IMG/VR virus record: IMGVR_UViG_2706796753_000001
Coordinates: 1-64,000 of that record
Source: a virus
Lineage: Duplodnaviria; Caudoviricetes
Strand: one strand, 5' to 3'
DNA: 64,000 nt
Made by a program: the position numbers and the translations under genes. Of this stretch, positions 1 through 64,000 are shown piece by piece. How positions within the stretch are numbered: the stretch's first letter is position 1; every line of letters begins with the position of its first letter. The notes beneath the pieces were generated by a model. The model worked only from the letters and a program-made list of their open reading frames with translations. It did no database searches and was not told where the DNA came from.

Positions 1-671
1 AAACATTCTGACAATTTACCTAGTAGCTCCCTGCAAACATACGAAAGCCTAGTAGCTCCTTGCATACTAGACTCATATATAATCCCTCTATTAAAATGTT
101 AAAATTTCTCCGCTGCTGCCCCTATCATACTTTCATAGAATTGTCAAGTTAAATACGCACAACAAATTACAACATTAAATTGTGTGAATATTATATACAA
201 TTCGTACAAGCTCGACAGCATTTTTGTTTCTGACATTAGAATACTATAGACGACAACAAATTACAACATTGTCCCATTTAAAAGTGTATTCATAATATTC
301 TGACAATTTGAATAGCGTGAATAGTCTGACAATTAGAGTGATTATAATTAGTTAAATATTCTGACAATTTAAAATAGTTGTCTATATTATCAGATAATTA
401 AGAATATTCTGTTATATATAATATTGTGAATAGTTATAGTATTCTGACAATTAGGATGAGCAGAAGCAGAGGGAGTTGTCTTAGTATTCATAATAGTCTG
501 ACAATTTAAATGTTATGAATGTTTAGAATAGTCTGACAATTAATATACACAATCTGCATACTATTAAGAATATTCTGACAATTGTCTGATACGAGCTGCT
601 CCAGAGTTATTATAATATTCTGACTATTTAGACGATTCAAATTATCAGACAATTAAGAATATACTATTAAC

Positions 672-700
672 TTGACAAATGGGAGTAGGTGTGTTATATA
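672..700 (+). promoter_or_regulatory. SigA-like promoter inside the repeat array
   Basis: TTGACA-17 nt-TATATA with TG extension. Confidence 0.55.
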
Positions 701-1021
701 TAGGGAGTTGTTTGAATAGTTAGAATTATCAGACTATTTAGAACATTCATATTATCAGACAATTATATATGAAACTGTGAGTCTGGGAAGCCTTGATACT
801 ACTGGTCTGAGAGGTTATTTCCTCTGTACGGGCTTCTAGAGGGCTTCTTAATACAAATGCTAGGGGAAGGGATTAGAATCGCTCTAGCGGCGTCTGAGAG
901 CCTTTAAAATAGATTTGACAAATGATAGATTGTGTGGTATGGGAATTAGTTATAATATTCTGACTAACTGAATATTCTGACAATTCAACTTCTACTATAT
1001 ATGCATGAGCAGGTGCGCGCG

Positions 1022-1050
1022 TATATACCACACTGTAGCTGCTATGTCAA
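1022..1050 (-). promoter_or_regulatory. SigA-like promoter facing into the repeat array
   Basis: Minus strand TTGACA-17 nt-TATATA with TG extension. Confidence 0.5.
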
Positions 1051-1199
1051 GTATTAAATGTATTATGAATATTCTGACAATTTAGAATAAACTTTCTTTT
1101 ACTTTTTGTCATAAAAGGGTTGTCAGCAGCGTATAATAATAGTAAGATGAAAGCAGTTAAGGAAGCGACAAACTTCCTCAAAAATAATTAAAAAAGTAC

Positions 1200-1228
1200 T
1201 TGAAATACTATTTAATAAATGGTAAGAT
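1200..1228 (+). promoter_or_regulatory. SigA-like early promoter for the 1261 gene
   Basis: TTGAAA-17 nt-TAAGAT with TG extension and AT-rich upstream sequence. Confidence 0.6.
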
Positions 1229-1260
1229 GAAATTAACTTAAAAAAGGGAGATGTTGAGAT

Positions 1261-1845
1261 ATGACAAACGTATATGAATTAAACCAAGAGGTAAACGTAG
1301 AGATTTTCAGAGGTGCAGAGTTCACAGGTAAAATCGTTGATATTAACTCGTATAACTCAATATACTGGGTAGAACGTGCAGAGGACAAAGAGTGGTTTAT
1401 GGTTGACCCAGAGGACGACAAAATTGAGCTGGTACAAACTGAATTACCTCTATTAGAGAGAGGCGAGGACTATATCCGCGCTAACTCTCATTTATTACCT
1501 GCTACGGATATCATGTCCACTATCAAAGAGGTTAAAGCTAAAATTAAAGATGAGCTATCAGATGAGTTCGTTATGTGCCGTGATATTGACTACGTAGAGA
1601 TTACTATCTTTAACCACGGTGAGGGTTGGATTAAACACCCAACTAACTACGGTGAATATATCGAAGACTTAGAAGGTTGGGATGTTGAAGTCAATCTGCA
1701 TATGGAGGACGACTCACGTATATCGTTCGTAATTGGTGAGTTTTTCAATGAGGCGGACGCGTTAAAGCATGCAAAGGCTATGCGCTCTAAAATGAATCGT
1801 TCTTCATTCGATATTGAATTACCTGTAAGAGTATACTCTTGCTAG
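1261..1845 (+). CDS. Hypothetical early protein, acidic
   Basis: 194-aa ORF, SD AAGGGAG, promoter upstream. Confidence 0.8.
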   Translation: MTNVYELNQEVNVEIFRGAEFTGKIVDINSYNSIYWVERAEDKEWFMVDPEDDKIELVQTELPLLERGEDYIRANSHLLPATDIMSTIKEVKAKIKDELSDEFVMCRDIDYVEITIFNHGEGWIKHPTNYGEYIEDLEGWDVEVNLHMEDDSRISFVIGEFFNEADALKHAKAMRSKMNRSSFDIELPVRVYSC

Positions 1846-1890
1846 TATGCCCAGCTAGTACCATATATTAAAACTACTATACAAAGGGAG

Positions 1891-2253
1891 ATGTTTATTA
1901 TGTTAACTACTGCAATGGAGCTTGCTATTATTGAATTGAAAGGGATTGTTAGTCATGCTACCTTCCTAGCCGACCAGTGGGAGCAGGGTATTGCCTATAC
2001 TACTTGCCTTGTCGATGATATTAACGATAGATTAAACGCCGCTTCACGCCTTATAGAAGGTGAGTTCAACGATACGCGAAATGGTATCATAGCTATTGAG
2101 ATGCAGTTCATTGAGAGCCGTATTAAGCAGGTATATCATGGCATCTATATAGGTGATAGAGTCACTAGCACTGGACTATCACACCTAGCAGAGGCAGCCT
2201 ATCAGACATGCAATACTATCACTCAATACGCAATGGAAGTATATGCCAATTGA
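1891..2253 (+). CDS. Hypothetical early protein (start may be 1900)
   Basis: 120-aa ORF with SD AAAGGGAG. Confidence 0.75.
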   Translation: MFIMLTTAMELAIIELKGIVSHATFLADQWEQGIAYTTCLVDDINDRLNAASRLIEGEFNDTRNGIIAIEMQFIESRIKQVYHGIYIGDRVTSTGLSHLAEAAYQTCNTITQYAMEVYAN

Positions 2254-2509
2254 TTACATCTCGATTCATAAATATAAGAGGTTGTCAATGATTATTTTGT
2301 CAACCTTTTTATTTAAATTTATTTTACTATTTTACTTGACATATAACCCCACCCGTGCTTTACGACCATGTGTTCGGTTACCTCCCCTCTCTACCCCGAC
2401 TACCTCAGGTAAAAATCCCAGAAAAATTTTGAAAAGTCGCTATATCTATCTTGCACAAACCCTTTATATATACAAGCCCCATCCCTATAATAGCAGCCCC
2501 TTATATAGT

Positions 2510-2713
2510 CTATTTATTCATAATGTCATCTAGTATAAGGATAATGCAGCCCGCTACTCCTAAGTTGAATAATATATAGCACGTAGCAGCCCTAAAGTAT
2601 GCTCTATCTGTTATCTGGTCATATACGTACCTTGTCTTTAACTTCTCCATATATAAGCTGGTTAACAACCCCACCGTTAAAAGTCCTACTATTCCTATAA
2701 TATGTAATAACAT
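2510..2713 (-). CDS. Small two-TM membrane protein
   Basis: Two hydrophobic segments, SD AAGGAGG. Confidence 0.7.
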   Translation of the reverse strand: MLLHIIGIVGLLTVGLLTSLYMEKLKTRYVYDQITDRAYFRAATCYILFNLGVAGCIILILDDIMNK

Positions 2714-2831
2714 TCATGATACCTCCTTAAAATTTCCTAAAAATTTTTCGACTTGGTTTAAAGGTCACTTCCATATTTTACCAATTTAATATGTATAGAA
2801 AGAGAGGTTGTGAGCCTCTCTGTGTTATTGT

Positions 2832-3020
2832 TTATCTGATAAGGTCTGCTATCATTGACGATATCATGTCTACTGCTACGGTAACTCCTGTTATAAGGGA
2901 TAACATAGCGTATATGACTAACTTCTTAACGTCTTCTTTTTTTATCTCTTCGAATGCCATTTTAATGAAATTATAAGAAGAGAGTAAGAATATAGTGATA
3001 AATATAGTTCGTAATATCAT
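2832..3020 (-). CDS. Small two-TM membrane protein
   Basis: Two hydrophobic segments, SD AGGAGG. Confidence 0.7.
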   Translation of the reverse strand: MILRTIFITIFLLSSYNFIKMAFEEIKKEDVKKLVIYAMLSLITGVTVAVDMISSMIADLIR

Positions 3021-3360
3021 GTTTTTCCTCCTATGATAATAAGTGATGAACGGTCATATATGTACTGGATGCTAATGCTCCTAATAGTAATACAGTAAGG
3101 ATTGCGAATTTCAGTGTATCTTCTTTAGATGCCTTCTCTGCTTTGTTCCAATAGTATTCACACACGACTGCTATGATAATGGTAAGTATGCACCAGAATA
3201 AACCCACCTACTGTTCCTCCGCTTCATCTAGTAATATATGTAATGCCTTTTTCTTAAAGTCCTCGATAGGCATATTCTTCATGAAGAAGTGTCCTCCGTA
3301 GTCTCCTTTAATAACGACTGTCTTTTTATCTTCTGATAGGAACATCATAACTGACATATA

Positions 3361-4086
3361 TTATCGCTCCTCTTTCATCTTATTTATCTTCTTATATAGA
3401 TATGACGTATGGGCTTCTGATACATCAGGGAACGTTATTGTATAGTATAAGGATTTATCTTCTTTGATTTCTTTATGTGTATGTATATCAAAGATTGCTG
3501 TTCGCTCTTCAATTACACCTTTATCTCCTATAGGAGCTGCTGAGTATGCTTCTTCAATGATACCTAAAATTTTATATGTTTCTGTTTTCTCTCCATATGT
3601 ATCTCTATCGGGATAGTACAATTTAGCTACACGCGTGTCTCCTACGATTGGGAAGTTCTGATATCGGTCTCTTAGGGCTGATAAGTACTCATGTTTTACT
3701 AATACTGTATCAGGTTGTCCATCTATCATTAAATCACGTGAGTATACCGCATCTGACATATAAGATATAAGCCGCATTGTAGCCATCGATACTGTTATGT
3801 ATCTATTCTCAATACCTATTCTTGGTTCATGTTTAGCTTGGAATGTATGCTCATCCTCGTCTACATGGAACACTTCAAACTCTAGGTACTGACTAAACGA
3901 TGTAGGTTTGTGATATAACGGTAAGTATACCTTGTCTCCACACTCTACTGGAGAGATAACTACCTCATGTACATAGTTCACTGTCTTCACTCCTACGCAC
4001 TTCTGTAGTTCCACTTTCTCTTCTTTCTCTTCTTTCTCTTCTTTCTGGTTTGTTAGTAGTTCTTTTAACTTTTGAATGACACTCAT
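3361..4086 (-). CDS. Hypothetical protein, paralogue of 4286-4915
   Basis: 241-aa ORF with SD; shared C-terminal YK(I/V)LG...AYSAA...TAI.DI block. Confidence 0.8.
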   Translation of the reverse strand: MSVIQKLKELLTNQKEEKEEKEEKVELQKCVGVKTVNYVHEVVISPVECGDKVYLPLYHKPTSFSQYLEFEVFHVDEDEHTFQAKHEPRIGIENRYITVSMATMRLISYMSDAVYSRDLMIDGQPDTVLVKHEYLSALRDRYQNFPIVGDTRVAKLYYPDRDTYGEKTETYKILGIIEEAYSAAPIGDKGVIEERTAIFDIHTHKEIKEDKSLYYTITFPDVSEAHTSYLYKKINKMKEER

Positions 4087-4098
4087 TCTCTCTCCTCC

Positions 4099-4293
4099 TT
4101 ATTTCATCCATGAATCATCGTCATAATATTTACAAGTCTCTGCTTTACTGAAATCTTTTATTTCTGCATCACAGTTAATATTTTCGCATATGTTTAACCA
4201 AACAACCTCTTCCTCTGTAGATAGTCTCCTATTTACATATGTTTTACTATAACCGCAATCTCCACAGTTTTTCATAATACCTTCCTTACTCAA
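4099..4293 (-). CDS. Small Cys-rich hypothetical protein
   Basis: CxxC and CxxxxC motifs. Confidence 0.65.
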   Translation of the reverse strand: MSKEGIMKNCGDCGYSKTYVNRRLSTEEEVVWLNICENINCDAEIKDFSKAETCKYYDDDSWMK

Positions 4294-4915
4294 CTGTTAA
4301 CTTTAATCGGTTGGTGATATATGCACTATGCGCTTCTTGCTCTGTTAGGAAGAATGATACTACCGATTTTACACGAGGTTTCGCGATTTCTGTATTAGTC
4401 TTAATATCTACAATAGCTGTATAGTTCTCTACAACTTCTCCTTCGTTATTCATAAGTGCAGCAGAGTAAGCACTGTCTGTTACACCTAGCACTTTATACT
4501 TCTGTGTATATACACTTAGCTTTTCCGTATCTTTATCGTACTTCTTACCATATATGATATCTCCAAACTTAACTGGAGCTTTATCTTTTGTAGTGGTATT
4601 GGTTCGTTTATCGTCAATATTAACTGGACGTATATGCACAATTACTGAGTTGTCCGTTTTTGAACCGTTCCAGTGAGTAACTCTCATCGTTTTCAAACAG
4701 AATTCTCCATGAATCTTCTCACATGTATTTTCTAAACTTCGGATGAACCCTATAAATGAGGCTTGAATAGCAAACCCTCCAATTCGGATTTCATCCACGA
4801 TAATTTTAATTTCGTTACTATTCGGTACACCAAACTTACCTGCATAAACGTATAATGATTGTCCTACGTAAATAGTTTGACCTGCCATATTTGGAAAACT
4901 ATAAACTGATTCCAT
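4286..4915 (-). CDS. Hypothetical protein, paralogue of 3361-4086
   Basis: 209-aa ORF, SD GGAGAGAGG. Confidence 0.8.
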   Translation of the reverse strand: MESVYSFPNMAGQTIYVGQSLYVYAGKFGVPNSNEIKIIVDEIRIGGFAIQASFIGFIRSLENTCEKIHGEFCLKTMRVTHWNGSKTDNSVIVHIRPVNIDDKRTNTTTKDKAPVKFGDIIYGKKYDKDTEKLSVYTQKYKVLGVTDSAYSAALMNNEGEVVENYTAIVDIKTNTEIAKPRVKSVVSFFLTEQEAHSAYITNRLKLTVE

Positions 4916-4928
4916 ATCCTCTCTCCTC

Positions 4929-5168
4929 CTATCGCATAGCTGCTGCGGCTACGCCTTGTATAATTGATAAAAACAGCACACTACCCAAAAATCCTATGAA
5001 ACCCCACCCCATTAGTTTAAGACCGTTAGTAGCTCGTTCTAGGTCTGTATCGTGATACTTGACCATTTGTACTAGACCAGCGATTAAAGGAGTACAGCAG
5101 AGTGTATAGGCAGCTACCATGAACCATATGAACTCTTTATATATTTCGTATCCTTCTGTCATTCCCAT
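4929..5168 (-). CDS. Small two-TM membrane protein
   Basis: Hydrophobic hairpin. Confidence 0.7.
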   Translation of the reverse strand: MGMTEGYEIYKEFIWFMVAAYTLCCTPLIAGLVQMVKYHDTDLERATNGLKLMGWGFIGFLGSVLFLSIIQGVAAAAMR

Positions 5169-5386
5169 ACATCCTTTCCTCCGTTATATACTTTACGGGT
5201 AGTAGAGTCGAATAAATATGTAGAAACTGGGTTATCCTCATGATATACGAATGCGTGTTCTTCGTTATCTGTAGTATATACAACGTCATCCAGACCACCT
5301 AAAGGGTGTAATCCAACTTCAAAAATCCAGTACCTGTGTTGTAAGTTAGTTTTTTCCATTTCTAACTGCCCACCCCCAAAGGTCAT
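5159..5386 (-). CDS. Hypothetical protein (likely start MEKTNL near 5359)
   Basis: ORF in tightly packed minus-strand run. Confidence 0.65.
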   Translation of the reverse strand: MTFGGGQLEMEKTNLQHRYWIFEVGLHPLGGLDDVVYTTDNEEHAFVYHEDNPVSTYLFDSTTRKVYNGGKDVWE

Positions 5387-5590
5387 TAGTATGATTGAAT
5401 TCTACTCCTAGAGATTCTAGCTCATCCATTATCTCTTTAAGTCTACCTAACCAGCACTTTACTAAGAAGGGCGTGTCATTAGCAATACTTTCAATCATTT
5501 TCTCCTTTATCTTCTCGTATTCATCCAGTAAATCTTTTATACGTATAGTCTTTTCGAGGTTAATTTACCGCTATCAACCATGATTAACAT
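5346..5590 (-). CDS. Hypothetical protein with apparent 1-nt frameshift near 5558
   Basis: SD GGAGG plus ATG at 5590; reading continues in the -1 frame (LEKTIRIKDLLDEYE...). Confidence 0.5.
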
Positions 5591-5773
5591 GAAGTTACTT
5601 CCTCCTCTTTCTAATCTCCAACGCGCAGAAATCATCATACATAACAAATTTGACAAGCTCTCTATTGTAATATTTCTCTACTATAGTGACAACACCGTAC
5701 ATGTCTATATAATTGAACGTATCACTCCACTCAGGTAGGTCTCTATCCGTTACATATACAGGAAGCTCTTTCA

Positions 5774-6010
5774 TTAATCTTCCTCCTTGTACTTACGAAG
5801 CATATCGATAAATACCTCTGGGTTGTTATCCCCGCTTTCAATATGGTCTTCCCATGCTTTGATAAGTTCTTGACTTAATTCATCATCAAGCTCTCCTTCA
5901 ATTTCGAAAAACGTCTCTGCTGCATTATTTCGAGCTTCTCTATATGCATTCGCTACATCGTAGATATCTCTTTTAAGTTCATCGGATATAATCATATTAC
6001 CTCTCCTCAT
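5774..6010 (-). CDS. Small acidic hypothetical protein
   Basis: ORF with SD GAGAGG. Confidence 0.65.
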   Translation of the reverse strand: MRRGNMIISDELKRDIYDVANAYREARNNAAETFFEIEGELDDELSQELIKAWEDHIESGDNNPEVFIDMLRKYKEED

Positions 6011-6349
6011 GTATTTATTCTGTTCACCTCTCCACGATAGTAATTGATACGACTATTTATCCATCGTTTCAATTCCATATCTTTTGTTTCTTTCATAACT
6101 TCTTGCAGCATATGTATTTTATCTTTAAGTACTTCTATACGGATGTCACTCCAGCATCTCACGACATCACTCCTTATTTATGTAATATGTAATCCACACA
6201 TCCGACTACACAAAATGCGCTTAAGAACAAGAAGAACATAATGAATGCCAGTTGTAGTATAGTGAATCGCCAAGGTTCAGCGAGTGCGTAATCAAAAAGT
6301 ACTACACTCGCTAAGAATACCAGACAGGCGATAGGGAACAATACCCATA

Positions 6350-6654
6350 TCATGCTACGATGATGTTCTTTCTTAAAAATTCGAAGTTTTTATAGTTATC
6401 AGGTAACAGGTATGCGTATTCTACCTCGTCACCTTCTTCTAGAACTAGTTCGTTTGTGAAGTGTTCTAATTTCGCGATATTACCGATAGCCATATACACT
6501 TTACCGATTTTGTATCAATACGGCTAATGTAGTCTACATACTCTTGTTTAATGTGTTCTACCGTGCAGCCCATTTCTTTCAGTGCGCTAGTATCGATTTG
6601 AGATTTGTCATTAATGTAGCCAATCTTTTCACCTTTATAGTAAATGTTGTACAT
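6350..6654 (-). CDS. Hypothetical protein with apparent 1-nt frameshift near 6510
   Basis: SD GGAGG; the 6466-6654 ORF continues in the -1 frame (KIGKVYMAIGNIAK...IIVA*). Confidence 0.55.
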
Positions 6655-6667
6655 TTCTGATTACCTC

Positions 6668-6940
6668 CTATTTTAATTCGTGTGGCATATTTAATGATAG
6701 TCCACGCAGTTCGTTAATCATCATTAGTTTAACAAAGTTATCGAATGAATCTGGAATCATTTTAGCGTGTAAAACTTCTTCACCTTCGATTAACTCTAAG
6801 TCAGTTGTTGCCTCCTCAAGCTTATGTAGAGTACCGATTGCGATATGTACAGAATGCGTTGTCTCTACCTGCACAATATACTCTTGCTCTTCTCCCTCGA
6901 ACTTAACCTCTAACTCTCTTAATCCTTTTGAATCTACCAT
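6668..6940 (-). CDS. Hypothetical protein
   Basis: SD AAGGAGG, own promoter TTGCAA-17-TATACT. Confidence 0.75.
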   Translation of the reverse strand: MVDSKGLRELEVKFEGEEQEYIVQVETTHSVHIAIGTLHKLEEATTDLELIEGEEVLHAKMIPDSFDNFVKLMMINELRGLSLNMPHELK

Positions 6941-7006
6941 TTTATCTTCCTCCTTAGTTATTATACTTTAAGTATAACATAGATTGATATTTTTGCAAGA
7001 CTTTTT

Positions 7007-8194
7007 TTATTTAGCTTTAAAATTGTATAAAGGTTTGATAATATCTTTGATATCGATTGTATCTTTCGTGTTCTCGATAATTTCATCCATAGGTTTGTAC
7101 ACCATAGGGGCTTCATCCAATGTGCTCTCAACAACAGAAGTTGTCCAAACGCCAGCCATTGTATTTGTAAATTCTTCGATGTCTAGTGAATCCTTAGCCT
7201 TTCTGCGACTCATAATACGTCCTGCTCCATGAGGTGCTGAGAAGTTCCAATCAGGATTACCTTTACCAAACGCAATGATAGAACCATCTCGCATGTTGAT
7301 AGGGATAATCACTCGCTCTCCTTGTTGAGCTGAGATAGCACCTTTACGCATAATCATGTTGTCCATATCGATATAGTTATGGATAGTATCGAATGAATCA
7401 GTGATTTTCCACCCCATCTTAGCAACGATTACATCAATCATCGCTTGGCGGTTTAACGCAGCGTAGTATTGCGCGATTTTCATATCATGCATGTAGTCTT
7501 TAAATCCTTGCCCTTCTAAGTAAGCGAACTCTTTGCGGATTTTAGGTTGTTTAACTCCTCGCAAAGCATCATGAATCTCGTGTTGTCGTCCCTCTTTTGT
7601 TAATCGTTCGATTATTTCATCCTTAACAGATTTAACGTTCATAATCTGCTCATATGCAAGGTTTTGGTAATGCTCTGCAATTTGTTTACCTAAGTGACGA
7701 GAGCCACTATGAATAATAAGGTATACGTTACCTGCTTCGTCTTCGTTGACCTCGATGAAGTGGTTACCCCCACCTAATGTACCGATACTGTTCTGTGCGC
7801 GTTGCAGGTTGAATGGAGCTCGTACAGATTTGAAATCTACCATATTAGCGAAGCTATGAGCCGTACTGCGAATTGAGAATCCGTTAGGTACATGGTTGTA
7901 GATTACTTCATCTAACTGGTCGAACTTGATTTCTTCTTTCTTTTTATCGATGATAGCAACATGCATCCCGCATCCGATATCGACTCCTACTAGATTTGAA
8001 ACGATTTTATCTTGAATTGTCATTGTTGTACCTATTGTACATCCTGCACCTGCATGCGTGTCAGGCATAATACGAATCTTATTACCTTTTACAAACTCTT
8101 GGTTACAGAGTTCAATAATCTGACCTGTTGCAGTCTCCTCGATATTATTAGTGAATACCTTAGCCTCATTATATTTACCTTTTAGTGTTAACAT
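7007..8194 (-). CDS. rtcB: RtcB-family RNA ligase (tRNA repair)
   Basis: Motifs MPDTHAG, VGVDIGCG, GTLGGGNHFIE, HSGSR, HN, RKGA, SAPHGAGR and DEAPMVYK; start set at the ATG behind SD AAGGGAGG. Confidence 0.96.
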   Translation of the reverse strand: MLTLKGKYNEAKVFTNNIEETATGQIIELCNQEFVKGNKIRIMPDTHAGAGCTIGTTMTIQDKIVSNLVGVDIGCGMHVAIIDKKKEEIKFDQLDEVIYNHVPNGFSIRSTAHSFANMVDFKSVRAPFNLQRAQNSIGTLGGGNHFIEVNEDEAGNVYLIIHSGSRHLGKQIAEHYQNLAYEQIMNVKSVKDEIIERLTKEGRQHEIHDALRGVKQPKIRKEFAYLEGQGFKDYMHDMKIAQYYAALNRQAMIDVIVAKMGWKITDSFDTIHNYIDMDNMIMRKGAISAQQGERVIIPINMRDGSIIAFGKGNPDWNFSAPHGAGRIMSRRKAKDSLDIEEFTNTMAGVWTTSVVESTLDEAPMVYKPMDEIIENTKDTIDIKDIIKPLYNFKAK

Positions 8195-8259
8195 TATGTA
8201 TTTCCTCCCTTTATTTATTATACTAAAAGTATAACACTGCAAATCTATCTTTGCAAGTA

Positions 8260-8457
8260 CTAATTAAATAGTTTATATAAGTTGTTCATCCAGTCTAACA
8301 TTGTAACTCCTACATAGCTCGTACACACGATTACAAGGACGGATACCTTAATTTTATAGAATGTACTGAAATCTCTCGGATTATCTGTTATATCGGCTAA
8401 ACTCATCACGCCACCTATCATGACTAACACGGAGATAATGAATAGTAAAACACTCAT
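8260..8457 (-). CDS. Small two-TM membrane protein
   Basis: Hydrophobic hairpin, SD GGAG. Confidence 0.7.
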   Translation of the reverse strand: MSVLLFIISVLVMIGGVMSLADITDNPRDFSTFYKIKVSVLVIVCTSYVGVTMLDWMNNLYKLFN

Positions 8458-8467
8458 AGAACCACTC

Positions 8468-8740
8468 CTATCCTAAAATTACAGTTGTCATCATCATTTG
8501 AGTTGAAAAATCAATAGCGTCATCTAACATCTTCTGGTCTTCCTCACGACGTCTTTTTTCCTCTTCCTGCTGCTTCTTTTTCTCTTCTGGAGTTAACTCT
8601 ACCTTTTCTGGTTTCTTTTCGACATGAACTTGTGTCTCTTTAGGTGGAGCTTCGTATTTGTACTCCCACGGATACGCTACGAAAATGAAAGTGAATAGAA
8701 TCGAAGCAGCTACTATAATACCTTTGAATAAATCGCTCAT
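8468..8740 (-). CDS. Membrane-anchored protein with charged coil
   Basis: N-terminal TM followed by E/K-rich helix. Confidence 0.7.
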   Translation of the reverse strand: MSDLFKGIIVAASILFTFIFVAYPWEYKYEAPPKETQVHVEKKPEKVELTPEEKKKQQEEEKRRREEDQKMLDDAIDFSTQMMMTTVILG

Positions 8741-9003
8741 ATAATCCCCACCACAGGCATTACCATGATTCTCTCGTCCTTATCTACATACTTACCAGTA
8801 GAGCCTTCATGTGTGAAACGTATGTAGTTAAACTGATGAATCTTATTCCCTACTTTCCACATCGGGACACGTCTCCATTCGAACTTAGGGTCTAAACCCC
8901 AAACCTTATGTTCATTCCTAATCATGTCGATAGGTACGGTAGTTCGCCACATGAATCCGTCCCCTAACTTAACTAACTGCCTATTACGTGTATGCTTTGT
9001 CAT
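8737..9003 (-). CDS. Hypothetical protein (RNRQL N-terminal family)
   Basis: N-terminus MTKHTRNRQLVKL. Confidence 0.7.
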   Translation of the reverse strand: MTKHTRNRQLVKLGDGFMWRTTVPIDMIRNEHKVWGLDPKFEWRRVPMWKVGNKIHQFNYIRFTHEGSTGKYVDKDERIMVMPVVGII

Positions 9004-9171
9004 ACTACCAAACCCACCCTAGACGTTTATTTTGTTTGTATCGATTGTACATGCTGCATAGTTCTTTATTTGTAACTTCTTCAAATCCTACTACAAACTC
9101 ATCATTTAATTCTTCCATTTTCATATAACAAAACTCAATCATCATTTTCCGTATATTCATATAATCCCTCC

Positions 9172-9357
9172 TTAATATCCTAGAAAGTATCCAATCCCAC
9201 CGATTAACAAGAAAACTGCGAATACAAATGTAATAAACAGCACAATCAACATGAGTATATCCATGAAGTCCTCTATGTTGTTAAGTACACTTATAAACGC
9301 ACCAGCAGACATCAACACTAGTAATATCACTAATAAAAATATTAAAACTGCTACCAT
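9172..9357 (-). CDS. Small two-TM membrane protein
   Basis: Almost entirely hydrophobic, SD GGAGG. Confidence 0.7.
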   Translation of the reverse strand: MVAVLIFLLVILLVLMSAGAFISVLNNIEDFMDILMLIVLFITFVFAVFLLIGGIGYFLGY

Positions 9358-9518
9358 TTAAATACCCTCCGTAATAATAAAAATAATTAAAACTGCCAGC
9401 ACCATAGTGACAATTAGAGTAAACATAACTTCAAAAACACTTTGTTGACCTATGTTATTCAACTGGTATAAAACAACTACTACTCCGTAAGCGAACAGTA
9501 ATGTAAGTATGACTGCTG

Positions 9519-9752
9519 CTACCACCATTTCTCATCCCTCCCAGTTAACTCCTTGTATGTATATTGACGCTCCCACTCAACAATAGGTAACCACCTAACA
9601 TTTGTTACTCTATCATAGCAACGACTGCAAATACTCTCCCCAGTAAATAGCGCTTGCTCTACTCCGTCTTTATTGCGCGCTACACCTACAGGGTCTACCC
9701 TAGTGCCTCCATCAAGCTTATGTCCAAAAATCTTACATCTTAATGAACTCAT
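9519..9752 (-). CDS. Small Zn-binding protein, DUF1660-like
   Basis: CKIFGHK ... CSRC pattern. Confidence 0.6.
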   Translation of the reverse strand: MSSLRCKIFGHKLDGGTRVDPVGVARNKDGVEQALFTGESICSRCYDRVTNVRWLPIVEWERQYTYKELTGRDEKWW

Positions 9753-9762
9753 TGTATCCCTC

Positions 9763-9969
9763 CTACAGTATCGCTGCTATTTCTAGGTAATCTTTATTGT
9801 ATACCTTACAGTGCATTGTGATGGATGTTACTAACTCCCATCGCTCAACCTGACCATCTAGGTATCTTTTAAACATCCTCCTAAGCGATAAGAATGAACA
9901 TAGTTCTAACCTATCATTAGTCATCTCTTTGTAAGTACACTCTGCTACTTCTTTAAATCTTGGTGGCAT
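9763..9969 (-). CDS. Hypothetical protein
   Basis: SD GAGGAG, promoter TTGCAA-17-TATGAT upstream. Confidence 0.7.
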   Translation of the reverse strand: MPPRFKEVAECTYKEMTNDRLELCSFLSLRRMFKRYLDGQVERWELVTSITMHCKVYNKDYLEIAAIL

Positions 9970-10050
9970 GTTATCTCTCCTCTCTTTAAGTTACTTATAT
10001 CATAGCATGTCTAATAGAGTGTTGCAATACTTTTAGTAAAATAAATTATA

Positions 10051-10075
10051 AAAAAAAGCAACCAGAAGGTTGCTT
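10051..10075 (-). terminator. Intrinsic terminator
   Basis: Minus strand AAGCAACC-TTCT-GGTTGCTT followed by T-tract. Confidence 0.8.
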
Positions 10076-10080
10076 AATGA

Positions 10081-10284
10081 TTACGCACTATAACTAGCGA
10101 ATACAACTATATTTAATATAACCGCGAAGAAAGCCAAAGCTCCGAATATTACAGTACCTATAAGTCCTAGAAACTCAAAGAAGTCACCACTCGTACTATA
10201 GTTATCTTCCATAACTCGGTAGCTATACATGGATAATAATGTCAACACTACTGGAGATAATACAATTAACAATCCCTCTCTCAT
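10081..10284 (-). CDS. Small two-TM membrane protein
   Basis: Hydrophobic hairpin. Confidence 0.7.
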   Translation of the reverse strand: MREGLLIVLSPVVLTLLSMYSYRVMEDNYSTSGDFFEFLGLIGTVIFGALAFFAVILNIVVFASYSA

Positions 10285-10682
10285 AGAACTTCACCCTCAT
10301 CATATGTATTCTTCATCTTTAAGTCTTCTTCCATAGATTGTAACTGATGTTTCATTTCTGCTCTATGGTTGTGCGGGTTTTTATACTTCTCTCCATGCTT
10401 CACTGGTACTATGCGTATACCTGTATAGTAATAAAGTAGATTACCAGCGCCACCTTTGACGTGGAAAGATATGGAGTTGCTTAAGGTTTTTCGTCCTTTA
10501 TTGTAATTTACAGTTTCACATCTGTGCCATGAAAAAGTTTTGTCTATTTCATCTGTTAACTGTATAGACGCCCGCATTGGTAAGTTTGTCCCGCGTTGAT
10601 AGTTCCATTTATGTATAGGTACATGATATCCTTGCATAAAAGCTAATTTAATTAACTGCCTATTGCGAGTTGTTCTTGCCAT
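10281..10682 (-). CDS. Hypothetical protein (RNRQL N-terminal family)
   Basis: N-terminus MARTTRNRQLIKL. Confidence 0.75.
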   Translation of the reverse strand: MARTTRNRQLIKLAFMQGYHVPIHKWNYQRGTNLPMRASIQLTDEIDKTFSWHRCETVNYNKGRKTLSNSISFHVKGGAGNLLYYYTGIRIVPVKHGEKYKNPHNHRAEMKHQLQSMEEDLKMKNTYDEGEVL

Positions 10683-10881
10683 TTCTCTTCAACCTTTCTA
10701 AGACTAGGATAGACATGTCGTAAGCATTCATGTTGCCAAGATGCATTCCACGCTCTAGAATACGAAACTCCCTATCTGTAAGCTCATTGTGGATAATGTC
10801 TTCGTATCGTTGAAGATGCATCTCCTGTCTGTCGTATTTTCGTTCTAGACTTTTTATGGCTTTATCTAATGGATTTATCAT
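10660..10881 (-). CDS. Hypothetical helical protein
   Basis: ATGA-coupled ORF. Confidence 0.65.
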   Translation of the reverse strand: MINPLDKAIKSLERKYDRQEMHLQRYEDIIHNELTDREFRILERGMHLGNMNAYDMSILVLERLKRNGKNNSQ

Positions 10882-11273
10882 TTGTCTATAATCTCACTAA
10901 ATAATTTGCGAAATCCTAAATCGTCTAGAATCTCTTTTAATAACTTGACCACACCTAAGTCGAAGATAACTTCGTATGTATTACTGTCATATACAGGACG
11001 ACCGTATTGCTTAAACTCAGATACCGCATACTTGATATTATTGTCCGCTTTCACTTGAAATATATCTATCAATTTCTCTACGCGGTCTATGTATTCGTCT
11101 TCTTTAGCCGTGTCTAAAATTAACTCTATATGTGGTATAATTATGTCACAAGCTTCAACATCACCTAGAGCTAAGTACTGTTTAGTGTACTCAGCGTCTG
11201 GGTCATTTACAACATTTAATGCTGCATCTTTTTTCTCTACGAAGAAGTCTTTCCACTCTTGTAGACTTCTCAT
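10878..11273 (-). CDS. Hypothetical helical protein, paralogue of 11270-11665
   Basis: 131 aa, DVEACDII motif. Confidence 0.75.
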   Translation of the reverse strand: MRSLQEWKDFFVEKKDAALNVVNDPDAEYTKQYLALGDVEACDIIIPHIELILDTAKEDEYIDRVEKLIDIFQVKADNNIKYAVSEFKQYGRPVYDSNTYEVIFDLGVVKLLKEILDDLGFRKLFSEIIDK

Positions 11274-11665
11274 AGATTTGCTCCTTCTTTTTCTTCAATT
11301 AAACCATTTACGATTTTAGCTAACTCATTGTAGGCAGTTCGTAAGAATGTTACCTCTCCTAACATCTGCTTGTCCATTTTTCCTTTTTCTTCGAAGTCGT
11401 TTGACACAACATTTAATGCATTGAAGTACTTCTCCTCAACTTCTCTAGCGAATACAAACATAGCGAATGCTTGCATCGGCTCTAACGGGTTTTTCATAGC
11501 TAACTTCAATGTATCTACGATAAAGTTGCAAGCATCAATTTCACTAACAGCTTCGTAGATTTCATCTGAATCAATCTCAAATCCCTCACATAAAACTGTC
11601 TCCTTAAGCTGCGCTGCCTTTTTAGTGTAACCTTCTAATTTCTTTTCTAAGTAATTCATATTCAA
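11270..11665 (-). CDS. Hypothetical helical protein
   Basis: 131 aa, EIDACNFI motif, SD AGGAGG. Confidence 0.75.
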   Translation of the reverse strand: MNMNYLEKKLEGYTKKAAQLKETVLCEGFEIDSDEIYEAVSEIDACNFIVDTLKLAMKNPLEPMQAFAMFVFAREVEEKYFNALNVVSNDFEEKGKMDKQMLGEVTFLRTAYNELAKIVNGLIEEKEGANL

Positions 11666-11735
11666 TTCCTCCTAAGTTTTGTTTGTTTTCTACTCTTTTA
11701 TAATAACACACTTTTTACTATTTGTAAACTACTTT

Positions 11736-12122
11736 TTATTCATTTTCCTCATAATATCCATTATCATTTCTATAAGCTTTTAAGGCGTTGCTTAACACTC
11801 GAATAATCATCCCTAACGAGCTCAGTTGTAAGTATAACTGTTCATTCATATGTCCGCCATCGATAGTAGATTTAACAGTACGTAATAGTATTTCGTGATT
11901 GTCAAGCTCTCTATCAACTGTGATAGCTAAGAAAGTATCTGGAATATCTCGAAGAATTTCCTTAATAGTGCGTAATGCTTCTTCACTCTTATAAATATTA
12001 CGAGCTTCTGTGGACAACGCTGCTGCTGACGCATCCTCTTGTAATAGATTCGAGAAGCGTTTTCTCGCGATATCTCGATAACTAGTAACAAATTCTAATT
12101 GCTTTTCTAAATAAGCTCTCAT
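11736..12122 (-). CDS. Hypothetical helical protein
   Basis: 128 aa, SD AAGGAGG. Confidence 0.75.
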   Translation of the reverse strand: MRAYLEKQLEFVTSYRDIARKRFSNLLQEDASAAALSTEARNIYKSEEALRTIKEILRDIPDTFLAITVDRELDNHEILLRTVKSTIDGGHMNEQLYLQLSSLGMIIRVLSNALKAYRNDNGYYEENE

Positions 12123-12322
12123 TGTAAATCCTCCTTAGAATTATTTACTGCTAGTACTCTTGTTCCGCTATTTAACAAAGAATCATGCAGCTTCACCAAT
12201 GTTTGATAAGCTAGTTCTGGGTCGTTTTTCAAACGTTCTAGAGGTAAATCTAAAAGGATGATAAACCCATCCATTACATAAGTGAAACCGTCTTCGTTAA
12301 TATTTAATAGTGTTTGGCTCAT
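12119..12322 (-). CDS. Hypothetical protein
   Basis: SD GAGG, coupled to the next gene. Confidence 0.65.
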   Translation of the reverse strand: MSQTLLNINEDGFTYVMDGFIILLDLPLERLKNDPELAYQTLVKLHDSLLNSGTRVLAVNNSKEDLQ

Positions 12323-12340
12323 TATAGTTCCTCTTCTCTA

Positions 12341-13102
12341 TTAGTCTACTTTAACTTTATCTTCTGACCAGAATTGGATGATGCAGTTTTTACCTAAAAC
12401 TAGTTTGTCAGTACCGTCGTATCCTTTTAGTCTAACAAAACCATCGTCGGTAGTCTCTAACACCTCACCTGTACCATATTTATAATGAGATACAACATCA
12501 CCAACTCTATATTCATAAGGTTGTCGTCCTTTTCTGATAAAAGTTTTCTTGTACTTAAACACCTTAATTTCTTCTTCGTCCATCTTCTCATAGGATACGT
12601 TGTCGTCTGATAAATCGACATTAGATAGTTCGTTTGAGTATTCACGATATCCACAAACAACATCACCATTAATTGTTAACGCTCTTAAAACAAATGTTGA
12701 TTGTGAACCGAAGGTAGTTCTTGTCACTAAAATGTACTCTCCAGACTTCACATCATGATTCACTTTCTCTAGTTTATGGATGATTTCATTTAGATTGGTC
12801 GATGATGGTTGCCATGATTGAGTTGACGTTGACGCCTCTAAGACTCCCTTGGTCAACCTGTACGTAATACCTACTCCAGAGTTGTAGTAATGAGCTCCAT
12901 TCACCATATCTACAATAACTTGCGAGTAGTCTTTAATATCTCTCTTCAATGCACTCCACGCATTTGTATACACTGTGCCGCTCATCGATTTCCACTCTGC
13001 AAACCACGCATTGGAATCTCCATGTCTATACACCCGTAATACCTGTCCTAAAGTACCCGCGTTACTAATTACTCTATCACCTTTTTTAAGCTCTTGTGCC
13101 AT
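12341..13102 (-). CDS. Hypothetical protein with SH3/Tudor-like modules
   Basis: LKKGDRVI...GQVL at the N-terminus and YRVGDVVSHYKYGTGEVL at the C-terminus. Confidence 0.7.
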   Translation of the reverse strand: MAQELKKGDRVISNAGTLGQVLRVYRHGDSNAWFAEWKSMSGTVYTNAWSALKRDIKDYSQVIVDMVNGAHYYNSGVGITYRLTKGVLEASTSTQSWQPSSTNLNEIIHKLEKVNHDVKSGEYILVTRTTFGSQSTFVLRALTINGDVVCGYREYSNELSNVDLSDDNVSYEKMDEEEIKVFKYKKTFIRKGRQPYEYRVGDVVSHYKYGTGEVLETTDDGFVRLKGYDGTDKLVLGKNCIIQFWSEDKVKVD

Positions 13103-13286
13103 ATCGTTTCTCCTCCATTATAATCGGATATTCGTTAATCACTAAATTAGCTTGATAAAGTCCACACAAACCTAGTGGAATCATGAACCACCACATTCCT
13201 GATTGAATGGAATTTGAAATACCTATCGCTGCTGTAGCGCCCAATATGTACATAAACCTGATTCTATCCTTTGTGCTCAACCACAT
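13086..13286 (-). CDS. Small two-TM membrane protein
   Basis: Hydrophobic hairpin, SD AAGGAG. Confidence 0.65.
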   Translation of the reverse strand: MWLSTKDRIRFMYILGATAAIGISNSIQSGMWWFMIPLGLCGLYQANLVINEYPIIMEEKRYGTRA

Positions 13287-13547
13287 TCTTTGCCATCTCC
13301 TTCTGGTATCTTCGTTTAATCGCTCGTTTAATAAGGTACTTATGCCACGTTTCTTCTTTCACTGTCTCTTCTTTATCACACTTGGGGCAATATGCTATTA
13401 CATATGTATTGTATTCGAAGTCATATCCTGCATCCTCCCATTTACTTTCCATGCACACCATTTCAAAATCATGGTCGCATTTTCTAGGAGGAACTTTTTT
13501 ATTCTTTTTTCTGAAAAATTAAGCATATTATCATCCCTTCGGGTATA

Positions 13548-13775
13548 TCATTTTACTATAACCTCGAAATCAAATAGGAAAATCACGTTATCAACAGGTG
13601 TACTTCCATGCCACTTACGAGGGGACATCCAGAAGAATCCCCTATCGTAAATACCCATAGCCTTATACACTTCAATATTCTCTTTAATTGAAGGTGTTCT
13701 CATTAACACGCTGTTAATTGTTGCTTGTTTAATAGTTACCTTGTTTAGTTGTTTATATCGGACATGTCTTGTCAT
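13548..13775 (-). CDS. Hypothetical protein (RNRQL-like N-terminus)
   Basis: MTRHVRYKQLNKV, SD AAGGAG. Confidence 0.7.
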   Translation of the reverse strand: MTRHVRYKQLNKVTIKQATINSVLMRTPSIKENIEVYKAMGIYDRGFFWMSPRKWHGSTPVDNVIFLFDFEVIVK

Positions 13776-13786
13776 AGTTTCTCTCC

Positions 13787-13981
13787 TTAAAAAAGATTAT
13801 TTAGCAGATGTTCAATCGTGCCAGACCATATGTCAACACCTTTATAGTGTACAGCAAACATATCTTCGCTGCTGCTATAATAAATATCCGCTTTCTCAGT
13901 AGCCTTAAATAGTTCGTACCCCTCTTCATCAATCATACTCTTCATTACACGCTCTAAATACTGTTCTGTAGTCTCCTTCAT
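13787..13981 (-). CDS. Hypothetical protein
   Basis: SD GAGGAG, ATGA coupling. Confidence 0.65.
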   Translation of the reverse strand: MKETTEQYLERVMKSMIDEEGYELFKATEKADIYYSSSEDMFAVHYKGVDIWSGTIEHLLNNLF

Positions 13982-14562
13982 GCGTCACACTCCTCTTTTT
14001 GTAATTTATCTAGTTCTCTTTGCCAATGTTCGGCTTGAGATTTGTAGAAATTTTCATATTCTTTAGAAGCATTAATCTTACCTTCGATATCTTTAGCTCG
14101 ATGGTCTTTTGTATACTTTTTCCATTTCTCCTCATCTTTCCATAAATCACGCTCTTGACCTTTATACGCACCATATGCCATAGATGTAACTAACTCCACT
14201 TCGAATCTAGGAGCAATCCAGTCGCACCCGTCTCCGCAGCATCCTTTATCTGGATTGTAACCTTCATCTCCTTGTTGACACGAGCAATAACCCCAAGGTC
14301 TATCATCTTTAAGAAGCTTAATTTCGTAACGTCTTTTGGTATGGTGTATATAAACTACTATAACTCCATCCGTATAAGGTGTATCTGGTCTTTCGTATCT
14401 GAAATACACACCGTTCTCTTCTACATCTACAAGCATAGTAGACACCGTATCTGCATAATCTAGTAAGTTCTCATAGTGTGGTATGAGTGTGTCCAAATTT
14501 GAAAAACAATCCTCCAAGATAAATTCCTTTAATTTAGTAAAAAACGTTTCTCCAAACTCCAT
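13978..14562 (-). CDS. Hypothetical protein with Cys cluster and C-terminal coiled coil
   Basis: CSC...CCGDGC cluster. Confidence 0.75.
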   Translation of the reverse strand: MEFGETFFTKLKEFILEDCFSNLDTLIPHYENLLDYADTVSTMLVDVEENGVYFRYERPDTPYTDGVIVVYIHHTKRRYEIKLLKDDRPWGYCSCQQGDEGYNPDKGCCGDGCDWIAPRFEVELVTSMAYGAYKGQERDLWKDEEKWKKYTKDHRAKDIEGKINASKEYENFYKSQAEHWQRELDKLQKEECDA

Positions 14563-14736
14563 TTTACTTATCCCCTTTCTTTTTACCAGCCGTTTTAATG
14601 AATGAGCCTAATAGGATAAACAGAATCCACAGCCCACCATAACCAAACGCCATATCCTCATTAACATTTATATTTTGAATCATCTGGAAGCATGATATAG
14701 TAGCTATCCCAAAGCATGTTAAGTACGCGATATTCC

Positions 14737-15354
14737 TCATTGTGCCACCTCCTCTTTATGTACAACTTGTCCATTCTCTTTCACAGGAGCAGCTTTATGG
14801 AACGCAGCCTCTAATTCTGTTAATCGTTTTGGAGTGTAGCAGCGACTTTCTTGTAAGTTCTCAATCTGTCTAATTTGCTGCATGCAGTTTTTTAAGTCTT
14901 TCTCAATTCCGTTATGTTTCGCTAATAGCATTTTAATAGGCTTTGTCGCTTCTGCTAATTCCTTAGCTCGTCTACGTCTTTTAGCAGACTCTTCTAAAAT
15001 GTTCCACTTTTCAATCTTTTCTTCATCTGAGAATTCTAGGAACTCTGCACTATGCCAAATATCTTGTCGAACCTCATCTAAGTATTTCACATCTTCTAAA
15101 GCTGCATTATGTGCTTTTGGATATTTTGAGAATACATTTACCGCCGATTGCATATCCTTTAGTAAAGTCGTTACACCGTACTCCGCGATTTCTAAACCTT
15201 CGCCACGAAACACGTCTCTCGCCTCGTTATCACGTACTTTGTTGTCTAGTAGAGTAAATGCTTTATGTAAGTTTTCTTTTGCGTCCTTCGTCATTCTACC
15301 TGCATCTACAACGTCTTTTAATAAATCTCTAACTTCTACGATATTTAATGTCAT
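14737..15354 (-). CDS. Hypothetical coiled-coil protein
   Basis: 205-aa ORF, SD AAGGGAG. Confidence 0.8.
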   Translation of the reverse strand: MTLNIVEVRDLLKDVVDAGRMTKDAKENLHKAFTLLDNKVRDNEARDVFRGEGLEIAEYGVTTLLKDMQSAVNVFSKYPKAHNAALEDVKYLDEVRQDIWHSAEFLEFSDEEKIEKWNILEESAKRRRRAKELAEATKPIKMLLAKHNGIEKDLKNCMQQIRQIENLQESRCYTPKRLTELEAAFHKAAPVKENGQVVHKEEVAQ

Positions 15355-15809
15355 TTTAATTCTCTCCCTTTTATGTATTAATCATTTAATTTTTTACCGC
15401 ATTCTGGACAATAATTAACTTCTATGTATTCCCTTGAAAAACCATCGTTATAATAATCCCACGTAGTTGTCATTACAACCAATACCCATCTGTCTCCATC
15501 TAACTGTATGTCTTCGATACAGGTTGTACATTCTTTTGGTTCACTCACCATTTATCACCTCCCTTACATCTATTATTCTATCATTTATTTTACTAAAAGT
15601 AAAGTACTTTTTTATATTAGTTTGTATACCATCCCATATCTGTATGATTCGCTAACCATTCATCATGAGCCTCATCTAGAAAATCACGAGTTTCTTCATC
15701 CGTCATGCTGCTATCCCAACCTAGTTCGTGTAGGGTGAATTGTTCTTCTCTCTTCGAACCTACATAACCCGTCGATGCATAAAAAGTTACTAGTGTTGCA
15801 TATTTATAA

Positions 15810-16472
15810 TCAGTCATTGAAACACATGCCTCCTGTAAACTCATTGTAAACCCCCGTCGCGATAGCGAACTCAATTTCTATCACTTCTTTTTTAGCGTAA
15901 TACTCGTCCATGAAATCGTTAGTGTATACAAAGTCCCATTCATCAGGATACATCATATCTTCTCGCTCATCATCCGAAATCTCTCGTGTCGTTCCATGTT
16001 CCTCTACCCATGCTGAGAATGCGTCTTCGATAGAATCAATTACTTCGAATAACTCCCACTCTCTTCTCCAAGAGCCATTTATCATCCATTGACTCTGATG
16101 AGGTGTTAACCCTTTACCATCAAATAGAGGTACATTAGCGAATCTACCAGCGTCTACTTTTAGATTAACAAGTTTATCCTTATTAGGGTAGTGTATATTA
16201 ACCGCTAAATTTTTCGTCTGCACTACTACAGATACACCATGCAAGCTACCTTCACCACTACGGAAACTTGTTTCGCAACCTAACTTTTTGTTCAGTTTAT
16301 CTTCCAGTCTCCATTCACTGGTAAACCAAACAACTACGCGATTTTGATTATGTACACAAATTACTATCCCACTTGATAAAGCTGGTATATGTATATCTCC
16401 GTTGATAATATCCTTTGTATTCCGTACTCGCATAAGCTCTCTGTATTCGATATAAGGTCTAGATGGTAACAT
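15810..16472 (-). CDS. Hypothetical protein
   Basis: 220-aa ORF, SD GGGAGG. Confidence 0.8.
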   Translation of the reverse strand: MLPSRPYIEYRELMRVRNTKDIINGDIHIPALSSGIVICVHNQNRVVVWFTSEWRLEDKLNKKLGCETSFRSGEGSLHGVSVVVQTKNLAVNIHYPNKDKLVNLKVDAGRFANVPLFDGKGLTPHQSQWMINGSWRREWELFEVIDSIEDAFSAWVEEHGTTREISDDEREDMMYPDEWDFVYTNDFMDEYYAKKEVIEIEFAIATGVYNEFTGGMCFND

Positions 16473-16793
16473 TTACTTTTCCTCCCTTGTTAGCGAAATA
16501 ATATTCATATTAAGAATCTCATGTTTTGTTCTCTCGATGCTCTCAAGTAAGTCCATAAGACTTAAAATTACACCTGTACCTTCACTTTCTTTATATACTT
16601 TGTTGATAATTCCTACGCATGCTTTCTCAATAGTAGAATAGTATCCGATAGCCACGTATTTAGGTTCTTTGGTACGTTCCTTAAACTTTTCATCCGTTTC
16701 GTCTTTCTTTTGTTTCGGTACAACAATCTCATTTAAAATTACGTTGTACGCATCTGATGTAAGCTTGTACTTCTCTCCAATATATATCTCCAT
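16473..16793 (-). CDS. Hypothetical protein, DUF5405-like
   Basis: KYKLTSDAYNVIL...GYYST pattern, SD AAGGAGG. Confidence 0.7.
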   Translation of the reverse strand: MEIYIGEKYKLTSDAYNVILNEIVVPKQKKDETDEKFKERTKEPKYVAIGYYSTIEKACVGIINKVYKESEGTGVILSLMDLLESIERTKHEILNMNIISLTREEK

Positions 16794-16858
16794 TGGTTAT
16801 CTCCTCCTTGATTCTATAATACTACCAATTTTACTAAAAGTAAAGTTAATTTTAAAAA

Positions 16859-17359
16859 TTAATCTACTTTTTTATAAACTCTAAAGTAGTATTCGAATCC
16901 TAGCGCTGCTATTGATTTTTTATCACCTTTTCGCTTATAAAAACACTTATAAATCTCTCTATCAAACTCAGGAAAATAAGAGTCCGCTTCAAACGATTTT
17001 CCTAACTCAGTTATGTAAAATCTATTAGCCATCGGTGCGAACTGCTCATATATGCTAGAGCCTCCGATTACCATTAGTTCTTTTTCATCTTTAAAGTCAT
17101 TAAGTATGCTATGTATGTCGTGGTATACCTTTACATCATCGTCTAGTGGTTTGAAATCTTTGTTTCTAGTAAGTACAATATTAACTCTATTTTTTAGAAA
17201 CTTACCGATAGACAGATGCGTTTTACTCCCCATAATAACAGGCTTATGTATCGTCTTTTCTACGAACCAATCGAAATCTTCTTTTATCTTTACTAGTAGT
17301 TCGTTGTCTTTTCCAATACCCCCTTTCTCATCAACTGCCGCAATCAAACTAATTATCAT
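16859..17359 (-). CDS. folA: Dihydrofolate reductase
   Basis: ISLIAAV...GIGKDNEL, VIMGSKT, L.NR.NIVLTR, VIGGSSIY and ADSYFP motifs. Confidence 0.95.
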   Translation of the reverse strand: MIISLIAAVDEKGGIGKDNELLVKIKEDFDWFVEKTIHKPVIMGSKTHLSIGKFLKNRVNIVLTRNKDFKPLDDDVKVYHDIHSILNDFKDEKELMVIGGSSIYEQFAPMANRFYITELGKSFEADSYFPEFDREIYKCFYKRKGDKKSIAALGFEYYFRVYKKVD

Positions 17360-17410
17360 CTACATTTCTCCTTTCTTCGAAAGTATACCACAAAATACTT
17401 GATAAATCAA

Positions 17411-17439
17411 CAAAAAAGAGGCTATTAATTTAGCCTCTT
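17411..17439 (-). terminator. Intrinsic terminator
   Basis: Minus strand AAGAGGCTA-loop-TAGCCTCTT followed by T-tract. Confidence 0.75.
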
Positions 17440-17800
17440 ACTCATCTTCTCCTCGAAGAAATTTCTCAAATCGTTCTGTATAAATTTTACTTTCCGAGAT
17501 GAACTCTGCTAACATTTTCATAGCGCGGTGGTATTCCTCTTCTGTTCTATCCTCATCCACAACTAAGGCAAATTCTACATCGATATCGTCTGTATAAATG
17601 TAGTAGTTAGGGTCATCCGCTTCTAAAGCAGGGTACATATCCTCCCACTCGTTGAATTGATACTGGTCAATGTAACCTTTCGCATGCGCCCAGAACATGA
17701 AATTAGGTGCATTAATTAGGTAACCAAATCGGTCTACAAAGTCCTCCCCATGTTCACGTTCCCACTCAATAATTGCGTAAAACACTTTATTCTTATCCAT
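17438..17800 (-). CDS. Acidic hypothetical protein
   Basis: Start MDKNKV behind SD GGAGG. Confidence 0.7.
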   Translation of the reverse strand: MDKNKVFYAIIEWEREHGEDFVDRFGYLINAPNFMFWAHAKGYIDQYQFNEWEDMYPALEADDPNYYIYTDDIDVEFALVVDEDRTEEEYHRAMKMLAEFISESKIYTERFEKFLRGEDE

Positions 17801-18072
17801 TACTTTTCCTCCCCTACGATTACAAAGTCTAAACTCTCCGCTAAATCGCAATCGATTAAACCTACGTCATACAGGAAATTAACGAATTCTTTATCAACTT
17901 CTCCAAACTCGTGAAGTTTAACTTTAATTCCGTCATCGTCGTAATCATCCGCGAGAACCATTTTAGTTAAACCTTTCTCTAGCATTTCCTGATATATTGC
18001 TTCCGATTCGTAATTATCTAAGAAATATCGAGCTGCTCCATCACCGTCACCAGAAATTAATAATACCTTCAT
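17800..18072 (-). CDS. Acidic hypothetical protein
   Basis: SD AAGGAGG. Confidence 0.7.
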   Translation of the reverse strand: MKVLLISGDGDGAARYFLDNYESEAIYQEMLEKGLTKMVLADDYDDDGIKVKLHEFGEVDKEFVNFLYDVGLIDCDLAESLDFVIVGEEK

Positions 18073-18291
18073 TTACTTCTCCTCCTTGTGTGCTCTAAAG
18101 TGTACGATTTCGTCATAACGTATATACTCATCGTCAATTACTACATAGTCTCCAATTGGCTCAATATCCTTGTAATTTGTAAATCCTTTGATTTGAGAAC
18201 ACGCCAAGTCCTCGGCAAACGAATCCATTGACAAGTGACGAGTATTAACTACCACACAAGAGTTATTCTTTAAGTATAAATTAATTTTCAT
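18073..18291 (-). CDS. Hypothetical protein
   Basis: Packed ORF between kinase and the next gene. Confidence 0.65.
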   Translation of the reverse strand: MKINLYLKNNSCVVVNTRHLSMDSFAEDLACSQIKGFTNYKDIEPIGDYVVIDDEYIRYDEIVHFRAHKEEK

Positions 18292-18883
18292 TACTTTTCA
18301 ACTCTCTTTCTATAATTTCTAAAACAATATTATCGATTTGTCGGTATAGCGACGAAAGTTCTCCGTTATTGTATACATCGAAATCTACCTCAGCTTTATC
18401 CACGTACTGCTCTGTCTCATCTGTGAAATCATCCATATCGCAGATATCACCAGCATCTTTAATTCGTTGTAATCGCACCTTATCATCAGCGTTTATACGA
18501 ATGATAGCATACCCTTCTTCACGAAGCTTACGGAATTCATTCTCTTGTCTAACACCTGTTATTACGGTTTTGAAGTGTGGTAAATTACGGAAGAACTCAC
18601 GAGACGTAAAAGGGTTGCTTTCGTATTGCTCTACATCATCTACAATTCTATTGAGTGTTCGTCTAACCCAATAATCTTCACCGAAAGCGAATTTCTGTAA
18701 TTCCGCATACAACTTGTACCCTTTTCGTGGCTTCTCACCTCTATTATATGGATACTTTTTAGCGAAGTCCTCTTTTACACCATCAGACAAGTCATAAATA
18801 TAAAATCCGTATTTAATAGATAGATACCTTTCAACGATGGACTTACCAGCTCTCATTTTACCACTCAGGGCTATTTTAATCAT
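18281..18883 (-). CDS. Deoxynucleoside monophosphate kinase-like P-loop protein
   Basis: IALSGKMRAGKS Walker A, VITGVRQENE motif, located between DHFR and thyA. Confidence 0.85.
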   Translation of the reverse strand: MIKIALSGKMRAGKSIVERYLSIKYGFYIYDLSDGVKEDFAKKYPYNRGEKPRKGYKLYAELQKFAFGEDYWVRRTLNRIVDDVEQYESNPFTSREFFRNLPHFKTVITGVRQENEFRKLREEGYAIIRINADDKVRLQRIKDAGDICDMDDFTDETEQYVDKAEVDFDVYNNGELSSLYRQIDNIVLEIIERELKSNEN

Positions 18884-19040
18884 TTCACTATCTCCTTTTC
18901 ATATTTTTCTACTGTTTTATGGAAGTCTTTTAAAAACTCTTTCACATGAGTAGGGTTTGTTCGTTTCGTCCCATCTTCACGAATTTCCGTTCTACGCATC
19001 AACCATGCATGCATACTTAGAATTTCTCTTTCGAAATCCG

Positions 19041-19925
19041 TCACTTAACTTCCTCCTTTAAACCAACTGACACAGGAGCTTTAATAGCTTTGTGTGGGTT
19101 ATAATCTACAATCTCAAAGTCTTCAATCTCATAATCTTCTAAATTATCTTTCTTATTCTTAATCACCAGTTTAGGTAATTTTCTTGGTTCGTTTAATAGC
19201 TGCTCTTTAGCTTGCTCGATATGGTTAAGATATAGATGTACGTCCCCACCGTTGTAAATGAGAGAACCTACTTCCAATCCGCATTCTAGTGCGATTAAAT
19301 GAAGTAACAATGCATAACTAGCAATATTGAAAGCTAGTCCTAAAAATCCATCGTTAGAGCGCATAAAGAACTTCAAATCTATTTTCCCATTATTATGTAC
19401 ATATAGTTGGAACGCATGATGACAACAAGGTAGCGCAGCTTTCTTGAAGTCTGTTGGATGCCATGCACTTACGTATAAACGTCGTGAAGATGGGTTTCTC
19501 TTAATCTCTGCAATGACTTCTTTAATCTGGTTATACCCTTCTCCATTCCAGTCTGTCCATTGCGCTCCATAAATTCTACCTAAATCGAATCCATTCTCCT
19601 TCACAAACTCAATAAATTCTTCCTTAGACAACGTACCACCTAGCTCCTTATACCAACGATAACCGTCTGGAGTCCAGATGTTCACATTCTTATCGATGAG
19701 TGTTTTAAGGTTTGTGTCACCTTTTAAGAACCACAGCAGCTCTTCCGCTACAAGTCTAAAGGCTACGTGCTTCGTTGTAAGTAATGGGAATCCTTCTGAC
19801 ATATCGAATCGCATAGTATAATCGAAGATACTCAATGTACCTGTACCCGTTCTGTCGCTTTTAACTTCCCCGTGTTTAAGTATGTAATCATATAAATCTA
19901 AAACTTGTTTATCTACGTTATTCAT
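19041..19925 (-). CDS. thyA: Thymidylate synthase
   Basis: DRTGTGT, FPLLTTK, ELLWFLKG, SRR, ALPCCH, RSND.FLG..FN..SY and DVHLYLNH motifs. Confidence 0.97.
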   Translation of the reverse strand: MNNVDKQVLDLYDYILKHGEVKSDRTGTGTLSIFDYTMRFDMSEGFPLLTTKHVAFRLVAEELLWFLKGDTNLKTLIDKNVNIWTPDGYRWYKELGGTLSKEEFIEFVKENGFDLGRIYGAQWTDWNGEGYNQIKEVIAEIKRNPSSRRLYVSAWHPTDFKKAALPCCHHAFQLYVHNNGKIDLKFFMRSNDGFLGLAFNIASYALLLHLIALECGLEVGSLIYNGGDVHLYLNHIEQAKEQLLNEPRKLPKLVIKNKKDNLEDYEIEDFEIVDYNPHKAIKAPVSVGLKEEVK

Positions 19926-20067
19926 TATGTAACTCCTTATTGGTCGTATTTCACGCATTTACACGTTCTGCATATGTATTTATCTTTTCTTCCTAGTACA
20001 TTTACCTCGTAACCATCGTACTCCCATATATGACCTCTTAACATGCATTTAAGTTTAGGTGTCATAT

Positions 20068-20259
20068 TTACTTCTCCCACAAGTAATCCATGAACTCGAA
20101 GTAGTCTGTTAGCGCGTCTACAGTCATATCTTCTAAAGGAGCACTAGCCATACAAAACTCTTCTTCTGATTCACGAATAAACTCTCTATATGTTTGTGGG
20201 TTTTCTGCTGCTTCTTCTACATCACAAATTCGTTTATCTAACATTTCATGTGTAATCAT
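20068..20259 (-). CDS. Small acidic hypothetical protein
   Basis: SD GAGGGG. Confidence 0.65.
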   Translation of the reverse strand: MITHEMLDKRICDVEEAAENPQTYREFIRESEEEFCMASAPLEDMTVDALTDYFEFMDYLWEK

Positions 20260-20495
20260 TGATATCCCCTCTTCTCATATTGTTCGTTTTGCCATTGCTC
20301 AATCCAAGATGGTATCTCATCAACACCTTTCAACTCCAAATGCCCTGTCGTCTCTTTACATTGATGGCAGTACATATGTTTTAAATGCTGCGGCTTCTTT
20401 AGGCGACTGCGTTTTCTCCATATTTTCACCACATTTTTACAGACCTCGCATTCTAGGCTTGTCTGTTCGTTAATAACTTTTGACTCTGTAGCCAC
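20256..20495 (-). CDS. Zn-ribbon protein resembling ribosomal protein bL33
   Basis: LECEVC-x23-CHQCKETTGHLELK; own promoter and SD GGGAGG. Confidence 0.7.
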   Translation of the reverse strand: MATESKVINEQTSLECEVCKNVVKIWRKRSRLKKPQHLKHMYCHQCKETTGHLELKGVDEIPSWIEQWQNEQYEKRGYQ

Positions 20496-20551
20496 TGTTA
20501 CACCTCCCTTCTAGATACATCTTATACTACTTTTAGTAAAATGTCAATCTA

Positions 20552-21949
20552 TTATCGGAGTTTTTTAATATTTTTGAACTTTTCAATTGCAGCCATTTCC
20601 TCTTCATCTGGGTTTCTATTAGCGAATCCACGAGCTTGTACAACTCTTCCGTTTTGAATCTCCATTGTAATGAGAGACTTTTCGGGTTTCTTCTTGAGAC
20701 GCATGAAGATGATATCCGTTGTACCTTCTGCGACTTGTCTTGCATATGAGGCAACACAATGAGATTGCTCACTACCCTCTGTTGCGATATCTCGCATTGT
20801 TTTAGGGGCGATAAAAGCAAATGCACCAACCTTGCACTCATAGTTCTGCAACTCAATACGTCGCGCTTCAAACTTCTCAACAAGAACCGTGTCTTCTACT
20901 AATTTATAATTTCGAGAAACAATGTCATGATATGTCTTTAAGTATTTCGGGTATTTATTATATGTATGATTTCCTAACGAGTGATTCATGTTAACGTAAT
21001 CGCGATATGTAGTGATGGCATCGCCAAGCTCCATCCCTTGACTCAATAGACATTCGAAAGCCAAATATTCGATTAAACGTGCTTCATTCGTTATGTAAGG
21101 CTTGTCCAATAAAGACCAACCACTCCAGTTCATATAGTGAGCGTATCCGTTCTTTGTATATTCTCTTAGCTCCGCAAAATCCTTTAAACTCATGTTGTTA
21201 TCGAACACTTCTAATCTATCGTATACTTGGTACTTATCTTGAAGTTTTTCTACTAACCCTCTAATATATCGATAAAAACTGACGTCTTTTACTTCTAAGT
21301 TTCTTATGTGCGAAATCGCATTTAATGGGAATCTCTCGTTGTTAGAAAAGTCTTTAAATGCTTTGAATTGATTCTTGGTCATTTTCAGTATCTCATGTGC
21401 CTTTGTTACATTCTTTTGACCTGCTACAAGAACCCAATGCAGTAAAGCCTTATCACTATCAAAGCGTTCTAGGTTTACACCAGCTTTGTATAACAGCTCC
21501 AACTTATTATAATCATTCATCAACCGTATCAAGGCTCGCGATGTCATGTCTCGCTTCTCGTTACCGATAGAGCCGATTAAGTATAGCATCTGATTATACA
21601 TCCCTTTATTCTCATCTGTCTCCACAAAGTCAACAAACTTATCTATACTGCCCCTTGTATTGAAGTCCCGCCGTGCTCCCATGATACGTCTAGGAACTAT
21701 TTCATCTAAATTGTTAACCGTAAACTTAACTTCTTTACCATTTCTTTTTATGTAATGTTCTTTGTTCCGTAAGTCGTAGTACATTTCCGCGACAACAACT
21801 CTACCAGTCTCAGTTGTGTACTTCGCATAGAAATGGAACATGCTGCTAGTTTTGTCAATTAAAAAATACTCAACATGCCCAATTGTAGTAGTCTGTTTGA
21901 ATTCTGTAGATGTCAGTTCGTCTATTAATCTATTTTTATCGTTACTCAT
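20552..21949 (-). CDS. PcfJ-like domain protein
   Basis: C-terminal YRDY...PKYLKTYHD...EGSEQSHCVASY...IIFMR...LITMEI...QARGFAN signature. Confidence 0.85.
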   Translation of the reverse strand: MSNDKNRLIDELTSTEFKQTTTIGHVEYFLIDKTSSMFHFYAKYTTETGRVVVAEMYYDLRNKEHYIKRNGKEVKFTVNNLDEIVPRRIMGARRDFNTRGSIDKFVDFVETDENKGMYNQMLYLIGSIGNEKRDMTSRALIRLMNDYNKLELLYKAGVNLERFDSDKALLHWVLVAGQKNVTKAHEILKMTKNQFKAFKDFSNNERFPLNAISHIRNLEVKDVSFYRYIRGLVEKLQDKYQVYDRLEVFDNNMSLKDFAELREYTKNGYAHYMNWSGWSLLDKPYITNEARLIEYLAFECLLSQGMELGDAITTYRDYVNMNHSLGNHTYNKYPKYLKTYHDIVSRNYKLVEDTVLVEKFEARRIELQNYECKVGAFAFIAPKTMRDIATEGSEQSHCVASYARQVAEGTTDIIFMRLKKKPEKSLITMEIQNGRVVQARGFANRNPDEEEMAAIEKFKNIKKLR

Positions 21950-22022
21950 GATTCTCCTCCTCGTTTATTATACTAAAAGTATAACACAAAAACAAAAGAC
22001 AGTCAATGACTGTCTCTAAAAT

Positions 22023-22817
22023 TTATAATATATTTTTTCGATACATTAGTAGATTCCAAGCTCGAACTAAATCACGATTCGTCGCTTGATTCACCTCATG
22101 TGCATCCTCTTCTGTCACGTGTGTTAAGTATGTACGGAGTAAATCGAACTCATCCTCTTCAAGGTCGTCCACTTTTAATTTTTGAAGACCGAAGTAATCT
22201 TCAATCTCTTCCTTGATGTTCTCGATAGAGTGTTTAATATAGTTTAACTGCGTGTCTACAATAGATACTACGAATTCTAGAGCCTCTTCTTCCGTTTCCT
22301 CTTCTTCCGTTTCCTCTTCGCACGGCTCTTCATCGCAGCAATATGCACCATACTCTTCGTAGCAAGCATCCTTCTCTTCCTCCTCTTCGGAAGGTACGAT
22401 TCCTAATTCCACTTTATCCTCATATGAGAATTCATAGTAGAATTGTTTAGGTTCTGTTCCTCCATCTAATCGCTCTTCTAAACTTACGCCAATGGCATTT
22501 ACACTAACTTGATATGTATGTAACTTGTCATCTAACTGGAATGTAGTCAAGAAATACCCATGCTGCTTAATAATAATTTTAATAGCTTCTTTCATTTTAT
22601 CAAAGTACGATTCACGGTCGTCTTTATGGTAGTTAACCTCGTCCAAAAAGTGGTCGATGAACTGTGTTAACGATTCTGGGGCAGCCTCTACTTTAATTTC
22701 TAATTGCGCTTCTGCCTCTTTATTAATTTTATCTAATAGTATCATCACAGTCTCTAAACCTTTATGTAGTTCCTTAACACTCTCTAAAACATCATCTTTC
22801 GTAATTATCTTTTCCAT
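22023..22817 (-). CDS. Highly acidic hypothetical protein
   Basis: E/D-rich with EEETEEEETEEE tract. Confidence 0.8.
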   Translation of the reverse strand: MEKIITKDDVLESVKELHKGLETVMILLDKINKEAEAQLEIKVEAAPESLTQFIDHFLDEVNYHKDDRESYFDKMKEAIKIIIKQHGYFLTTFQLDDKLHTYQVSVNAIGVSLEERLDGGTEPKQFYYEFSYEDKVELGIVPSEEEEEKDACYEEYGAYCCDEEPCEEETEEEETEEEALEFVVSIVDTQLNYIKHSIENIKEEIEDYFGLQKLKVDDLEEDEFDLLRTYLTHVTEEDAHEVNQATNRDLVRAWNLLMYRKNIL

Positions 22818-22835
22818 TGTTTCTCCTCCAATTAA

Positions 22836-23171
22836 TTAAAATTTATCCGCCAGTTCTAGAAGTCTATCAAAATCCGTAAACTGATTAAAAGTAAATACAA
22901 ACGCAATACCTTGTACAGATTCACTAGCAGATAATCTTACGACTTTATCTTTTTCTAGTGCAACGAGACAACCTAATTCTTTATCGTTCTTTATGTATTT
23001 TGCCATCTTAATAAAGTTGTCCGTATCTTGCGATTGATTCACCATCAATTCTACAGGTATAAACACTTCATACTCTAGCACAGATGAACCTTTTATTTCT
23101 CTACCTTTGTATTTTATCACATTAATCTTGAACGAGTCAATTAAATTTTTGGGTTTTTGTTGTGCTGTCAT
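22836..23171 (-). CDS. Hypothetical protein
   Basis: ATGA-coupled ORF. Confidence 0.7.
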   Translation of the reverse strand: MTAQQKPKNLIDSFKINVIKYKGREIKGSSVLEYEVFIPVELMVNQSQDTDNFIKMAKYIKNDKELGCLVALEKDKVVRLSASESVQGIAFVFTFNQFTDFDRLLELADKF

Positions 23172-23923
23172 CCGTTATTCACTACCAATTGGATTTTCGC
23201 ATCCTCAGTTTTACCATCTTGTTTTTCTGCATCACCTTCGAACGTTTCTTTGCACCACGCATGGTAATTTTCTTTCTTAATGAATGTGAAGTTAAATGAA
23301 ATCTCTCCACCTTCTAAACCGCTTGTAATAGGTGATACACCTGTAGGTGCTAGATTTGAACCATCGTCCGTGATAATCATAACGTCGTTACCTAAATCTA
23401 ATACATGACCGTCTCGAACGTGGTCTACGAAGTACTTCTGTAAGCTTCCCATATTAATTCCGTATTCGACACCTTTAGCGAAAATTAGTTTATGTAGTTC
23501 TGGGTCATCATGCCAATTACTTACGATAGACATAAAGTTCGCATCACTTTCTGTTGGCGCTTTAGCTAAATAGAATTGGTAGTTTTCAAATCGGTTACGT
23601 GCTAGTTTTGATAGCAACTCTACAACTTCTGCATAATCATGCAATGATGGCTTTCTATCTACTAAATCTGTTAAACTCATTTTATTTTTTACTTCTACTT
23701 CCGTTGTGTTAATCTCTGTCATTTTTTCATCTTCTCCTTTAATATCTGTTTTTATTTCACTTAATACTGATAAAGCTTTCTTGATTGATTCTGTATAACT
23801 CATTTCTTCTTTATGTTCTTTCACAGACTTCTTAACCCCAAAAGCAAGTATCATTGTATAAATAAACAATGCTATTAATATCATTTTTGCTAATAAAAGG
23901 TTATAGTTGAACGTTGCATCCAA
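23168..23923 (-). CDS. Hypothetical protein with N-terminal TM and a possible internal start near 23722
   Basis: TM segment, then internal SD AAGGAG before MTEINT; the start position is uncertain. Confidence 0.7.
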   Translation of the reverse strand: MDATFNYNLLLAKMILIALFIYTMILAFGVKKSVKEHKEEMSYTESIKKALSVLSEIKTDIKGEDEKMTEINTTEVEVKNKMSLTDLVDRKPSLHDYAEVVELLSKLARNRFENYQFYLAKAPTESDANFMSIVSNWHDDPELHKLIFAKGVEYGINMGSLQKYFVDHVRDGHVLDLGNDVMIITDDGSNLAPTGVSPITSGLEGGEISFNFTFIKKENYHAWCKETFEGDAEKQDGKTEDAKIQLVVNNG

Positions 23924-23924
23924 C

Positions 23925-24137
23925 TCAACCGCGCCCTTTGAATAACTGACCAACAGCACATACAATAAAGACTACTAACATAATTGGTATGGAAATCACT
24001 AGTAACGCTACCATCACCATTAAAGCGATAGCAGATAGAACAACGCCCACTAATATAAGCAACCCCCACAATATTACACTAACAATACAATATAGTACAG
24101 CTACGATACCAGCTACGATTGATTTAACCGCATTCAT
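23925..24137 (-). CDS. Very hydrophobic small membrane protein
   Basis: 70 aa, nearly all aliphatic, SD AAGAGG. Confidence 0.7.
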   Translation of the reverse strand: MNAVKSIVAGIVAVLYCIVSVILWGLLILVGVVLSAIALMVMVALLVISIPIMLVVFIVCAVGQLFKGRG

Positions 24138-24178
24138 ATATGCACCTCTTTTACATCATATACTTTTATTATATCATA

Positions 24179-24478
24179 CTAATTATAGCTCGAGGTAAGT
24201 TGTCCTTCCTCTTCGTGAGTATCGATGTGTTCTACCCATTGCTCATCTTCATATTGAGCTTGTGCTTCTTTTAAATCTTCTTCGTAGCTTCCATCATCCC
24301 GAACCCACTTACCTCCAACCTCATAACTAAACCTGTCTACCACACTCAGATTATGTACAATACCTCGTCTGTCTGCTTCCTGAGGAATCTTATCCTCTGC
24401 TTCTTGCATAGTATCACCAGTTTTAGTAAATTCATATTCTTTATCATTTTCTGCAATCGTGATAAACTTGTACAACAT
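24179..24478 (-). CDS. Hypothetical protein
   Basis: SD AAGGAG. Confidence 0.7.
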   Translation of the reverse strand: MLYKFITIAENDKEYEFTKTGDTMQEAEDKIPQEADRRGIVHNLSVVDRFSYEVGGKWVRDDGSYEEDLKEAQAQYEDEQWVEHIDTHEEEGQLTSSYN

Positions 24479-24747
24479 TATTCTCTCTCCTTTAACATTA
24501 CCTTAAATTCAAACTCTTTATGCTTAAGTCCGTGTTCTCCAATCCAATAATTCATCAATTGTTGGATATGCGGCAATCCTCCAGAACCATAAAAATTATC
24601 ATTTAAAGTTAATACATAAACTCTCTTATTTTTCATATAATCTTCGTAAGAATCGTATATAAATTCTGGATGTGTACAGTAACATGTTGTACTCCACTCA
24701 CTCCAATTTAACCTACCGCATTTCGCGCAAAACTTTTGCTCTGGCAT
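24478..24747 (-). CDS. Hypothetical Zn-finger protein
   Basis: MPEQKFCAKC...CYC, SD GGAGG. Confidence 0.7.
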   Translation of the reverse strand: MPEQKFCAKCGRLNWSEWSTTCYCTHPEFIYDSYEDYMKNKRVYVLTLNDNFYGSGGLPHIQQLMNYWIGEHGLKHKEFEFKVMLKERE

Positions 24748-24810
24748 TCTATCACCTCCTCTGTAATCACATAATACTACCATTTTTACTTTAAGTCAAT
24801 AGATTTATAT

Positions 24811-24837
24811 AAAAAAAGAAGCCCCGAAGGACTTCTT
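24811..24837 (-). terminator. Terminator after the endolysin
   Basis: Minus strand AAGAAGTCC-TTCG-GGGCTTCTT followed by T-tract. Confidence 0.85.
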
Positions 24838-24839
24838 AA

Positions 24840-25934
24840 TTATTCACTGTACATGTAGTATGCAATTTTCTGAGCTTCTAGGATGTTTTTGAAGTTTTGT
24901 AAACGACTCTCATCTAGCGGAGTAGACTCTAATCGAATTAACCCATCACCCTTACCTGTAAACACAATAGCAGTTTGCATACCTTGGTATGCTAAGACAT
25001 TAGATAATTCTGGGATTTTGTTCGTACCCATATCATATGTAACAACCTTAGATTTACCATTGTAACCTTCTTTGCTGCTTGTGTAGTAATAAGCCCAGCC
25101 TCGTTCATCTAACCATGCAGTAAGTTTGTCTAACTCAGCACCTACTTGATGCGATGTCTCAATACTTACTAGTCCATCACCTAAACCAGTGAAGTTGATA
25201 CGAGCTTCGTAACCTAAGAATGCAAGTTTATCTTGAATCTCTGGGATTAAGTTTGTACCTACTTCGTATGTTACAACTTTGTTTAAAGCAGGAACTAGAG
25301 TTTCTTTAGCACCCTCTTTTTCTGTGAAGAACGACATAGGCTTGTCTCCGTATAGTACGTTGATATCACATTTACCGATACCTGCGATGTTACCGTACTC
25401 TGTCCATTGCCATAAATCACAAGCGAACGCTGGTTTATTACCGTAACGAGGAATCCAAGTGAAGTCACAGTTTACATCTTTACCTCCGAACTCTTGGTAC
25501 TTGTGATGTCCGATGTATAAACCAACTTTCTTTGCACCTAACTCTTTTAATCGGTCAATAAACACTTGAATACATTCTTTCATATTCGGAGCTGTAGAAA
25601 CCTCTGCGTCACATACCCAAACAGTTGCATCCTTGTCTCCGTAATTCCAGAAGAACTCTGCTTCTTGTTTAGCTGATGCTACTCCAGAGAAACGGTTAAA
25701 CATGTAGTTACCGAACGGGATACCACGAGCTTTCATGTTTGCCACAAATGTTTTATACTTGCGGTCAACCACACCTTGTAACTCTCCGTTTGAATTGTAT
25801 CGATGTCCGTCACCTGTACGAGCGATAAACATGCTTACATAATTCTTCGCTGTATCAAAATCGATATCCGCATTATGATGGGAAATATCGACAATCGTTT
25901 TTTCTTTTGGATACTTATTAGCTTCTAATGCCAT
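24840..25934 (-). CDS. plyBa: Endolysin, GH25 muramidase with duplicated C-terminal cell-binding unit (PlyBa-like)
   Basis: IVDISHHN, CDAE, WIPRY, LWQWT and CDIN GH25 motifs; two KVVTY...FTG.GDGL repeats; N-terminus and length match recalled PlyBa. Confidence 0.9.
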   Translation of the reverse strand: MALEANKYPKEKTIVDISHHNADIDFDTAKNYVSMFIARTGDGHRYNSNGELQGVVDRKYKTFVANMKARGIPFGNYMFNRFSGVASAKQEAEFFWNYGDKDATVWVCDAEVSTAPNMKECIQVFIDRLKELGAKKVGLYIGHHKYQEFGGKDVNCDFTWIPRYGNKPAFACDLWQWTEYGNIAGIGKCDINVLYGDKPMSFFTEKEGAKETLVPALNKVVTYEVGTNLIPEIQDKLAFLGYEARINFTGLGDGLVSIETSHQVGAELDKLTAWLDERGWAYYYTSSKEGYNGKSKVVTYDMGTNKIPELSNVLAYQGMQTAIVFTGKGDGLIRLESTPLDESRLQNFKNILEAQKIAYYMYSE

Positions 25935-25960
25935 TTAAAATTCCTCCTTTAATTTATAAA

Positions 25961-26466
25961 TTAAACTACTGCTGCTCCTGTTGCATCTACCCACCCGTTG
26001 GTATCCTTGTTTCTCCAGATAGGTTTATTCAAAGTTGTATCGAAAAACGGCTGCCTACATAAGTACCAGTTGTTGGACGTTGTGCTGTTGTTCCTGACGT
26101 AATCAATGGTACTGATACCTTACCTGTCGCATCAGGGTTAACGCCGTTTACTGTTTGAACAAACCCAGTAACCTTACCATTCCCATCAGGTGTCGCGCCG
26201 TTAATCTGTTTAATGAAACCAGACGTACTAGGAATTGTAATTGTTACGTTCCCTGCTGCATCTGCTGCTTTACCGTTAACAGACTTAACCATACCCTTAA
26301 CATCGTCCTTTGTAGCGAAGTCTCCCGTAGGAGCTCCATCTACACTAACATTACCGTTGATATCAGGGGCTTTACCATTAACAGTTTTAACCGTCTTCGT
26401 TAAACCTTCTTCAACGTCTCTCATCCTTTTTTCGGGAGAACCGTCATACATTCCATCTCTTAACAT
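25961..26466 (-). CDS. Late protein with (V/I)xx(V/I)NG repeats; apparent frameshift near 26054
   Basis: VKTVNGKAPD, VKSVNGKAAD, IKQINGATPD and VQTVNGVNPD repeats; -1 frame gives QPFFDTTLNKPIW...WVDATG. Confidence 0.75.
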
Positions 26467-26501
26467 GAATATAATACCCTCCTTCTTCTATTGTCCTAGA
26501 C

Positions 26502-26511
26502 TAATATAGCA
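26502..26511 (-). promoter_or_regulatory. Late promoter for repeat protein and endolysin
   Basis: TGCTATATTA, matching the Herelleviridae late motif TGTTATATTA. Confidence 0.7.
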
Positions 26512-26512
26512 C

Positions 26513-28309
26513 TTACCATCCTTTGGCAAATATATCAGGTTTGTCAGTTCGCATTACATTTACTGTCGTATAATCGAATGCGTTCTCTACTTCTTTCTTG
26601 ATATAAGGCTCTAGTACGTGCTCCATACCAACCATAGAGTATACAGAAGACTGAGCAAAATGGTCGTCACCTTTTGCCATGATAATTTGATAGATTGCTT
26701 TCGTTTTCTCATCTTCCTCATCTCGAATTACGACGTTTTGCCAATGTTCTAGATAAAGTTTTAGTTCTCTATCATCAACTTGGTAGAATCCTAAGCGCCC
26801 CATTTTCATATCAGAAATATGACGTTTGTTTTGTGTTAACTTGTCCACTGTAACCATACAACGTTGCTCAGACCACACAGGACTGATTTGACCTGTAGAA
26901 CGAGGGTTTGGGTTAACTTTAACTCCGTACGCTACACCTTCACCGAAATGCTGGATTAGCTTGTCTACGTAGTTACCAGAGTCACCGATATCCGCACAGA
27001 TAATATCTGGTTGGTATGGGATTAGTTCTACAATAATTCTTTCTAAGTCCGCTTCGATATTTGATACACCGCGAGCACGTTCTACTGAGAACATACGAAT
27101 CATGTCAATACGACCGTCATCACGGAATCCACGAATTGTTACCCAGTGGAAGTTACCCCAGTCAATCCCAACAGAAATGAATCGGTAGTCACTACGATTA
27201 AATAGTGGCTTTTCTAGGTACTCTCGTTTATTCTTTTCGATGTCGTCTGGTTGTACAGCTAACGCTACGTCTTGGTACGGGAATCCTAAAACGTAGTTAT
27301 AGAAGTGCTGTTTAGACTCTGCTTCTAATTCTTTTCGTTTTAAGGCATCTGCCGTTAACCACACGGCATTTAGCTGTGTAATCATATATCCACGTTTACC
27401 TTGGTTGTTTAACGTTCTGTCAGGGTATTTAGCTACCCATTCACCGTTATACCATCTATCTAATGTTTTCTTACATTTTTGGCAGATGAATCGGTATGTA
27501 CCATCTTTAACTGTTTTAGCTAAAGTATCAACGCCACTCTCATCCATACACTCGATGTTCAAATCATAATCGATTTGCTGTCTGTAACCGCAATGGTCAC
27601 ATTTATGCATGTATACGCGTTGGTCTGATTCAGTGAAAATTTTATGTATTCCGAACGCAGGTACTGTTGGAGTTGACCATCTTCGTAAAATCTTAAATTT
27701 AGATGATGACATAGATTCCATCGCTGACATCTCTGCGGAAGAGTTTACACGGTCGTACTCATCCATTGAAAGGTAATCGATATCGACACCCTCTACTGCT
27801 GACGCTTTAGAAGAAGAACGGAACAGCATGAAGCTATTACGAATACGTTTCTTTTCTAACGAGTCTACATGCGGGTCAGAAATAGTAGAATAGTAACCAG
27901 CACCTAGTAACGGGTTAATACGTGTGGATACGAAGTCTTTCATTTGTCGGTTTGTCGGGAATGTGTATAAACATTTAACCCCTGCGTAACTATGTAAATC
28001 TGCGAAGTGGAGCATTTCTCCTACCCCAACCTCTGATAATCCTAACTGACGTGACTTAATAACGCATTTATCTGGATGTGTATCGTTGATAATGTCTACC
28101 TGCCACGGTCTGTGTGCTAATGCTCGTGTAACGTCTCTACCGCTAACGTGGAACGTAATCGGGTGACCTTTTACCGAGTGATTTTTTAATAGATACGAAG
28201 AGCAGTTAATCATAGTAAGGACATACGCTAACTCTTCTTTCGATAAGTCGGTACGACCAAACGTCTGCTTCGCTACTCGCTGTATCATTTCTCCTGTAAT
28301 ATTATACAT
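26513..28309 (-). CDS. terL: Terminase large subunit
   Basis: RPWQ Q-motif, KSRQLGLSE Walker A, LSMDEYD Walker B, WSTPT coupling motif, GIDWG nuclease and DDHFAQS. Confidence 0.95.
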   Translation of the reverse strand: MYNITGEMIQRVAKQTFGRTDLSKEELAYVLTMINCSSYLLKNHSVKGHPITFHVSGRDVTRALAHRPWQVDIINDTHPDKCVIKSRQLGLSEVGVGEMLHFADLHSYAGVKCLYTFPTNRQMKDFVSTRINPLLGAGYYSTISDPHVDSLEKKRIRNSFMLFRSSSKASAVEGVDIDYLSMDEYDRVNSSAEMSAMESMSSSKFKILRRWSTPTVPAFGIHKIFTESDQRVYMHKCDHCGYRQQIDYDLNIECMDESGVDTLAKTVKDGTYRFICQKCKKTLDRWYNGEWVAKYPDRTLNNQGKRGYMITQLNAVWLTADALKRKELEAESKQHFYNYVLGFPYQDVALAVQPDDIEKNKREYLEKPLFNRSDYRFISVGIDWGNFHWVTIRGFRDDGRIDMIRMFSVERARGVSNIEADLERIIVELIPYQPDIICADIGDSGNYVDKLIQHFGEGVAYGVKVNPNPRSTGQISPVWSEQRCMVTVDKLTQNKRHISDMKMGRLGFYQVDDRELKLYLEHWQNVVIRDEEDEKTKAIYQIIMAKGDDHFAQSSVYSMVGMEHVLEPYIKKEVENAFDYTTVNVMRTDKPDIFAKGW

Positions 28310-28523
28310 TTCTATCTTCCTCTCCAGAATACGGGACAGCTAACAATGTATCTTTGTACACTAAGTCCCTGAGCTCACTATAGTGCTTTTTCTGTGCCAA
28401 TACATTATCAGGTGAGGGATAGGGCGCGTAAGAAAGCCCCATAGCTCTAGATTTTTTAACTGATTTGTATTGCGTTGTATCAGCGTCTCCAATGATATCA
28501 ATTTGCCAAGGTCTTTTCTCCAT
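28302..28523 (-). CDS. Small protein duplicating the TerL Q-motif/Walker A segment
   Basis: RPWQIDII...KKSRAMGLS versus TerL RPWQVDII...IKSRQLGLS; SD GAGGAG; overlaps both neighbours. Confidence 0.8.
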   Translation of the reverse strand: MEKRPWQIDIIGDADTTQYKSVKKSRAMGLSYAPYPSPDNVLAQKKHYSELRDLVYKDTLLAVPYSGEEDRNV

Positions 28524-28948
28524 TACATCGACTCCTCGTTTGCCCTATTTTGTGCGATATCCATTTCTGTGAGTAACTTAGCTAACTCTGCATCGCTAAT
28601 TCCACCGATATCGATACGACCTTCTTCTGTCTCACCAAGAGTACCTTCACGTACCATATCGTCAACAACCTTCTCTTGACGCATATTAATCTCTGGAAGC
28701 ATCCCAGCTCCTTGCTGACCGTTAATCATTTCATCGATACCATTTAACTCTTTATAAGCACTGAATACACGAATCGCATCAGCTACGTTATCAATTTTAA
28801 TTTCACCCATTTGCAGCTTCTGGATAAATTGGTTCATAGCTTCGGAAAATCCTAAGTTTAAATTCTGTCGTAGTTCTTCTTGTGCATCGAATACAGAACT
28901 TCTTTTCTGTACTCCTCGTTTGATGTTATCAACCATTGCCATCTGCAA
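28523..28948 (-). CDS. Probable terminase small subunit
   Basis: About 140-aa helical protein upstream of terL; call is positional inference. Confidence 0.55.
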   Translation of the reverse strand: MQMAMVDNIKRGVQKRSSVFDAQEELRQNLNLGFSEAMNQFIQKLQMGEIKIDNVADAIRVFSAYKELNGIDEMINGQQGAGMLPEINMRQEKVVDDMVREGTLGETEEGRIDIGGISDAELAKLLTEMDIAQNRANEESM

Positions 28949-29216
28949 GCTCTCCTTTCCTATCTAGTACTCTGTAACAAGAATTGATATCCTTACATAT
29001 GTGAACACTAACAAGTGCGCTCAACTCAAATCTGTACTGGTTTTGCGTTAATATGTACTTTTGTGTACGCTTTGTTAAAGTAGATAAAGGTCTGCCACAT
29101 ATCGAGCAAATCCTTGGATAGTTAACACGCTTGTCCCCTTTTTTAAACTCTTTATAATCTTGACAATTCTGGAACAGTCGTTTTCTTTTCTCTACTATTT
29201 CTTTCTTCGTAATCAT
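28929..29216 (-). CDS. Basic Zn-binding hypothetical protein
   Basis: CSIC...CKDINSC. Confidence 0.75.
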   Translation of the reverse strand: MITKKEIVEKRKRLFQNCQDYKEFKKGDKRVNYPRICSICGRPLSTLTKRTQKYILTQNQYRFELSALVSVHICKDINSCYRVLDRKGELADGNG

Positions 29217-29706
29217 TTTTCAGAATATTCCAACTTCTCATGATAGGCGTGTAGAACTTCTGATAGGAACATTTCGTATCCTTTTTCATTGTCGCAAAAT
29301 GCATTAGCGTACGCAAACGGTAATTCTAGAATCATCTCAGTAATCAAATTAGAAATCATAGTATCCGTATAGGGAATTCCATGTTGTACGAATTGACTTT
29401 TCAGATGGGACGAATATTTAGTATCTAGCATCTCTACAATCAACTCTTCAAAAGCTCCAACGTATTCATAATTGGCATCCTGATAATCTGCATACTCGTT
29501 AGCCAGTCGCAGCATCGATGTCGTGATTACTAATTTCGCTTCGTCTCTAACACTTTCATTAAATCTACGGTCTCGAAACTTAACCCCATGTACCTCAAAA
29601 ATTGGGGCAAGCTCTTTCGCATCTTCCTCGAACGTTTTAATTAAATTGATTTCCGCATATTCTTGTACTGCATCTAGCATTATATCTAACTCTTTCTCAT
29701 AAATCA
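29213..29706 (-). CDS. Hypothetical protein of the terminase operon
   Basis: Start MIYEKE behind SD AAGGAG. Confidence 0.75.
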
Positions 29707-29708
29707 TA

Positions 29709-29993
29709 TTAATCTCCTTTCTCCTTATGTCCCGCGACTGTATCATATCGTTTCAGTACGCAGTTTAAAATAAGACTGAACTCTTTCTGTACTTTCATCG
29801 CATTCTTTGTTACCACATAATCATATATCCCTAACGTGATTAAGGCGAAAACACCTCCCGTCACGAAATACGATACTGTTGAACTCTCTACTTCCACTCC
29901 TACAGAGCTAAGGTATTGTACTGCTTCATAACCTATCACCTGCGCTAAAAATATTAGTAGGAGCTTGTTCCTAGTATGTTTACTAATTACCAT
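29709..29993 (-). CDS. Two-TM membrane protein
   Basis: Two hydrophobic helices, SD GGAGG. Confidence 0.75.
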   Translation of the reverse strand: MVISKHTRNKLLLIFLAQVIGYEAVQYLSSVGVEVESSTVSYFVTGGVFALITLGIYDYVVTKNAMKVQKEFSLILNCVLKRYDTVAGHKEKGD

Positions 29994-30112
29994 TTTCCAA
30001 ATACCTCCATTGAGAAATATTTTTTATATCTCTAATATAGAGGTTTGTATAAAAACGATAGTAAGAAGTGCTATATTAGAAACGCAAAAAACTACGGAAG
30101 AGGGTAATTACT

Positions 30113-30424
30113 ATGGTGTACTTGATTCTAGCAATAGCCTTTACCCTTGTTTTCTACTCAGTAGCTGCTTATATGTCCTATGTAACTGCATCTATCCTTC
30201 ATAGAGGCTGGATATTCCGTTTAGTGTTTCCGACAGTTAAGGCTCTGCTGTTTATCATTATTGTCTATACCTCTATTATAGCAGATATCGTTCTGTTCAA
30301 CGCTTCCAAGTACGAGACTATCACTTACAAGAATGGCGTCATGTCTACGGTAATGGTTACGTCTTTAACAACAGGAAAAGAGAAAGGAGGTAAAGAAAAT
30401 GCGACAAAACGAAAAATCCATTAA
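30113..30424 (+). CDS. Membrane protein
   Basis: Two TM helices; late promoter TGCTATATTA at 30069. Confidence 0.75.
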   Translation: MVYLILAIAFTLVFYSVAAYMSYVTASILHRGWIFRLVFPTVKALLFIIIVYTSIIADIVLFNASKYETITYKNGVMSTVMVTSLTTGKEKGGKENATKRKIH

Positions 30425-30752
30425 TGCGGCTATTCGCGATGAATTGATGGAGCTAATAGGTACAATAGTTAACGGAGATAGAAAACAATTTCATATCTAT
30501 ACTATACATCGTCTAATTTCTCTAGGACTTCTCAACGATTTCCACTTCCATTATTTAGAATGTAATCGACCTGATTGGATTAAATTACAGATTATTACTC
30601 CAAAGGATAGAATTGTGAACGTATCAATCGATATCAATTCGCAGTATGGTAAAATAGAAGATGAAGAGAGTATAGAAGTTTTAAAGGAGTTGCATGAAGA
30701 AAATAAAATAAAACACCCGTTTTACAGACATATATTTAAAATGGGGCATTAA
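30399..30752 (+). CDS. Hypothetical protein
   Basis: SD AAGGAGG. Confidence 0.75.
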   Translation: MRQNEKSINAAIRDELMELIGTIVNGDRKQFHIYTIHRLISLGLLNDFHFHYLECNRPDWIKLQIITPKDRIVNVSIDINSQYGKIEDEESIEVLKELHEENKIKHPFYRHIFKMGH

Positions 30753-30770
30753 CAAGAAAGGTGGATTGTT

Positions 30771-31088
30771 ATGGAAAACACTGAGCTTGAATATAAAATC
30801 AAGGAAATCGAGAGTATCCTAAAAGAGCACTCCGAGGATTCTGAGGATATCAGAGAAGTACTTGAGGAAATACAAGTAATCGTAAAGGACTTAGATAAAA
30901 GCGTAGCCCTTAACGAAGAAAAACAATCCCACTTACGCTACCGAATAGACTTACTGAACCAGAGGTTAGCAGCTTTAGAGACTAGAGGAGAAAAAGGTAC
31001 AGATAAGCAAAGAGCTTTAGTTGAAAATGCTCTTATGGTGGTCTTAGGTGGAATTATAAGTTACATATTTAGCTTGTCGCAAAAATAA
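30771..31088 (+). CDS. Coiled-coil protein with C-terminal TM (XhlA/holin-like architecture)
   Basis: Heptad-rich N-terminus, hydrophobic C-terminus. Confidence 0.65.
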   Translation: MENTELEYKIKEIESILKEHSEDSEDIREVLEEIQVIVKDLDKSVALNEEKQSHLRYRIDLLNQRLAALETRGEKGTDKQRALVENALMVVLGGIISYIFSLSQK

Positions 31089-31094
31089 GAAAGG

Positions 31095-31337
31095 ATGATA
31101 AATATGGCAAGACCAATGGACGTAGAAATCACTTTAATGGACGGTACAAAAGCATTTATTCCTCAGGATGTATTCAATCGAGGTAACATTCCTGAGAAAC
31201 CAGAAGCGGTAATCGGGAACGCCGTGAAAGGTAGCGGTAGTCCCGTATTCCGTGTTAATACATCAGCAGATATGAATGGAGATTGGGAATTCGTAGTCGC
31301 GCAAAATATTTTGAAATTTAAGGTCACATATAAATAA
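31095..31337 (+). CDS. Hypothetical protein
   Basis: 80-aa ORF followed by a bidirectional terminator. Confidence 0.7.
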   Translation: MINMARPMDVEITLMDGTKAFIPQDVFNRGNIPEKPEAVIGNAVKGSGSPVFRVNTSADMNGDWEFVVAQNILKFKVTYK

Positions 31338-31356
31338 AATAAAATGGGGCATACTT

Positions 31357-31385
31357 AAAAGACCGTATATACGGTCTTATTTTTT
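31357..31385. terminator. Bidirectional terminator
   Basis: AAGACCGTA-TA-TACGGTCTT between convergent genes. Confidence 0.75.
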
Positions 31386-31625
31386 GTCCTTTAATCCCCT
31401 CACTTCCTCATCTGATAGCTCTGCAAATAAATCCCTATAGTTCATATTGAACATATCTTCCAACTGCATCAACTTATCTTTTCTAGGGAATCTGAGACCT
31501 CGTTCCCAGTTACTGACTGTACTATAACTAACATTTAGTTTCTGACACAACTCAGGAATGTCAATATTTCTATCTAATCGAACCTTTCTTAAACGTAATA
31601 CAACTTCTTTATTTTTATAAATCAT
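31377..31625 (-). CDS. XRE/Cro-family HTH regulator
   Basis: LRKVR...ELCQKLNVSYSTVSNWERGLRFP; promoter TTGACA-17-TATACT. Confidence 0.92.
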   Translation of the reverse strand: MIYKNKEVVLRLRKVRLDRNIDIPELCQKLNVSYSTVSNWERGLRFPRKDKLMQLEDMFNMNYRDLFAELSDEEVRGLKDKK

Positions 31626-32368
31626 TTCTGATACTCTCCTTTATGTTAAGTTTTAAATGTTTTTATTTAGAGTATAATACTTTGTTTACTAATTGTCAAA
31701 TATATTTTTTACTATTAGTATTTATTTTATTCTTGATAGAGAGAATTAGTATTTATTTCTGATGAAGGGAATTACTTTTTATTAAATTAAAATGGGGCAA
31801 CCTAGATACCCTATTTTATTTTATCTATTCTCTATATAATATTATTTATATTATTATTAATTATTAAATATTTCATTTATAATATTAGTTATTAAATATA
31901 ACTCTGTAATATTATATAGACGTCCGAAAAAAATAAAATAGGGTACTGTGTCAGAGATAAACCTAATAGAAGTGTGTATCAAGATGCAGAAGGTATTTAC
32001 TATAGAATAGGACTAATTGTATTCATTAAGATATAAGACATCCTCATCGAGCTCTCAGACCCCTTAGAAGTTAAATTAATATGTATATGTATTGTGTAAA
32101 TTCTATCAGAAATAATTATTCAGAATATTTTAAATATTTTTATAATTACAAGGATTCTTGTATCAGTTTTTGGTATAATAGAGTTGTAGGATGTTCCTCC
32201 TGCGGTATCCATGTTCTCTCCTCCTCTAACCTCGTGAAGACAAGGATATCATTCGTAAGTTTAATACGCCTTAGAGCAAATGTGCGGAAACACGTTTTCT
32301 CTCCCTTTATTAGAATTTTCTTATCTCTCCTCATACGTATCGTGTGGGGAGGGTACTTTTTATATCAT

Positions 32369-32441
32369 GTGCTTGTAGCTCAGTCGGTAGAGCTGGTGGC
32401 TGTTAACCACTGTGTCGTAGGTTCGAGCCCTACCTAGCACG
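32369..32441 (+). tRNA. tRNA-Asn(GTT)
   Basis: Cloverleaf, anticodon arm GGTGG-CTGTTAA-CCACT, T loop TTCGAGC. Confidence 0.92.
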
Positions 32442-32447
32442 TATCAT

Positions 32448-32519
32448 TGCCTCTTAGCCAAGCGGTAAGGCACGGGACTTTGACTCTCGGACGCGCTAGT
32501 TCGAATCTAGCAGAGGCAT
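32448..32519 (+). tRNA. tRNA-Gln(TTG)
   Basis: Acceptor TGCCTCT/AGAGGCA, loop CTTTGAC. Confidence 0.92.
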
Positions 32520-32612
32520 CTATTATATACTTTCAATTATCGTAACTCATACTCAACCGTATATTTGGTTGATTACACCTACCTAAGCAGGGAGACGATA
32601 GTTGAATTTCAT

Positions 32613-32685
32613 GGGTTAGTGGCTTGGTTAGCTCAGAAGCCTTAAAACAGCATCTGCGGTGGTTCAATTCCATCTCTACCCACCA
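32613..32685 (+). pseudogene. tRNA-like gene with distorted anticodon arm (Leu-TAA-like loop)
   Basis: T arm GGTGG-TTCAATT-CCATC and encoded ACCA end, but imperfect acceptor stem and 9-nt loop CTTAAAACA. Confidence 0.6.
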
Positions 32686-32688
32686 CAT

Positions 32689-32762
32689 GGGAGTTTAGTT
32701 TAGTGGTAAAACCTCGGTCTCCAAAACCGAAGTCATATGTTCGATTCGTATAGCTCCTGCCA
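32689..32762 (+). tRNA. tRNA-Trp(CCA)
   Basis: TCGGT-CTCCAAA-ACCGA anticodon arm, encoded CCA end. Confidence 0.92.
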
Positions 32763-32763
32763 C

Positions 32764-32851
32764 GGAGGGTTGGCAGAGTGGATTATTGCAGCGGTCTTGA
32801 AAACCGCCGAGGGTAAAACCTCCGTGAGTTCAAATCTCACACCCTCCTCCA
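32764..32851 (+). tRNA. tRNA-Ser(TGA)
   Basis: GCGGT-CTTGAAA-ACCGC, long variable arm, CCA end. Confidence 0.93.
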
Positions 32852-32853
32852 TT

Positions 32854-32925
32854 GGGGATATAGTGTAGAGGTAAACACGCACGGCTGTCTACCGTGAAGC
32901 ACGGGTTCGAATCCCGTTATCCTCG
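32854..32925 (+). tRNA. tRNA-Asp(GTC)
   Basis: CACGG-CTGTCTA-CCGTG, T loop TTCGAAT. Confidence 0.9.
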
Positions 32926-33071
32926 TAAACTATAAAATCTTAGTCATGTTGAGATAACTTAGGCGAAACCCTAAGTAAAGCATGTCCGTCCTAAGGAGAC
33001 ATTATAAAAAGAAGGCAAACATGACGTGGCGAGCTATCCGCAGACACGTAAAGAAATAGATAGCGATACAT

Positions 33072-33146
33072 GCCGAAGTAATCCAATCAGGTAGAGATAG
33101 CGGTTTTAGAAACCGTCCAGTGTGGGTTCGACCCCCTCCTTCGGTA
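33072..33146 (+). tRNA. tRNA-Leu(TAG), short variable arm
   Basis: GCGGT-TTTAGAA-ACCGT, acceptor GCCGAAG/CTTCGGT. Confidence 0.8.
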
Positions 33147-33155
33147 TCATATTTT

Positions 33156-33237
33156 GGCAGAATAGTCAAGCGGCAACGACAGGTGACTGTAAATCACCCC
33201 TCATTCGAGTTCTCAGGTTCGAGTCCTGATTCTGCTA
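33156..33237 (+). tRNA. tRNA-Tyr(GTA)
   Basis: GGTGA-CTGTAAA-TCACC, variable arm present. Confidence 0.92.
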
Positions 33238-33293
33238 TATTAAACATGACGAGAGTTTTTATTCTCGTCTATACTTATTTGAGGAGGCAATAC

Positions 33294-34130
33294 ATGATAA
33301 ATGTGAAGGATTTTAGTGGATTAACACCTGCCATACAGATACAGAATGCTATCAATGCAGCAGCCTTAGCAACATCTTCATCAAAGACCGTACTGCTAGA
33401 AGAGAAAGATTATTACCTTGAATCATCTCTTACATTGCTAAATGATGTAGAGTTATTGTTTGGCTACCGTTCAAGACTAGTTATTGGTGGTAATTTCCCT
33501 GTTTTATTAATAGGGCGAAACGCTTCTGTCACAAATCCATTCATAGCTATCGATTCCCCGAATTTTGATTCACTTGTCTTTTCCTTTGACGGTAAGAATA
33601 AATATTACAATACATGGAATAAGACAGCTATAAAAGATGGTGTAGTCGTTAACTGGACAGGTTCTCACAAAGGTGTCGGTATACGGCTCTTTTCTGGAGG
33701 AACTGACCATGAGATTTCATTTGTGGATATATCTAATGTCAAATTAGTCGGTCTAAGAAAAGGTATTGAGCTAGAGGCTAAAGCGCCAACAACAGGAATG
33801 GCGTGGGTAAACGCTAATAGATTCAATAACATTTCCATAGAAGACTGCGTAGAAATGATTACGATTGACAGTAGTGAGACAATCCCAAATGAATGTAGTG
33901 GTAACATTTTCTCAGGACTTCAACTACAACCATCTACAGCAACAACAAAAGTCTTGAAAGTAAGTGGGCAGCATAACCGATTCGATGGTATGCTCTGGGA
34001 CATCTCATTAATACCTACATCTAAATTCGTAGATATTACAGCGAACAGTTCCTACACGAAAATAGACTTTAATCGTTCCTTACCTAGTACGAAAGTACAA
34101 GATAGTGGGGCGAGTACAATATTACTATAG
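33294..34130 (+). CDS. Pectate-lyase-like right-handed beta-helix protein
   Basis: INVKDF...IQNAINAA...TVLL N-cap typical of the Pectate_lyase_3 superfamily; ATG behind SD GAGGAGG. Confidence 0.75.
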   Translation: MINVKDFSGLTPAIQIQNAINAAALATSSSKTVLLEEKDYYLESSLTLLNDVELLFGYRSRLVIGGNFPVLLIGRNASVTNPFIAIDSPNFDSLVFSFDGKNKYYNTWNKTAIKDGVVVNWTGSHKGVGIRLFSGGTDHEISFVDISNVKLVGLRKGIELEAKAPTTGMAWVNANRFNNISIEDCVEMITIDSSETIPNECSGNIFSGLQLQPSTATTKVLKVSGQHNRFDGMLWDISLIPTSKFVDITANSSYTKIDFNRSLPSTKVQDSGASTILL

Positions 34131-34150
34131 CGCATTCGTGCGCGTTTCTT

Positions 34151-34237
34151 GGAGGGGTACTCAAGCGGCGAAGAGGGGGACTTGCTAAGTCTCTAGTACC
34201 TTAACAGGTAGCGAGGGTTCGAATCCCTTCCCCTCCT
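34151..34237 (+). tRNA. tRNA-Ser(GCT)
   Basis: GGGAC-TTGCTAA-GTCTC, long variable arm, acceptor GGAGGGG/CCCCTCC. Confidence 0.92.
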
Positions 34238-34250
34238 TACTAGTTTCACG

Positions 34251-34282
34251 ATGAGTATAGCTATACGCTGTGCTCATTTTTT
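34251..34282 (+). terminator. Terminator of the tRNA cluster
   Basis: ATGAGTATAGC-TATAC-GCTGTGCTCAT followed by T-tract. Confidence 0.85.
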
Positions 34283-34377
34283 ATGCCCTATTTTACGGGT
34301 AGATATTTGTACATGGTATAATTAAAGTAAGGAAAAAGTGTTGAAAGCATTATATTAATAGAGATAGAGGTGTTGTC

Positions 34378-34644
34378 ATGAGCTTTCATCAAGTAGAAGA
34401 TGTATGGATTAAAGCGAAGTCTCTCCTATCTCAAGGATACACGTGGATTGAGGTTGTAACATACTACAAAATGCTAGGTGGTATGAAAGTGAAGGTATAC
34501 GTCTATTTAGATAGAGTGAAATATAGAATCGTAGGCGTTGCAGAAGAACCAGACAAAGTACTCCTAGAGAATAAACACGGAGAGATAATTAGGGCAAATT
34601 ACACAGATGTCAAGAACGGTAGGAAGAAGTTCGATTGCGATTGA
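34378..34644 (+). CDS. Hypothetical protein upstream of portal
   Basis: SD GAGGTG, late-type promoter upstream. Confidence 0.75.
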   Translation: MSFHQVEDVWIKAKSLLSQGYTWIEVVTYYKMLGGMKVKVYVYLDRVKYRIVGVAEEPDKVLLENKHGEIIRANYTDVKNGRKKFDCD

Positions 34645-34676
34645 GCTTTGCCCTATTTATTTTATTATAAGGTGGT

Positions 34677-36356
34677 ATGCAAATGAGCTTTTTAGACTTT
34701 TTTAGGTTTAAAAAACGCCCATCTACGACGACACTGGAACTTATGAATCCAGTAGATAAGCAGGAGCTATCTATTGCAATACGAGGGTTAGAAGAAGAGA
34801 CAGTAATGAAGAGCGCAAATGCTGGTCAAGGACGAGCTAAGGCGTATGAAGAGCCTATATTAGGTCAGTTCTCTATTAATCCAGATTACAAAGAAGCCCC
34901 GTCAAAAGATGGACGATACAACTTGCTAGAGAATTTAAAAATCTGGTCAAGTAAAAATATTATTGTTAACGCAATTATCAATACCCGTGTGAACCAAGTA
35001 TCAATGTTCTGTTCACCCGCCCGCTACAGCAACCGAGGTGTCGGCTATGAGGTTCGATTAAAAGACCCATTAAAGACCCCTTCGAGTCACGAGAAAGCGA
35101 CTATCGAGCGTATAGAGTCGTTTCTGGAGTATACAGGACGAGTCAAGGATGATTTTACACAAGATAACTTCCGAGCGTTCATTAAGAAGATTACTCGTGA
35201 TAGATTAATATATGACAAAATAAACTTTGAATTGATTTACGATAAAGATGGAGAACTTGGTAGATTTAAAGCTATTGACGCATCCACCATTTATGTAGCA
35301 GTCGATGAAAAAGGAAAAGAGCGTAAAGGCGATAACGTTGAGAAGTATGTACAGGTTTTAGACCGTAAGAAGGTCGCAGGGTTTAAAGCAAAAGAAATGG
35401 CATGGGAAGTACATAATCCTCGAACAGACATCCACGTCGGACGATACGGATACTCAGAACTTGAATTATGTTTAGAGCACTTACAGTACCATGCAAACAC
35501 TGAGTTATTTAACGCTCGTTACTTCGCTCAAGGTGGTACGACTCGTGGATTATTACATATTAAAACAGGACAAGAGCAGTCCCGTCATGCACTACAGTCA
35601 TTCCGTCGTGAATGGCAAACAATGTTTAGTGGTATTAATGGGGCATGGAAGATTCCAGTTGTATCAGCAGAAGATGTTAAGTTCATTAACATGACACAAT
35701 CATCTCGTGATATGGAATTCGAAAGATGGTTAAACTACCTTATCAACGTTATGTGTAGTATTTACGCTATCGACCCTTCTGAGATTAACTTCCCGAACCG
35801 CGGCGGAGCGACAGGTAGTTCTGGTAGTACTCTAAATGAAACGAGTGCTAAAGAGAAGAACCGTATCTCTCGTGACAAAGGTTTAGAGCCGTTACTTAAG
35901 TTCTTAGAAGATATCATTAACAAGTACATCGTATCTCAGTTCGGAGATAAATACATATTCGTATTCGTAGGTGGAGATGCAACGACAGAGAAAGAGATTC
36001 TAGAATTACTAGAGTTGAAAACAAAAGTCGGTATGTCATTCAACGAATCGCGTAAAGTACTTGGATTACCTGCAATTGAAGGCGGAGACGTTATCAATAG
36101 TGCGTTCCACGTTCAAAGTAAAGGTCAGATTTTACAAGAAAAACTTATCCAGTCTAAAGCAGCGCAAGAAGGCTCAGACGATAAACAAACATCTGAGATG
36201 AAGCAGCAAGGTTTAGATGGCTCTAACGCGAAGGTATCTGGTAAAGATAACAGCGTAGGTAAAGATGGACAAGTTAAAGGTAGTCGTAACGCTAACTCTA
36301 CTAAAGAGGGAGGTAAAGGCGAAAATGGAGAAACGTATAATCGAGATACTCGATGA
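34677..36356 (+). CDS. Portal protein
   Basis: GYSELE, NARYFAQG...GLL, INGAWKIPV, DMEFERW and IDPSEINF motifs; position before protease. Confidence 0.95.
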   Translation: MQMSFLDFFRFKKRPSTTTLELMNPVDKQELSIAIRGLEEETVMKSANAGQGRAKAYEEPILGQFSINPDYKEAPSKDGRYNLLENLKIWSSKNIIVNAIINTRVNQVSMFCSPARYSNRGVGYEVRLKDPLKTPSSHEKATIERIESFLEYTGRVKDDFTQDNFRAFIKKITRDRLIYDKINFELIYDKDGELGRFKAIDASTIYVAVDEKGKERKGDNVEKYVQVLDRKKVAGFKAKEMAWEVHNPRTDIHVGRYGYSELELCLEHLQYHANTELFNARYFAQGGTTRGLLHIKTGQEQSRHALQSFRREWQTMFSGINGAWKIPVVSAEDVKFINMTQSSRDMEFERWLNYLINVMCSIYAIDPSEINFPNRGGATGSSGSTLNETSAKEKNRISRDKGLEPLLKFLEDIINKYIVSQFGDKYIFVFVGGDATTEKEILELLELKTKVGMSFNESRKVLGLPAIEGGDVINSAFHVQSKGQILQEKLIQSKAAQEGSDDKQTSEMKQQGLDGSNAKVSGKDNSVGKDGQVKGSRNANSTKEGGKGENGETYNRDTR

Positions 36357-36567
36357 GCTAGAGCTTAAGCTAGACACTCGAATGTATGATGAAGATGTTT
36401 TAGAATATTACAACATCGATGAACTTGTATTATTCAGAACATTGACAATTGATTGTCACATGCACCCTTCTATCGCAGTAGACTGTTTAGCTAGTAGAAA
36501 TATCGATAGCATAAAAGAGTTGAATAAATTCTTTAGTCGATATTTACCATTAATGAAATTTAATTAA
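36325..36567 (+). CDS. Hypothetical protein
   Basis: Start MEKRII behind GGAGG. Confidence 0.6.
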   Translation: MEKRIIEILDELELKLDTRMYDEDVLEYYNIDELVLFRTLTIDCHMHPSIAVDCLASRNIDSIKELNKFFSRYLPLMKFN

Positions 36568-36595
36568 CAAAAAACTCTGGTCTAAGTGGTACTTT

Positions 36596-36605
36596 TGCTA
36601 TATTA
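36596..36605 (+). promoter_or_regulatory. Late promoter motif (also at 30069, 34314, 38391, 38464, 47007, 47032, 54347, 63515)
   Basis: TG(C/T/G)TATA(T/A)TA-like element upstream of structural genes. Confidence 0.75.
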
Positions 36606-36646
36606 ATAACAGTTGAATTCGTACCACTTAGAAAGGAGGAAAATAT

Positions 36647-37459
36647 GTGCATACAGTCGTAGACAAAGCAACAGGGATGTTTAATATGTTCGTCCCAATC
36701 GATATCAAAGAATCTATCAAAAAGAATGATGACACACCTTCTGAGCGCTCATGGTACTTACAAGGTTACGCCACAACTACAGACTTAGATAGACAAGATG
36801 ACATCGTAGACCCAGCAGGTATTGACATTAGCTACTTTATGAATCACGGATACATAAATTACGAACATAAACAAGGTGACTTCTATAAAGTCGGAGTTCC
36901 TACGGAGGGTACATACGTAGACCCCGATGTAGGTCTATATCTTGAATGTAAGTTATACAAAGAAAATCCTTATGCAAAGAGCATGTGGGACTTAGCGAAT
37001 AACATTTCTAAATCTGGAATTGATAGGAAACTAGGATTCTCTGTTGAAGGTTTCTGTTTAGCCAGAGACAAAGATGACCCAAGGATTATGCGTAAACTCC
37101 GCGTAACGAACGTAGCTGTTACCACTAATCCTGCTAACCCTCAAGCTACATGGGAACACATCATGAAAAGTTTCCAAGCAGGTTATGGGATTACTCCCGA
37201 AGATTCAATCGATGCGGGAGCGTTAAGTCCAGAAAACTTCGCTCGTAGCCTATACAATTTAACATGGGCTCTTAAAGAGACTGACGATAGTAAATTTGAA
37301 GAAGTATGGAAGAAGGTAGGTATCTACTTAGATGATATGAATAGAAACATGCCTGAGTGTGCTGTACTATTCTTACAGATTTCAAAAGGTATGTCTCGTT
37401 CAGAAGCATTAGAACATATAAAAACGGTGTACTCACCTAATAAAAAGGAGAATGAATAA
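36647..37459 (+). CDS. Prohead protease
   Basis: GYATT..LDRQDD, INYEH, LGFSVEG and VAVTTNPAN motifs. Confidence 0.93.
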   Translation: MHTVVDKATGMFNMFVPIDIKESIKKNDDTPSERSWYLQGYATTTDLDRQDDIVDPAGIDISYFMNHGYINYEHKQGDFYKVGVPTEGTYVDPDVGLYLECKLYKENPYAKSMWDLANNISKSGIDRKLGFSVEGFCLARDKDDPRIMRKLRVTNVAVTTNPANPQATWEHIMKSFQAGYGITPEDSIDAGALSPENFARSLYNLTWALKETDDSKFEEVWKKVGIYLDDMNRNMPECAVLFLQISKGMSRSEALEHIKTVYSPNKKENE

Positions 37460-38361
37460 TGGCAGAAGTTAAAATTTCAGAATTAACAAAAGAGTTAGAA
37501 GAGGTATCAAAATCTGTTGCGATTCCTGTAGACGAAGTAGTTGCTCCAGAAGCCCCAGAATTTAAACCTGAGGATAAAGAAAAGGACGAAGACGAAGTAG
37601 TCGAAGCTCCTGAGGAAAAGAAAGAAGATAAAGAACCTGAGGACGAAAAGGAGGAAGAGACAGTGGAAGAAGTAGTCGAGAAGTCGGATAAAGAAGACAA
37701 GAAGGACGAGAAGGACAAAGACAAAGCAAAAGGTAAAGACAAGTCCGATAAAAAAGAGGATAAGAAAGACAAAGAGAAAGAGGATAAAGAACCAGTAGCG
37801 AAATCTGCCGAAGCTTTAATCTCTAATGGCGAGTTAATCTCAGCATTCGAATCTGTTGTTAAATCTTATGGTGCAGTTGCAGAGTCTCAAAACGGATTAG
37901 TAGAACGATTAGAGCGTATCGAGAAATCAGTCTTACCTATGATTGAGAATATCGCAAAACACATCGAAGAGCTTAAAGCTAAAGAAGTAGTAGAAACTCC
38001 TGCCGAAAAGCCTAAGGAAGAAGAAGAGGAAGTAGTAGAAGAGGATAATACCGAGGATACGAAACCAGAAGAGAAGAAAGAAGAAGTCTCTAAATCTATG
38101 AACGAAGACCTAGAAGGCAAAGGAGTAGAATACGTTCAGAAATCTGCTGATAATGTTTTAGTAGAGGACGAAGAGGACGCTCCTGAGGAAGAAGAAGTCT
38201 TCAAAGCTGCTGACCATGTTAAGGAAGTAGTAAACTATTACACATCTGGTCAAGCTTCTGCTAACGAACAATACTTCTTATTCGGTGCAGTAAACCGTGT
38301 TAAAAACGGTCGTGAAACAGAAGAAGATGTTAGAGCTTTCCGTGCTATTGTAGGTAAATAA
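37459..38361 (+). CDS. Acidic scaffold/core protein
   Basis: E/K/D-rich, lies between protease and capsid, repeated (V/I)xKS sites. Confidence 0.75.
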   Translation: MAEVKISELTKELEEVSKSVAIPVDEVVAPEAPEFKPEDKEKDEDEVVEAPEEKKEDKEPEDEKEEETVEEVVEKSDKEDKKDEKDKDKAKGKDKSDKKEDKKDKEKEDKEPVAKSAEALISNGELISAFESVVKSYGAVAESQNGLVERLERIEKSVLPMIENIAKHIEELKAKEVVETPAEKPKEEEEEVVEEDNTEDTKPEEKKEEVSKSMNEDLEGKGVEYVQKSADNVLVEDEEDAPEEEEVFKAADHVKEVVNYYTSGQASANEQYFLFGAVNRVKNGRETEEDVRAFRAIVGK

Positions 38362-38583
38362 TTAGAAAATTAGAAAAACATAGTACGAAGTGTTATATTA
38401 TACTCGTAAGCTCAAAAAAAAAGGATTGGTAGCGACCTCCTCCTAAGCTACCTCTCCTCCATGTGTTATAATAAATATATAGGGGAAAACAAGTGGCGGT
38501 CGAGTACCGCACGTAAAAGTCAGAATACTCAGAAAATTTAGTTTATAAAAACAAACAAATCATATTGAAGGGAAGAATAATTA

Positions 38584-40022
38584 ATGACAGAATTGAAAAA
38601 AGAAGCAGAAGCTAAGAATAAAAAGCTTCCTGTCGAAGCAGAAGCAGAATTAGCAGAATTAGTGTCTAAGTCGTTTACGACTGGTTATGGCATTACACCT
38701 GATACACAGTTAGATGGAGCAGCAGTTCGTCGAGAACTATTAGAAGACCAAGTTAAAATGCTTGCATTCTCTAGCAACGACTTCACTATTTATCCGTTAA
38801 TTAACAAACAACAAGTAAATAGTACAGTTGCTAAATATGCAGTATTCAATCAACATGGTCGTACTGGTCACAGCCGTTTCGTACGTGAGGTCGGAGTAGC
38901 TTCTATCAACGACCCTAACATCCGTCAAAAAACGGTTCAAATGAAGTTCTTATCTGACACTAAGCAACAATCACTTGCTGCTGGTTTAGTTAACAACATC
39001 GCAGACCCAATGACAATCTTAACGGAAGATGCTATCGCGGTTATTGCGAAATCTATCGAGTGGGCTATTTTTTATGGTGACGCAGCATTATCATCTGAGG
39101 CTGATGGACAAGCAGGTATCGAGTTCGATGGCTTACATAAACTGATTGACCAAGATACAAACGTAATCGACCTTAAAGGTGCTCGTTTAGACGAAGCTAC
39201 TTTAAACAAAGCAGCAGTTATTGTTGGTAAAGGTTATGGTCGCGCTACTGATGCGTTTATGCCGATAGGGGTGCAAGCTGACTTCACGAATAATCTATTA
39301 GACCGTCAACGTGTAATTCAACCGTCAACTGCTGGTGGATTCTCAACTGGTTTCTCTATTAACCAATTCTTATCTACTCGTGGTGCAATCAACTTACATG
39401 GTTCAACAATCATGGAGAATGATAACATCTTACTTGAGGTCGTAACCCAGAGCCTAACGCTCCTCAAGCGCCAGCATCTGTAGTAGCTTCAATTGTGGAT
39501 GACAAAAAAGGTGGATTCCGTGATGAGGATATCAAAACTCATTCTTACAAAGTTGTAGTTCATTCTGACGATGCAGAGTCATTACCATCTGAGGCAGTTA
39601 CAGCAGCAGTTGCGAAAAAAGACAACACGGTTAAACTTGAAGTTAAATTAGCTTCTCTATACCAAGCGCAACCACAATTCATCTCTGTATACCGCGAAGG
39701 TACAGAAACAGGTCACTACTTCTTAATCGCTCGTGTTCCTGTATCAAAAGTAAATGACCAAGGTGTAATCGAAGTCCTTGACCGTAACCAAGTAATCCCT
39801 GAGACTACTGATGTATTCGTAGGTGAATTAACTCCTAACGTTGTGAGTTTACTAGAGTTACTACCAATGATGAAATTACCATTGGCTCAAATGAACGCTA
39901 CAACTACATTCACAGTTCTTTGGTATGGTGCACTAGCATTATACGCTCCGAAGAAATGGGTTCGTATCAAAAACGTTCAATACATCCCAGCTCTTGCAGC
40001 AGATGTTACAGTTAAATACTAA
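38584..40022 (+). CDS. Major capsid protein, split by a 1-nt frameshift near 39438
   Basis: SKSFTTGYGITPDTQ N-terminus typical of Herelleviridae capsids; ORFs 38584-39483 and 39495-40022 join via RNPEPNAPQAPASVVASIV. Confidence 0.95.
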
Positions 40023-40198
40023 TTCTAAGTCGTAAGGACATTCCGATGGCTTCGCGCCCTCATCTTATTAAGATTGTATCATAGGTTGCAATACAAAGCA
40101 ACGACATTAAAAATAAAGATATAATCTACCGAAGATTGGCTGTTAAAGCCACTAATAGATGTTTGACGTCATTTGACAACTTAATAGAAAACTGAATA

Positions 40199-40226
40199 GG
40201 GGCAGAGAAAATATCTGCTCCTTTTT
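40199..40226 (+). terminator. Terminator after the capsid gene
   Basis: GGGGCAGA-loop-TCTGCTCC followed by TTTTT. Confidence 0.85.
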
Positions 40227-40261
40227 ATGTATATAAACCAAAATTTAAGGAGGATTTATTT

Positions 40262-40483
40262 ATGTTAATTGGAGAACGCGTAGCAGGTAAGGTAGTTGCC
40301 ACAGTTTTAGGACAAGTTACATTTAATGAAAAAGGTGAAGCAGAAGGTTTGACCGACGAGCAAGAACAATCATTAGCACATATCGGTGGATTCACTTACA
40401 TCGCTCCCGAAGTTAAAGAAGAGCCTAAACAAAAAGCAGCACCTAAATCCAAAGCAAAGCCAGCACCTAAAAAAGCGGAGTAG
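40262..40483 (+). CDS. Small virion-module protein
   Basis: SD AAGGAGG, Lys/Pro-rich tail. Confidence 0.75.
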   Translation: MLIGERVAGKVVATVLGQVTFNEKGEAEGLTDEQEQSLAHIGGFTYIAPEVKEEPKQKAAPKSKAKPAPKKAE

Positions 40484-40492
40484 GAGTGATGA

Positions 40493-41374
40493 GTGATGTA
40501 TAACAATCCTATGCATCAAGACGGGACTCAATACCAGCATAATAATGAAAAGTTAATCGATTTAGATAAAATCGAAGAGCTTAATCTAGCAGACTATGGA
40601 TTCACTGTAGACGCCGTTAAGATGAATCATTTCGGTATAGATGTTACAGACCCTAGAACGAAGCAACCTATGCCTGACGCCTTCTATGAGGCTTCTTTAG
40701 AGAAAGCTATCGCACAAGTAGAGAAGATGCTTGACATCGTAATATTACCTCGATATAACGGAGAGCATCATGACTACTACCGTAATGACTTTGAAAGTTT
40801 TATGTTCATCAGAACAAGACAAAGACCCGTACTACAAATGGAAAAAGTAACATTAGAATACGGCGGAGGCACAGTATTCAACTATCCTACGAAGTGGTGG
40901 AGAGTATATAAACTAGAAGGTCAACTGGAGATGTTGCCTACTTTAATGCTATCAGAGCAGGGACAAAGTTTAAATCTAGCACAGGTATACTCAGGTTACC
41001 CGATGATTGCAGGTATTCCGAATTTAGTCGGTAATAACTATGCACCACAAATGTTCCACGTAGAGTACGTAGCAGGTATGCTTCCACCAAAACGTAGAGG
41101 GGTTTCAAGAGAATACGAGATGCCAGCAGACTTATGGACACTGGTTATCAAAGTAGCACTAAAAGAGATTCTACAACAATGGGGACGTTTAATCGTAGGT
41201 GCTGGTATTGCATCTATGAGCGTAAACATCGATGGTATTTCTCAAAGTATCGACACAACTCAGTCTGCTATGTATGGTGGGGCATCTGCCGATATCATGC
41301 AGCTAGATAGAGATATCGAAGACTTAGTTAGAGGATTAAAATCATTCTACGGAATTAACTTAGGAATCATTTAA
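40493..41374 (+). CDS. Neck/head-tail adaptor protein
   Basis: GAGIASMSVNIDGISQSI C-terminus; position. Confidence 0.75.
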   Translation: MMYNNPMHQDGTQYQHNNEKLIDLDKIEELNLADYGFTVDAVKMNHFGIDVTDPRTKQPMPDAFYEASLEKAIAQVEKMLDIVILPRYNGEHHDYYRNDFESFMFIRTRQRPVLQMEKVTLEYGGGTVFNYPTKWWRVYKLEGQLEMLPTLMLSEQGQSLNLAQVYSGYPMIAGIPNLVGNNYAPQMFHVEYVAGMLPPKRRGVSREYEMPADLWTLVIKVALKEILQQWGRLIVGAGIASMSVNIDGISQSIDTTQSAMYGGASADIMQLDRDIEDLVRGLKSFYGINLGII

Positions 41375-41385
41375 GGAGGGTTTTT

Positions 41386-42171
41386 ATGGCAGAGAAACCA
41401 ATGATACTGCAAAGCATTGCCCAAGCTACTCATAGGCTTCCTGACCTAGATAATCATATTGATAACTTCTCACAAAAAGTACTGTGGGAAAAATCATACC
41501 TATGCCCTTGTCGTGATAAAGCTACAAGACAGCCTGACCAAACTTGTCCTATATGTCACGGCAGAGGTATTGCCTTCTTACCAGCTAAAGAGATTGGTAT
41601 CATGATTCAATCACAAGCTAAAGGGGCGATTAATGAGGATATAGGTATTATGGATACAGGTACAGCAATCGGAACACCTGACAGGTCTCACCGTATTGCA
41701 TTTAGGGATAGAATCACTGTAACGAATGCAATCATCTCGCAATCTATGATTTTTGATGTAACGGATAGAAGAATCAAGAATGGGTTCTACATGGTGTACG
41801 ATGTGAAGAAAGTTGAACTAGCTATGTCTGTAGATGGTGAACTATTCGAAGGTTCTGACTTTAAAATCGATTACAAGAAGAATTTAATATATCCTAGTGA
41901 ACACTTGAAGGGTATGAATATTTCTCTTAACGTCGAAACTACTTTGCGATACTTAGTAGCAGACCTATTGAAAGAGCACCGATATGTACGTGATATGGAT
42001 TACTCGCAGCACGACGCATATCAAAAGCTATTACTAAAACGTGAGGACTTATTTATCGATAAAGAGGCATTCGAATCAGGAGTTAACGATAGAGATATCC
42101 AAGACATCTTTGATGCGAAGAAAGGTCTTAACACTAACGGTTACAACGGATTCTTTAAAGGTATGGGTTAA
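41386..42171 (+). CDS. Neck/head-closure protein
   Basis: CPC...CPICHGRG motif; position. Confidence 0.7.
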   Translation: MAEKPMILQSIAQATHRLPDLDNHIDNFSQKVLWEKSYLCPCRDKATRQPDQTCPICHGRGIAFLPAKEIGIMIQSQAKGAINEDIGIMDTGTAIGTPDRSHRIAFRDRITVTNAIISQSMIFDVTDRRIKNGFYMVYDVKKVELAMSVDGELFEGSDFKIDYKKNLIYPSEHLKGMNISLNVETTLRYLVADLLKEHRYVRDMDYSQHDAYQKLLLKREDLFIDKEAFESGVNDRDIQDIFDAKKGLNTNGYNGFFKGMG

Positions 42172-42791
42172 TGGCTAAGAAACGTCCTAAGATATTCCAA
42201 AGCGAAGCCAACATGAAGAAGGCTATGAATAATCTAGGAAATAACCTTGTCAATAATGCTCTTGATGAAACTGCTAAATCTTTAGCACGTAACCTACCTG
42301 ATGGTATGGAACTCAAGAGAAAACCTAAATATCTAGAGCTTACAGAGAACCGTTTAAATAGTTTAGGAGTTATCGACCTTAAGCCTTATTTCGCACGTAG
42401 TAGTAAACGTAAGAACAGAAAAGGTGGAGGATGGTATTTAACCGTTCCTATACGCCGTAGAGCACGTGGTATGTCTCGTAGGATGTATGAGCAGTTGAGG
42501 GCGATAGATATAGCTCCTAGCCAACGTAAGACTGTTATATCTGATTACATGTACGACAACAGAAAAACATCTGATGCATCCATGTTGAACTACACGCCAC
42601 GCTCTAATAATATTACGAAAATACGTTCTGGTACGAATCGACATGACTACATCGCATTCCGTACCGTATCAGATAAATCACCTGCGAATAGCTGGATTAT
42701 CAATCGTGATAGAGTAACCGTTAGTAACACGTCAAAAACATTCGTTGCCAATGTAAATAGACTTATGAAATACAATATGAAAAATCAATAG
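42171..42791 (+). CDS. Basic head-tail region protein
   Basis: YIAFRTVSDKS..NSWI motif; position. Confidence 0.7.
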   Translation: MAKKRPKIFQSEANMKKAMNNLGNNLVNNALDETAKSLARNLPDGMELKRKPKYLELTENRLNSLGVIDLKPYFARSSKRKNRKGGGWYLTVPIRRRARGMSRRMYEQLRAIDIAPSQRKTVISDYMYDNRKTSDASMLNYTPRSNNITKIRSGTNRHDYIAFRTVSDKSPANSWIINRDRVTVSNTSKTFVANVNRLMKYNMKNQ

Positions 42792-42805
42792 GAGGGGGTT
42801 AAGAA

Positions 42806-43684
42806 ATGCTATCTAGTATCGATACATATATTTATACGCAAATTGAACAGACATTAGGAATTTTATTGTCGAACCGCTATATTATAGAGGAACTATTAAA
42901 GGAAGTACAGCCTAATGTTCGTGAGTCTTTTATAAAAGCATATGTGTACGATGAACGGTATAACCCAGCTCCAAGGGAAGTACCAATCTTATACACTATG
43001 CCGCAGGACAAGCAGAAATTACAAGGTTCAATCTATATCGGTTTACGAGAAGGAGAAGAGACAAATCCTAGTATCGGAAACCTAGAAAGTACATATCCTA
43101 GCCCATCACTTGGACTAATCCGCGAAGTAGCCGATGTGCAAGTAGATGCGCTATCAAATCGAATGTATTTTGAATTAGAAAAGCCAGTTGCTTCTCTGTC
43201 GTCTGTAGAAGGTATCACCTTCTCTAGTAAAGACAATATCACTTACGAAGGTAATAGAATCTACTTCAAGTATAGTCCAGACCTCGAAGGATTAGGAGGT
43301 TTTGTAGTTTGGTACGAGGAGCTATCAACCAAGGAGTCTCGTAAAGGAGAGTTTGGTGTTAGGTCTGGTTTTACTACTACAGAATACTACTCAATCTTGG
43401 TCTTGTCAACCAATATGAATACCGTTAGATGTTTAGACCTTCTTTTAAAAGCCGTTCTTATCTATATGAGAAGTACAGCCGAGGAGCAAACAAACAATCT
43501 TTTACAAGGTATCAAGTTTGGTCAAATTGAGGAAGTAAATACAAACACAGGTGAAGAAACTCCAGAGATTCTATACGGGAGAGAGACACTTGTTAAATAC
43601 GTCACTTCTTATAGCTTAGACGTTCCAATCGAAAATAGCATTAAGGAGTTAGTCCTAAAGGCAAAACTAGATGTTGAAAGTTAG
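42806..43684 (+). CDS. Probable tail terminator/neck protein
   Basis: 292 aa, two genes before the sheath; positional. Confidence 0.6.
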   Translation: MLSSIDTYIYTQIEQTLGILLSNRYIIEELLKEVQPNVRESFIKAYVYDERYNPAPREVPILYTMPQDKQKLQGSIYIGLREGEETNPSIGNLESTYPSPSLGLIREVADVQVDALSNRMYFELEKPVASLSSVEGITFSSKDNITYEGNRIYFKYSPDLEGLGGFVVWYEELSTKESRKGEFGVRSGFTTTEYYSILVLSTNMNTVRCLDLLLKAVLIYMRSTAEEQTNNLLQGIKFGQIEEVNTNTGEETPEILYGRETLVKYVTSYSLDVPIENSIKELVLKAKLDVES

Positions 43685-43696
43685 GAGGAAGCTAAC

Positions 43697-43909
43697 ATGG
43701 CAGAGAAACAAGCCACAAAGAAAGAAGTACAAGCCGAGCCATTAAAACCTTACGTACATATCGATAAGTTTTTAAACTCTGTAAAACTAGTGTACGAGCT
43801 GTCGGATGTAGAGTTAGCAGGATTCAAAGCTCTAATGGCAGGGCAGCATTACCAAAGAGATGAAGAGATTTTCTTAGAAGCTCTTAAAAAGCATTTCAAT
43901 TTAAAATAA
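43697..43909 (+). CDS. Small conserved pre-sheath protein
   Basis: SD AGGAGG; position. Confidence 0.7.
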   Translation: MAEKQATKKEVQAEPLKPYVHIDKFLNSVKLVYELSDVELAGFKALMAGQHYQRDEEIFLEALKKHFNLK

Positions 43910-43934
43910 CCAATTAGAAAGGAAGATTACATAT

Positions 43935-45647
43935 ATGGCAGTTTCATATGGTTTCAATAGAAAACGTCCACGTACCGAAGTTACATTGGACTCAACAGCT
44001 TTAGGTTCTGCAAATGTTCGTAGTGAAAAACCGTTAATTTTAATCGGTTCTGCTACAGGCGGAGAGCCAAACAAAGTAGAAGTAGTAACAAACTTATCAC
44101 AAGCACGAAACATCTTCCGTGGCGGAGAACTAGTAGATGCTATCGAGATGGCGTGGAATCCATCAGTTAACTTAGGTGGCGCAGGTAAAATCTATGCTGT
44201 CCGTGCTGATGAAGCAACACAAGCAAAACTAGTGAAAGATGGTTACACATTCACATCTAAGCTTTATGGTTCAGATGCAAACGGTATCCAAATCTCATTA
44301 GAAGATAACGTAATCACAAAGTCTAAACGTTTCAACGTCTACTTCACAAGAGAGCGTTACGAGCAGACTTACGATAACATCGGTAACATCTTCGCAGTTC
44401 AATACACAGGTTCTCTAGTGTACGCATCTATCGAAATCAAAGTAGATAGTGCAACAAAAGAAGCTAAAACACTTGAACTAAAAGCTGGTGCTGATAAAGA
44501 CACAGCGGCTGTAGTTCGTACATACGAGTTAGGTGAAGGTTTCTATCAAGACGTTAACGTACTAGTAAACGATATTAATAACCTACCAGATTTCAAAGCA
44601 GTAATGAACTCTTTAGGTGGTTACAAAAATGTCTCTACTAACTACTTAGACGCTTTAGCTGCAACACCGCTTGCGAAAGAAAAAGATGTAACAGTAACAG
44701 CAGTATCAGCAGATTTAGCGTTAACACTTGCTAATGACCGATACGTATCTCTAGAAATCGACTTAACAAAACCAGCTCCAGCTACTATCCCTGTAACAAG
44801 TCTTGCTGGTGCAGAGACAAAAGCTCCACCTGCTTCATGGGCTAAGTTGTTCGCATCTGTAGCAGACTCTGGTGGATACTACGTTGTTCCATTAACAGCA
44901 AATGAAGTTATCCATGCTGAGTTAGGTCACTTCTTACGTTCTGAATCAAGTGCAGGTAACCAGCTACGAGGATTCGTTGGTGGAGGTATCGAGGAATCAT
45001 TTGACGCATTACGTGCTCGTCAAGCAGCGATTCGAAACCCACGTGTAGCTTTAGTCGGTGACTCTGTAACACGTCGTATGGCAGATGGTCGCGTATACAA
45101 AGCTCCAGCTTACATGTACGCAGCTCAAGTAGCAGGTCTAGCATCTGGACTACAAATCGGAGTTCCAATGACATACAAGAAAATGAATATCGATGCATTA
45201 AACCTTAAGTTCTCTGACGACCAATTAGACCAATTAGATTCTACAGGCGTAATCATGACGTTCTACCGCAGAAATCGTGATGAGTCTACGTTCCGAATTG
45301 CGTCTGACCCAACAACTTACAACAACGTTGAGGATATCGTTCAGAACCGTATGTCTCTTGGTGAAACATCTGACTTCTTGACAACAGACTTACGTACAGT
45401 CCTTGATGAGGAGTTCATTGGTACTCGTATCAAGAACACATCAGCATCAATCATCAAGAACCGTGTCGAGTCATTCCTAGACGTTCAAAAAGGCGTAGAC
45501 GGATTAATCGTAGACTACAACCCAGAAGACATCCAAGTTGTCATCGACGGTAATACTGCAATCATCAACATCGTAGTACAACCATCTCGTGGATTGGATT
45601 ACATCAACGTATTCCTTTCTTACAAAGATAACAAAATGTCTGCATAA
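43935..45647 (+). CDS. Tail sheath protein
   Basis: 570 aa, RPRTEV...LIGSATGGEP...IFRGGEL and EFIG C-terminal sheath motif. Confidence 0.93.
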   Translation: MAVSYGFNRKRPRTEVTLDSTALGSANVRSEKPLILIGSATGGEPNKVEVVTNLSQARNIFRGGELVDAIEMAWNPSVNLGGAGKIYAVRADEATQAKLVKDGYTFTSKLYGSDANGIQISLEDNVITKSKRFNVYFTRERYEQTYDNIGNIFAVQYTGSLVYASIEIKVDSATKEAKTLELKAGADKDTAAVVRTYELGEGFYQDVNVLVNDINNLPDFKAVMNSLGGYKNVSTNYLDALAATPLAKEKDVTVTAVSADLALTLANDRYVSLEIDLTKPAPATIPVTSLAGAETKAPPASWAKLFASVADSGGYYVVPLTANEVIHAELGHFLRSESSAGNQLRGFVGGGIEESFDALRARQAAIRNPRVALVGDSVTRRMADGRVYKAPAYMYAAQVAGLASGLQIGVPMTYKKMNIDALNLKFSDDQLDQLDSTGVIMTFYRRNRDESTFRIASDPTTYNNVEDIVQNRMSLGETSDFLTTDLRTVLDEEFIGTRIKNTSASIIKNRVESFLDVQKGVDGLIVDYNPEDIQVVIDGNTAIINIVVQPSRGLDYINVFLSYKDNKMSA

Positions 45648-45697
45648 TCGGAGAGGGTTCGCCCTCTCTATCATAATAAAATAGGAGTGATTGATAT

Positions 45698-46126
45698 ATG
45701 GCAAGTTTAGCTAACCAAACAGTCCAATCAGCAAATACCGTATATTTCATGATTAAAAACGTTCCGATTGCTCGTGCTCAATCTATCAGTTCAGAGCGTT
45801 CATTCGGTACTCAAGGTGTTTACGAGATTGGTTCTATCATGCCAAAAGAGCACGTTTACTTACGTTACGAAGGTACTGTTACGGTAGAACGTTTCCGTAT
45901 GCGTAAAGAAAACTTAGCAGCTTTAGGATTCGCGGCTTTAGGTGAAGAAGTACTACAAATGGACATCATGGATATCGTTCTTTACGATAACATCACATCC
46001 GAAGTAGTTATCGCTTACCGTGGATGTTCAATCGATACATACAGTGAATCTGTATCTGTTGGTGAAATCAGTTCTGAGTCTGCTCGATTCTACTTCTTGA
46101 CATCAGCAAACGTTCGTTCTGCATAA
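45698..46126 (+). CDS. Tail tube protein
   Basis: 142 aa, QTVQSANTV...GVYEIGSIMP. Confidence 0.92.
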   Translation: MASLANQTVQSANTVYFMIKNVPIARAQSISSERSFGTQGVYEIGSIMPKEHVYLRYEGTVTVERFRMRKENLAALGFAALGEEVLQMDIMDIVLYDNITSEVVIAYRGCSIDTYSESVSVGEISSESARFYFLTSANVRSA

Positions 46127-46128
46127 TT

Positions 46129-46157
46129 AGGAGACTATTAATTTAGTCTCTTTTTTT
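46129..46157 (+). terminator. Terminator after the tail tube gene
   Basis: GGAGACTA-loop-TAGTCTCT followed by T-tract. Confidence 0.85.
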
Positions 46158-46303
46158 ATTTACAGAAAGTTTTCATAATTCACTCTTCCATGTCGTTATA
46201 TTTACACAACTATTACAATTCCTTTACAAAAAGGAAAACTACTAGTATATGTGTTACATTAGAATAGAATACATAAAAAACTTGGAGAAGGAGTCATGAT
46301 ATT

Positions 46304-46966
46304 ATGAAAACATTAAGGACATTAGCCGCTACATTGGTAGTCGGTGCAGGAGTATTATTAGCAGGAGGTCACGATGCAAAAGCTGAGGAAGTAAGTGTAG
46401 TAGATTATCTATACCAGAAGGGTGAGAATCACTCGTTTGATAGTCGAGCACAACTAGCAGCAGATTACGGCATTCAGAATTATGTAGGTTCTGAACAACA
46501 AAATATTAACCTATTAACGTTACTGAAAGGCGATATGGGTGAAGTATCTCCTAGAGCAGAACAAGCAGCTAGAGATAATGTACAAGCTGCAAACAAGCAA
46601 CCACAACCTAAGGTTCAAGCTGTGCCTAAGCAAGAGGTACAAAAAGCAAAACCACAAGGTAAAACAATTACAGTGGTCGCAACAGCTTATACAGCAGACC
46701 CAGCAGAGAATGGTGGTACATACGGTGGAGTAGTTAAAACAGCAACAGGATTCAATTTAACAGCAAATCCTAGCGCAAAAGTAATCGCAGTTGACCCACG
46801 AGTAATTCCATTAGGTTCTAAAGTATACGTAGAAGGTTACGGAGAGGCGATGGCACTAGATACTGGTGGCGCAATCAAAGGTAATCGTATCGATGTATTA
46901 ATGCCTAATAACAAAGTATCGAATGACTGGGGACGAAAAACAGTTAACGTTACAATCTTAAACTAG
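46304..46966 (+). CDS. Secreted 3D-domain peptidoglycan hydrolase with DUF3597-like region
   Basis: Signal peptide ending AKA; ATAY, IAVDPRVIPLGS, DTGGAIKGNRIDV. Confidence 0.9.
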   Translation: MKTLRTLAATLVVGAGVLLAGGHDAKAEEVSVVDYLYQKGENHSFDSRAQLAADYGIQNYVGSEQQNINLLTLLKGDMGEVSPRAEQAARDNVQAANKQPQPKVQAVPKQEVQKAKPQGKTITVVATAYTADPAENGGTYGGVVKTATGFNLTANPSAKVIAVDPRVIPLGSKVYVEGYGEAMALDTGGAIKGNRIDVLMPNNKVSNDWGRKTVNVTILN

Positions 46967-46973
46967 TACATAA

Positions 46974-47003
46974 AGGCTGCCCGAAAAATGGGTAGTCTTT
47001 TTT
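46974..47003 (+). terminator. Terminator after the 3D gene
   Basis: AGGCTGCCC-loop-GGGTAGTCT followed by T-tract. Confidence 0.8.
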
Positions 47004-47067
47004 CTATGTTATAATTAAATTATGAGACAAGTGTTATATTATTAATAGAAAACTAGGAGGTAATAAA

Positions 47068-47499
47068 ATGAATTTAGACCCAAATACAGTGCAAAGTGAG
47101 ATTGCTCATTTACAAGAGCAGCCAACAAGAGAGGAAAGAGAAGCGCAAGAACAACAAGAAAAGCGTGATATCATTGATAGAATTATCCGTGGTAAGAACG
47201 ATGTGTTTGTCAAGACATATGATTTACCAGACTACGATTTACACTTCACAATTAAAATTAAAGCGCCTAACGCAATCGAAGTAGGTCGTATCCAAGCGAT
47301 GACATCTGGTTACTTAGGAGGTATGAATACATATCAATCACAATATTTCTTAACAGTGTTCCAAACATTAGCTGCGATTCGCGTATGCGGACAAGATATC
47401 CCAGACTACCTTAAAAAGGATGAAGAGATTTATAACTTAGAGGTACTTTACGAGATTGGGGTTGATTATGCTAAGTGGCTAAATTCATTTCGCAGATAG
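47068..47499 (+). CDS. Tail assembly chaperone (short form)
   Basis: Position before the tape measure gene; ends TCA TTT CGC AGA TAG. Confidence 0.8.
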   Translation: MNLDPNTVQSEIAHLQEQPTREEREAQEQQEKRDIIDRIIRGKNDVFVKTYDLPDYDLHFTIKIKAPNAIEVGRIQAMTSGYLGGMNTYQSQYFLTVFQTLAAIRVCGQDIPDYLKKDEEIYNLEVLYEIGVDYAKWLNSFRR

Positions 47500-48127
47500 T
47501 ATTCAGAAACACGGAGGGCTAAAACAATTAGCACGTGTTCCTTATATGCGAAATCTGTGGGCTCTGCTTACAAAGTTCGAGACACTACCAACTGATGAGA
47601 GCTTTAGACAACTATCTGATTTACAGGTAGATTTAATGCTTTACTCTATGACAGAAGATGCACGTGAAATCGAACGAGCAAGACGCGGAGTTACTGGTGA
47701 AGAAGACCATTACGATTCATCATTCGAAGACGAAGTATGGAACAAACCTGTTGGTGAATGGGAAGTACTTAAAGACGGTCACGACCCTAATGAGATTGCT
47801 AGACAAGTTGAAGCTCTTACTGCCGAGAAAGATAGAAAAGACCTTGCAGGTCGATTTGACGGACTTGAGGACTACAACGAGCACATCGAAAATGGCGGCA
47901 TGACTAGTCGTGAGTCGGAAGTATCTGCACACATCGCTAGACAGCTTGCAAAAGCCGAAGAGCGAGCGAAAGAACTTACCGAGGGCAAACCATCTGGTAA
48001 ACGATTCATCGATGATACAGAGCTTACTGGTGAGTCTGACGAGGGATACAATCCACTTAATAAAGCTGCGATGGATAAAGCAATCGCAATGTTCGAAGAT
48101 GAGGATGATGAGTTTACAATGCTTTAG
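47489..48127 (+). CDS. Tail assembly chaperone extension in the +1 frame
   Basis: Frame open from 47483; no properly spaced SD before ATG 47546. Confidence 0.7.
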   Translation, partial: FADSIQKHGGLKQLARVPYMRNLWALLTKFETLPTDESFRQLSDLQVDLMLYSMTEDAREIERARRGVTGEEDHYDSSFEDEVWNKPVGEWEVLKDGHDPNEIARQVEALTAEKDRKDLAGRFDGLEDYNEHIENGGMTSRESEVSAHIARQLAKAEERAKELTEGKPSGKRFIDDTELTGESDEGYNPLNKAAMDKAIAMFEDEDDEFTML

Positions 48128-48181
48128 GGGTAGGGGCGCAAGCTTCCTGCCTTATTTTAAATAAAAGGAAGGTGAAAAAGT

Positions 48182-51100
48182 TTGGCTAATAGAGAATCGT
48201 TTATTTTTGATGTAAACGCCGATATATCGCAAGCCATGTCTGGTTTAGAGAAAGTTAAACGAGCTATGGACGATATTGATTCACTTCGTAAAAAAGGTGA
48301 AGGAAAAGGTCGTACCACTTCTAACAAAGACATGTTAGATGCAATGCGTATAGCAAAACAAGCAGCTCAAGAATATAGAAATCTTCAAAAGCAGCTAAAA
48401 GATTTAGATAGACAAATCAAGACATCCTCTAACAAGATGTTAAATAAAGACCAGTCTGCTGAGTTAAAGAAACGCACAGGTCTTAACATGAACACCAAGA
48501 AGGAATATCAAAACTTCATCAAGAACCAACAACGTGAAATGAAGCGTATGCAAGACAGTATCAGACGAGCTCAAAACGACATGGCGCGCTTTGGTCAAAC
48601 ATACTCTAAGAACTTCCAAACGAACTACCAGCAAAAAGGTATCATGCACGTTGATACGAAGAATTTAGGTGAAGCGAAGAAAGTTGTTCAAGGTGTCTTA
48701 GACGAGACACGAAAGACATCTGGGGAATTAGACGATGTTATTAAAAAGATTAAAGAAGCGAAGAAGCTGGATAGACGTGCAGAGAGTTTATCTCGTAGAG
48801 CAAGCGCGTCGAACTATATGTCACATCAACAAGCATCTAACTTCACGAAAGACTTGAACACTTCACGTGTAGACTATCGTAACTATAAAGATGCTAACGT
48901 TACTAGGTTAACACAAATCTCAACAGATATCACGAAGTTTGCTCAACAAATTTCTGACATCGAGAGGAAACCTAACGCTACTCAAGATGATATCACTAAG
49001 CGTAGTAAATTGCAAGAGAATATTGCAGCATTAGATAGAGAGTGGTCTGCTCGTTCTGAATTGAATAAAGTTCTGGAAGAGACTACAGCTAACATGGAAC
49101 GATACAATCAATCCTTACAAGGTGTAGAAAAGAAACCAGAACGTGGTACTTGGAGAGGTATGGCTTATGAACGTGCCCCAGCTATCGCACTAGCAGTAAT
49201 GGGAGCAGTAACAGCCGCCGTAGGTAAGCTTTATAGTCAAGGTAGTTCGTTAAGTAGAGAGATGCGCGGTAACGAAGTTTATATCGGTCAACAAACTGGT
49301 GAAGCTGGTGGCTCTTGGAGAAGTAACGTTCGTAACAACGCTATGGAAGCAGGTCTTAAAAATAGACTAGGATTCACAGGCGTAGAGATGCTAGGATTCC
49401 AAGAAAGTTATTTAACAGCTAAAGGTTTCACAAACCGCAAAGACTTGACATCCGCGATGGAAGGACAAGCTACATTTAGTCGAGCAACAGGTATCGATGC
49501 ATCAGAAACGAAAGACTTCTTCAACACCGCTTACCGTAGTGGTGGTTTATCTGGTCTTCAAACTAAGTCATTCCAGAATGCGTTCTTAGGAGCGATAAAA
49601 CAATCTGGTATGGAAGGTCGAGAAAAAGACCAGCTTAAAGCCTTAGACGGTATCTTGAATGGTATGTCACAGAACCGTTCTATCTCTTCTCAGGACATGA
49701 TGAGAACAGTAGGACTACAATCTGTTTTAGCAGGTTCTGGGGTAGGCGCACTCCAAGGTAGTAAGGGTGGCGCGTTAATGGCGAGTATGGATGAAGGTAT
49801 CCGTAAAGGATTCGATGACCCATCTCTACGTGTACTATTCGGTCAAGGTACGAAGTTTCAAGGTATGGAAGGACGTCGTGCTCTTCGTAAGCAAATGGAG
49901 CAAGGAGTATCAAACGTTGACAATGTTAACACCATGATTGATGCAGCTATGGCGCAAGGTGGAGGTAGTCGAGACGCGCAAATTGAAGCTTTAACATCAT
50001 TAGCTCACCGTATGGGTATCGATATGAGTGACCAGCAATCAGAAGGGTTATTCAAGCTTAAGGAACAAGGTAAGCTCACAAAAGGCAATATCGATAAAAT
50101 CATGAAGGATAGCGCTAAGGAAGGTGCTAAAGAATCTAAGAAACGTCAAGAAAACTATGAGAAGTCAAGTGCAGCTACAGACAGTCAGAGTGAATCGGTA
50201 ACCGCTAAACAAGCTGTAGGTATCAACGATATGGGTGAAGCCGTTCGTAAAGCCAATGCAGCTCTAGGCGGATTACCAGCCCCATTATACGGAGCAGTCG
50301 TAGCCGTAGGAGCATTCACAGCTTCTATGTTAGCCGCAGCAGTAGCCTTTAGAGGTGCTGGAATGATTCGTGGTGGTTTAGCCCAAACGTACGGTAACGG
50401 AGGCGGAGGCGCTGGTGGCGGTGTAGGTGGTACTGGTCGTGGAGCTGGTACAGCCGCAGGTGCAGGAGCTGCCGCATCACAAGGTACATTTGCAGAAGGT
50501 GTAGTACCATCTACAGGCGGTGTATCTAACGGTGCAACCAGACAGTATCAAGGCGCTAACAACGGTGGTATCTTTAGTGGTATCAAGAACTTCTTCGACC
50601 CTAGCGCTAGAGCTGGTGGATTACCTAACTTAGGAACTGGAGAAGCGCTTGCAGCAGGAGCAACAGTTGCAGGTGGAGCGGCGGCAGCTAAAAGTTTCCC
50701 TAATCTGTTTAAAGGCGGATTAAAAGATAGTATAGCTCTTAAAGGTCTTAATAAGATTATGTTACCTCTTGCAGCATTGTCCGCATTTAGTACGATAACT
50801 TCCGCACCAGATGACAAGAAAGGGGAAGCAACAGGAAGCGCAGTAGGCGGTATCGGCGGTGGTATTCTTGGTGGAGCAGCAGCAGGGGCAGCAGCAGGTT
50901 CAATAATTCCAGGGGCTGGTACACTGGTCGGAGGAGCTATTGGTCTAGCTGGAGGGATTGTCGGAAGTATATTCGGTAGTTCTGTCGGCGGAGGCATCGG
51001 TAGTTGGTTCGATTCTGATGAACCTAAAGATACAGCTCCAGCAGAGATGACTAGTGAGCCTACGGTAGCTCCTACGAACACATCGAACATTACAGGAGCT

Positions 51101-52062
51101 CCATCCGTTTCAACCATGCCTAACGCTAATGGTGCAGTTGACGTATCTACAATGCCTAATATGGGCGGCACAGCTAACCAGATTACAAACATGGTAGATA
51201 AAGAAAACACAAACACGAAAAAGCAAACGGAAGGTAAGAAAACGGACAACCTTGCTTACGAACGCGAGAACTTATCCCTATATGAACGTATGTTAGTGAA
51301 GGCAGAGCAGATACTTGCGCAAGCTAGAGCGCAGAACGGTATTATGGGTATGGGTGGCGCTGGAGGCGCTGGTGGAACTAACGGTATTAACGGTTTCACT
51401 GGTGGAGGCTCGTTGAAGTTCTTACCAGATGGTCAGAAGTGGTCAAACAGTAACTTGACACAACATGACTTAGGTACAACAGACCAGAAGTTAACAGCCG
51501 AAGACTTAGATAGTTGGATTAACTCTAAAGCACCAGAAGGCTCAATGATGCGCGGTATGGGTGCAGTATTCTTAAAAGCTGGACAAGAAACTGGACTTGA
51601 CCCACGTTACTTAATCGCACATGCGGCTGAGGAGTCTGCTTGGGGTACATCTAAAATCGCTAGAGACAAGGGTAACTTCTTCGGAATCGGTGCATTCGAT
51701 GATAGCCCATATGCAAGTGCCTCGAATTCAAAGACGGTTCGGGTTCTGCTGCTGAGAGAGGTATCATGGGTGGTGCGAAATGGATTGCCGATAAGTACTA
51801 CGGAAAAGGTCGAACAACTCTTGACGCGATGCACAAAGCTGGATACGCAACAAACTCTGATTGGGCTACAAACATTGCAAGCATCATGAAGGGCGCACCA
51901 TCTGGTTCGGGCTCTGGTAATGTGACTGCCACAATCAACGTCAACGTTAAAGGAGATGAAAAAGTATCTGACAAAATAAAGAGCTCTAGTGACATGAAGA
52001 AAGTCGGTACAAACGTCGGAAACATGTTAGGGTTCTTCTCTAGAGAGATGGTAGTGGTGTAA
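48182..52062 (+). CDS. Tape measure protein with C-terminal glucosaminidase (GH73-like) domain; 1-nt frameshift near 51721
   Basis: Long helical and Gly/Ala-rich body; DPRYLIAHAAEESAWG, NFFGIGAFD, and YAT in the second frame. Confidence 0.88.
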
Positions 52063-52102
52063 TGCCATCCATCTCTTTTTTAAATTAAAAAGGAGGTAAA
52101 AC

Positions 52103-54343
52103 ATGGTACAAATACAGAAACGGTATCCAACAATTGAGGTAAATCTAATTACAGAAAATACCTCATATGAAATTACATACGATACAAAGAAACAGCTATC
52201 TTCGGACAGCTTTGAAAATGCAATCATTAGTTTAAGTACCAAGAATAGTATGGGTGATGATAGTCCTGCGTTCTCTATGATTGTCACAGCCGTAGATAAG
52301 TGGGATAAGATAATCGGAGCAAACGACCTTATCCGTATCAAAGCTATCCCAGACGTTACAGACAAAGTTCCTGATAATCCTTGGATAATGGTTGGTATGA
52401 TATCAGATATCAAAAAAGAAGGGGAATACTCAAACGGTACACTTGTATATCGTATTACTGGACAAGCAATGACAAAAGCATTAATCAATTTCCAAGTAGG
52501 TGTAATTCAACAGTTCGCTGCATTAGCCCCAGACCTTGGTTGGTTACCAGATGGTACAGAGCAAGGATTACATTTCTCTGGTAAATCTGCTGCTAGTATC
52601 GCTAACGAACTAATGGATAGATTCCTGTATAAATATGCTCAGTATGCATTCAATGACGGTAAAGGACTACAAGACTATTTCACACATGAATTCAAGAGCT
52701 GGGAAGATGCAGAGTCACTACAAGACCCATCACCATTCGTCAACTATCAAGGTAGTTTAAGACAGTTCTTAGAAGATATCGCAGCGAAACCATTTAATGA
52801 ATTGTACTTTGATTTCACTAAAGATGGTAGATGTATTGCATTGATGAGACCAACTCCATTCGACCCTGAGAACTGGAATCAACTCCCATCGTATTCTATC
52901 ACAAGTGATATCGTATTACAGGAGTCAGTCGGTAAAAATGATGTGGAAGCATTCTCAGTATACGTAGTAGAAGCCCCTAACATCGTAGAGTATACCAGCT
53001 TAGATTTAGGGGTGTATCCAAGATTCCATCCAGAGCTTATCAAGAAATACGGATATAAGAGATTAGATGCTCAGAATAGATATTTAATGACCGCAGATAA
53101 AGCAAGACAAAACAATGGTCAAGCAGCAAACGGTACACCTGCTACAGGCGGGAGCACAGGCGGTATGCCAACACCTACCCCTATGACAATTACTCCAGCC
53201 ACAACACCAGCTACTACACCATCCGCACAACCATCATTTTCTCAGGTCGATGATTTCTTGACAAGTAATAACTTTAAAGACCCAGAGATAATCCGTAAGA
53301 ATAAGTCTCAGTTGAGTGCAGCAATAAAAGTAAAATTCCCAACAATGACACAATCCATGACAAACAGTATTGTAGATGCTCTTCAAAGCAACACATGGAA
53401 TTCTGATAGCTATACTCAGATTGTTAAGGCTGCTACAGGTGACGTTAACGGTGCGACAACGAATGAGAAAAGCGCGGACAATGTAAAGTTAAAAGATTTC
53501 ACAGATAGACTATTCAACTGGTACTGCGAGAATCCTAACTTCTATAGTGGCGATATCCGTGTTATTGGTAACCCGATGTTTCGTGTAGGTACTAGATTAC
53601 TATACGAAGATTTCGAACAAGAAACAACATGGGAATTCTACGTAGAATCCGTCCAACACGAGTTCTCCTTTACAAGTGGTTATTCCACTATATTAGGAGT
53701 AACAAGAGGTTTACAGGACTCTGGTCAGAGACGTTTCAGTAACTTATGGGGTAAATCAGAAGACTTCAAAGGTGGGTACTTAGGTGAGGATACCGTAGCA
53801 ACTCTACTAGAGAAAGCAAAGAAAGCTAGAGAAGCTATGGGACAAGGAACTGGTAATACTGGAAGCGGCGGTATGGGTGGAGGCGCTGGTGGCGCTGTGG
53901 CAATGCAAGCCCTAGCTACTGCACGAGAGATGACATCTAAACCTTCCGTATACGTATTCGGTGGCGGACGTTCTGGTAACAACCCATTCTTAGGTTCTCC
54001 GATTAAGATTGACTGTTCTTCATTCGTATGGTGGTGCTATAACCTACACGGAGTACAGCTTAATGGTGGAGCTACAGGAATGACAACAGATACCATCGCT
54101 AAGGATTCAAGGCTGCAAGTCGTTAGTCCACGAGGAGGAGATAAGAAGGCGGCGATGTCACAGTTAATGGAGGGAGATATAATCTACTTCGATACCTACA
54201 AATCGGACGGTCATATCGTTATCTATTCGGGTAATGGTAAGTTCATAGGCTCGCAGAGTAGTAATGGTATCAAGGAGGAAGACCTAAATAGCTCATATTG
54301 GCAAAAGGTGTTCAACGGACACGTAAGACGGTTTGTGGGATAA
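52103..54343 (+). CDS. Baseplate hub/tail-associated lysin with NlpC/P60 peptidase
   Basis: YVFGG...IDCSSFV...GDIIYF...GHIVIY. Confidence 0.88.
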   Translation: MVQIQKRYPTIEVNLITENTSYEITYDTKKQLSSDSFENAIISLSTKNSMGDDSPAFSMIVTAVDKWDKIIGANDLIRIKAIPDVTDKVPDNPWIMVGMISDIKKEGEYSNGTLVYRITGQAMTKALINFQVGVIQQFAALAPDLGWLPDGTEQGLHFSGKSAASIANELMDRFLYKYAQYAFNDGKGLQDYFTHEFKSWEDAESLQDPSPFVNYQGSLRQFLEDIAAKPFNELYFDFTKDGRCIALMRPTPFDPENWNQLPSYSITSDIVLQESVGKNDVEAFSVYVVEAPNIVEYTSLDLGVYPRFHPELIKKYGYKRLDAQNRYLMTADKARQNNGQAANGTPATGGSTGGMPTPTPMTITPATTPATTPSAQPSFSQVDDFLTSNNFKDPEIIRKNKSQLSAAIKVKFPTMTQSMTNSIVDALQSNTWNSDSYTQIVKAATGDVNGATTNEKSADNVKLKDFTDRLFNWYCENPNFYSGDIRVIGNPMFRVGTRLLYEDFEQETTWEFYVESVQHEFSFTSGYSTILGVTRGLQDSGQRRFSNLWGKSEDFKGGYLGEDTVATLLEKAKKAREAMGQGTGNTGSGGMGGGAGGAVAMQALATAREMTSKPSVYVFGGGRSGNNPFLGSPIKIDCSSFVWWCYNLHGVQLNGGATGMTTDTIAKDSRLQVVSPRGGDKKAAMSQLMEGDIIYFDTYKSDGHIVIYSGNGKFIGSQSSNGIKEEDLNSSYWQKVFNGHVRRFVG

Positions 54344-54378
54344 CAATGCTATAATTAAGAAAAAGGAGGAATAACTAC

Positions 54379-57300
54379 ATGAGCGAATTCGAAACACCAT
54401 TAAACCCGTTGCGTATACAAGCGCAATTGGGTAAAGATGTAAAAAGACTTTACAAAGAGGGTAGCAATATTGTTACTCTTTCTTTTGCTAAGGTCGTTAA
54501 AGTTAACTACAAATATAATACGGTTGATGTAATCACAACTCGCCACAAAAACTCAACAACTAAAAATCCTAATGACAACGGTAAGTTCTCTGCTAAACTA
54601 CCTATAGCTTTCGGTGGACGTACAGCAAATGGTAATGTCTACGGAGCTAACACACTAGTTACAGTTGGTTCTACAGTCCTTATAGGATTCCTAGAAGGTC
54701 AAGTAGATAATCCTATCGTAATCAATATCTACGGAGAGAATGACAACCAGTCAATGCTAACTCGTACAACAATGACAAGCGGAGACGATTCCGAAGAAAT
54801 TGTACAACGCGAGCTATGGCAGCTATTTAATTTATACCCTTCTATGACATATGAAAATATAGATGGACGTGGTAACCGTGAAGTCACTTTCTCAGGTAAA
54901 ACATTCTTGTATATTACCGATACAGACCAAGAGAACGCATATGTACAAGATGGTGCATTTGACTACATGGATTTACCAAGTTCAAGATACGCTAATGGTG
55001 AACTAATTGAGCCAGAATCCCCTAAAGCACCGACACTTCTATATGTACATCAAGGCATTTACGATGACCATAGATTCACTGTGTTCATCAAATCAGACGG
55101 CACATTCCGTGTAGGTAGTCGTCATACAAAAGGTAACCGTCATGGTATTACATATCAGCAAATGAATCCAGATGGTAGTTTCTCTATTGTGAAGAAGAAC
55201 GATACGACTGACCCAGAAGAAGAGTCTTACGACCAGTCTTCTATGGAAATCCTTCCAAATGGTAACGTCCTATTACAGAATCCACAACACAAGTTCGAAA
55301 TTACCGAAGAGGGTGTCCTTGTCGATGGTAAAGAGATTGGCTCTGGTGGTGGTAACGGAGGCGGAGACTATGACGAAGCCATTAAAGAAATCAATGACGC
55401 ATTGAGCAGAATTTCTATCACAGTTAAAGCCGTTGAAGGTGGTTTGGAGACAAAGGTTGAAAAGGACACATACGAGATTGACCTTGATGAAGTAAAAGGA
55501 GCACAAGAGAGATTACTAGCGGAAATCAAGACTAACATCGCTGACCTTAAAAACGCATTAGAAGACTTACGTACATTCATTGGCTCTGGATTCCCAGATG
55601 GTCAAGTAACAGATGCACGTAAAGTAGAACTGAATAAAAAGCTACAAAACATTGATGTTCTTAAATCTGTAGTTGATGGTAAGTACGATGAGGTTATGGC
55701 TGACCCGTTTATTGGGGATACATCTAAAATCCCTTTACAGAACGCTAAAAACAAAATAGATGGATATCACCAAGCTCTACATAACGTTATCGATGCATCT
55801 ATTACAGACGGAGTGTTAACAGCTCAAGAGAAGTCCGATATCAACAAAGCTATTACAAACTACGTGACTGCTCTAGCGGATATCGAAATTGTGTTTGCGT
55901 CATCTATCCAAGAGTCTATTAAAGCACGATTAAAAGAAGCGGTAGACAACCCAGTTAACTACACAAGTAAAGAGATGCTTCGACAAAGTTCTGTGCTGAC
56001 ACAACTGTTTAATTCTTTAACTCTTAAAGTTAGTTCTGAACAGCTAACATCTCAGGTACAAAACCTAGAATCAAAAATGGCTACAAAAGAAGAACAAAAA
56101 GAGATTAAGAATGAACTAGAGAAAGTAAACGAGAAGGTCGATGGTACGCTATCAAATCTTCCATACCGTGTAGAAGTATCATCTACGAATGGTACAATCT
56201 TCGTAAACGACTATATCGATACAAGAATATACGCTAAGATTTATAAAGGTGCGGAAGATGTCACAGCTCAAGCAGCATTGAAGGATATTATCTGGACTCG
56301 TGTATCGGATGATACTGCTGCGGATGCTGCGTGGAATAGTAGCCATGTAAATATTGGTGATTCGTTCCAAGCCTCTGTAAACGATGTGAAGGATAGAGCT
56401 ACGTTCTTCTGTGCATATAAAACTCCAGCAGTCGCTACAGGTAGCATCACAGTGGCTAACTTACGAGATATCACTGTATCAGACAAAGAGCCAGCAAACC
56501 CTAGAAACGGTACGATGTGGTTCGACACGAAAGAAGGTAAACTTAAAATCTTCTTAAATAATAAGTGGGAAGTATCTTCTAAAGACCTAGACTTCAATAT
56601 CCGTAACTTGTTCTTAAACTCTCGTGACTGTACAGGTGGGGGTTGGACGCTTCAAAATGCAACAAGAACAAACAACCAGTACCAAGGTACATACATCATA
56701 GAGACAGCTATTAACTGGGGGAGCGCCGATTACGCTTGTCAAAACCTATTCACACGTGGAGTAGTTAAAAAAGGAGATAAAGTTACATATTGTGTACTTG
56801 CTAGACTAACAGGCGCTACAGGAGTATCAAAAGATTTACGATTCTACTGTGAAAATGCCGCAGTAAACGGAAGTATCATAGGTCAAGTTACAACGGAGTG
56901 GAAGCAGTTCTATGTAACAATAGATATTGTAGATGCCATGAATACTGCTGGTAGTAAAATGCGTGTCGAGGTTGCAGACTTAGAAGCAGCTAACCTTAAG
57001 TTACAGACTACGAGCCCTATCCTAGTACAAGGTGAAGTAGCAGTAAACTGGATTCCTGCTCCAGAGGATACTCAACGTGACATCGACGACCTTAACACAA
57101 ATGTAAACTCTTTAGGTGACGATTCTAAATTAACTCGTTTCGAGAGAAGTTTAGTACGTACATCATTAGCAGATATCACAGGCGTTTACTACAACCCAAC
57201 AGACACTCCAGCAACTATCGCACAGATTGATACAGCAGGATACGGTAAGGGTAAATTATACGCATTACGTCAACAAGCTCGCAACTTAGGGTTAGATACA

Positions 57301-59973
57301 ACGAAGAGCCCTAACTATAAGAAGCTAGGAGACGCGTACACAGCTCTTGTAACATACTTGAGTGGTTTTACACCTAAAGCGTGGGATACGACGTCTGGAG
57401 CGATTGTAGCTATCCCAGACAGGGCGGTATGGAATAAGATGTGGAACGATTACAATAACTTCTACGCATTATTCGAAATCGAAGTACAGGATAGACAAAA
57501 AGAGTTTACAGAGCAAGAGACATTAAAGATGCAGAAGGAAACGATTGGAGCAATTAGTCAAGTAGGAAACTACGATACTGCAACTCTTGTAAACCCTACT
57601 ACAACTGTCACACCGCCTATCGCTACATTAGGTTTACCAGAGTTTAATGGTCGAACAGCAGATGCGCGTACAATCGGTGGTATCAATATCCTTAAAGGTA
57701 CAAAGGTTTCCCAGACAGTAGTAGGCGAGAACAGGTCAAACCAGACAAAGAACATCTACGATTTCGCTGATGGTAACTCTGCTAGTATGATAGGGAAGGT
57801 ACATACGGTAATGTTCTCATGGGAGATAACTCCTGATGCAAATGGGGAGATTGCAGGTACGATGTATATGCAAGGTAGTAACCCATACCCAGCCATCGCA
57901 TCCACAACGACGTTCTCTACAAATAACTCTAGTGGTGTCTACACAGATTTATGTACAGTCCCAGCAGGTACAGCATCATTCATATCAGTTAACATGAGAT
58001 GCGATAACATGAAAGGTACACTAAAGATTAGCAATATGAAAATAGCTGCTGGAGATATTAGACGTACCATCCAGTATTCACCTTCCACAAACGAAGGATA
58101 CTTCGATATCGGCAACCGTGTAAGACCTATCACAAATCCTACGTTCTACAATGGTACACAGCTTACTATCTTTGGTAAGTTTCATGGGATGTACGGTTAT
58201 GTTGATAGATTCTACTGGAACGAGAACGGTGTAGCTACAAAAGAGAAGTACTGGGAGGACTTCTACTTAGATACGCAGCAGAGCTGGTCACTATTAGAGA
58301 ACCGCGATGCAGCAGACTACAGACTATTCAGAGCATCGTCGTTCCTATGGTATACACCACATGCAGATGGTACATCTCAGATGATAGACTCTTCTGGTTT
58401 TTATATAGCTTCCAAGGCGACAATCGACAATCAAAACCAGTTCTATTTTGATGCTGCAAAGAACAACCTTACAATCAGTGTAGGAAACAATGCAACTGGT
58501 TTCGACAAACTATACAAAACCCCTACTGCTGATGAGATTAAGGCTTTCTTCTTAGGATGGAAGTTATGTGATGGTACTTCTGTAAATAGTCCATACAAAG
58601 GCTCAGGAGTTAAGGTATGGTTTCCTATAGGTGACACAAACCTAGACAGGAAGTTCCAATCAAACGATGGTAAGCCTCCGAAAGAAGTATCTCCATCGTT
58701 CCAAGAAAGACTGGTATGCCAACCGTACCAATTCGTAGGGTTACTAGCTACTCCAGTCGCGCTTGAAGTAGAGTTTGAGGGTATCTTGGAATTACTACCA
58801 AAAGCTAATGCGGTATCAGTAGCCTATCCGAGCTGGACACCAGAGATTTCGACAGGTAAGTACAAGTACGGTATAAACCTAGCAACAGTCAACCAAGATA
58901 CACGATACCTTGTACCTGCTATGCAAAAACGAATCTCTAATGCAGAGCAGAAGATTACAGACAAAGCTATTACTAGTACTGTAATCAACTCTATCGAGTA
59001 TCAGTTAGGTCTTAAAGAAAAAGCCAATGCATCGGATTTATCTGGACTAGCTTCTAAGAATGAGCTTGACAAATTATCTCATGATGTAGACGACAGAATC
59101 CAGAAAAACATAGACAAATTAGACTTCACCCCATATGTAACAAAATCTGATTTAGAGCAAACATCTCTATCATGGGCGGCTAAATTCCTAGCTACTGGTG
59201 GTATGAATATAGCCAATAACTCTATCGGGTTTGCTGGTATGGACTTTTGGTTTGTAGACATGCCTAACACCTACAATACTCCTACAGTTATCGCAACAGC
59301 GCTATTAGATAGTTTAGGGTTCGGTAAAGGATTCCAGTTCAAAGCAGATAACACGAAACCTAAGTCCATGAGTCAGGACTTATCGACTATACCTAACCAA
59401 CCTTACACGATTAGTTGGTACTTAGATAAGTTTACAGGAGGGGCAAGTCTAGTAGACCATCGATTCAACATCGAAATACTAGAGCAGAACGATGCAGGAG
59501 CGTGGTTTATTGTTACGCAGTTAAATAATAACAATGCCGAAGTAACCGATGGTTTCAAAGCTTCTTACATGACATTCACTCCGACGAAGGGTAAGGTTAG
59601 ACTTCGTATAACGGCTGGTAAGTCATGTGAGGCAATTATCTCTGGTATAATGGTTAATATAGGGGACGTACCGATTCCTTGGACTTTATCAACTGGAGAA
59701 TTGTACAACACGAACATCCAATTAAACATCAACGGTATCCGTGTTTCTCAGTTAGATGCGAACAAGAACGAAATTGGTTACACGATGATTTCGCCGACAG
59801 AGTTCGCAGGTTACTATTCTAATAACGGTCAATACGAGAAAGTCTTCTGGTTAAACGGGGACGAGACGGTTACTAAGAAACTTCGTGCAACACAGGAGAT
59901 AAACTTAGGTAACGTTAAAGTTCTAGACGTTAACGGAGTAAATACAGGGTGGGCGTTCATTTCAAACTACTAA
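54379..59973 (+). CDS. Large baseplate spike/central tail fibre protein
   Basis: OB-fold-like N-terminus (AKVVKVNYKYNTVDV...VLIGFLEG), coiled coils and CBM-like domains (RNLFLNS, INILKGT, NIANNS). Confidence 0.8.
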   Translation: MSEFETPLNPLRIQAQLGKDVKRLYKEGSNIVTLSFAKVVKVNYKYNTVDVITTRHKNSTTKNPNDNGKFSAKLPIAFGGRTANGNVYGANTLVTVGSTVLIGFLEGQVDNPIVINIYGENDNQSMLTRTTMTSGDDSEEIVQRELWQLFNLYPSMTYENIDGRGNREVTFSGKTFLYITDTDQENAYVQDGAFDYMDLPSSRYANGELIEPESPKAPTLLYVHQGIYDDHRFTVFIKSDGTFRVGSRHTKGNRHGITYQQMNPDGSFSIVKKNDTTDPEEESYDQSSMEILPNGNVLLQNPQHKFEITEEGVLVDGKEIGSGGGNGGGDYDEAIKEINDALSRISITVKAVEGGLETKVEKDTYEIDLDEVKGAQERLLAEIKTNIADLKNALEDLRTFIGSGFPDGQVTDARKVELNKKLQNIDVLKSVVDGKYDEVMADPFIGDTSKIPLQNAKNKIDGYHQALHNVIDASITDGVLTAQEKSDINKAITNYVTALADIEIVFASSIQESIKARLKEAVDNPVNYTSKEMLRQSSVLTQLFNSLTLKVSSEQLTSQVQNLESKMATKEEQKEIKNELEKVNEKVDGTLSNLPYRVEVSSTNGTIFVNDYIDTRIYAKIYKGAEDVTAQAALKDIIWTRVSDDTAADAAWNSSHVNIGDSFQASVNDVKDRATFFCAYKTPAVATGSITVANLRDITVSDKEPANPRNGTMWFDTKEGKLKIFLNNKWEVSSKDLDFNIRNLFLNSRDCTGGGWTLQNATRTNNQYQGTYIIETAINWGSADYACQNLFTRGVVKKGDKVTYCVLARLTGATGVSKDLRFYCENAAVNGSIIGQVTTEWKQFYVTIDIVDAMNTAGSKMRVEVADLEAANLKLQTTSPILVQGEVAVNWIPAPEDTQRDIDDLNTNVNSLGDDSKLTRFERSLVRTSLADITGVYYNPTDTPATIAQIDTAGYGKGKLYALRQQARNLGLDTTKSPNYKKLGDAYTALVTYLSGFTPKAWDTTSGAIVAIPDRAVWNKMWNDYNNFYALFEIEVQDRQKEFTEQETLKMQKETIGAISQVGNYDTATLVNPTTTVTPPIATLGLPEFNGRTADARTIGGINILKGTKVSQTVVGENRSNQTKNIYDFADGNSASMIGKVHTVMFSWEITPDANGEIAGTMYMQGSNPYPAIASTTTFSTNNSSGVYTDLCTVPAGTASFISVNMRCDNMKGTLKISNMKIAAGDIRRTIQYSPSTNEGYFDIGNRVRPITNPTFYNGTQLTIFGKFHGMYGYVDRFYWNENGVATKEKYWEDFYLDTQQSWSLLENRDAADYRLFRASSFLWYTPHADGTSQMIDSSGFYIASKATIDNQNQFYFDAAKNNLTISVGNNATGFDKLYKTPTADEIKAFFLGWKLCDGTSVNSPYKGSGVKVWFPIGDTNLDRKFQSNDGKPPKEVSPSFQERLVCQPYQFVGLLATPVALEVEFEGILELLPKANAVSVAYPSWTPEISTGKYKYGINLATVNQDTRYLVPAMQKRISNAEQKITDKAITSTVINSIEYQLGLKEKANASDLSGLASKNELDKLSHDVDDRIQKNIDKLDFTPYVTKSDLEQTSLSWAAKFLATGGMNIANNSIGFAGMDFWFVDMPNTYNTPTVIATALLDSLGFGKGFQFKADNTKPKSMSQDLSTIPNQPYTISWYLDKFTGGASLVDHRFNIEILEQNDAGAWFIVTQLNNNNAEVTDGFKASYMTFTPTKGKVRLRITAGKSCEAIISGIMVNIGDVPIPWTLSTGELYNTNIQLNINGIRVSQLDANKNEIGYTMISPTEFAGYYSNNGQYEKVFWLNGDETVTKKLRATQEINLGNVKVLDVNGVNTGWAFISNY

Positions 59974-59985
59974 GGAGGTCATTCA

Positions 59986-62595
59986 ATGGCAAACGGTTCA
60001 TTCACAGTCCCTACTACTAACCAATACGTAGTAGGGTGGTGTTACTGGGAGAGTTACCCCAATTACGAGGGTAACTACAGCCTAGTACAGGTTTCACTAT
60101 TTTTCTCAAGAACAAACTCTGGATACGAAACAAAAGGTAGCGGAACATTTAGTGTCCAAACAAATCTAGGGCAATCAATAGTAAGAAGCACATCGTTCAG
60201 TATTACCCAAAACTCAAATACACAGGTATTAACAGGTTCATTCACTGTAGCACATAATGCTGATGGACGATTATCATTCCGTATGAGTGCTGGAGCTAGT
60301 ACAAACGTGTTCTCTAACTTAGCAAATGGGATGGATTGTACGATGGATGCAATCCCTAGAGCAAGTACACTATCCTCTAATATCGATTGGACGTTAGGGT
60401 TGACAGACCTTCCTATTACGATAAATAGGTCTTCTTCTAACTTTGAGCATATTATTCGTATTGGTATGACAAAACCAAATGGAGAGAAAGTTTTCTTAGC
60501 GTGGCGAAGCGGAATCGGAGATAGTACAAACGTCCAGTTTACTATGGAAGAGTTAACACAATTCTATATTGGTATGGGGCAATTCGAAGAACGACCCGCT
60601 CACGTTATCGTACAAACATGGAACAATGGTAACATAATCGGAGAGACAGAAAAGACAGGGGTTGTACGAGGAATCACTCCAGCTACCATGATATGTCCTG
60701 ACTTCGATATTGGAGCTACAAGCGTAGATACTACAACAGATTACTGGTACTCTAATTTTCAATATGACTTGACATTTACTTTTGGTAACTTCTCTAAATT
60801 TTTTGGGGACATAAAGAAATTCCCGAAAATGACTTTTACGCAAGATGACATCAATAAGATGTATAACCAAATTCCTAATGATAATTCTGGTAAAGCTACC
60901 TTAAAGGTTGTAACAAAGTATAACGGAGTTCTCGTCAATGATGGCATACCTAAACCAGACACAACAACCATTACTGTTTATGCACGTAATAGCGCACCGA
61001 CTTACAACGGTGGGATGACGTATGCAGACATCAATACAGTAACTACCAATCTAACAAAGAATAACCAGTACATCGTACAGAACAACTCTAAGATTAGGGT
61101 TACATTACCTGTAGCAAACAAAGCACAAGCTAATAACGGGGCTACTATGAAGAGTTATGATATCACTATTAATGGTGTTACGAAGTCTGTAAATTATTCT
61201 GATACAGCAACTTTAACTGTTGATTTCGACCCAATAAATGTAAGTTCGAATACAGTGCTGCGCGTTGAGGCAGTAGATAGTAGGGGAAACAGAACTGCGG
61301 CAACTTCTGCTATATTAGTAGTAGCATATCAGCCACCTAAGGTATTCGGTGAAGCGAAAAGGAAAAATAATTTCGAAGAAGACACAGAGCTATACATGTA
61401 CGGTTCTTATTCTCCTTTGATTATAGATTCTTTAGAGAGGAACGCGCTTAAAACACCTGTGTATCGTTATAAACTGCTAACTAGTCCGAGTTACGGAGAC
61501 CCAGTTACCATGACGGTTTCAAGAGAAGGTACAAACCAGTTCAAATCTAATAAACCTTTTCAGAAACTTGGGAATACTCAGTCATGGCAGGTAGAGTTCT
61601 CTATTACAGACCAGCTAAACAATACAGATAAGACTACCGTATATGTTCCTGTTGGTACGCCTCTCTTATTCTTAGATACTAAGATGAAAACTGTCGGTAT
61701 TGGTAGATTACCAAAGTATAGTGACTATACCCTTGAAGTTGGCGGAAGAACTTTAATAAACGGTACACTTCATACAAGTGCTGTCAACTTCCCACGAACA
61801 GCTACAGGAGATGACCCTAACGGTCAATGGGATACATTTTATATGTTAGACAGTAAGCAGTACTTCAACAACCAACCAGTACTAGAACACATATTAGCTA
61901 CCCCGAACTTGAGGTTGGGTGGTAACTTCTACGCCAGAAATACGGGAGGCGTTTATCTAGATTACTACGGTAATATCATCGGTCAACCGACAGCAAATAG
62001 CGGTAACTCATTTAGTATTATCGATGCCGACAACAAAGTGCGGTTCACCGCAGGTATCGGTAAAGGTAATACACTATCTACCGAAGTATCTAGTTATGGC
62101 GGTTTCTTAAACCTAAAACATGATAACTTTACTGTAGCTTCGTTCCGACAAAATAACAACGGCGGGAACTGCTTCATGCATTTAGGTAGAGGTATTGTAG
62201 CGTATGAGGGTGGCGGTGATGGTGGTAGAGGTTCTGTCGCATTCGCCAACAGTGCTTTTGACGCGTTGCTTATGATTCGTGCTAAGGGTGTTGATACGGG
62301 TTCTTCTCTTAAATTTAAAAAGAATGTTAAGCCGTTCCTCGATGATGTGCTGAGTATCATAAAGTCTACTAGCGCTTATAGCTACCATTACAAAGATGAA
62401 AGGGATGATTCAAAAAGAAGTCTAGGTCTTGTTACAGAGTATTCTCCTAGCATCATCAAAGGTAAAGATGGTGACACTATATCTCAATATTCTATGTCCA
62501 CATACATGTGGCGCGGAATACAGCAACTAATTGCTAGAATAGAAAAAATAGAAACTAAACTAGAAGAGAAGGAGCAAGAAAATGAGCGAAAATAA
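59986..62595 (+). CDS. Tail fibre/receptor-binding protein, DUF859/Gp37-like N-terminus and S74 chaperone C-terminus
   Basis: VAHNADG...AIPRAS N-terminal motif; SSLKFKKNV...YHYK...LGLV...GIQQL chaperone motif. Confidence 0.8.
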   Translation: MANGSFTVPTTNQYVVGWCYWESYPNYEGNYSLVQVSLFFSRTNSGYETKGSGTFSVQTNLGQSIVRSTSFSITQNSNTQVLTGSFTVAHNADGRLSFRMSAGASTNVFSNLANGMDCTMDAIPRASTLSSNIDWTLGLTDLPITINRSSSNFEHIIRIGMTKPNGEKVFLAWRSGIGDSTNVQFTMEELTQFYIGMGQFEERPAHVIVQTWNNGNIIGETEKTGVVRGITPATMICPDFDIGATSVDTTTDYWYSNFQYDLTFTFGNFSKFFGDIKKFPKMTFTQDDINKMYNQIPNDNSGKATLKVVTKYNGVLVNDGIPKPDTTTITVYARNSAPTYNGGMTYADINTVTTNLTKNNQYIVQNNSKIRVTLPVANKAQANNGATMKSYDITINGVTKSVNYSDTATLTVDFDPINVSSNTVLRVEAVDSRGNRTAATSAILVVAYQPPKVFGEAKRKNNFEEDTELYMYGSYSPLIIDSLERNALKTPVYRYKLLTSPSYGDPVTMTVSREGTNQFKSNKPFQKLGNTQSWQVEFSITDQLNNTDKTTVYVPVGTPLLFLDTKMKTVGIGRLPKYSDYTLEVGGRTLINGTLHTSAVNFPRTATGDDPNGQWDTFYMLDSKQYFNNQPVLEHILATPNLRLGGNFYARNTGGVYLDYYGNIIGQPTANSGNSFSIIDADNKVRFTAGIGKGNTLSTEVSSYGGFLNLKHDNFTVASFRQNNNGGNCFMHLGRGIVAYEGGGDGGRGSVAFANSAFDALLMIRAKGVDTGSSLKFKKNVKPFLDDVLSIIKSTSAYSYHYKDERDDSKRSLGLVTEYSPSIIKGKDGDTISQYSMSTYMWRGIQQLIARIEKIETKLEEKEQENERK

Positions 62596-63001
62596 CTTAA
62601 TTAACCCAGAAAGCAGTCCAATAATTATTGAATCACCAGAGTATCCAAAATACTTTAAGGAAATCACATGGATTTATAACAAAAGGTACTCTGATACATA
62701 CGCAGTACTACAAGATGTTCATGACTACGTATACTGGAACGGTGCAGGTCAAGAGATTACATCTAAACGAATCTACTTTGCTGATGCAGGTTTCCACCAA
62801 GGCGGAGATAAGGACGGTCAACCTTATGTAGATAACAAGACTTTCTCTGACTTTGCTAAGACAACTTGTGATGCACTAGTATTTGATACAATTAAGCGAA
62901 AGCTAGGTAAAGTTAAATTAATAGCTATGCGATTCTTCGTAGCAACATACCCATTAACAGTAGATGACGTATTTCCAAAAGAGACGGAGGAAACTAAATG
63001 A
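62582..63001 (+). CDS. Hypothetical tail-region protein
   Basis: SD AAGGAG, coupled to neighbours. Confidence 0.7.
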   Translation: MSENNLINPESSPIIIESPEYPKYFKEITWIYNKRYSDTYAVLQDVHDYVYWNGAGQEITSKRIYFADAGFHQGGDKDGQPYVDNKTFSDFAKTTCDALVFDTIKRKLGKVKLIAMRFFVATYPLTVDDVFPKETEETK

Positions 63002-63495
63002 TTTTAGACAACATGAAGCCCTATGAGCACGAGTTAGTAACTAAAGGATTCGACGGTATGAGTGTAATCAACCAAAACGAGTTGATTGCTAAATTAGCGA
63101 ATAACTTCGGCGTTTCTTATTTCAACGTAGAGCATAGTATGATTCTAGATGTTCATAAAACGTTAAAACTTAGACTTCTTGAGGAAGACTACAATATGAC
63201 TATCGATGGCGGTTACTTAGATATGAACAACGGACATTTATATGACATGAGTACAAGCAGCCAAGCGGACTTTAACAGTGTTCGTATTTTACTGGAAAGC
63301 AAGCCACAAGAGCATATTAACTGGATGACGGAAGATTCTGGTGAGGTTTCACATACTTCCGCAGAATGGTTAGCTGTGTTTGAAGGTCTTACTCTTTGCA
63401 AACAAGAACTTAAACATAAGTATATTAGTCTATGTAAAAAGACTACAGATGCAACATCACATCAAGAGATTCTAGACATTAAGTGGGACGCGTAA
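62998..63495 (+). CDS. DUF4376-like tail fibre assembly-associated protein
   Basis: YDM...SQ...WMTED...EILDIKW pattern. Confidence 0.65.
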   Translation: MILDNMKPYEHELVTKGFDGMSVINQNELIAKLANNFGVSYFNVEHSMILDVHKTLKLRLLEEDYNMTIDGGYLDMNNGHLYDMSTSSQADFNSVRILLESKPQEHINWMTEDSGEVSHTSAEWLAVFEGLTLCKQELKHKYISLCKKTTDATSHQEILDIKWDA

Positions 63496-63551
63496 TCAAT
63501 CGCATCCCGCTTCATGGTATAATTAAGGTATAACCAATTAGGAGGAATTAT

Positions 63552-63758
63552 ATGAATTTACCAGAACAACAAGGACAACCTATTGACCCGAATTTTTTAC
63601 TTGAAGAGCAAGGAGAATTAATCAATAGGTTAACACATGAGAATCTATCACTACGAGCTTACATTAAACAGGTTCTTGCAGATAACCAATTGATGATGGA
63701 AAAGTTGAACGAAGCAGTAAAACAACTTGAGCCAGAGGATGAACCAGAAGAATCCTAA
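63552..63758 (+). CDS. Small coiled-coil protein
   Basis: SD AGGAGG. Confidence 0.7.
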   Translation: MNLPEQQGQPIDPNFLLEEQGELINRLTHENLSLRAYIKQVLADNQLMMEKLNEAVKQLEPEDEPEES

Positions 63759-63771
63759 TAAATACTTCACT

Positions 63772-63798
63772 AAGGACAGGATAATTTCTGTCCTTTTT
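63772..63798 (+). terminator. Intrinsic terminator
   Basis: AAGGACAG-loop-CTGTCCTT followed by T-tract. Confidence 0.85.
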
Positions 63799-63843
63799 TG
63801 TTCTATGTACTATATTAAAAATAGAAAGATAGGAGGTAACTAA

Positions 63844-64000
63844 ATGACAATTTCAGATGGACGTACTAGACTACAACGTATTGCCTTCTCTGTAGGTGGT
63901 AGAACGTTCCGATTCGCACTAAACCCAGAATCCATGAACCACGTAGCACCTCATAGAACAACCGCTTTAAAGACTAAGAGTCGTATCATCATTGAGGATT
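63844..64000 (+). CDS. Baseplate protein, truncated by the window end
   Basis: SD AGGAGG; MTISDGR...FRFALNPESM. Confidence 0.7.
   Translation, partial: MTISDGRTRLQRIAFSVGGRTFRFALNPESMNHVAPHRTTALKTKSRIIIED

Follow-up and report, generated by a model that had tools for sequence, protein, structure and literature searches.

The window, the 64,000-nt stretch of DNA analysed here, opens within the terminal repeat of a 159,837-bp phage genome. The earlier note on this DNA had placed the phage in the Bastillevirinae with a host in the Bacillus cereus group, and both assignments are right. Judged from relatives, the window starts 94 bp inward of the left physical end (position 159,744 of the record), and the right boundary of the terminal repeat is at 2385–2405 (CCTCTCTACCCCG), strand not assigned. 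Two genes of this repeat, encoding proteins of 194 and 120 aa, occupy 1261–2253 on the + strand; they have no Pfam family and belong to PHROGs families of unknown function. A gene-free stretch of 1.1 kb makes up the outer part of the roughly 2.5-kb repeat. As far as can be told it is free of genes, in line with the earlier note, since positions 1–1260 have only three reverse-strand ORFs of 44–52 aa, and most related records have no annotated gene in this region. A search of positions 1–3000 against Rfam yielded no match above threshold (best PhrS, 18.4 bits against a gathering score of 37), and we saw no initiator gene adjoining the array described below. The GC-skew of the window turns near 30 kb.

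The gene-free stretch contains a total of 16 boxes of 15 bp that lie 2 or 3 mismatches from AATTTTCWGAAAATT, starting at positions 2, 178, 294, 320, 355, 385, 438, 492, 527, 569, 614, 640, 724, 750, 971 and 1068. A consensus search of the window at up to 3 mismatches reproduced exactly the starts and mismatch counts that had been noticed previously. Six of the 16 boxes have 2 mismatches and ten have 3, with none closer than 2. The window as a whole has 27 matches to AATTTTCWGAAAATT, as compared to 6.41 expected (sd 2.44), and 0 of 100 shuffles reached 27 (largest, 13). Across the whole genome, 16/44 matches with at most 3 mismatches and 6/12 with at most 2 fall within positions 1–1096. This region is 0.7% of the genome and has 14.6 boxes per kb, as compared to 0.176 per kb elsewhere. 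When the region's own composition was used in 500 first-order Markov simulations, the mean number of boxes with at most 3 mismatches was 0.15 and the maximum 2.

The boxes had been taken to be scattered around the CodY consensus. We found instead that they have a common, sharper and asymmetric consensus, AATAKTCTGACAATT, and occur mostly in one orientation. At position 11, 93 of 125 sites from 8 phages (74%) have C, 22 have T and 10 have A; at position 8, T is found in 113 of them. In orientation, 93 sites point one way and 32 the other. The array had also been described as phased by 9 bp. Partner units at this distance do exceed chance, but the register is local, with two or three units per operator, and does not run through the array: the spacings between strong boxes (26, 35, 30, 53, 54, 35, 42, 45, 26, 84 and 26) are not all multiples of 9. 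At offset −9, the partner of a box in the window has 5.40 mismatches, as compared to 7.71 expected (z −6.6; 15 sites, the box at 2 being left out as too near the edge), and among offsets −15 to +15 only −9 stands out. For 93 sites from 6 diverged relatives, z is −10.9 at offset −9 and −5.2 at +9, and a wider offset test revealed further CodY-likeness at −18 (z −8.9) and ±26 (z about −8). Most of the 16 boxes belong to operators of 24–33 bp in which two or three units stand in 9-bp register.

The first box, AACATTCTGACAATT (2–16, + strand), is about 95 bp from the physical left end, and the start of the array as a whole is placed ~75 bp from that end. Homologues of this box are retained as the first box in OTooleKemple52 (96–110) and in the B. 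subtilis phage Grass (86–100). The box at 178–192 has the opposite orientation and reads AATATTCACACAATT on the − strand, while all features from here to the first gene are on the + strand. Three composite operators at 285–369 (24-mers at 285, 311 and 346) end in boxes 294–308, 320–334 and 355–369. They are followed at 376–452 by a pair of 33-bp operators, each with units at 9-bp steps (376/385/394 and 420/429/438), that contain boxes 385–399 and 438–452, and at 474–583 by three more 33-bp operators (474/483/492, 509/518/527 and 551/560/569) ending in boxes 492–506, 527–541 and 569–583, where three of four close relatives have an extra 36-bp unit with one more box. Operators with boxes 614–628 and 640–654 occupy 605–663. 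The block of 12 operators at 285–663 (size given as 485 bp) has no clear promoter.

Two promoter-like sites of sigma-A type lie further inward. P672 (672–700; TTGACA, 17 nt, TGtTATATA) begins 17 nt downstream of the end of box 640–654, and its −35 element is kept in Bastillevirus, Wphvirus and LY2. Directly downstream of it, at 715–764, are boxes 724–738 and 750–764 with phased partners from 715; the letters of the run 715–750 are as the earlier note quoted them, and relatives have two or three boxes of different sequence at the matching place. P915 (915–943; TTGACA, 17 nt, TGgTATGGG) is kept across genera and is directly followed at 954–985 by a weak box (954–968) and box 971–985. Between P672 and P915 is a GC-richer block (780–912), also kept across genera and outside the array, that is a candidate small RNA. 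RNAalifold gives it −20.6 kcal/mol with a covariation term of −0.44 and double changes in 4/34 pairs, a weak signal. A last composite operator (1059–1082) ends in box 1068–1082, located 37 nt upstream of the −35 at 1120; position 11 of this box is C here and A in 4/4 close relatives. Two promoter-like sites with the −10 element TAAGAT (1120–1148 and 1200–1228, spanning 1120–1228) then precede the first gene.

These features match published CodY operators at several levels. The published 24-nt double CodY site, AATTTTCWGAAWWTTCWGAAAATT, is made up of two boxes overlapping by 6 bp (PMC9318921). The same 9-bp offset had been claimed for the phage boxes, and the excess at offset −9 in the window and in relatives bears this out. 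Genome-wide, 11 of 17 matches to the double site (at most 5 mismatches) are within 1–1100, where the simulation mean is 0.00. The A at position 4 of the array consensus also fits AATTTTCWGAAWWTTCWGAAAATT: the array AATATT corresponds to AAWWTT, so that A at position 4 is expected of the downstream unit of a double site. In B. subtilis braB, motif 2 of the strong site II, a proven site, reads tATTaTCTGAcAATT (PMC4608796), and GACAATT is common to this site and the array. For S. salivarius, AATATTCTGACAATT (thrC) and AATTGTCTGATAATT (livK) are given as boxes of CodY-repressed genes, the boxes being predicted and the repression measured, and the exact array 15-mer appears at a CodY-repressed gene in the same paper (PMC5966866). 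Functional CodY sites have 3–5 mismatches in braB (PMC4608796) and 4 in B. cereus clhAB2 (PMC5633148). The box AATTTTCWGAAAATT, the 9-bp overlap, the variants GACAATT and AATTATC and the AATATT joint are the same in the array as in the CodY operators of Firmicutes (PMC9318921, PMC4608796 and PMC5314169). Whereas chromosomal CodY operators have 1–5 motifs per promoter, the phage array has 16 boxes, about 11 of them double, in 1.1 kb; it also differs in its predominant single orientation and fixed C at position 11, and CodY binding to it is a prediction.

The array word also occurs in host chromosomes. In 201 Bacilli genomes we found the 15-mer with at most 1 mismatch 267 times, as compared to about 59 times for the reversed control (hand count), with copies located upstream of branched-chain amino acid (BCAA), peptide and amino-acid transport genes. 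Nine of 12 inspected copies are intergenic, and seven of these nine adjoin genes for a BrnQ-type BCAA transporter, an Opp/Dpp-type binding protein, an M20 peptidase, an Orn/DAP decarboxylase or a sodium:solute symporter, the last being three orthologous loci. In genome G038, which from its Hbl/Nhe-type operons and genome size is probably a member of the B. cereus group, boxes with 0–1 mismatches precede genes for a BCAA transporter, an amino-acid permease, three peptide-binding proteins, CstA and a Rap phosphatase; at the Rap gene a perfect box is paired with AGTTTTCTGACAATT. Among 185,579 species genomes, the exact 15-mer is found at no fewer than 120 loci in many phyla, a number that we do not count as enrichment, and the 24-bp palindrome AATTGTCAGAATATTCTGACAATT has no exact copy.

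The 15-bp box, the 24-nt double box, the braB motif and the chromosomal regulon sites all match, and the proposal of the earlier note that the boxes are CodY-type operators by sequence is well supported. Against CodY itself, the box consensus is sharper and more asymmetric than binding by a symmetric dimer would call for, and no box is nearer than 2 mismatches to the 15-bp consensus. At position 11, where the phage boxes have C, A or T prevails in the best chromosomal boxes of G038, so the optimum of the phage-box binder may differ from that of CodY, and another protein of related specificity is possible.

Array-like matches are present in 104 Bacillus phage records, mostly 500–1000 bp from the record start. 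Within five close relatives, 8.3% of columns are variable in boxes, as compared to 13.9% outside (Fisher p = 0.02); the excess conservation is modest, with p = 0.08 when the conserved block 770–945 is left out. Copy number turns over by whole units, as in the 36-bp indel among close relatives, and in Wphvirus and other genera the motif is kept where the flanks can no longer be aligned. Boxes are also concentrated in phage contigs (G205, G206 and G207) with no detectable homologue of the terminase or portal of the present phage. G207 is a complete 123-kb record with 36/38 box matches inside a stretch of roughly 12 kb that runs across the ends, and in G205 all 71 of 71 are in the first 12 kb, with zero reversed-control boxes in either record. 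The exact array 15-mer, not the textbook consensus, dominates in these contigs too, where boxes extend across 12 kb among early genes, beside early promoters. The box-rich stretch of G205 and that of G206, a relative of G207, include a gene for a 5'-3' deoxyribonucleotidase. In A511, boxes also precede the tRNA cluster. Grass has only 2–3 sites, with a reversed box some 70 bp inward of the right repeat boundary, and in SPO1, phage K and phiEF24C we found no array and no excess over control, though their hosts have CodY; these phages count against the CodY reading.

We searched for a phage-encoded binder as well. No HTH_CodY domain was found in the phage. When about 60 kb of box-rich loci from other lineages were compared, the only convincing protein in common was a DUF7448 protein (E = 1.5e-18), and one other match was marginal (E = 6e-4). 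We rejected the DUF7448 protein as binder because its distribution does not track the arrays: we found it in this genome, in G205, in Grass and in phiEF24C, but not in G207, G206, Hakuna, Crookii, SPO1, K or A511.

In low-GC Gram-positive bacteria, nutrient supply is tied to stationary-phase adaptation and virulence mainly through CodY, a BCAA/GTP-sensing global regulator of Firmicutes. On balance, we lean toward a role of the array as host CodY operators that gate the first promoters of the phage, with titration as a possible second role. The boxes stand at conserved places around the two conserved sigma-A-type promoters, and boxes of other phages are placed next to early promoters, both of which favor a cis-acting gate. 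On entry of the DNA into a well-fed cell, host CodY charged with effector would coat the block 285–663 and would also occupy the boxes flanking P672 and P915 and the box upstream of the first-gene promoters, activating or repressing them. The first transcription units would thereby be coupled to the nutritional state of the host, and the phage would probably read the host CodY nutrient signal. Once the DNA replicates, phage boxes would compete with chromosomal operators for a limited CodY pool. Titration would then be at least a by-product and maybe a second function, through which the phage may also soak up this signal.

If titration were the main function, amplification of phage DNA would draw off CodY and de-repress host amino-acid synthesis, peptide uptake and proteolysis, to the benefit of phage protein synthesis. 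The 12 operators in 285–663 with no clear promoter between them are far above the usual need of cis-regulation and suggest a platform or sponge. Location in the terminal repeat gives two copies of the array per virion DNA, copy number changes by whole units, and the array packs six boxes with at most 2 mismatches into 1.1 kb, as compared to 115–138 (control 61–78) per 5.0–5.6-Mb B. cereus-group-like genome. The arithmetic is possible too: if each operator duplex takes up two CodY dimers and a cell contains 10,000 protomers, a generous figure (PMC5314169), 11 double operators would bind about 44 protomers per repeat copy, and a few hundred copies would match the whole CodY pool. Under selection for affinity, however, copies should converge on the best box, but every one of them differs from the 15-bp consensus at 2 or more positions. 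The boxes are also fixed relative to conserved promoters and lie beside early promoters in G205–G207, and Grass manages with its 2–3 boxes. We consider titration unlikely as the main function.

It is quite unlikely, in our estimate, that the boxes serve a dedicated phage or virion protein, such as a terminase small subunit, a protein binding the repeat boundary or the end, or a replication initiator, with the likeness to CodY sites being incidental or mimicry. The nearness of the array to the physical end, the retention of the end-proximal first box even in Grass together with the reversed box inside its right boundary, and the sharp oriented consensus with C11 in 74% of sites and one exact 15-mer dominating in other phages are what such a protein could produce. 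The CodY grammar of 15-bp box, 9-bp overlap and AAWWTT joint would, however, need to have arisen by chance, and the same word is found at CodY-type regulon genes in host chromosomes. Boxes spread over 12 kb between early genes in G205–G207 are unlike a pac or cos site, these contigs have no detectable homologue of the terminase or portal of this phage, and in the roughly 60 kb compared the box-rich loci share no convincing protein but the ill-fitting DUF7448. An immediate-early region, moreover, acts before any phage protein is made, unless the protein is virion-borne.

A mechanical use of CodY or another abundant host protein, to pull in or pause the part of the genome that enters first or to shield the end from nucleases, seems very improbable. 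The array is in the untranslated part of the terminal repeat next to the physical end, G207 has a comparable box-rich terminal stretch, and the pre-early dmp gene of T5 is of the 5'-3' deoxyribonucleotidase kind included in the stretches of G206 and G205. The untranslated injection-stop (iss) region in the left terminal repeat of T5 has 8 conserved DnaA boxes (Davison, 10.1101/866236), a precedent that resembles the array in being a large, conserved, gene-free and repeat-rich stretch of a long terminal repeat with boxes for an abundant host DNA-binding protein. The T5 case differs in host protein and host phylum, its model of a membrane injection stop is itself only a proposal, and Bastille-like phages are not known to enter in two steps; a role of this kind would not require the boxes to be placed by promoters. 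Functionless expansion of an AT-rich tandem repeat is scarcely credible: units come and go as whole blocks (the 36-bp indel) and most copies have one orientation, but the motif is kept across genera with unalignable flanks, is carried by unrelated phages, and is far more frequent than in composition-matched simulations.

A close parallel to the favored gating role is that of the Spo0A boxes at early promoters of the virulent Bacillus phages phi29 and Nf, where sites for a global host regulator tie the lytic cycle to the growth-to-sporulation physiology of the host (PMC2731898). In phi29, Spo0A reports the onset of sporulation, whereas CodY at the array would report BCAA/GTP sufficiency, and the handful of phi29 sites are proven by footprinting, whereas the 16 boxes here are predicted sites. 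We found no description of a phage CodY-decoy array in the one literature collection searched, in agreement with the claim that none had been described. More broadly, large virulent phages of Firmicutes from unrelated lineages (such as the Bastille-like and 123-kb G207-type) could load their terminal, first-expressed DNA with dozens of CodY operators as a general nutrient checkpoint plus sponge, in which CodY would decide whether immediate-early genes fire, and replication would drain the CodY pool, switch on host amino-acid supply and act as a copy-number timer; we regard this generalization as rather doubtful. A family of virulent phages wired to CodY, or draining it, would show how lytic phages sense the worth of a cell, and would provide a second case beside phi29 and Spo0A and a natural DNA decoy for a global regulator. 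Bastille-like phages are also candidate agents against B. cereus in food, and how well they work on starved or stationary cells may hinge on this array, which is short and conserved in over a hundred sequenced phages.

Motifs of other regulators were compared with the boxes by eye. Spo0A (TGTCGAA), Fur (7-1-7), ArgR/AhrC, CtsR, DnaA and the −10 elements of sigma-H/B/E do not fit, nor does TnrA/GlnR (TGTNA-N7-TNACA), the phage palindrome having N8. The CTGACA of the repeat was rejected as a −35 element because most copies have no −10 at 16–18 nt. At the left edge of a few copies there is a 1-mismatch overlap with the ScoC motif AATAnTATT, as quoted in PMC4608796.

All 16 of the 15-bp boxes that the earlier note had listed in the outer kilobase are present, each with 2–3 mismatches to the textbook CodY consensus AATTTTCWGAAAATT. 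There are a total of 44 matches to this consensus (≤3 mismatches) in the genome, and 16 of these fall in 1–1096, a density of 14.6 per kb as compared to 0.176 per kb in the rest of the genome. The number expected in this region is 0.15 (mean of 500 simulations with the region's own first-order composition, maximum 2). The array's own consensus, AATAKTCTGACAATT, is matched 15 times in the genome with ≤2 mismatches, 13 of them within 1–1082, as against 0 for the reversed control, and GACAATT lies on the right side of the + strand in all but a few array copies. By sequence, the CodY-type operators at 1–1082 form a real array in the terminal repeat, one that is strongly non-random and conserved in many phages.

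Many boxes were also said to have weaker copies offset by exactly 9 bp. When strong boxes were kept fixed, the flanks randomised and 15-mers scored at each offset, the −9 position in the window had 5.40 mismatches versus 7.71 expected (z = −6.6, 15 sites), which bears out the claim, and it was the only offset within the window more CodY-like than expected. For 93 sites from six diverged relatives the z-scores were −10.9 at −9 and −5.2 at +9, and when the window and these relatives were taken together (108 sites) offsets −18 (z = −8.9) and ±26 were likewise elevated. Thus, each "site" is usually a 24–33-bp operator of two or three 9-bp units. The units improve toward the GACAATT end, as in AATGTTATG AATGTTTAG AATAGTCTG ACAATT at 509–541 and in the run at 715–750.

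The array has two fixed departures from AATTTTCWGAAAATT, A at position 4 and C at position 11, which at first favoured a dedicated binder. The reading shifted to a CodY-type site because of a match to the published double site, words shared with proven or listed CodY boxes, copies in Bacilli chromosomes, and the host clade. The 24-nt double CodY site of B. subtilis, Listeria and S. aureus is given as AATTTTCWGAAWWTTCWGAAAATT (PMC9318921); the AATATT of the array is exactly its AAWWTT joint, so that A at position 4 is expected in the downstream unit. The whole genome has 17 matches to this 24-mer (≤5 mismatches), 11 of them within 1–1100, where simulations gave a mean of 0.00. GACAATT is shared with the proven braB site, motif 2 of whose strong CodY site II is tATTaTCTGAcAATT (PMC4608796, Table 1), and with listed regulon boxes. 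Table 1 of PMC5966866 lists exact AATATTCTGACAATT as the box of the CodY-repressed thrC of S. salivarius and AATTGTCTGATAATT for livK of the same species, the latter being box 640 of the window on the opposite strand.

A sample of 201 genomes of the class Bacilli contains 267 copies of the 15-mer (≤1 mismatch), with at least one in 119 genomes; the reversed control gave ∼59 by hand count. Twelve chromosomal copies were inspected, of which 9 are intergenic and 3 inside ORFs, and 7 of the 9 adjoin amino-acid or peptide traffic genes. One lies between a BrnQ-type branched-chain amino acid (BCAA) transporter and a divergent class-V aminotransferase, the braB/iscS arrangement of PMC4608796. Other neighbours are an Opp/Dpp-type binding protein, an M20 peptidase, an Orn/DAP decarboxylase and, at three orthologous loci, a sodium:solute symporter. 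Four Bacilli genomes of 5.0–5.6 Mb have tandem Hbl/Nhe-family genes, and from the distribution of that family we take them to be very probably members of the B. cereus group. These four contain 115–138 boxes (≤2 mismatches) versus 61–78 for the control. In one of them, G038, boxes with 0–1 mismatch directly precede a BCAA transporter, an amino-acid permease, three tandem peptide-binding proteins, CstA, a CBS-domain protein and a Rap phosphatase, the Rap site consisting of a perfect box and AGTTTTCTGACAATT 67 bp apart. CodY of B. cereus has the same consensus and works through a site with four mismatches (PMC5633148); together with the host-clade boxes, this indicates that the phage boxes are at least the equal of many functional chromosomal operators. 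In every sequence-level comparison that we ran, the array behaved as a member of the set of CodY operators. A variant with a broken CTGA core, AATATTCTTACAATT, is found in at least 13 of the 201 genomes (3.3–5.6 Mb; e.g. G038, G150, G162 and G016) and probably represents a conserved site or a coding word with no relation to CodY.

Bases 1–1,260 are 98.4% identical to Bacillus phage Bastille and 94–96% identical to Evoli, OTooleKemple52, Kamfam, Goe5 and Janet, all of the genus Bastillevirus (Herelleviridae, Bastillevirinae) with hosts in the B. cereus group. In these relatives the array-bearing stretch begins at base 95 and is present in two copies per record. The first 94 bp of the repeat (AGGTTTT…) are absent from the window, which is the start of the 159,837-bp record, and are found at the record's right end (159,744–159,837), so the record contains a single copy of the repeat and is opened 94 bp into it. 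Related B. cereus phages are reported to have AGGTTTT as their terminal sequence (PMC5418689), and the repeats of OTooleKemple52 are 2,426 bp (PMC5946042). Alignment to OTooleKemple52 places the right boundary near base 2,400; the repeat therefore comprises, besides the gene-free kilobase and several promoters, two small genes (1261–1845 and 1891–2253), both with no Pfam family and in PHROGs families without known function.

Array-like matches were found in 104 records (blastn, query 280–770), all of them Bacillus phages, including Bequatrovirus-type phages and P59 of Cytobacillus, and in most the match lies 500–1000 bp into the record or within an annotated terminal repeat. The motif is retained where the surrounding DNA has diverged beyond megablast: Wphvirus phages have 13 (ALPS, SageFayge) or 14 (Hakuna, Crookii) copies with ≤2 mismatches to the array consensus and LY2 has 8. 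In a pool of 125 sites from eight phages, A outnumbers T at position 4 (82 and 40 sites), T (61) is followed by G (43) and A (21) at position 5, and C (93) by T (22) and A (10) at position 11; in box 1068 position 11 is C in the window and A in 4 of 4 relatives. Copy number varies by whole units, as in a 36-bp indel at 569 among close relatives. Two of the points against the CodY reading come from this comparison. Conservation above background among close relatives is modest, with 8.3% variable columns in boxes versus 13.9% elsewhere in five phages (Fisher p = 0.02; p = 0.08 without the conserved block 770–945). Several Herelleviridae are without the array: SPO1, phage K and phiEF24C have no box cluster and no excess over the reversed control, and Grass, whose host is B. 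subtilis, has only a double site at 77–100, one box at 870 and a weaker reversed box at 4128, close to the repeat's right boundary. In Listeria phage A511 (L274), four boxes lie at 31,706–32,123, in a 670-bp gene-free stretch just upstream of its tRNA cluster. A double box at 32,115–32,147 of the window lies in an AT-rich gap before this phage's own tRNA region, and the factor that acts on the array boxes may also govern expression of phage tRNAs.

An exact-motif scan of IMG/VR returned at least 118 stretches, most of those listed being single hits. In a 192-kb contig (L022) the matches are a coding repeat unrelated to the array, several genes starting MHKYS(D/E)NCPFCK. Three uncultured phage contigs, G207 (L066 and the whole record), G206 (L062) and G205 (L018), have 26–71 CodY-type boxes concentrated in an early stretch of ∼9–12 kb, and 0 in the reversed control. 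G207 (123,246 bp, classed complete) has direct terminal repeats and 38 matches to AAWWTTCWGAMAATT (≤1 mismatch), 36 of them at 329–2,557 or 113,830–122,787, one ∼12-kb stretch spanning the contig ends. G206 is a fragment of a G207 relative with the same pattern, its stretch also reaching the contig ends, and in G205, a 38.6-kb fragment, 71 of 71 such matches are in the first 12.2 kb. The boxes form overlapping pairs and runs, e.g. AATATTCTGAATATTCTGAAAATTCTGACAATT, between terminators and the strong TTGACA/TGnTATAAT promoters of small early genes, in a module of terminator, box pair, an often present GC-rich 12-mer (e.g. GCGCCGGCCGCC), box and strong promoter. The box-rich loci include genes for a sigma factor and a 5′-3′ deoxyribonucleotidase.

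In G205–G207 neither the terminase large subunit nor the portal of this phage had a detected homologue, an empty answer being weak evidence. In a tblastn of all ORFs of this genome against ∼60 kb of box-rich loci, one convincing shared protein, DUF7448, and one marginal match (E = 6e-4) were found; the distribution of DUF7448 does not track the arrays, and it was rejected as a candidate binder. Where phages this different share a factor that is required at their first-expressed DNA, the simplest candidate is a host protein, and we consider it likely that host CodY is the binder. It is possible that a dedicated phage or virion protein with CodY-like specificity binds the boxes instead: the array consensus is sharper and less symmetric than a symmetric dimer would call for, and unrelated phages are dominated by the same non-textbook 15-mer, while A or T is the usual base at position 11 of the best chromosomal boxes. 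No HTH_CodY domain was found in this phage. By analogy with the DnaA boxes proposed for the T5 injection-stop region (bioRxiv 10.1101/866236), the bound protein may also serve mechanically at the end of the DNA that enters the cell.

If host CodY is the binder, the main role of the array would be a cis-acting nutritional gate on the promoters of the repeat. Two rightward promoter-like sites are conserved across genera, P672 (672–700; TTGACA, 17 nt, TGtTATATA) and P915 (915–943; TTGACA, 17 nt, TGgTATGGG). In both this phage and Wphvirus, two or three boxes follow each of them at about +5 to +60; the sequences and spacing of these boxes differ between this phage and Wphvirus, so it is position that is conserved and not sequence. 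CodY repression or roadblock usually involves boxes downstream of the start site. Activation from a box upstream of the −35 can also occur, as has been proposed for clhAB2 of B. cereus (PMC5633148), and hence the sign of control may differ between promoters: box 640–654 ends 17 nt before the −35 of P672, and box 1068–1082 ends 37 nt before that of the first TAAGAT promoter ahead of gene 1. The 12 remaining operators (285–663) have no convincing promoter among them. Titration of CodY, one of two roles proposed in the earlier note, would be a real but possibly secondary consequence. If each operator duplex takes two dimers and a cell holds 10,000 protomers, a generous figure (PMC5314169), the ∼11 double operators of each repeat copy would take ∼44 protomers and a few hundred copies would equal the CodY pool, so the sponge arithmetic is not absurd.

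The predicted operators place the array within a known phenomenon, host-regulator sites on a virulent phage. The closest strategy is that of the Spo0A boxes of phi29 and Nf (PMC2731898) and the closest anatomy is the untranslated, box-rich region of the T5 terminal repeat (bioRxiv 10.1101/866236). In the literature searched, no publication described a phage CodY array or linked CodY with Bastille-like phages, in agreement with the earlier note.

Between P672 and P915 lies a GC-richer 135-nt block (780–912) with 77–82% identity across genera (Wphvirus, LY2), unlike the rest of the repeat, which has diverged in both. It may be a small RNA; RNAalifold support for structure is weak and Rfam gave no match for the block. 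Tandem promoter-like sites with an unusual −10, TAAGAT, lie ahead of gene 1 at 1120–1148 and 1200–1228, within repeated AATRGTAAGATGAAA. The word CTCTCTACCCCG is found at the inferred right boundary of the repeat (∼2385–2400) and at 4199–4211 in Grass (L273), whose annotated repeat boundary, 4208, is at this word, making it a candidate boundary or cleavage signal. The outermost 290 bp have few boxes and contain other repeats: two copies of CCTAGTAGCTCC(C/T)TGCA at 19–38 and 48–67, and two of the exact 18-mer ACAACAAATTACAACATT at 159 and 253. These repeats (19–67 and 159–270) may be sites for another protein near the physical end.

Follow-up and report, generated by a model that had tools for sequence, protein, structure and literature searches.

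To our knowledge, no protein of tailed phages is more highly conserved than the large terminase subunit (TerL), which is also a main target of bacterial pattern-recognition immunity. In the accessible text of PMC13581612, Avs1-3 are described as sensing TerL through direct binding, and Avs sensors as enveloping the folded core of their target. Small proteins of the kind analyzed here are represented among the PHROG families by phrog_4486 and phrog_22344, which carry only automatic labels ('terminase large subunit' or unknown), and RefSeq likewise calls them 'terminase large subunit', a label that is misleading for proteins of 63-76 aa. The accessible part of the literature searched contains no description of the gene.

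This gene, here denoted mini-TerL, was found between terS and terL in a window of 64,000 nucleotides, that is, the whole stretch of DNA analyzed (positions 1 to 64,000 of the IMG/VR record IMGVR_UViG_2706796753_000001), which comes from a Bastille-like Bacillus phage of the family Herelleviridae (Table 1). The encoded protein matches phrog_4486 (E-value 2.2e-33, with residues 1-73 aligned to positions 1-66 of the 72-position profile), and one of the divergent alleles described below (type D) matches phrog_22344 over its full length (E-value 2.4e-54); judging from these matches, both PHROGs and mini-TerL belong to the same gene family.

A small gene embedded in the terminase operon

The terL gene of the window encodes a lambda gpA-type large terminase that scores 60 bits against Pfam GpA_ATPase (PF05876; cut-off 25.6 bits). 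The terS gene is also annotated in phage Evoli, where the RefSeq start lies two codons later than the start in the window. The preliminary description held that mini-TerL has a Shine-Dalgarno site and overlaps both neighbors, and the signals bear this out: GAGGAG precedes the gene, the terS stop and the mini-TerL start share TAATG, and the terL ATG lies inside the last mini-TerL codons (AATGTATAA). The Shine-Dalgarno-like GGAGAGG of terL, located within mini-TerL, is kept at the 3' end of the gene cassette in phage Troll and in another carrier (L013). No promoter or terminator signals were found between terS, mini-TerL and terL, which, together with the overlaps, is consistent with joint production of mini-TerL and TerL; given the place of the cassette in the terS/terL overlap, its translation would be expected to go along with that of TerL. 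A frameshift fusion of mini-TerL with TerL was considered and rejected because the overlap with terL varies by allele type, from 8 nt in the window to 25-41 nt in the Wphvirus types.

Table 1. Features of the terminase locus in the window and the evidence for each
Feature	Coordinates	Strand	Description and evidence
terS, small terminase	28523..28948	-	phrog_1063, E-value 3.5e-47; RefSeq annotation in Evoli
Shine-Dalgarno-like GAGGAG	28532..28537	-	Within the 3' end of terS, 8 nt 5' of the mini-TerL ATG; sequence
mini-TerL gene	28302..28523	-	ATG, 73 codons, TAA; homologs, phrog_4486 match, purifying selection
N module, mini-TerL residues 4-31	28431..28514	-	Copies three elements of TerL, namely the Q-motif, the first strand and the gpA-type P-loop
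C module, mini-TerL residues 38-65	28329..28412	-	Predicted helix plus ...LLAVPY; homologous to the segment that matches TerL 321-345 in other alleles
Shine-Dalgarno-like GGAGAGG for terL	28319..28325	-	Within the mini-TerL cassette; sequence
terL, gpA-type large terminase, 598 aa	26513..28309	-	Pfam GpA_ATPase, E-value 3.6e-16
TerL residues 64-92, parent of the N module	28034..28120	-	BLASTP and codon alignment
TerL residues 321-345, putative parent of the C module	27275..27349	-	hhalign, shuffle tests

Relationship of mini-TerL to the large terminase

The resemblance of the start of mini-TerL to the ATP-binding motifs of TerL, pointed out previously with the TerL counterpart correctly placed at 28111-28034, is confirmed. 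Residues 1-31 align with TerL 64-92 with 17/31 identities (BLASTP, single comparison, E-value 3e-7), and a profile-profile comparison of 13 mini-TerLs with 20 TerLs using hhalign yields an E-value of 6.5e-9 and a probability of 95.8%. This N module follows the pattern RPW[Q]-I-D-I ... V-K-K-S-R-A-M-G-L-S, and 13 of its columns (R4, P5, W6, I8, I10, V22, K24, S25, R26, A27, M28, G29 and S31) are invariant among the 13 sequences. RPW and KSRAMGLS, both nearly invariant, correspond to the Q/adenine motif and the P-loop K-S-x-R-x-G-x-S of the gpA type. The motif glutamine itself is not conserved (position 7 is Q, H or N), the mini-TerL of phage Goe5 has KYR in place of KSR, and the divergent mini-TerL of P0006 lost the motif glycine. 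No further partial TerL copy was found in the window; the next tblastn match has an E-value of 0.28.

It had also been proposed that the identical residues mostly use different codons and that the duplication is not recent, and both points hold. The same residue is present in 17 of the 29 aligned codon pairs, with the same codon in 6 of these 17 and a different one in 11, and nucleotide identity over the aligned stretch is 48/87. Furthermore, all mini-TerLs share the derived KKSRA[MV]G in place of the IKSRQLG of TerL, which points to a single old origin without ongoing gene conversion with terL; the latter was rejected on the strength of these shared derived residues and the different codons.

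A possible second TerL-derived piece, which the preliminary description did not include, lies in the C-terminal part. In other alleles, the C-module segment matches TerL 321-345 (KRKE..FYNYVLGFPY), a region that aligns with lambda gpA ~340-365, just before the nuclease domain. The evidence for this homology is weak: hhalign against TerL 324-345 gives an E-value of 0.0055 with a probability of only 6.6%, and the shuffle test is significant for three of the five allele types (p 0.001-0.006) but not for the window's own type (p 0.26) or for type D. An alternative origin of the C part from the contiguous TerL 93-140, suggested by long alignments with phrog_9315, was rejected (shuffle p 0.13-0.97). 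The P-loop of types C, D and E is followed directly by the helix-forming segment; in types A and B, a proline-rich break follows the loop.

The AF2 model of mini-TerL (mean pLDDT 56.4) consists of a coil (residues 1-37) and a single helix (38-58), with no sheet and no tertiary fold, and no Pfam family matched the protein at E-values up to 1, PF05876 included. Only TerL 64-93 and ~321-345 are represented, and the Walker B motif with the catalytic acid, the ASCE core sheet and the nuclease domain are all absent. Because Walker B, core sheet and a predicted fold are missing, mini-TerL is not an enzyme and, judging from the model, cannot be an ATPase. The AF2 model of TerL itself, with a mean pLDDT of 51 and values below 50 in the ATPase domain, was too poor to be used for placing the two segments; a search for sequence relatives in the PDB on which to map them returned none at E-values up to 1.

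Selection on the peptide and exchange of alleles

The open reading frame is intact in all 25 carrier loci, with lengths of 63-76 aa. Pooled over four independent allele pairs, there are 55.7 synonymous changes at 156 sites vs 34.3 non-synonymous changes at 585 sites (pN/pS ~0.16, binomial p 3e-17), that is, non-synonymous change is suppressed about six-fold. Within types, dN/dS is 0.15-0.25 in A, 0.16 in B, 0.04-0.14 in C and 0.06 in D. Codons turn over even at invariant positions, with four codons at R26, five at S31, spanning both serine families, and four at L42. The dN/dS values below 1 throughout give no signal of the positive selection that many arms-race genes show. Selection on the peptide, the conclusion drawn earlier from codon usage, is thereby substantiated, and the survey of presence and dN/dS in relatives, which had been suggested as a check, reveals intact carriers under purifying selection and no neutral decay. 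By these sequence measures, mini-TerL is a genuine gene that purifying selection maintains.

Comparison of Troll with L013 revealed 17-22 differences per 100 nt in mini-TerL vs 0-3 in most of the 4.6 kb of flanking sequence, and two further close pairs show the same peak of divergence. Mini-TerL is thus a local island of divergence, with alleles far older than the flanks. The allele types C, D and E, which are only ~45% identical, adjoin almost the same TerS within one clade of near-identical TerLs. In type E, the N-terminal part resembles types A and D, and the C-terminal part resembles type C, so that the alleles appear to recombine as two modules; mosaic recombination alone could account for the island.

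Origin, distribution and loss

In a quick tree, all 17 carrier rows fall inside one clade of 21 (SH-aLRT 99), and none of the 30 rows outside this clade carries the gene. On this tree, mini-TerL has a single origin, placed in the common ancestor of the Bastillevirus/Wphvirus/Bequatrovirus (Bastille/W.Ph./B4) clade, of which roughly 90 members have been sequenced. Relatives are scarce: only four real clusters were detected among 1.84 billion representatives, a word-indexed protein search also recovered only four relatives, and a search of the ESM Atlas gave no usable match. Among the 742 records with a TerL match, 68 carry mini-TerL; other Herelleviridae with the same TerL lack it.

The insertion or deletion is exact, comprising an ATG-to-ATG cassette, and in the phages that lack it, terS is coupled straight to terL via TAATG. 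Phages of the BigBertha/B4 type are naturally without the cassette. One such genome (L012) differs from two carriers (L003 and L013) at none of the 139 TerS residues and at 2 of the 598 TerL residues. If the tree is read as showing a single gain, such absences are clean losses without compensating change, and mini-TerL behaves as a dispensable accessory gene. An essential role in the packaging motor is excluded, on this comparison, because near-identical phages lack the gene. This patchy, cassette-like distribution is, like the second TerL-derived piece, an addition to what had been described.

Possible functions of mini-TerL

That mini-TerL is a domesticated fragment of a large-terminase gene is largely shown by the sequence comparisons. 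Under this scenario, a terL copy would have shrunk to ~70 codons, keeping two pieces: the RPW(Q)-strand-KSRxxGLS segment with the adenine/Q motif and the lambda-gpA-type P-loop (TerL 64-93) and, in most alleles, the helix plus YNYVLGxPY segment with which the ATPase domain ends (TerL ~321-345). By mimicking the ATP-site motifs of TerL in linear form, the product might then tie up a factor that normally engages the invariant TerL residues. Such a factor would more likely be a party to a conflict, either a host defense protein or a mobile element competing with the phage, than a part of the phage's own motor. The divergence island, the presence of unlike alleles beside almost the same TerS and the mosaic composition of type E would be in keeping with conflict. 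We favor this reading, a TerL-motif mimic in conflict with host defense or a rival element, tentatively, with a probability of about 0.35.

A role in packaging is nearly as likely. An internal packaging function agrees equally well with the position of mini-TerL, with translational coupling and with descent from TerL: via the kept TerL motifs, mini-TerL might bind the phage's own TerL, TerS or the portal and tune terminase assembly or ATPase activity, or shield TerL monomers, being helpful but not essential. Its location within the packaging operon, overlapping both terminase genes with no promoter or terminator between, and its low dN/dS are compatible with such a modulator. The mini-TerL invariants are those of TerL (R67, P68, W69, K85, S86, R87, G90, L91 and S92), as might be expected if the bound partner is just as invariant. 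However, close relatives without mini-TerL show no compensating change in TerS or TerL, none of the other Herelleviridae that share this TerL has the gene (68 carriers in 742 records), and the divergent types C, D and E adjoin almost the same TerS and near-identical TerLs, so that there is no co-variation.

A decoy for the Avs-type STAND sensors that recognize the large terminase would account for a protein that is made together with TerL, as the gene overlaps suggest, carries the ATP-site motifs, and shows an accessory, patchy distribution with allele turnover. It is nevertheless unlikely. Those sensors are described as grasping a folded surface, but in mini-TerL ~55 residues come from TerL, out of two segments that lie far apart there, and no fold is predicted; besides, the accessible text of PMC13581612 describes no terminase decoy, the word 'decoy' referring there to target-decoy analysis in mass spectrometry. 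An Avs fold decoy is disfavored.

Lower still ranks the possibility that mini-TerL is a relic spacer left over from duplication or recombination of terL, with an inert peptide and a frame kept only to pass ribosomes from terS to terL. The exact overlaps on both sides, the terL Shine-Dalgarno site within the cassette, the fast divergence relative to TerL and the dispensability of the gene all would be expected of such a spacer. Yet a spacer needs only an open frame, and here non-synonymous change is strongly suppressed and the motif residues are held despite codon turnover; moreover, phages without mini-TerL couple terS to terL directly.

An origin as a by-product or passenger of intron and homing endonuclease traffic in terL, in which repair would copy a selfish cassette into genomes that lack mini-TerL, appears more doubtful again. 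In one relative (L074), terL is interrupted by inserts at W69 (RPW|Q), behind P118 and at F343 (VLG|FPY), the terL genes of other relatives are split at ~118-121, 183-185, 215 and 381-386, and the TerL-derived parts of mini-TerL have their outer boundaries only a few residues away from the sites at W69 and F343. According to the accessible text of PMC11878797, 5 of the 52 terL genes from Bastillevirinae contain group I introns, and exon skipping occurs in the TerL of SIOphi. The site coincidence is weak evidence because endonucleases and mini-TerL both favor the most conserved motifs. Furthermore, no insertion site seen coincides with the internal junction of mini-TerL (93|321), and peptide-level selection is unexpected of a passenger. 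The cassette contains only the 73-codon frame, with no endonuclease ORF and no ribozyme core, and there is no Rfam match at E-values up to 1 in the interval 26000-30000; an intron or recoding link between mini-TerL and TerL was rejected on the absence of any Rfam family from this interval.

Least probable is direct binding of nucleotide or DNA by a minimal strand-P-loop-helix peptide: designed P-loop prototypes of ~50 aa reportedly bind nucleotides and nucleic acids, K24, S25, R26, G29 and S31 are kept, and the loop enters the helix-forming segment directly in types C, D and E, but types A and B have the proline-rich break, loop residues are altered in Goe5 and P0006, and residues 1-37 are modeled as coil.

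A gene that is clearly under selection but dispensable, carries the ATP-site motifs only, is probably produced together with TerL and is swapped between near-identical phages offers a compact, genetically tractable handle on the partners of exposed terminase motifs and on the possible use by phages of self-derived micro-proteins as mimics. A broader proposition, that tailed phages repeatedly convert fragments of their own large terminases into co-expressed micro-proteins, ATP-site linear mimics that blunt terminase-keyed immunity or rivals, with the Bacillus phage family as one instance, is speculative and, in our estimate, rather improbable.

Comparison with known systems

With the lambda gpA-type terminases (PF05876), mini-TerL has in common RPW(Q) and the deviant P-loop K-S-x-R-x-G-x-S; when the TerL of the window is compared with lambda gpA (hhalign E-value 5e-4), KSRQLGLSE stands opposite KSARVGYSK. 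Unlike these terminases, mini-TerL is 73 aa vs 598 aa in length and has no Walker B, core sheet or nuclease domain. The products of exon 1 of intron-split terL genes (phrog_9315, a 130-aa profile) likewise are short ORFs with the TerL N-terminal motifs, and mini-TerL matches this profile at positions 65-92 or further (E-values 2e-4 to 2e-6). In contrast to mini-TerL, which is an extra copy upstream of an uninterrupted terL, these products are pieces of a spliced gene; the C part of mini-TerL matches TerL 321-345 and not TerL 93-140. Eukaryotic microProteins, such as Id and LITTLE ZIPPER, are small proteins that come from the interaction or active-site segment of a larger protein, without its catalytic part, and are thought to act by competitive binding. 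Although microProteins belong to a different domain of life, mini-TerL shares with them small size, derivation from a functional segment of a larger protein and the loss of the catalytic part.

A mini gene between terS and terL

The 2.9-kb stretch around the 73-codon open reading frame (ORF) between terS and terL, hereafter mini, shares 98.7% identity with Bacillus phage Evoli and ~98% with further phages, including Goe5, Bastille and Janet. The window therefore comes from a Bastille-like Bacillus cereus group myophage (family Herelleviridae, subfamily Bastillevirinae). An overlapping run of minus-strand genes passes through terS, mini and terL. As the preliminary description stated, mini has a Shine-Dalgarno sequence and overlaps both neighbors: its ATG overlaps the terS stop codon (TAATG), with GAGGAG 8 nt before, and its 3' end, AATGTATAA, contains the terL ATG. 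No terminator-like site was found in 26300-30100, and promoter-like sites are not in excess there (8 found vs 11.2 expected). Judging from its position, mini should be translated together with TerS and TerL.

Coordinates of features in the window and, where named, in compared loci
Feature	Positions	Strand	Remarks
145-aa ORF	26029-26466	-	Just downstream of terL; four V.(T/S)VNG..PD..GNV-type repeats
terL	26513-28309	-	598 aa; Pfam GpA_ATPase, E 3.6e-16
mini	28302-28523	-	73-codon ORF between terS and terL
46-aa TTG ORF	28361-28501	-	Inside mini, other frame; only in type A relatives, length varying; probably not a gene
terS	28523-28948	-	phrog_1063, E 3.5e-47
95-aa Cys-containing ORF	28929-29216	-	Overlaps terS start; zinc-finger matches weak only (zf_C2H2_13, E 0.013; ROS_MUCR, E 0.076); DUF7398 gene upstream
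mini end within terL, L006	1601-1641		Wphvirus type
mini end within terL, L004	2027-2051		Wphvirus type
terL insert, L002 (Goe5)	3055-4174		~1.1 kb, with 262-aa ORF; breaks terL at ~residue 185
Interrupted terL, L074	1829-5691		TerL 52% identical; three breaks (within the W69 codon, RPW|Q; following P118; F343)
TerL frame change, L050	3290-3296		At residue 98, no insert (1-98 and 98-598 abut)

The resemblance of mini to the ATP-site motifs of TerL, noticed previously from the sequence, was correct in all details checked. Residues 1-31 match TerL 64-92 with 17/31 identities (BLASTP, E 3e-7), and a profile of 13 minis matches a profile of 20 TerLs with E 6.5e-9. Different codons are used for 11 of the 17 identical residues, and nucleotide identity is 48/87 over the 29 aligned codons. 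The stretch copied from TerL consists of the RPWQ motif, then a strand, then the P-loop KSRQLGLS; no other partial TerL copy was found within the window. In the 13-sequence alignment, M1, R4, P5, W6, I8, I10, V22, K24, S25, R26, A27, M28, G29, S31, V41, L42 and A43 are invariant, with exceptions outside that alignment (KYR in Goe5, AVGIS in Troll and KSRSEQIS in P0006, a divergent homolog). The TerL Gln position is occupied by Q, H or N, and a variable, indel-rich linker stands where TerL has the invariant N75, D76 and H78. Mini is neither an ATPase nor a terminase. Because KKSRA[MV]G is common to all minis, as opposed to IKSRQLG in all 20 TerLs, a single old copy appears to be ancestral, with no re-templating from terL.

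The C-terminal half of mini contains a second TerL-like segment that was absent from the preliminary description. In types B, C and E of the mini family, ...K.KE...[FY].N.VLG[VI]PY aligns with TerL 321-345 (KRKE..KQHFYNYVLGFPY), with shuffle p values of 0.001-0.006 against the whole of TerL 93-598; the profile comparison of this part yields E 0.0055 at a probability of only 6.6% (hhalign). The signal is degraded in type A, to which the window belongs (p 0.26), and type D shows none (p 0.50). Contiguous homology of the C-terminal half to TerL 93-140 is unsupported (p 0.13-0.97). No fold is predicted for mini alone: in the AF2 model built from the 13-sequence alignment (mean pLDDT 56.4), residues 1-37 are coil and a single helix spans residues 38-58.

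Distribution and origin

Mini was detected by tblastn in 68 of 50,697 phage records, all from Bacillus phages. TerL relatives (E cut-off 1e-50) occur in 742 records, 92 of these at least 80% identical to the window TerL; both the 68 and the 742 include GenBank/RefSeq duplicates. When 1.84 billion cluster representatives were searched with a profile, 5 matches were obtained, four of them mini-family proteins of 63-71 aa; the fifth, an 884-aa repeat protein, is unrelated. Database entries of the family are phrog_4486 and phrog_22344 and, in Evoli, Troll, Nemo and Belinda, RefSeq proteins labeled 'terminase large subunit', an automatic and misleading label. No description of the family was found in the literature outside supplementary tables.

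Among 65 loci with the TerL N-terminus (the window, 57 IMG/VR loci and 7 phage records picked because they matched), 25 carry mini, including 17 of the 57 IMG/VR loci. The ORF is intact in all 25 carriers (63-76 aa; 17 distinct nucleotide sequences), and the sequences form five types, A-E, and a sixth, divergent one (P0006). Wphvirus-type minis overlap terL by 25-41 nt in a different frame, and their last residues are thus overlap-encoded. In a quick IQ-TREE tree of TerL (51 rows), the 17 rows with mini all belong to one clade of 21 (SH-aLRT 99), comprising Bastillevirus, Wphvirus and Bequatrovirus, and mini is absent from all 30 rows outside it; at least three changes are required, such as a single gain plus two losses. 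The boundaries of the indel are exact: mini-less phages overlap terS and terL as TAATG, and carriers have ~213 nt inserted between the ATG of TAATG and the next ATG, ending ...AATG. The mini-less locus L012 differs from carriers L003 and L013 at 0/139 TerS and 2/598 TerL residues; thus, packaging can proceed without mini and without any compensating change.

Interruptions of terL

Interruptions of terL are frequent in these relatives: at ~residue 185 in Goe5 and several IMG/VR loci (L054, L058, L059, L067 and L071), and in other loci at residues 118-121, 215 and 381-386. A group I intron encoding a homing endonuclease probably accounts for the Goe5 insert; intron models had no match in the window region. 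According to excerpts of PMC11878797, 5 of 52 Bastillevirinae terL genes contain group I introns, and exon skipping occurs in the TerL of SIOphi. In L074, the F343 break lies inside YNYSLG|F|PY (VLG|FPY), and the broken motifs are those retained by mini. The frame change in L050 reflects either a genuine frameshift or an error in sequencing. Many TerL matches in Herelleviridae of Staphylococcus, Listeria and Enterococcus start at residue 70, 86, 108, 119 or 177, which hints that, family-wide, the gene is split or has an alternative start at recurring positions. In mini, the TerL-derived material starts and stops no more than a few residues from the W69 and F343 breaks. This coincidence may simply reflect endonucleases and mini both keeping to the most conserved motifs; the internal junction (93|321) matches none of the insertion sites seen.

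Selection and allele exchange

The suggestion, based on codon differences, that selection acts on the mini peptide is borne out. Within types, NG86 dN/dS is low in both halves (0.15-0.25 in A, 0.16 in B, 0.04-0.14 in C and 0.06 in D); pooled over one independent pair per type, there are 55.7 synonymous changes at 156 sites vs 34.3 non-synonymous changes at 585 sites (binomial p 3e-17). Codons turn over at invariant residues (AGA/AGG/CGA/CGT at R26, TCT/TCG/TCA/AGC/AGT at S31 and four codons at L42). Mini is thus a gene whose peptide is under selection, above all at RPW and KSRxxGLS, with far weaker constraint than TerL (dN/dS 0-0.007 in the same genome pairs).

Between Troll and L013, mini shows 17-22 differences per 100 nt, compared with 0-3 across most of the 4.6-kb flanks. 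The corresponding values are 6-8 for the window vs Evoli and 11-12 for the window vs L008, the latter pair also having peaks of 7-10 outside mini; the 145-aa repeat ORF is a second local peak in that pair. Synonymous divergence is greater in mini (0.2-0.7) than in the flanks, which indicates ongoing exchange of alleles that predate their backgrounds. In type E, an A/D-like N-terminal part is joined to a C-like C-terminal part, and in type D, an A-like N-terminal part to a different C-terminal part; types C, D and E adjoin nearly identical TerS and sit in one near-identical TerL clade.

Possible functions

Mini would present the invariant ATP-site motifs of TerL to something that binds them. 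Three patterns point to an external conflict factor, from host defense or rival elements, as the putative partner (probability roughly 0.35): mini is present or absent with no compensating change, its old alleles are shuffled among near-identical backgrounds, and it recombines in modules. Accessory genes that interact with host defense or rival elements typically behave in this way. Weighed almost equally, as the second possibility, mini might modulate the phage's own terminase, the partner being the packaging machine; the operon position fits, and the invariant residues of mini match invariant residues of TerL. The proposal that mini is a decoy for Avs is disfavored: these sensors envelop folded target cores, according to excerpts of PMC13581612, and mini has no predicted fold to offer. 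A selfish, intron-linked cassette is hard to reconcile with the lack of any ribozyme or nuclease in mini, and the view of mini as no more than a spacer or relic conflicts with selection at the residue level.

Compared with the terminase of phage lambda, the TerL P-loop KSRQLGLS stands opposite KSARVGYSK of gpA (hhalign E 5e-4, probability 31%), and the second TerL segment aligns with gpA residues ~340-365, immediately N-terminal to the nuclease domain.
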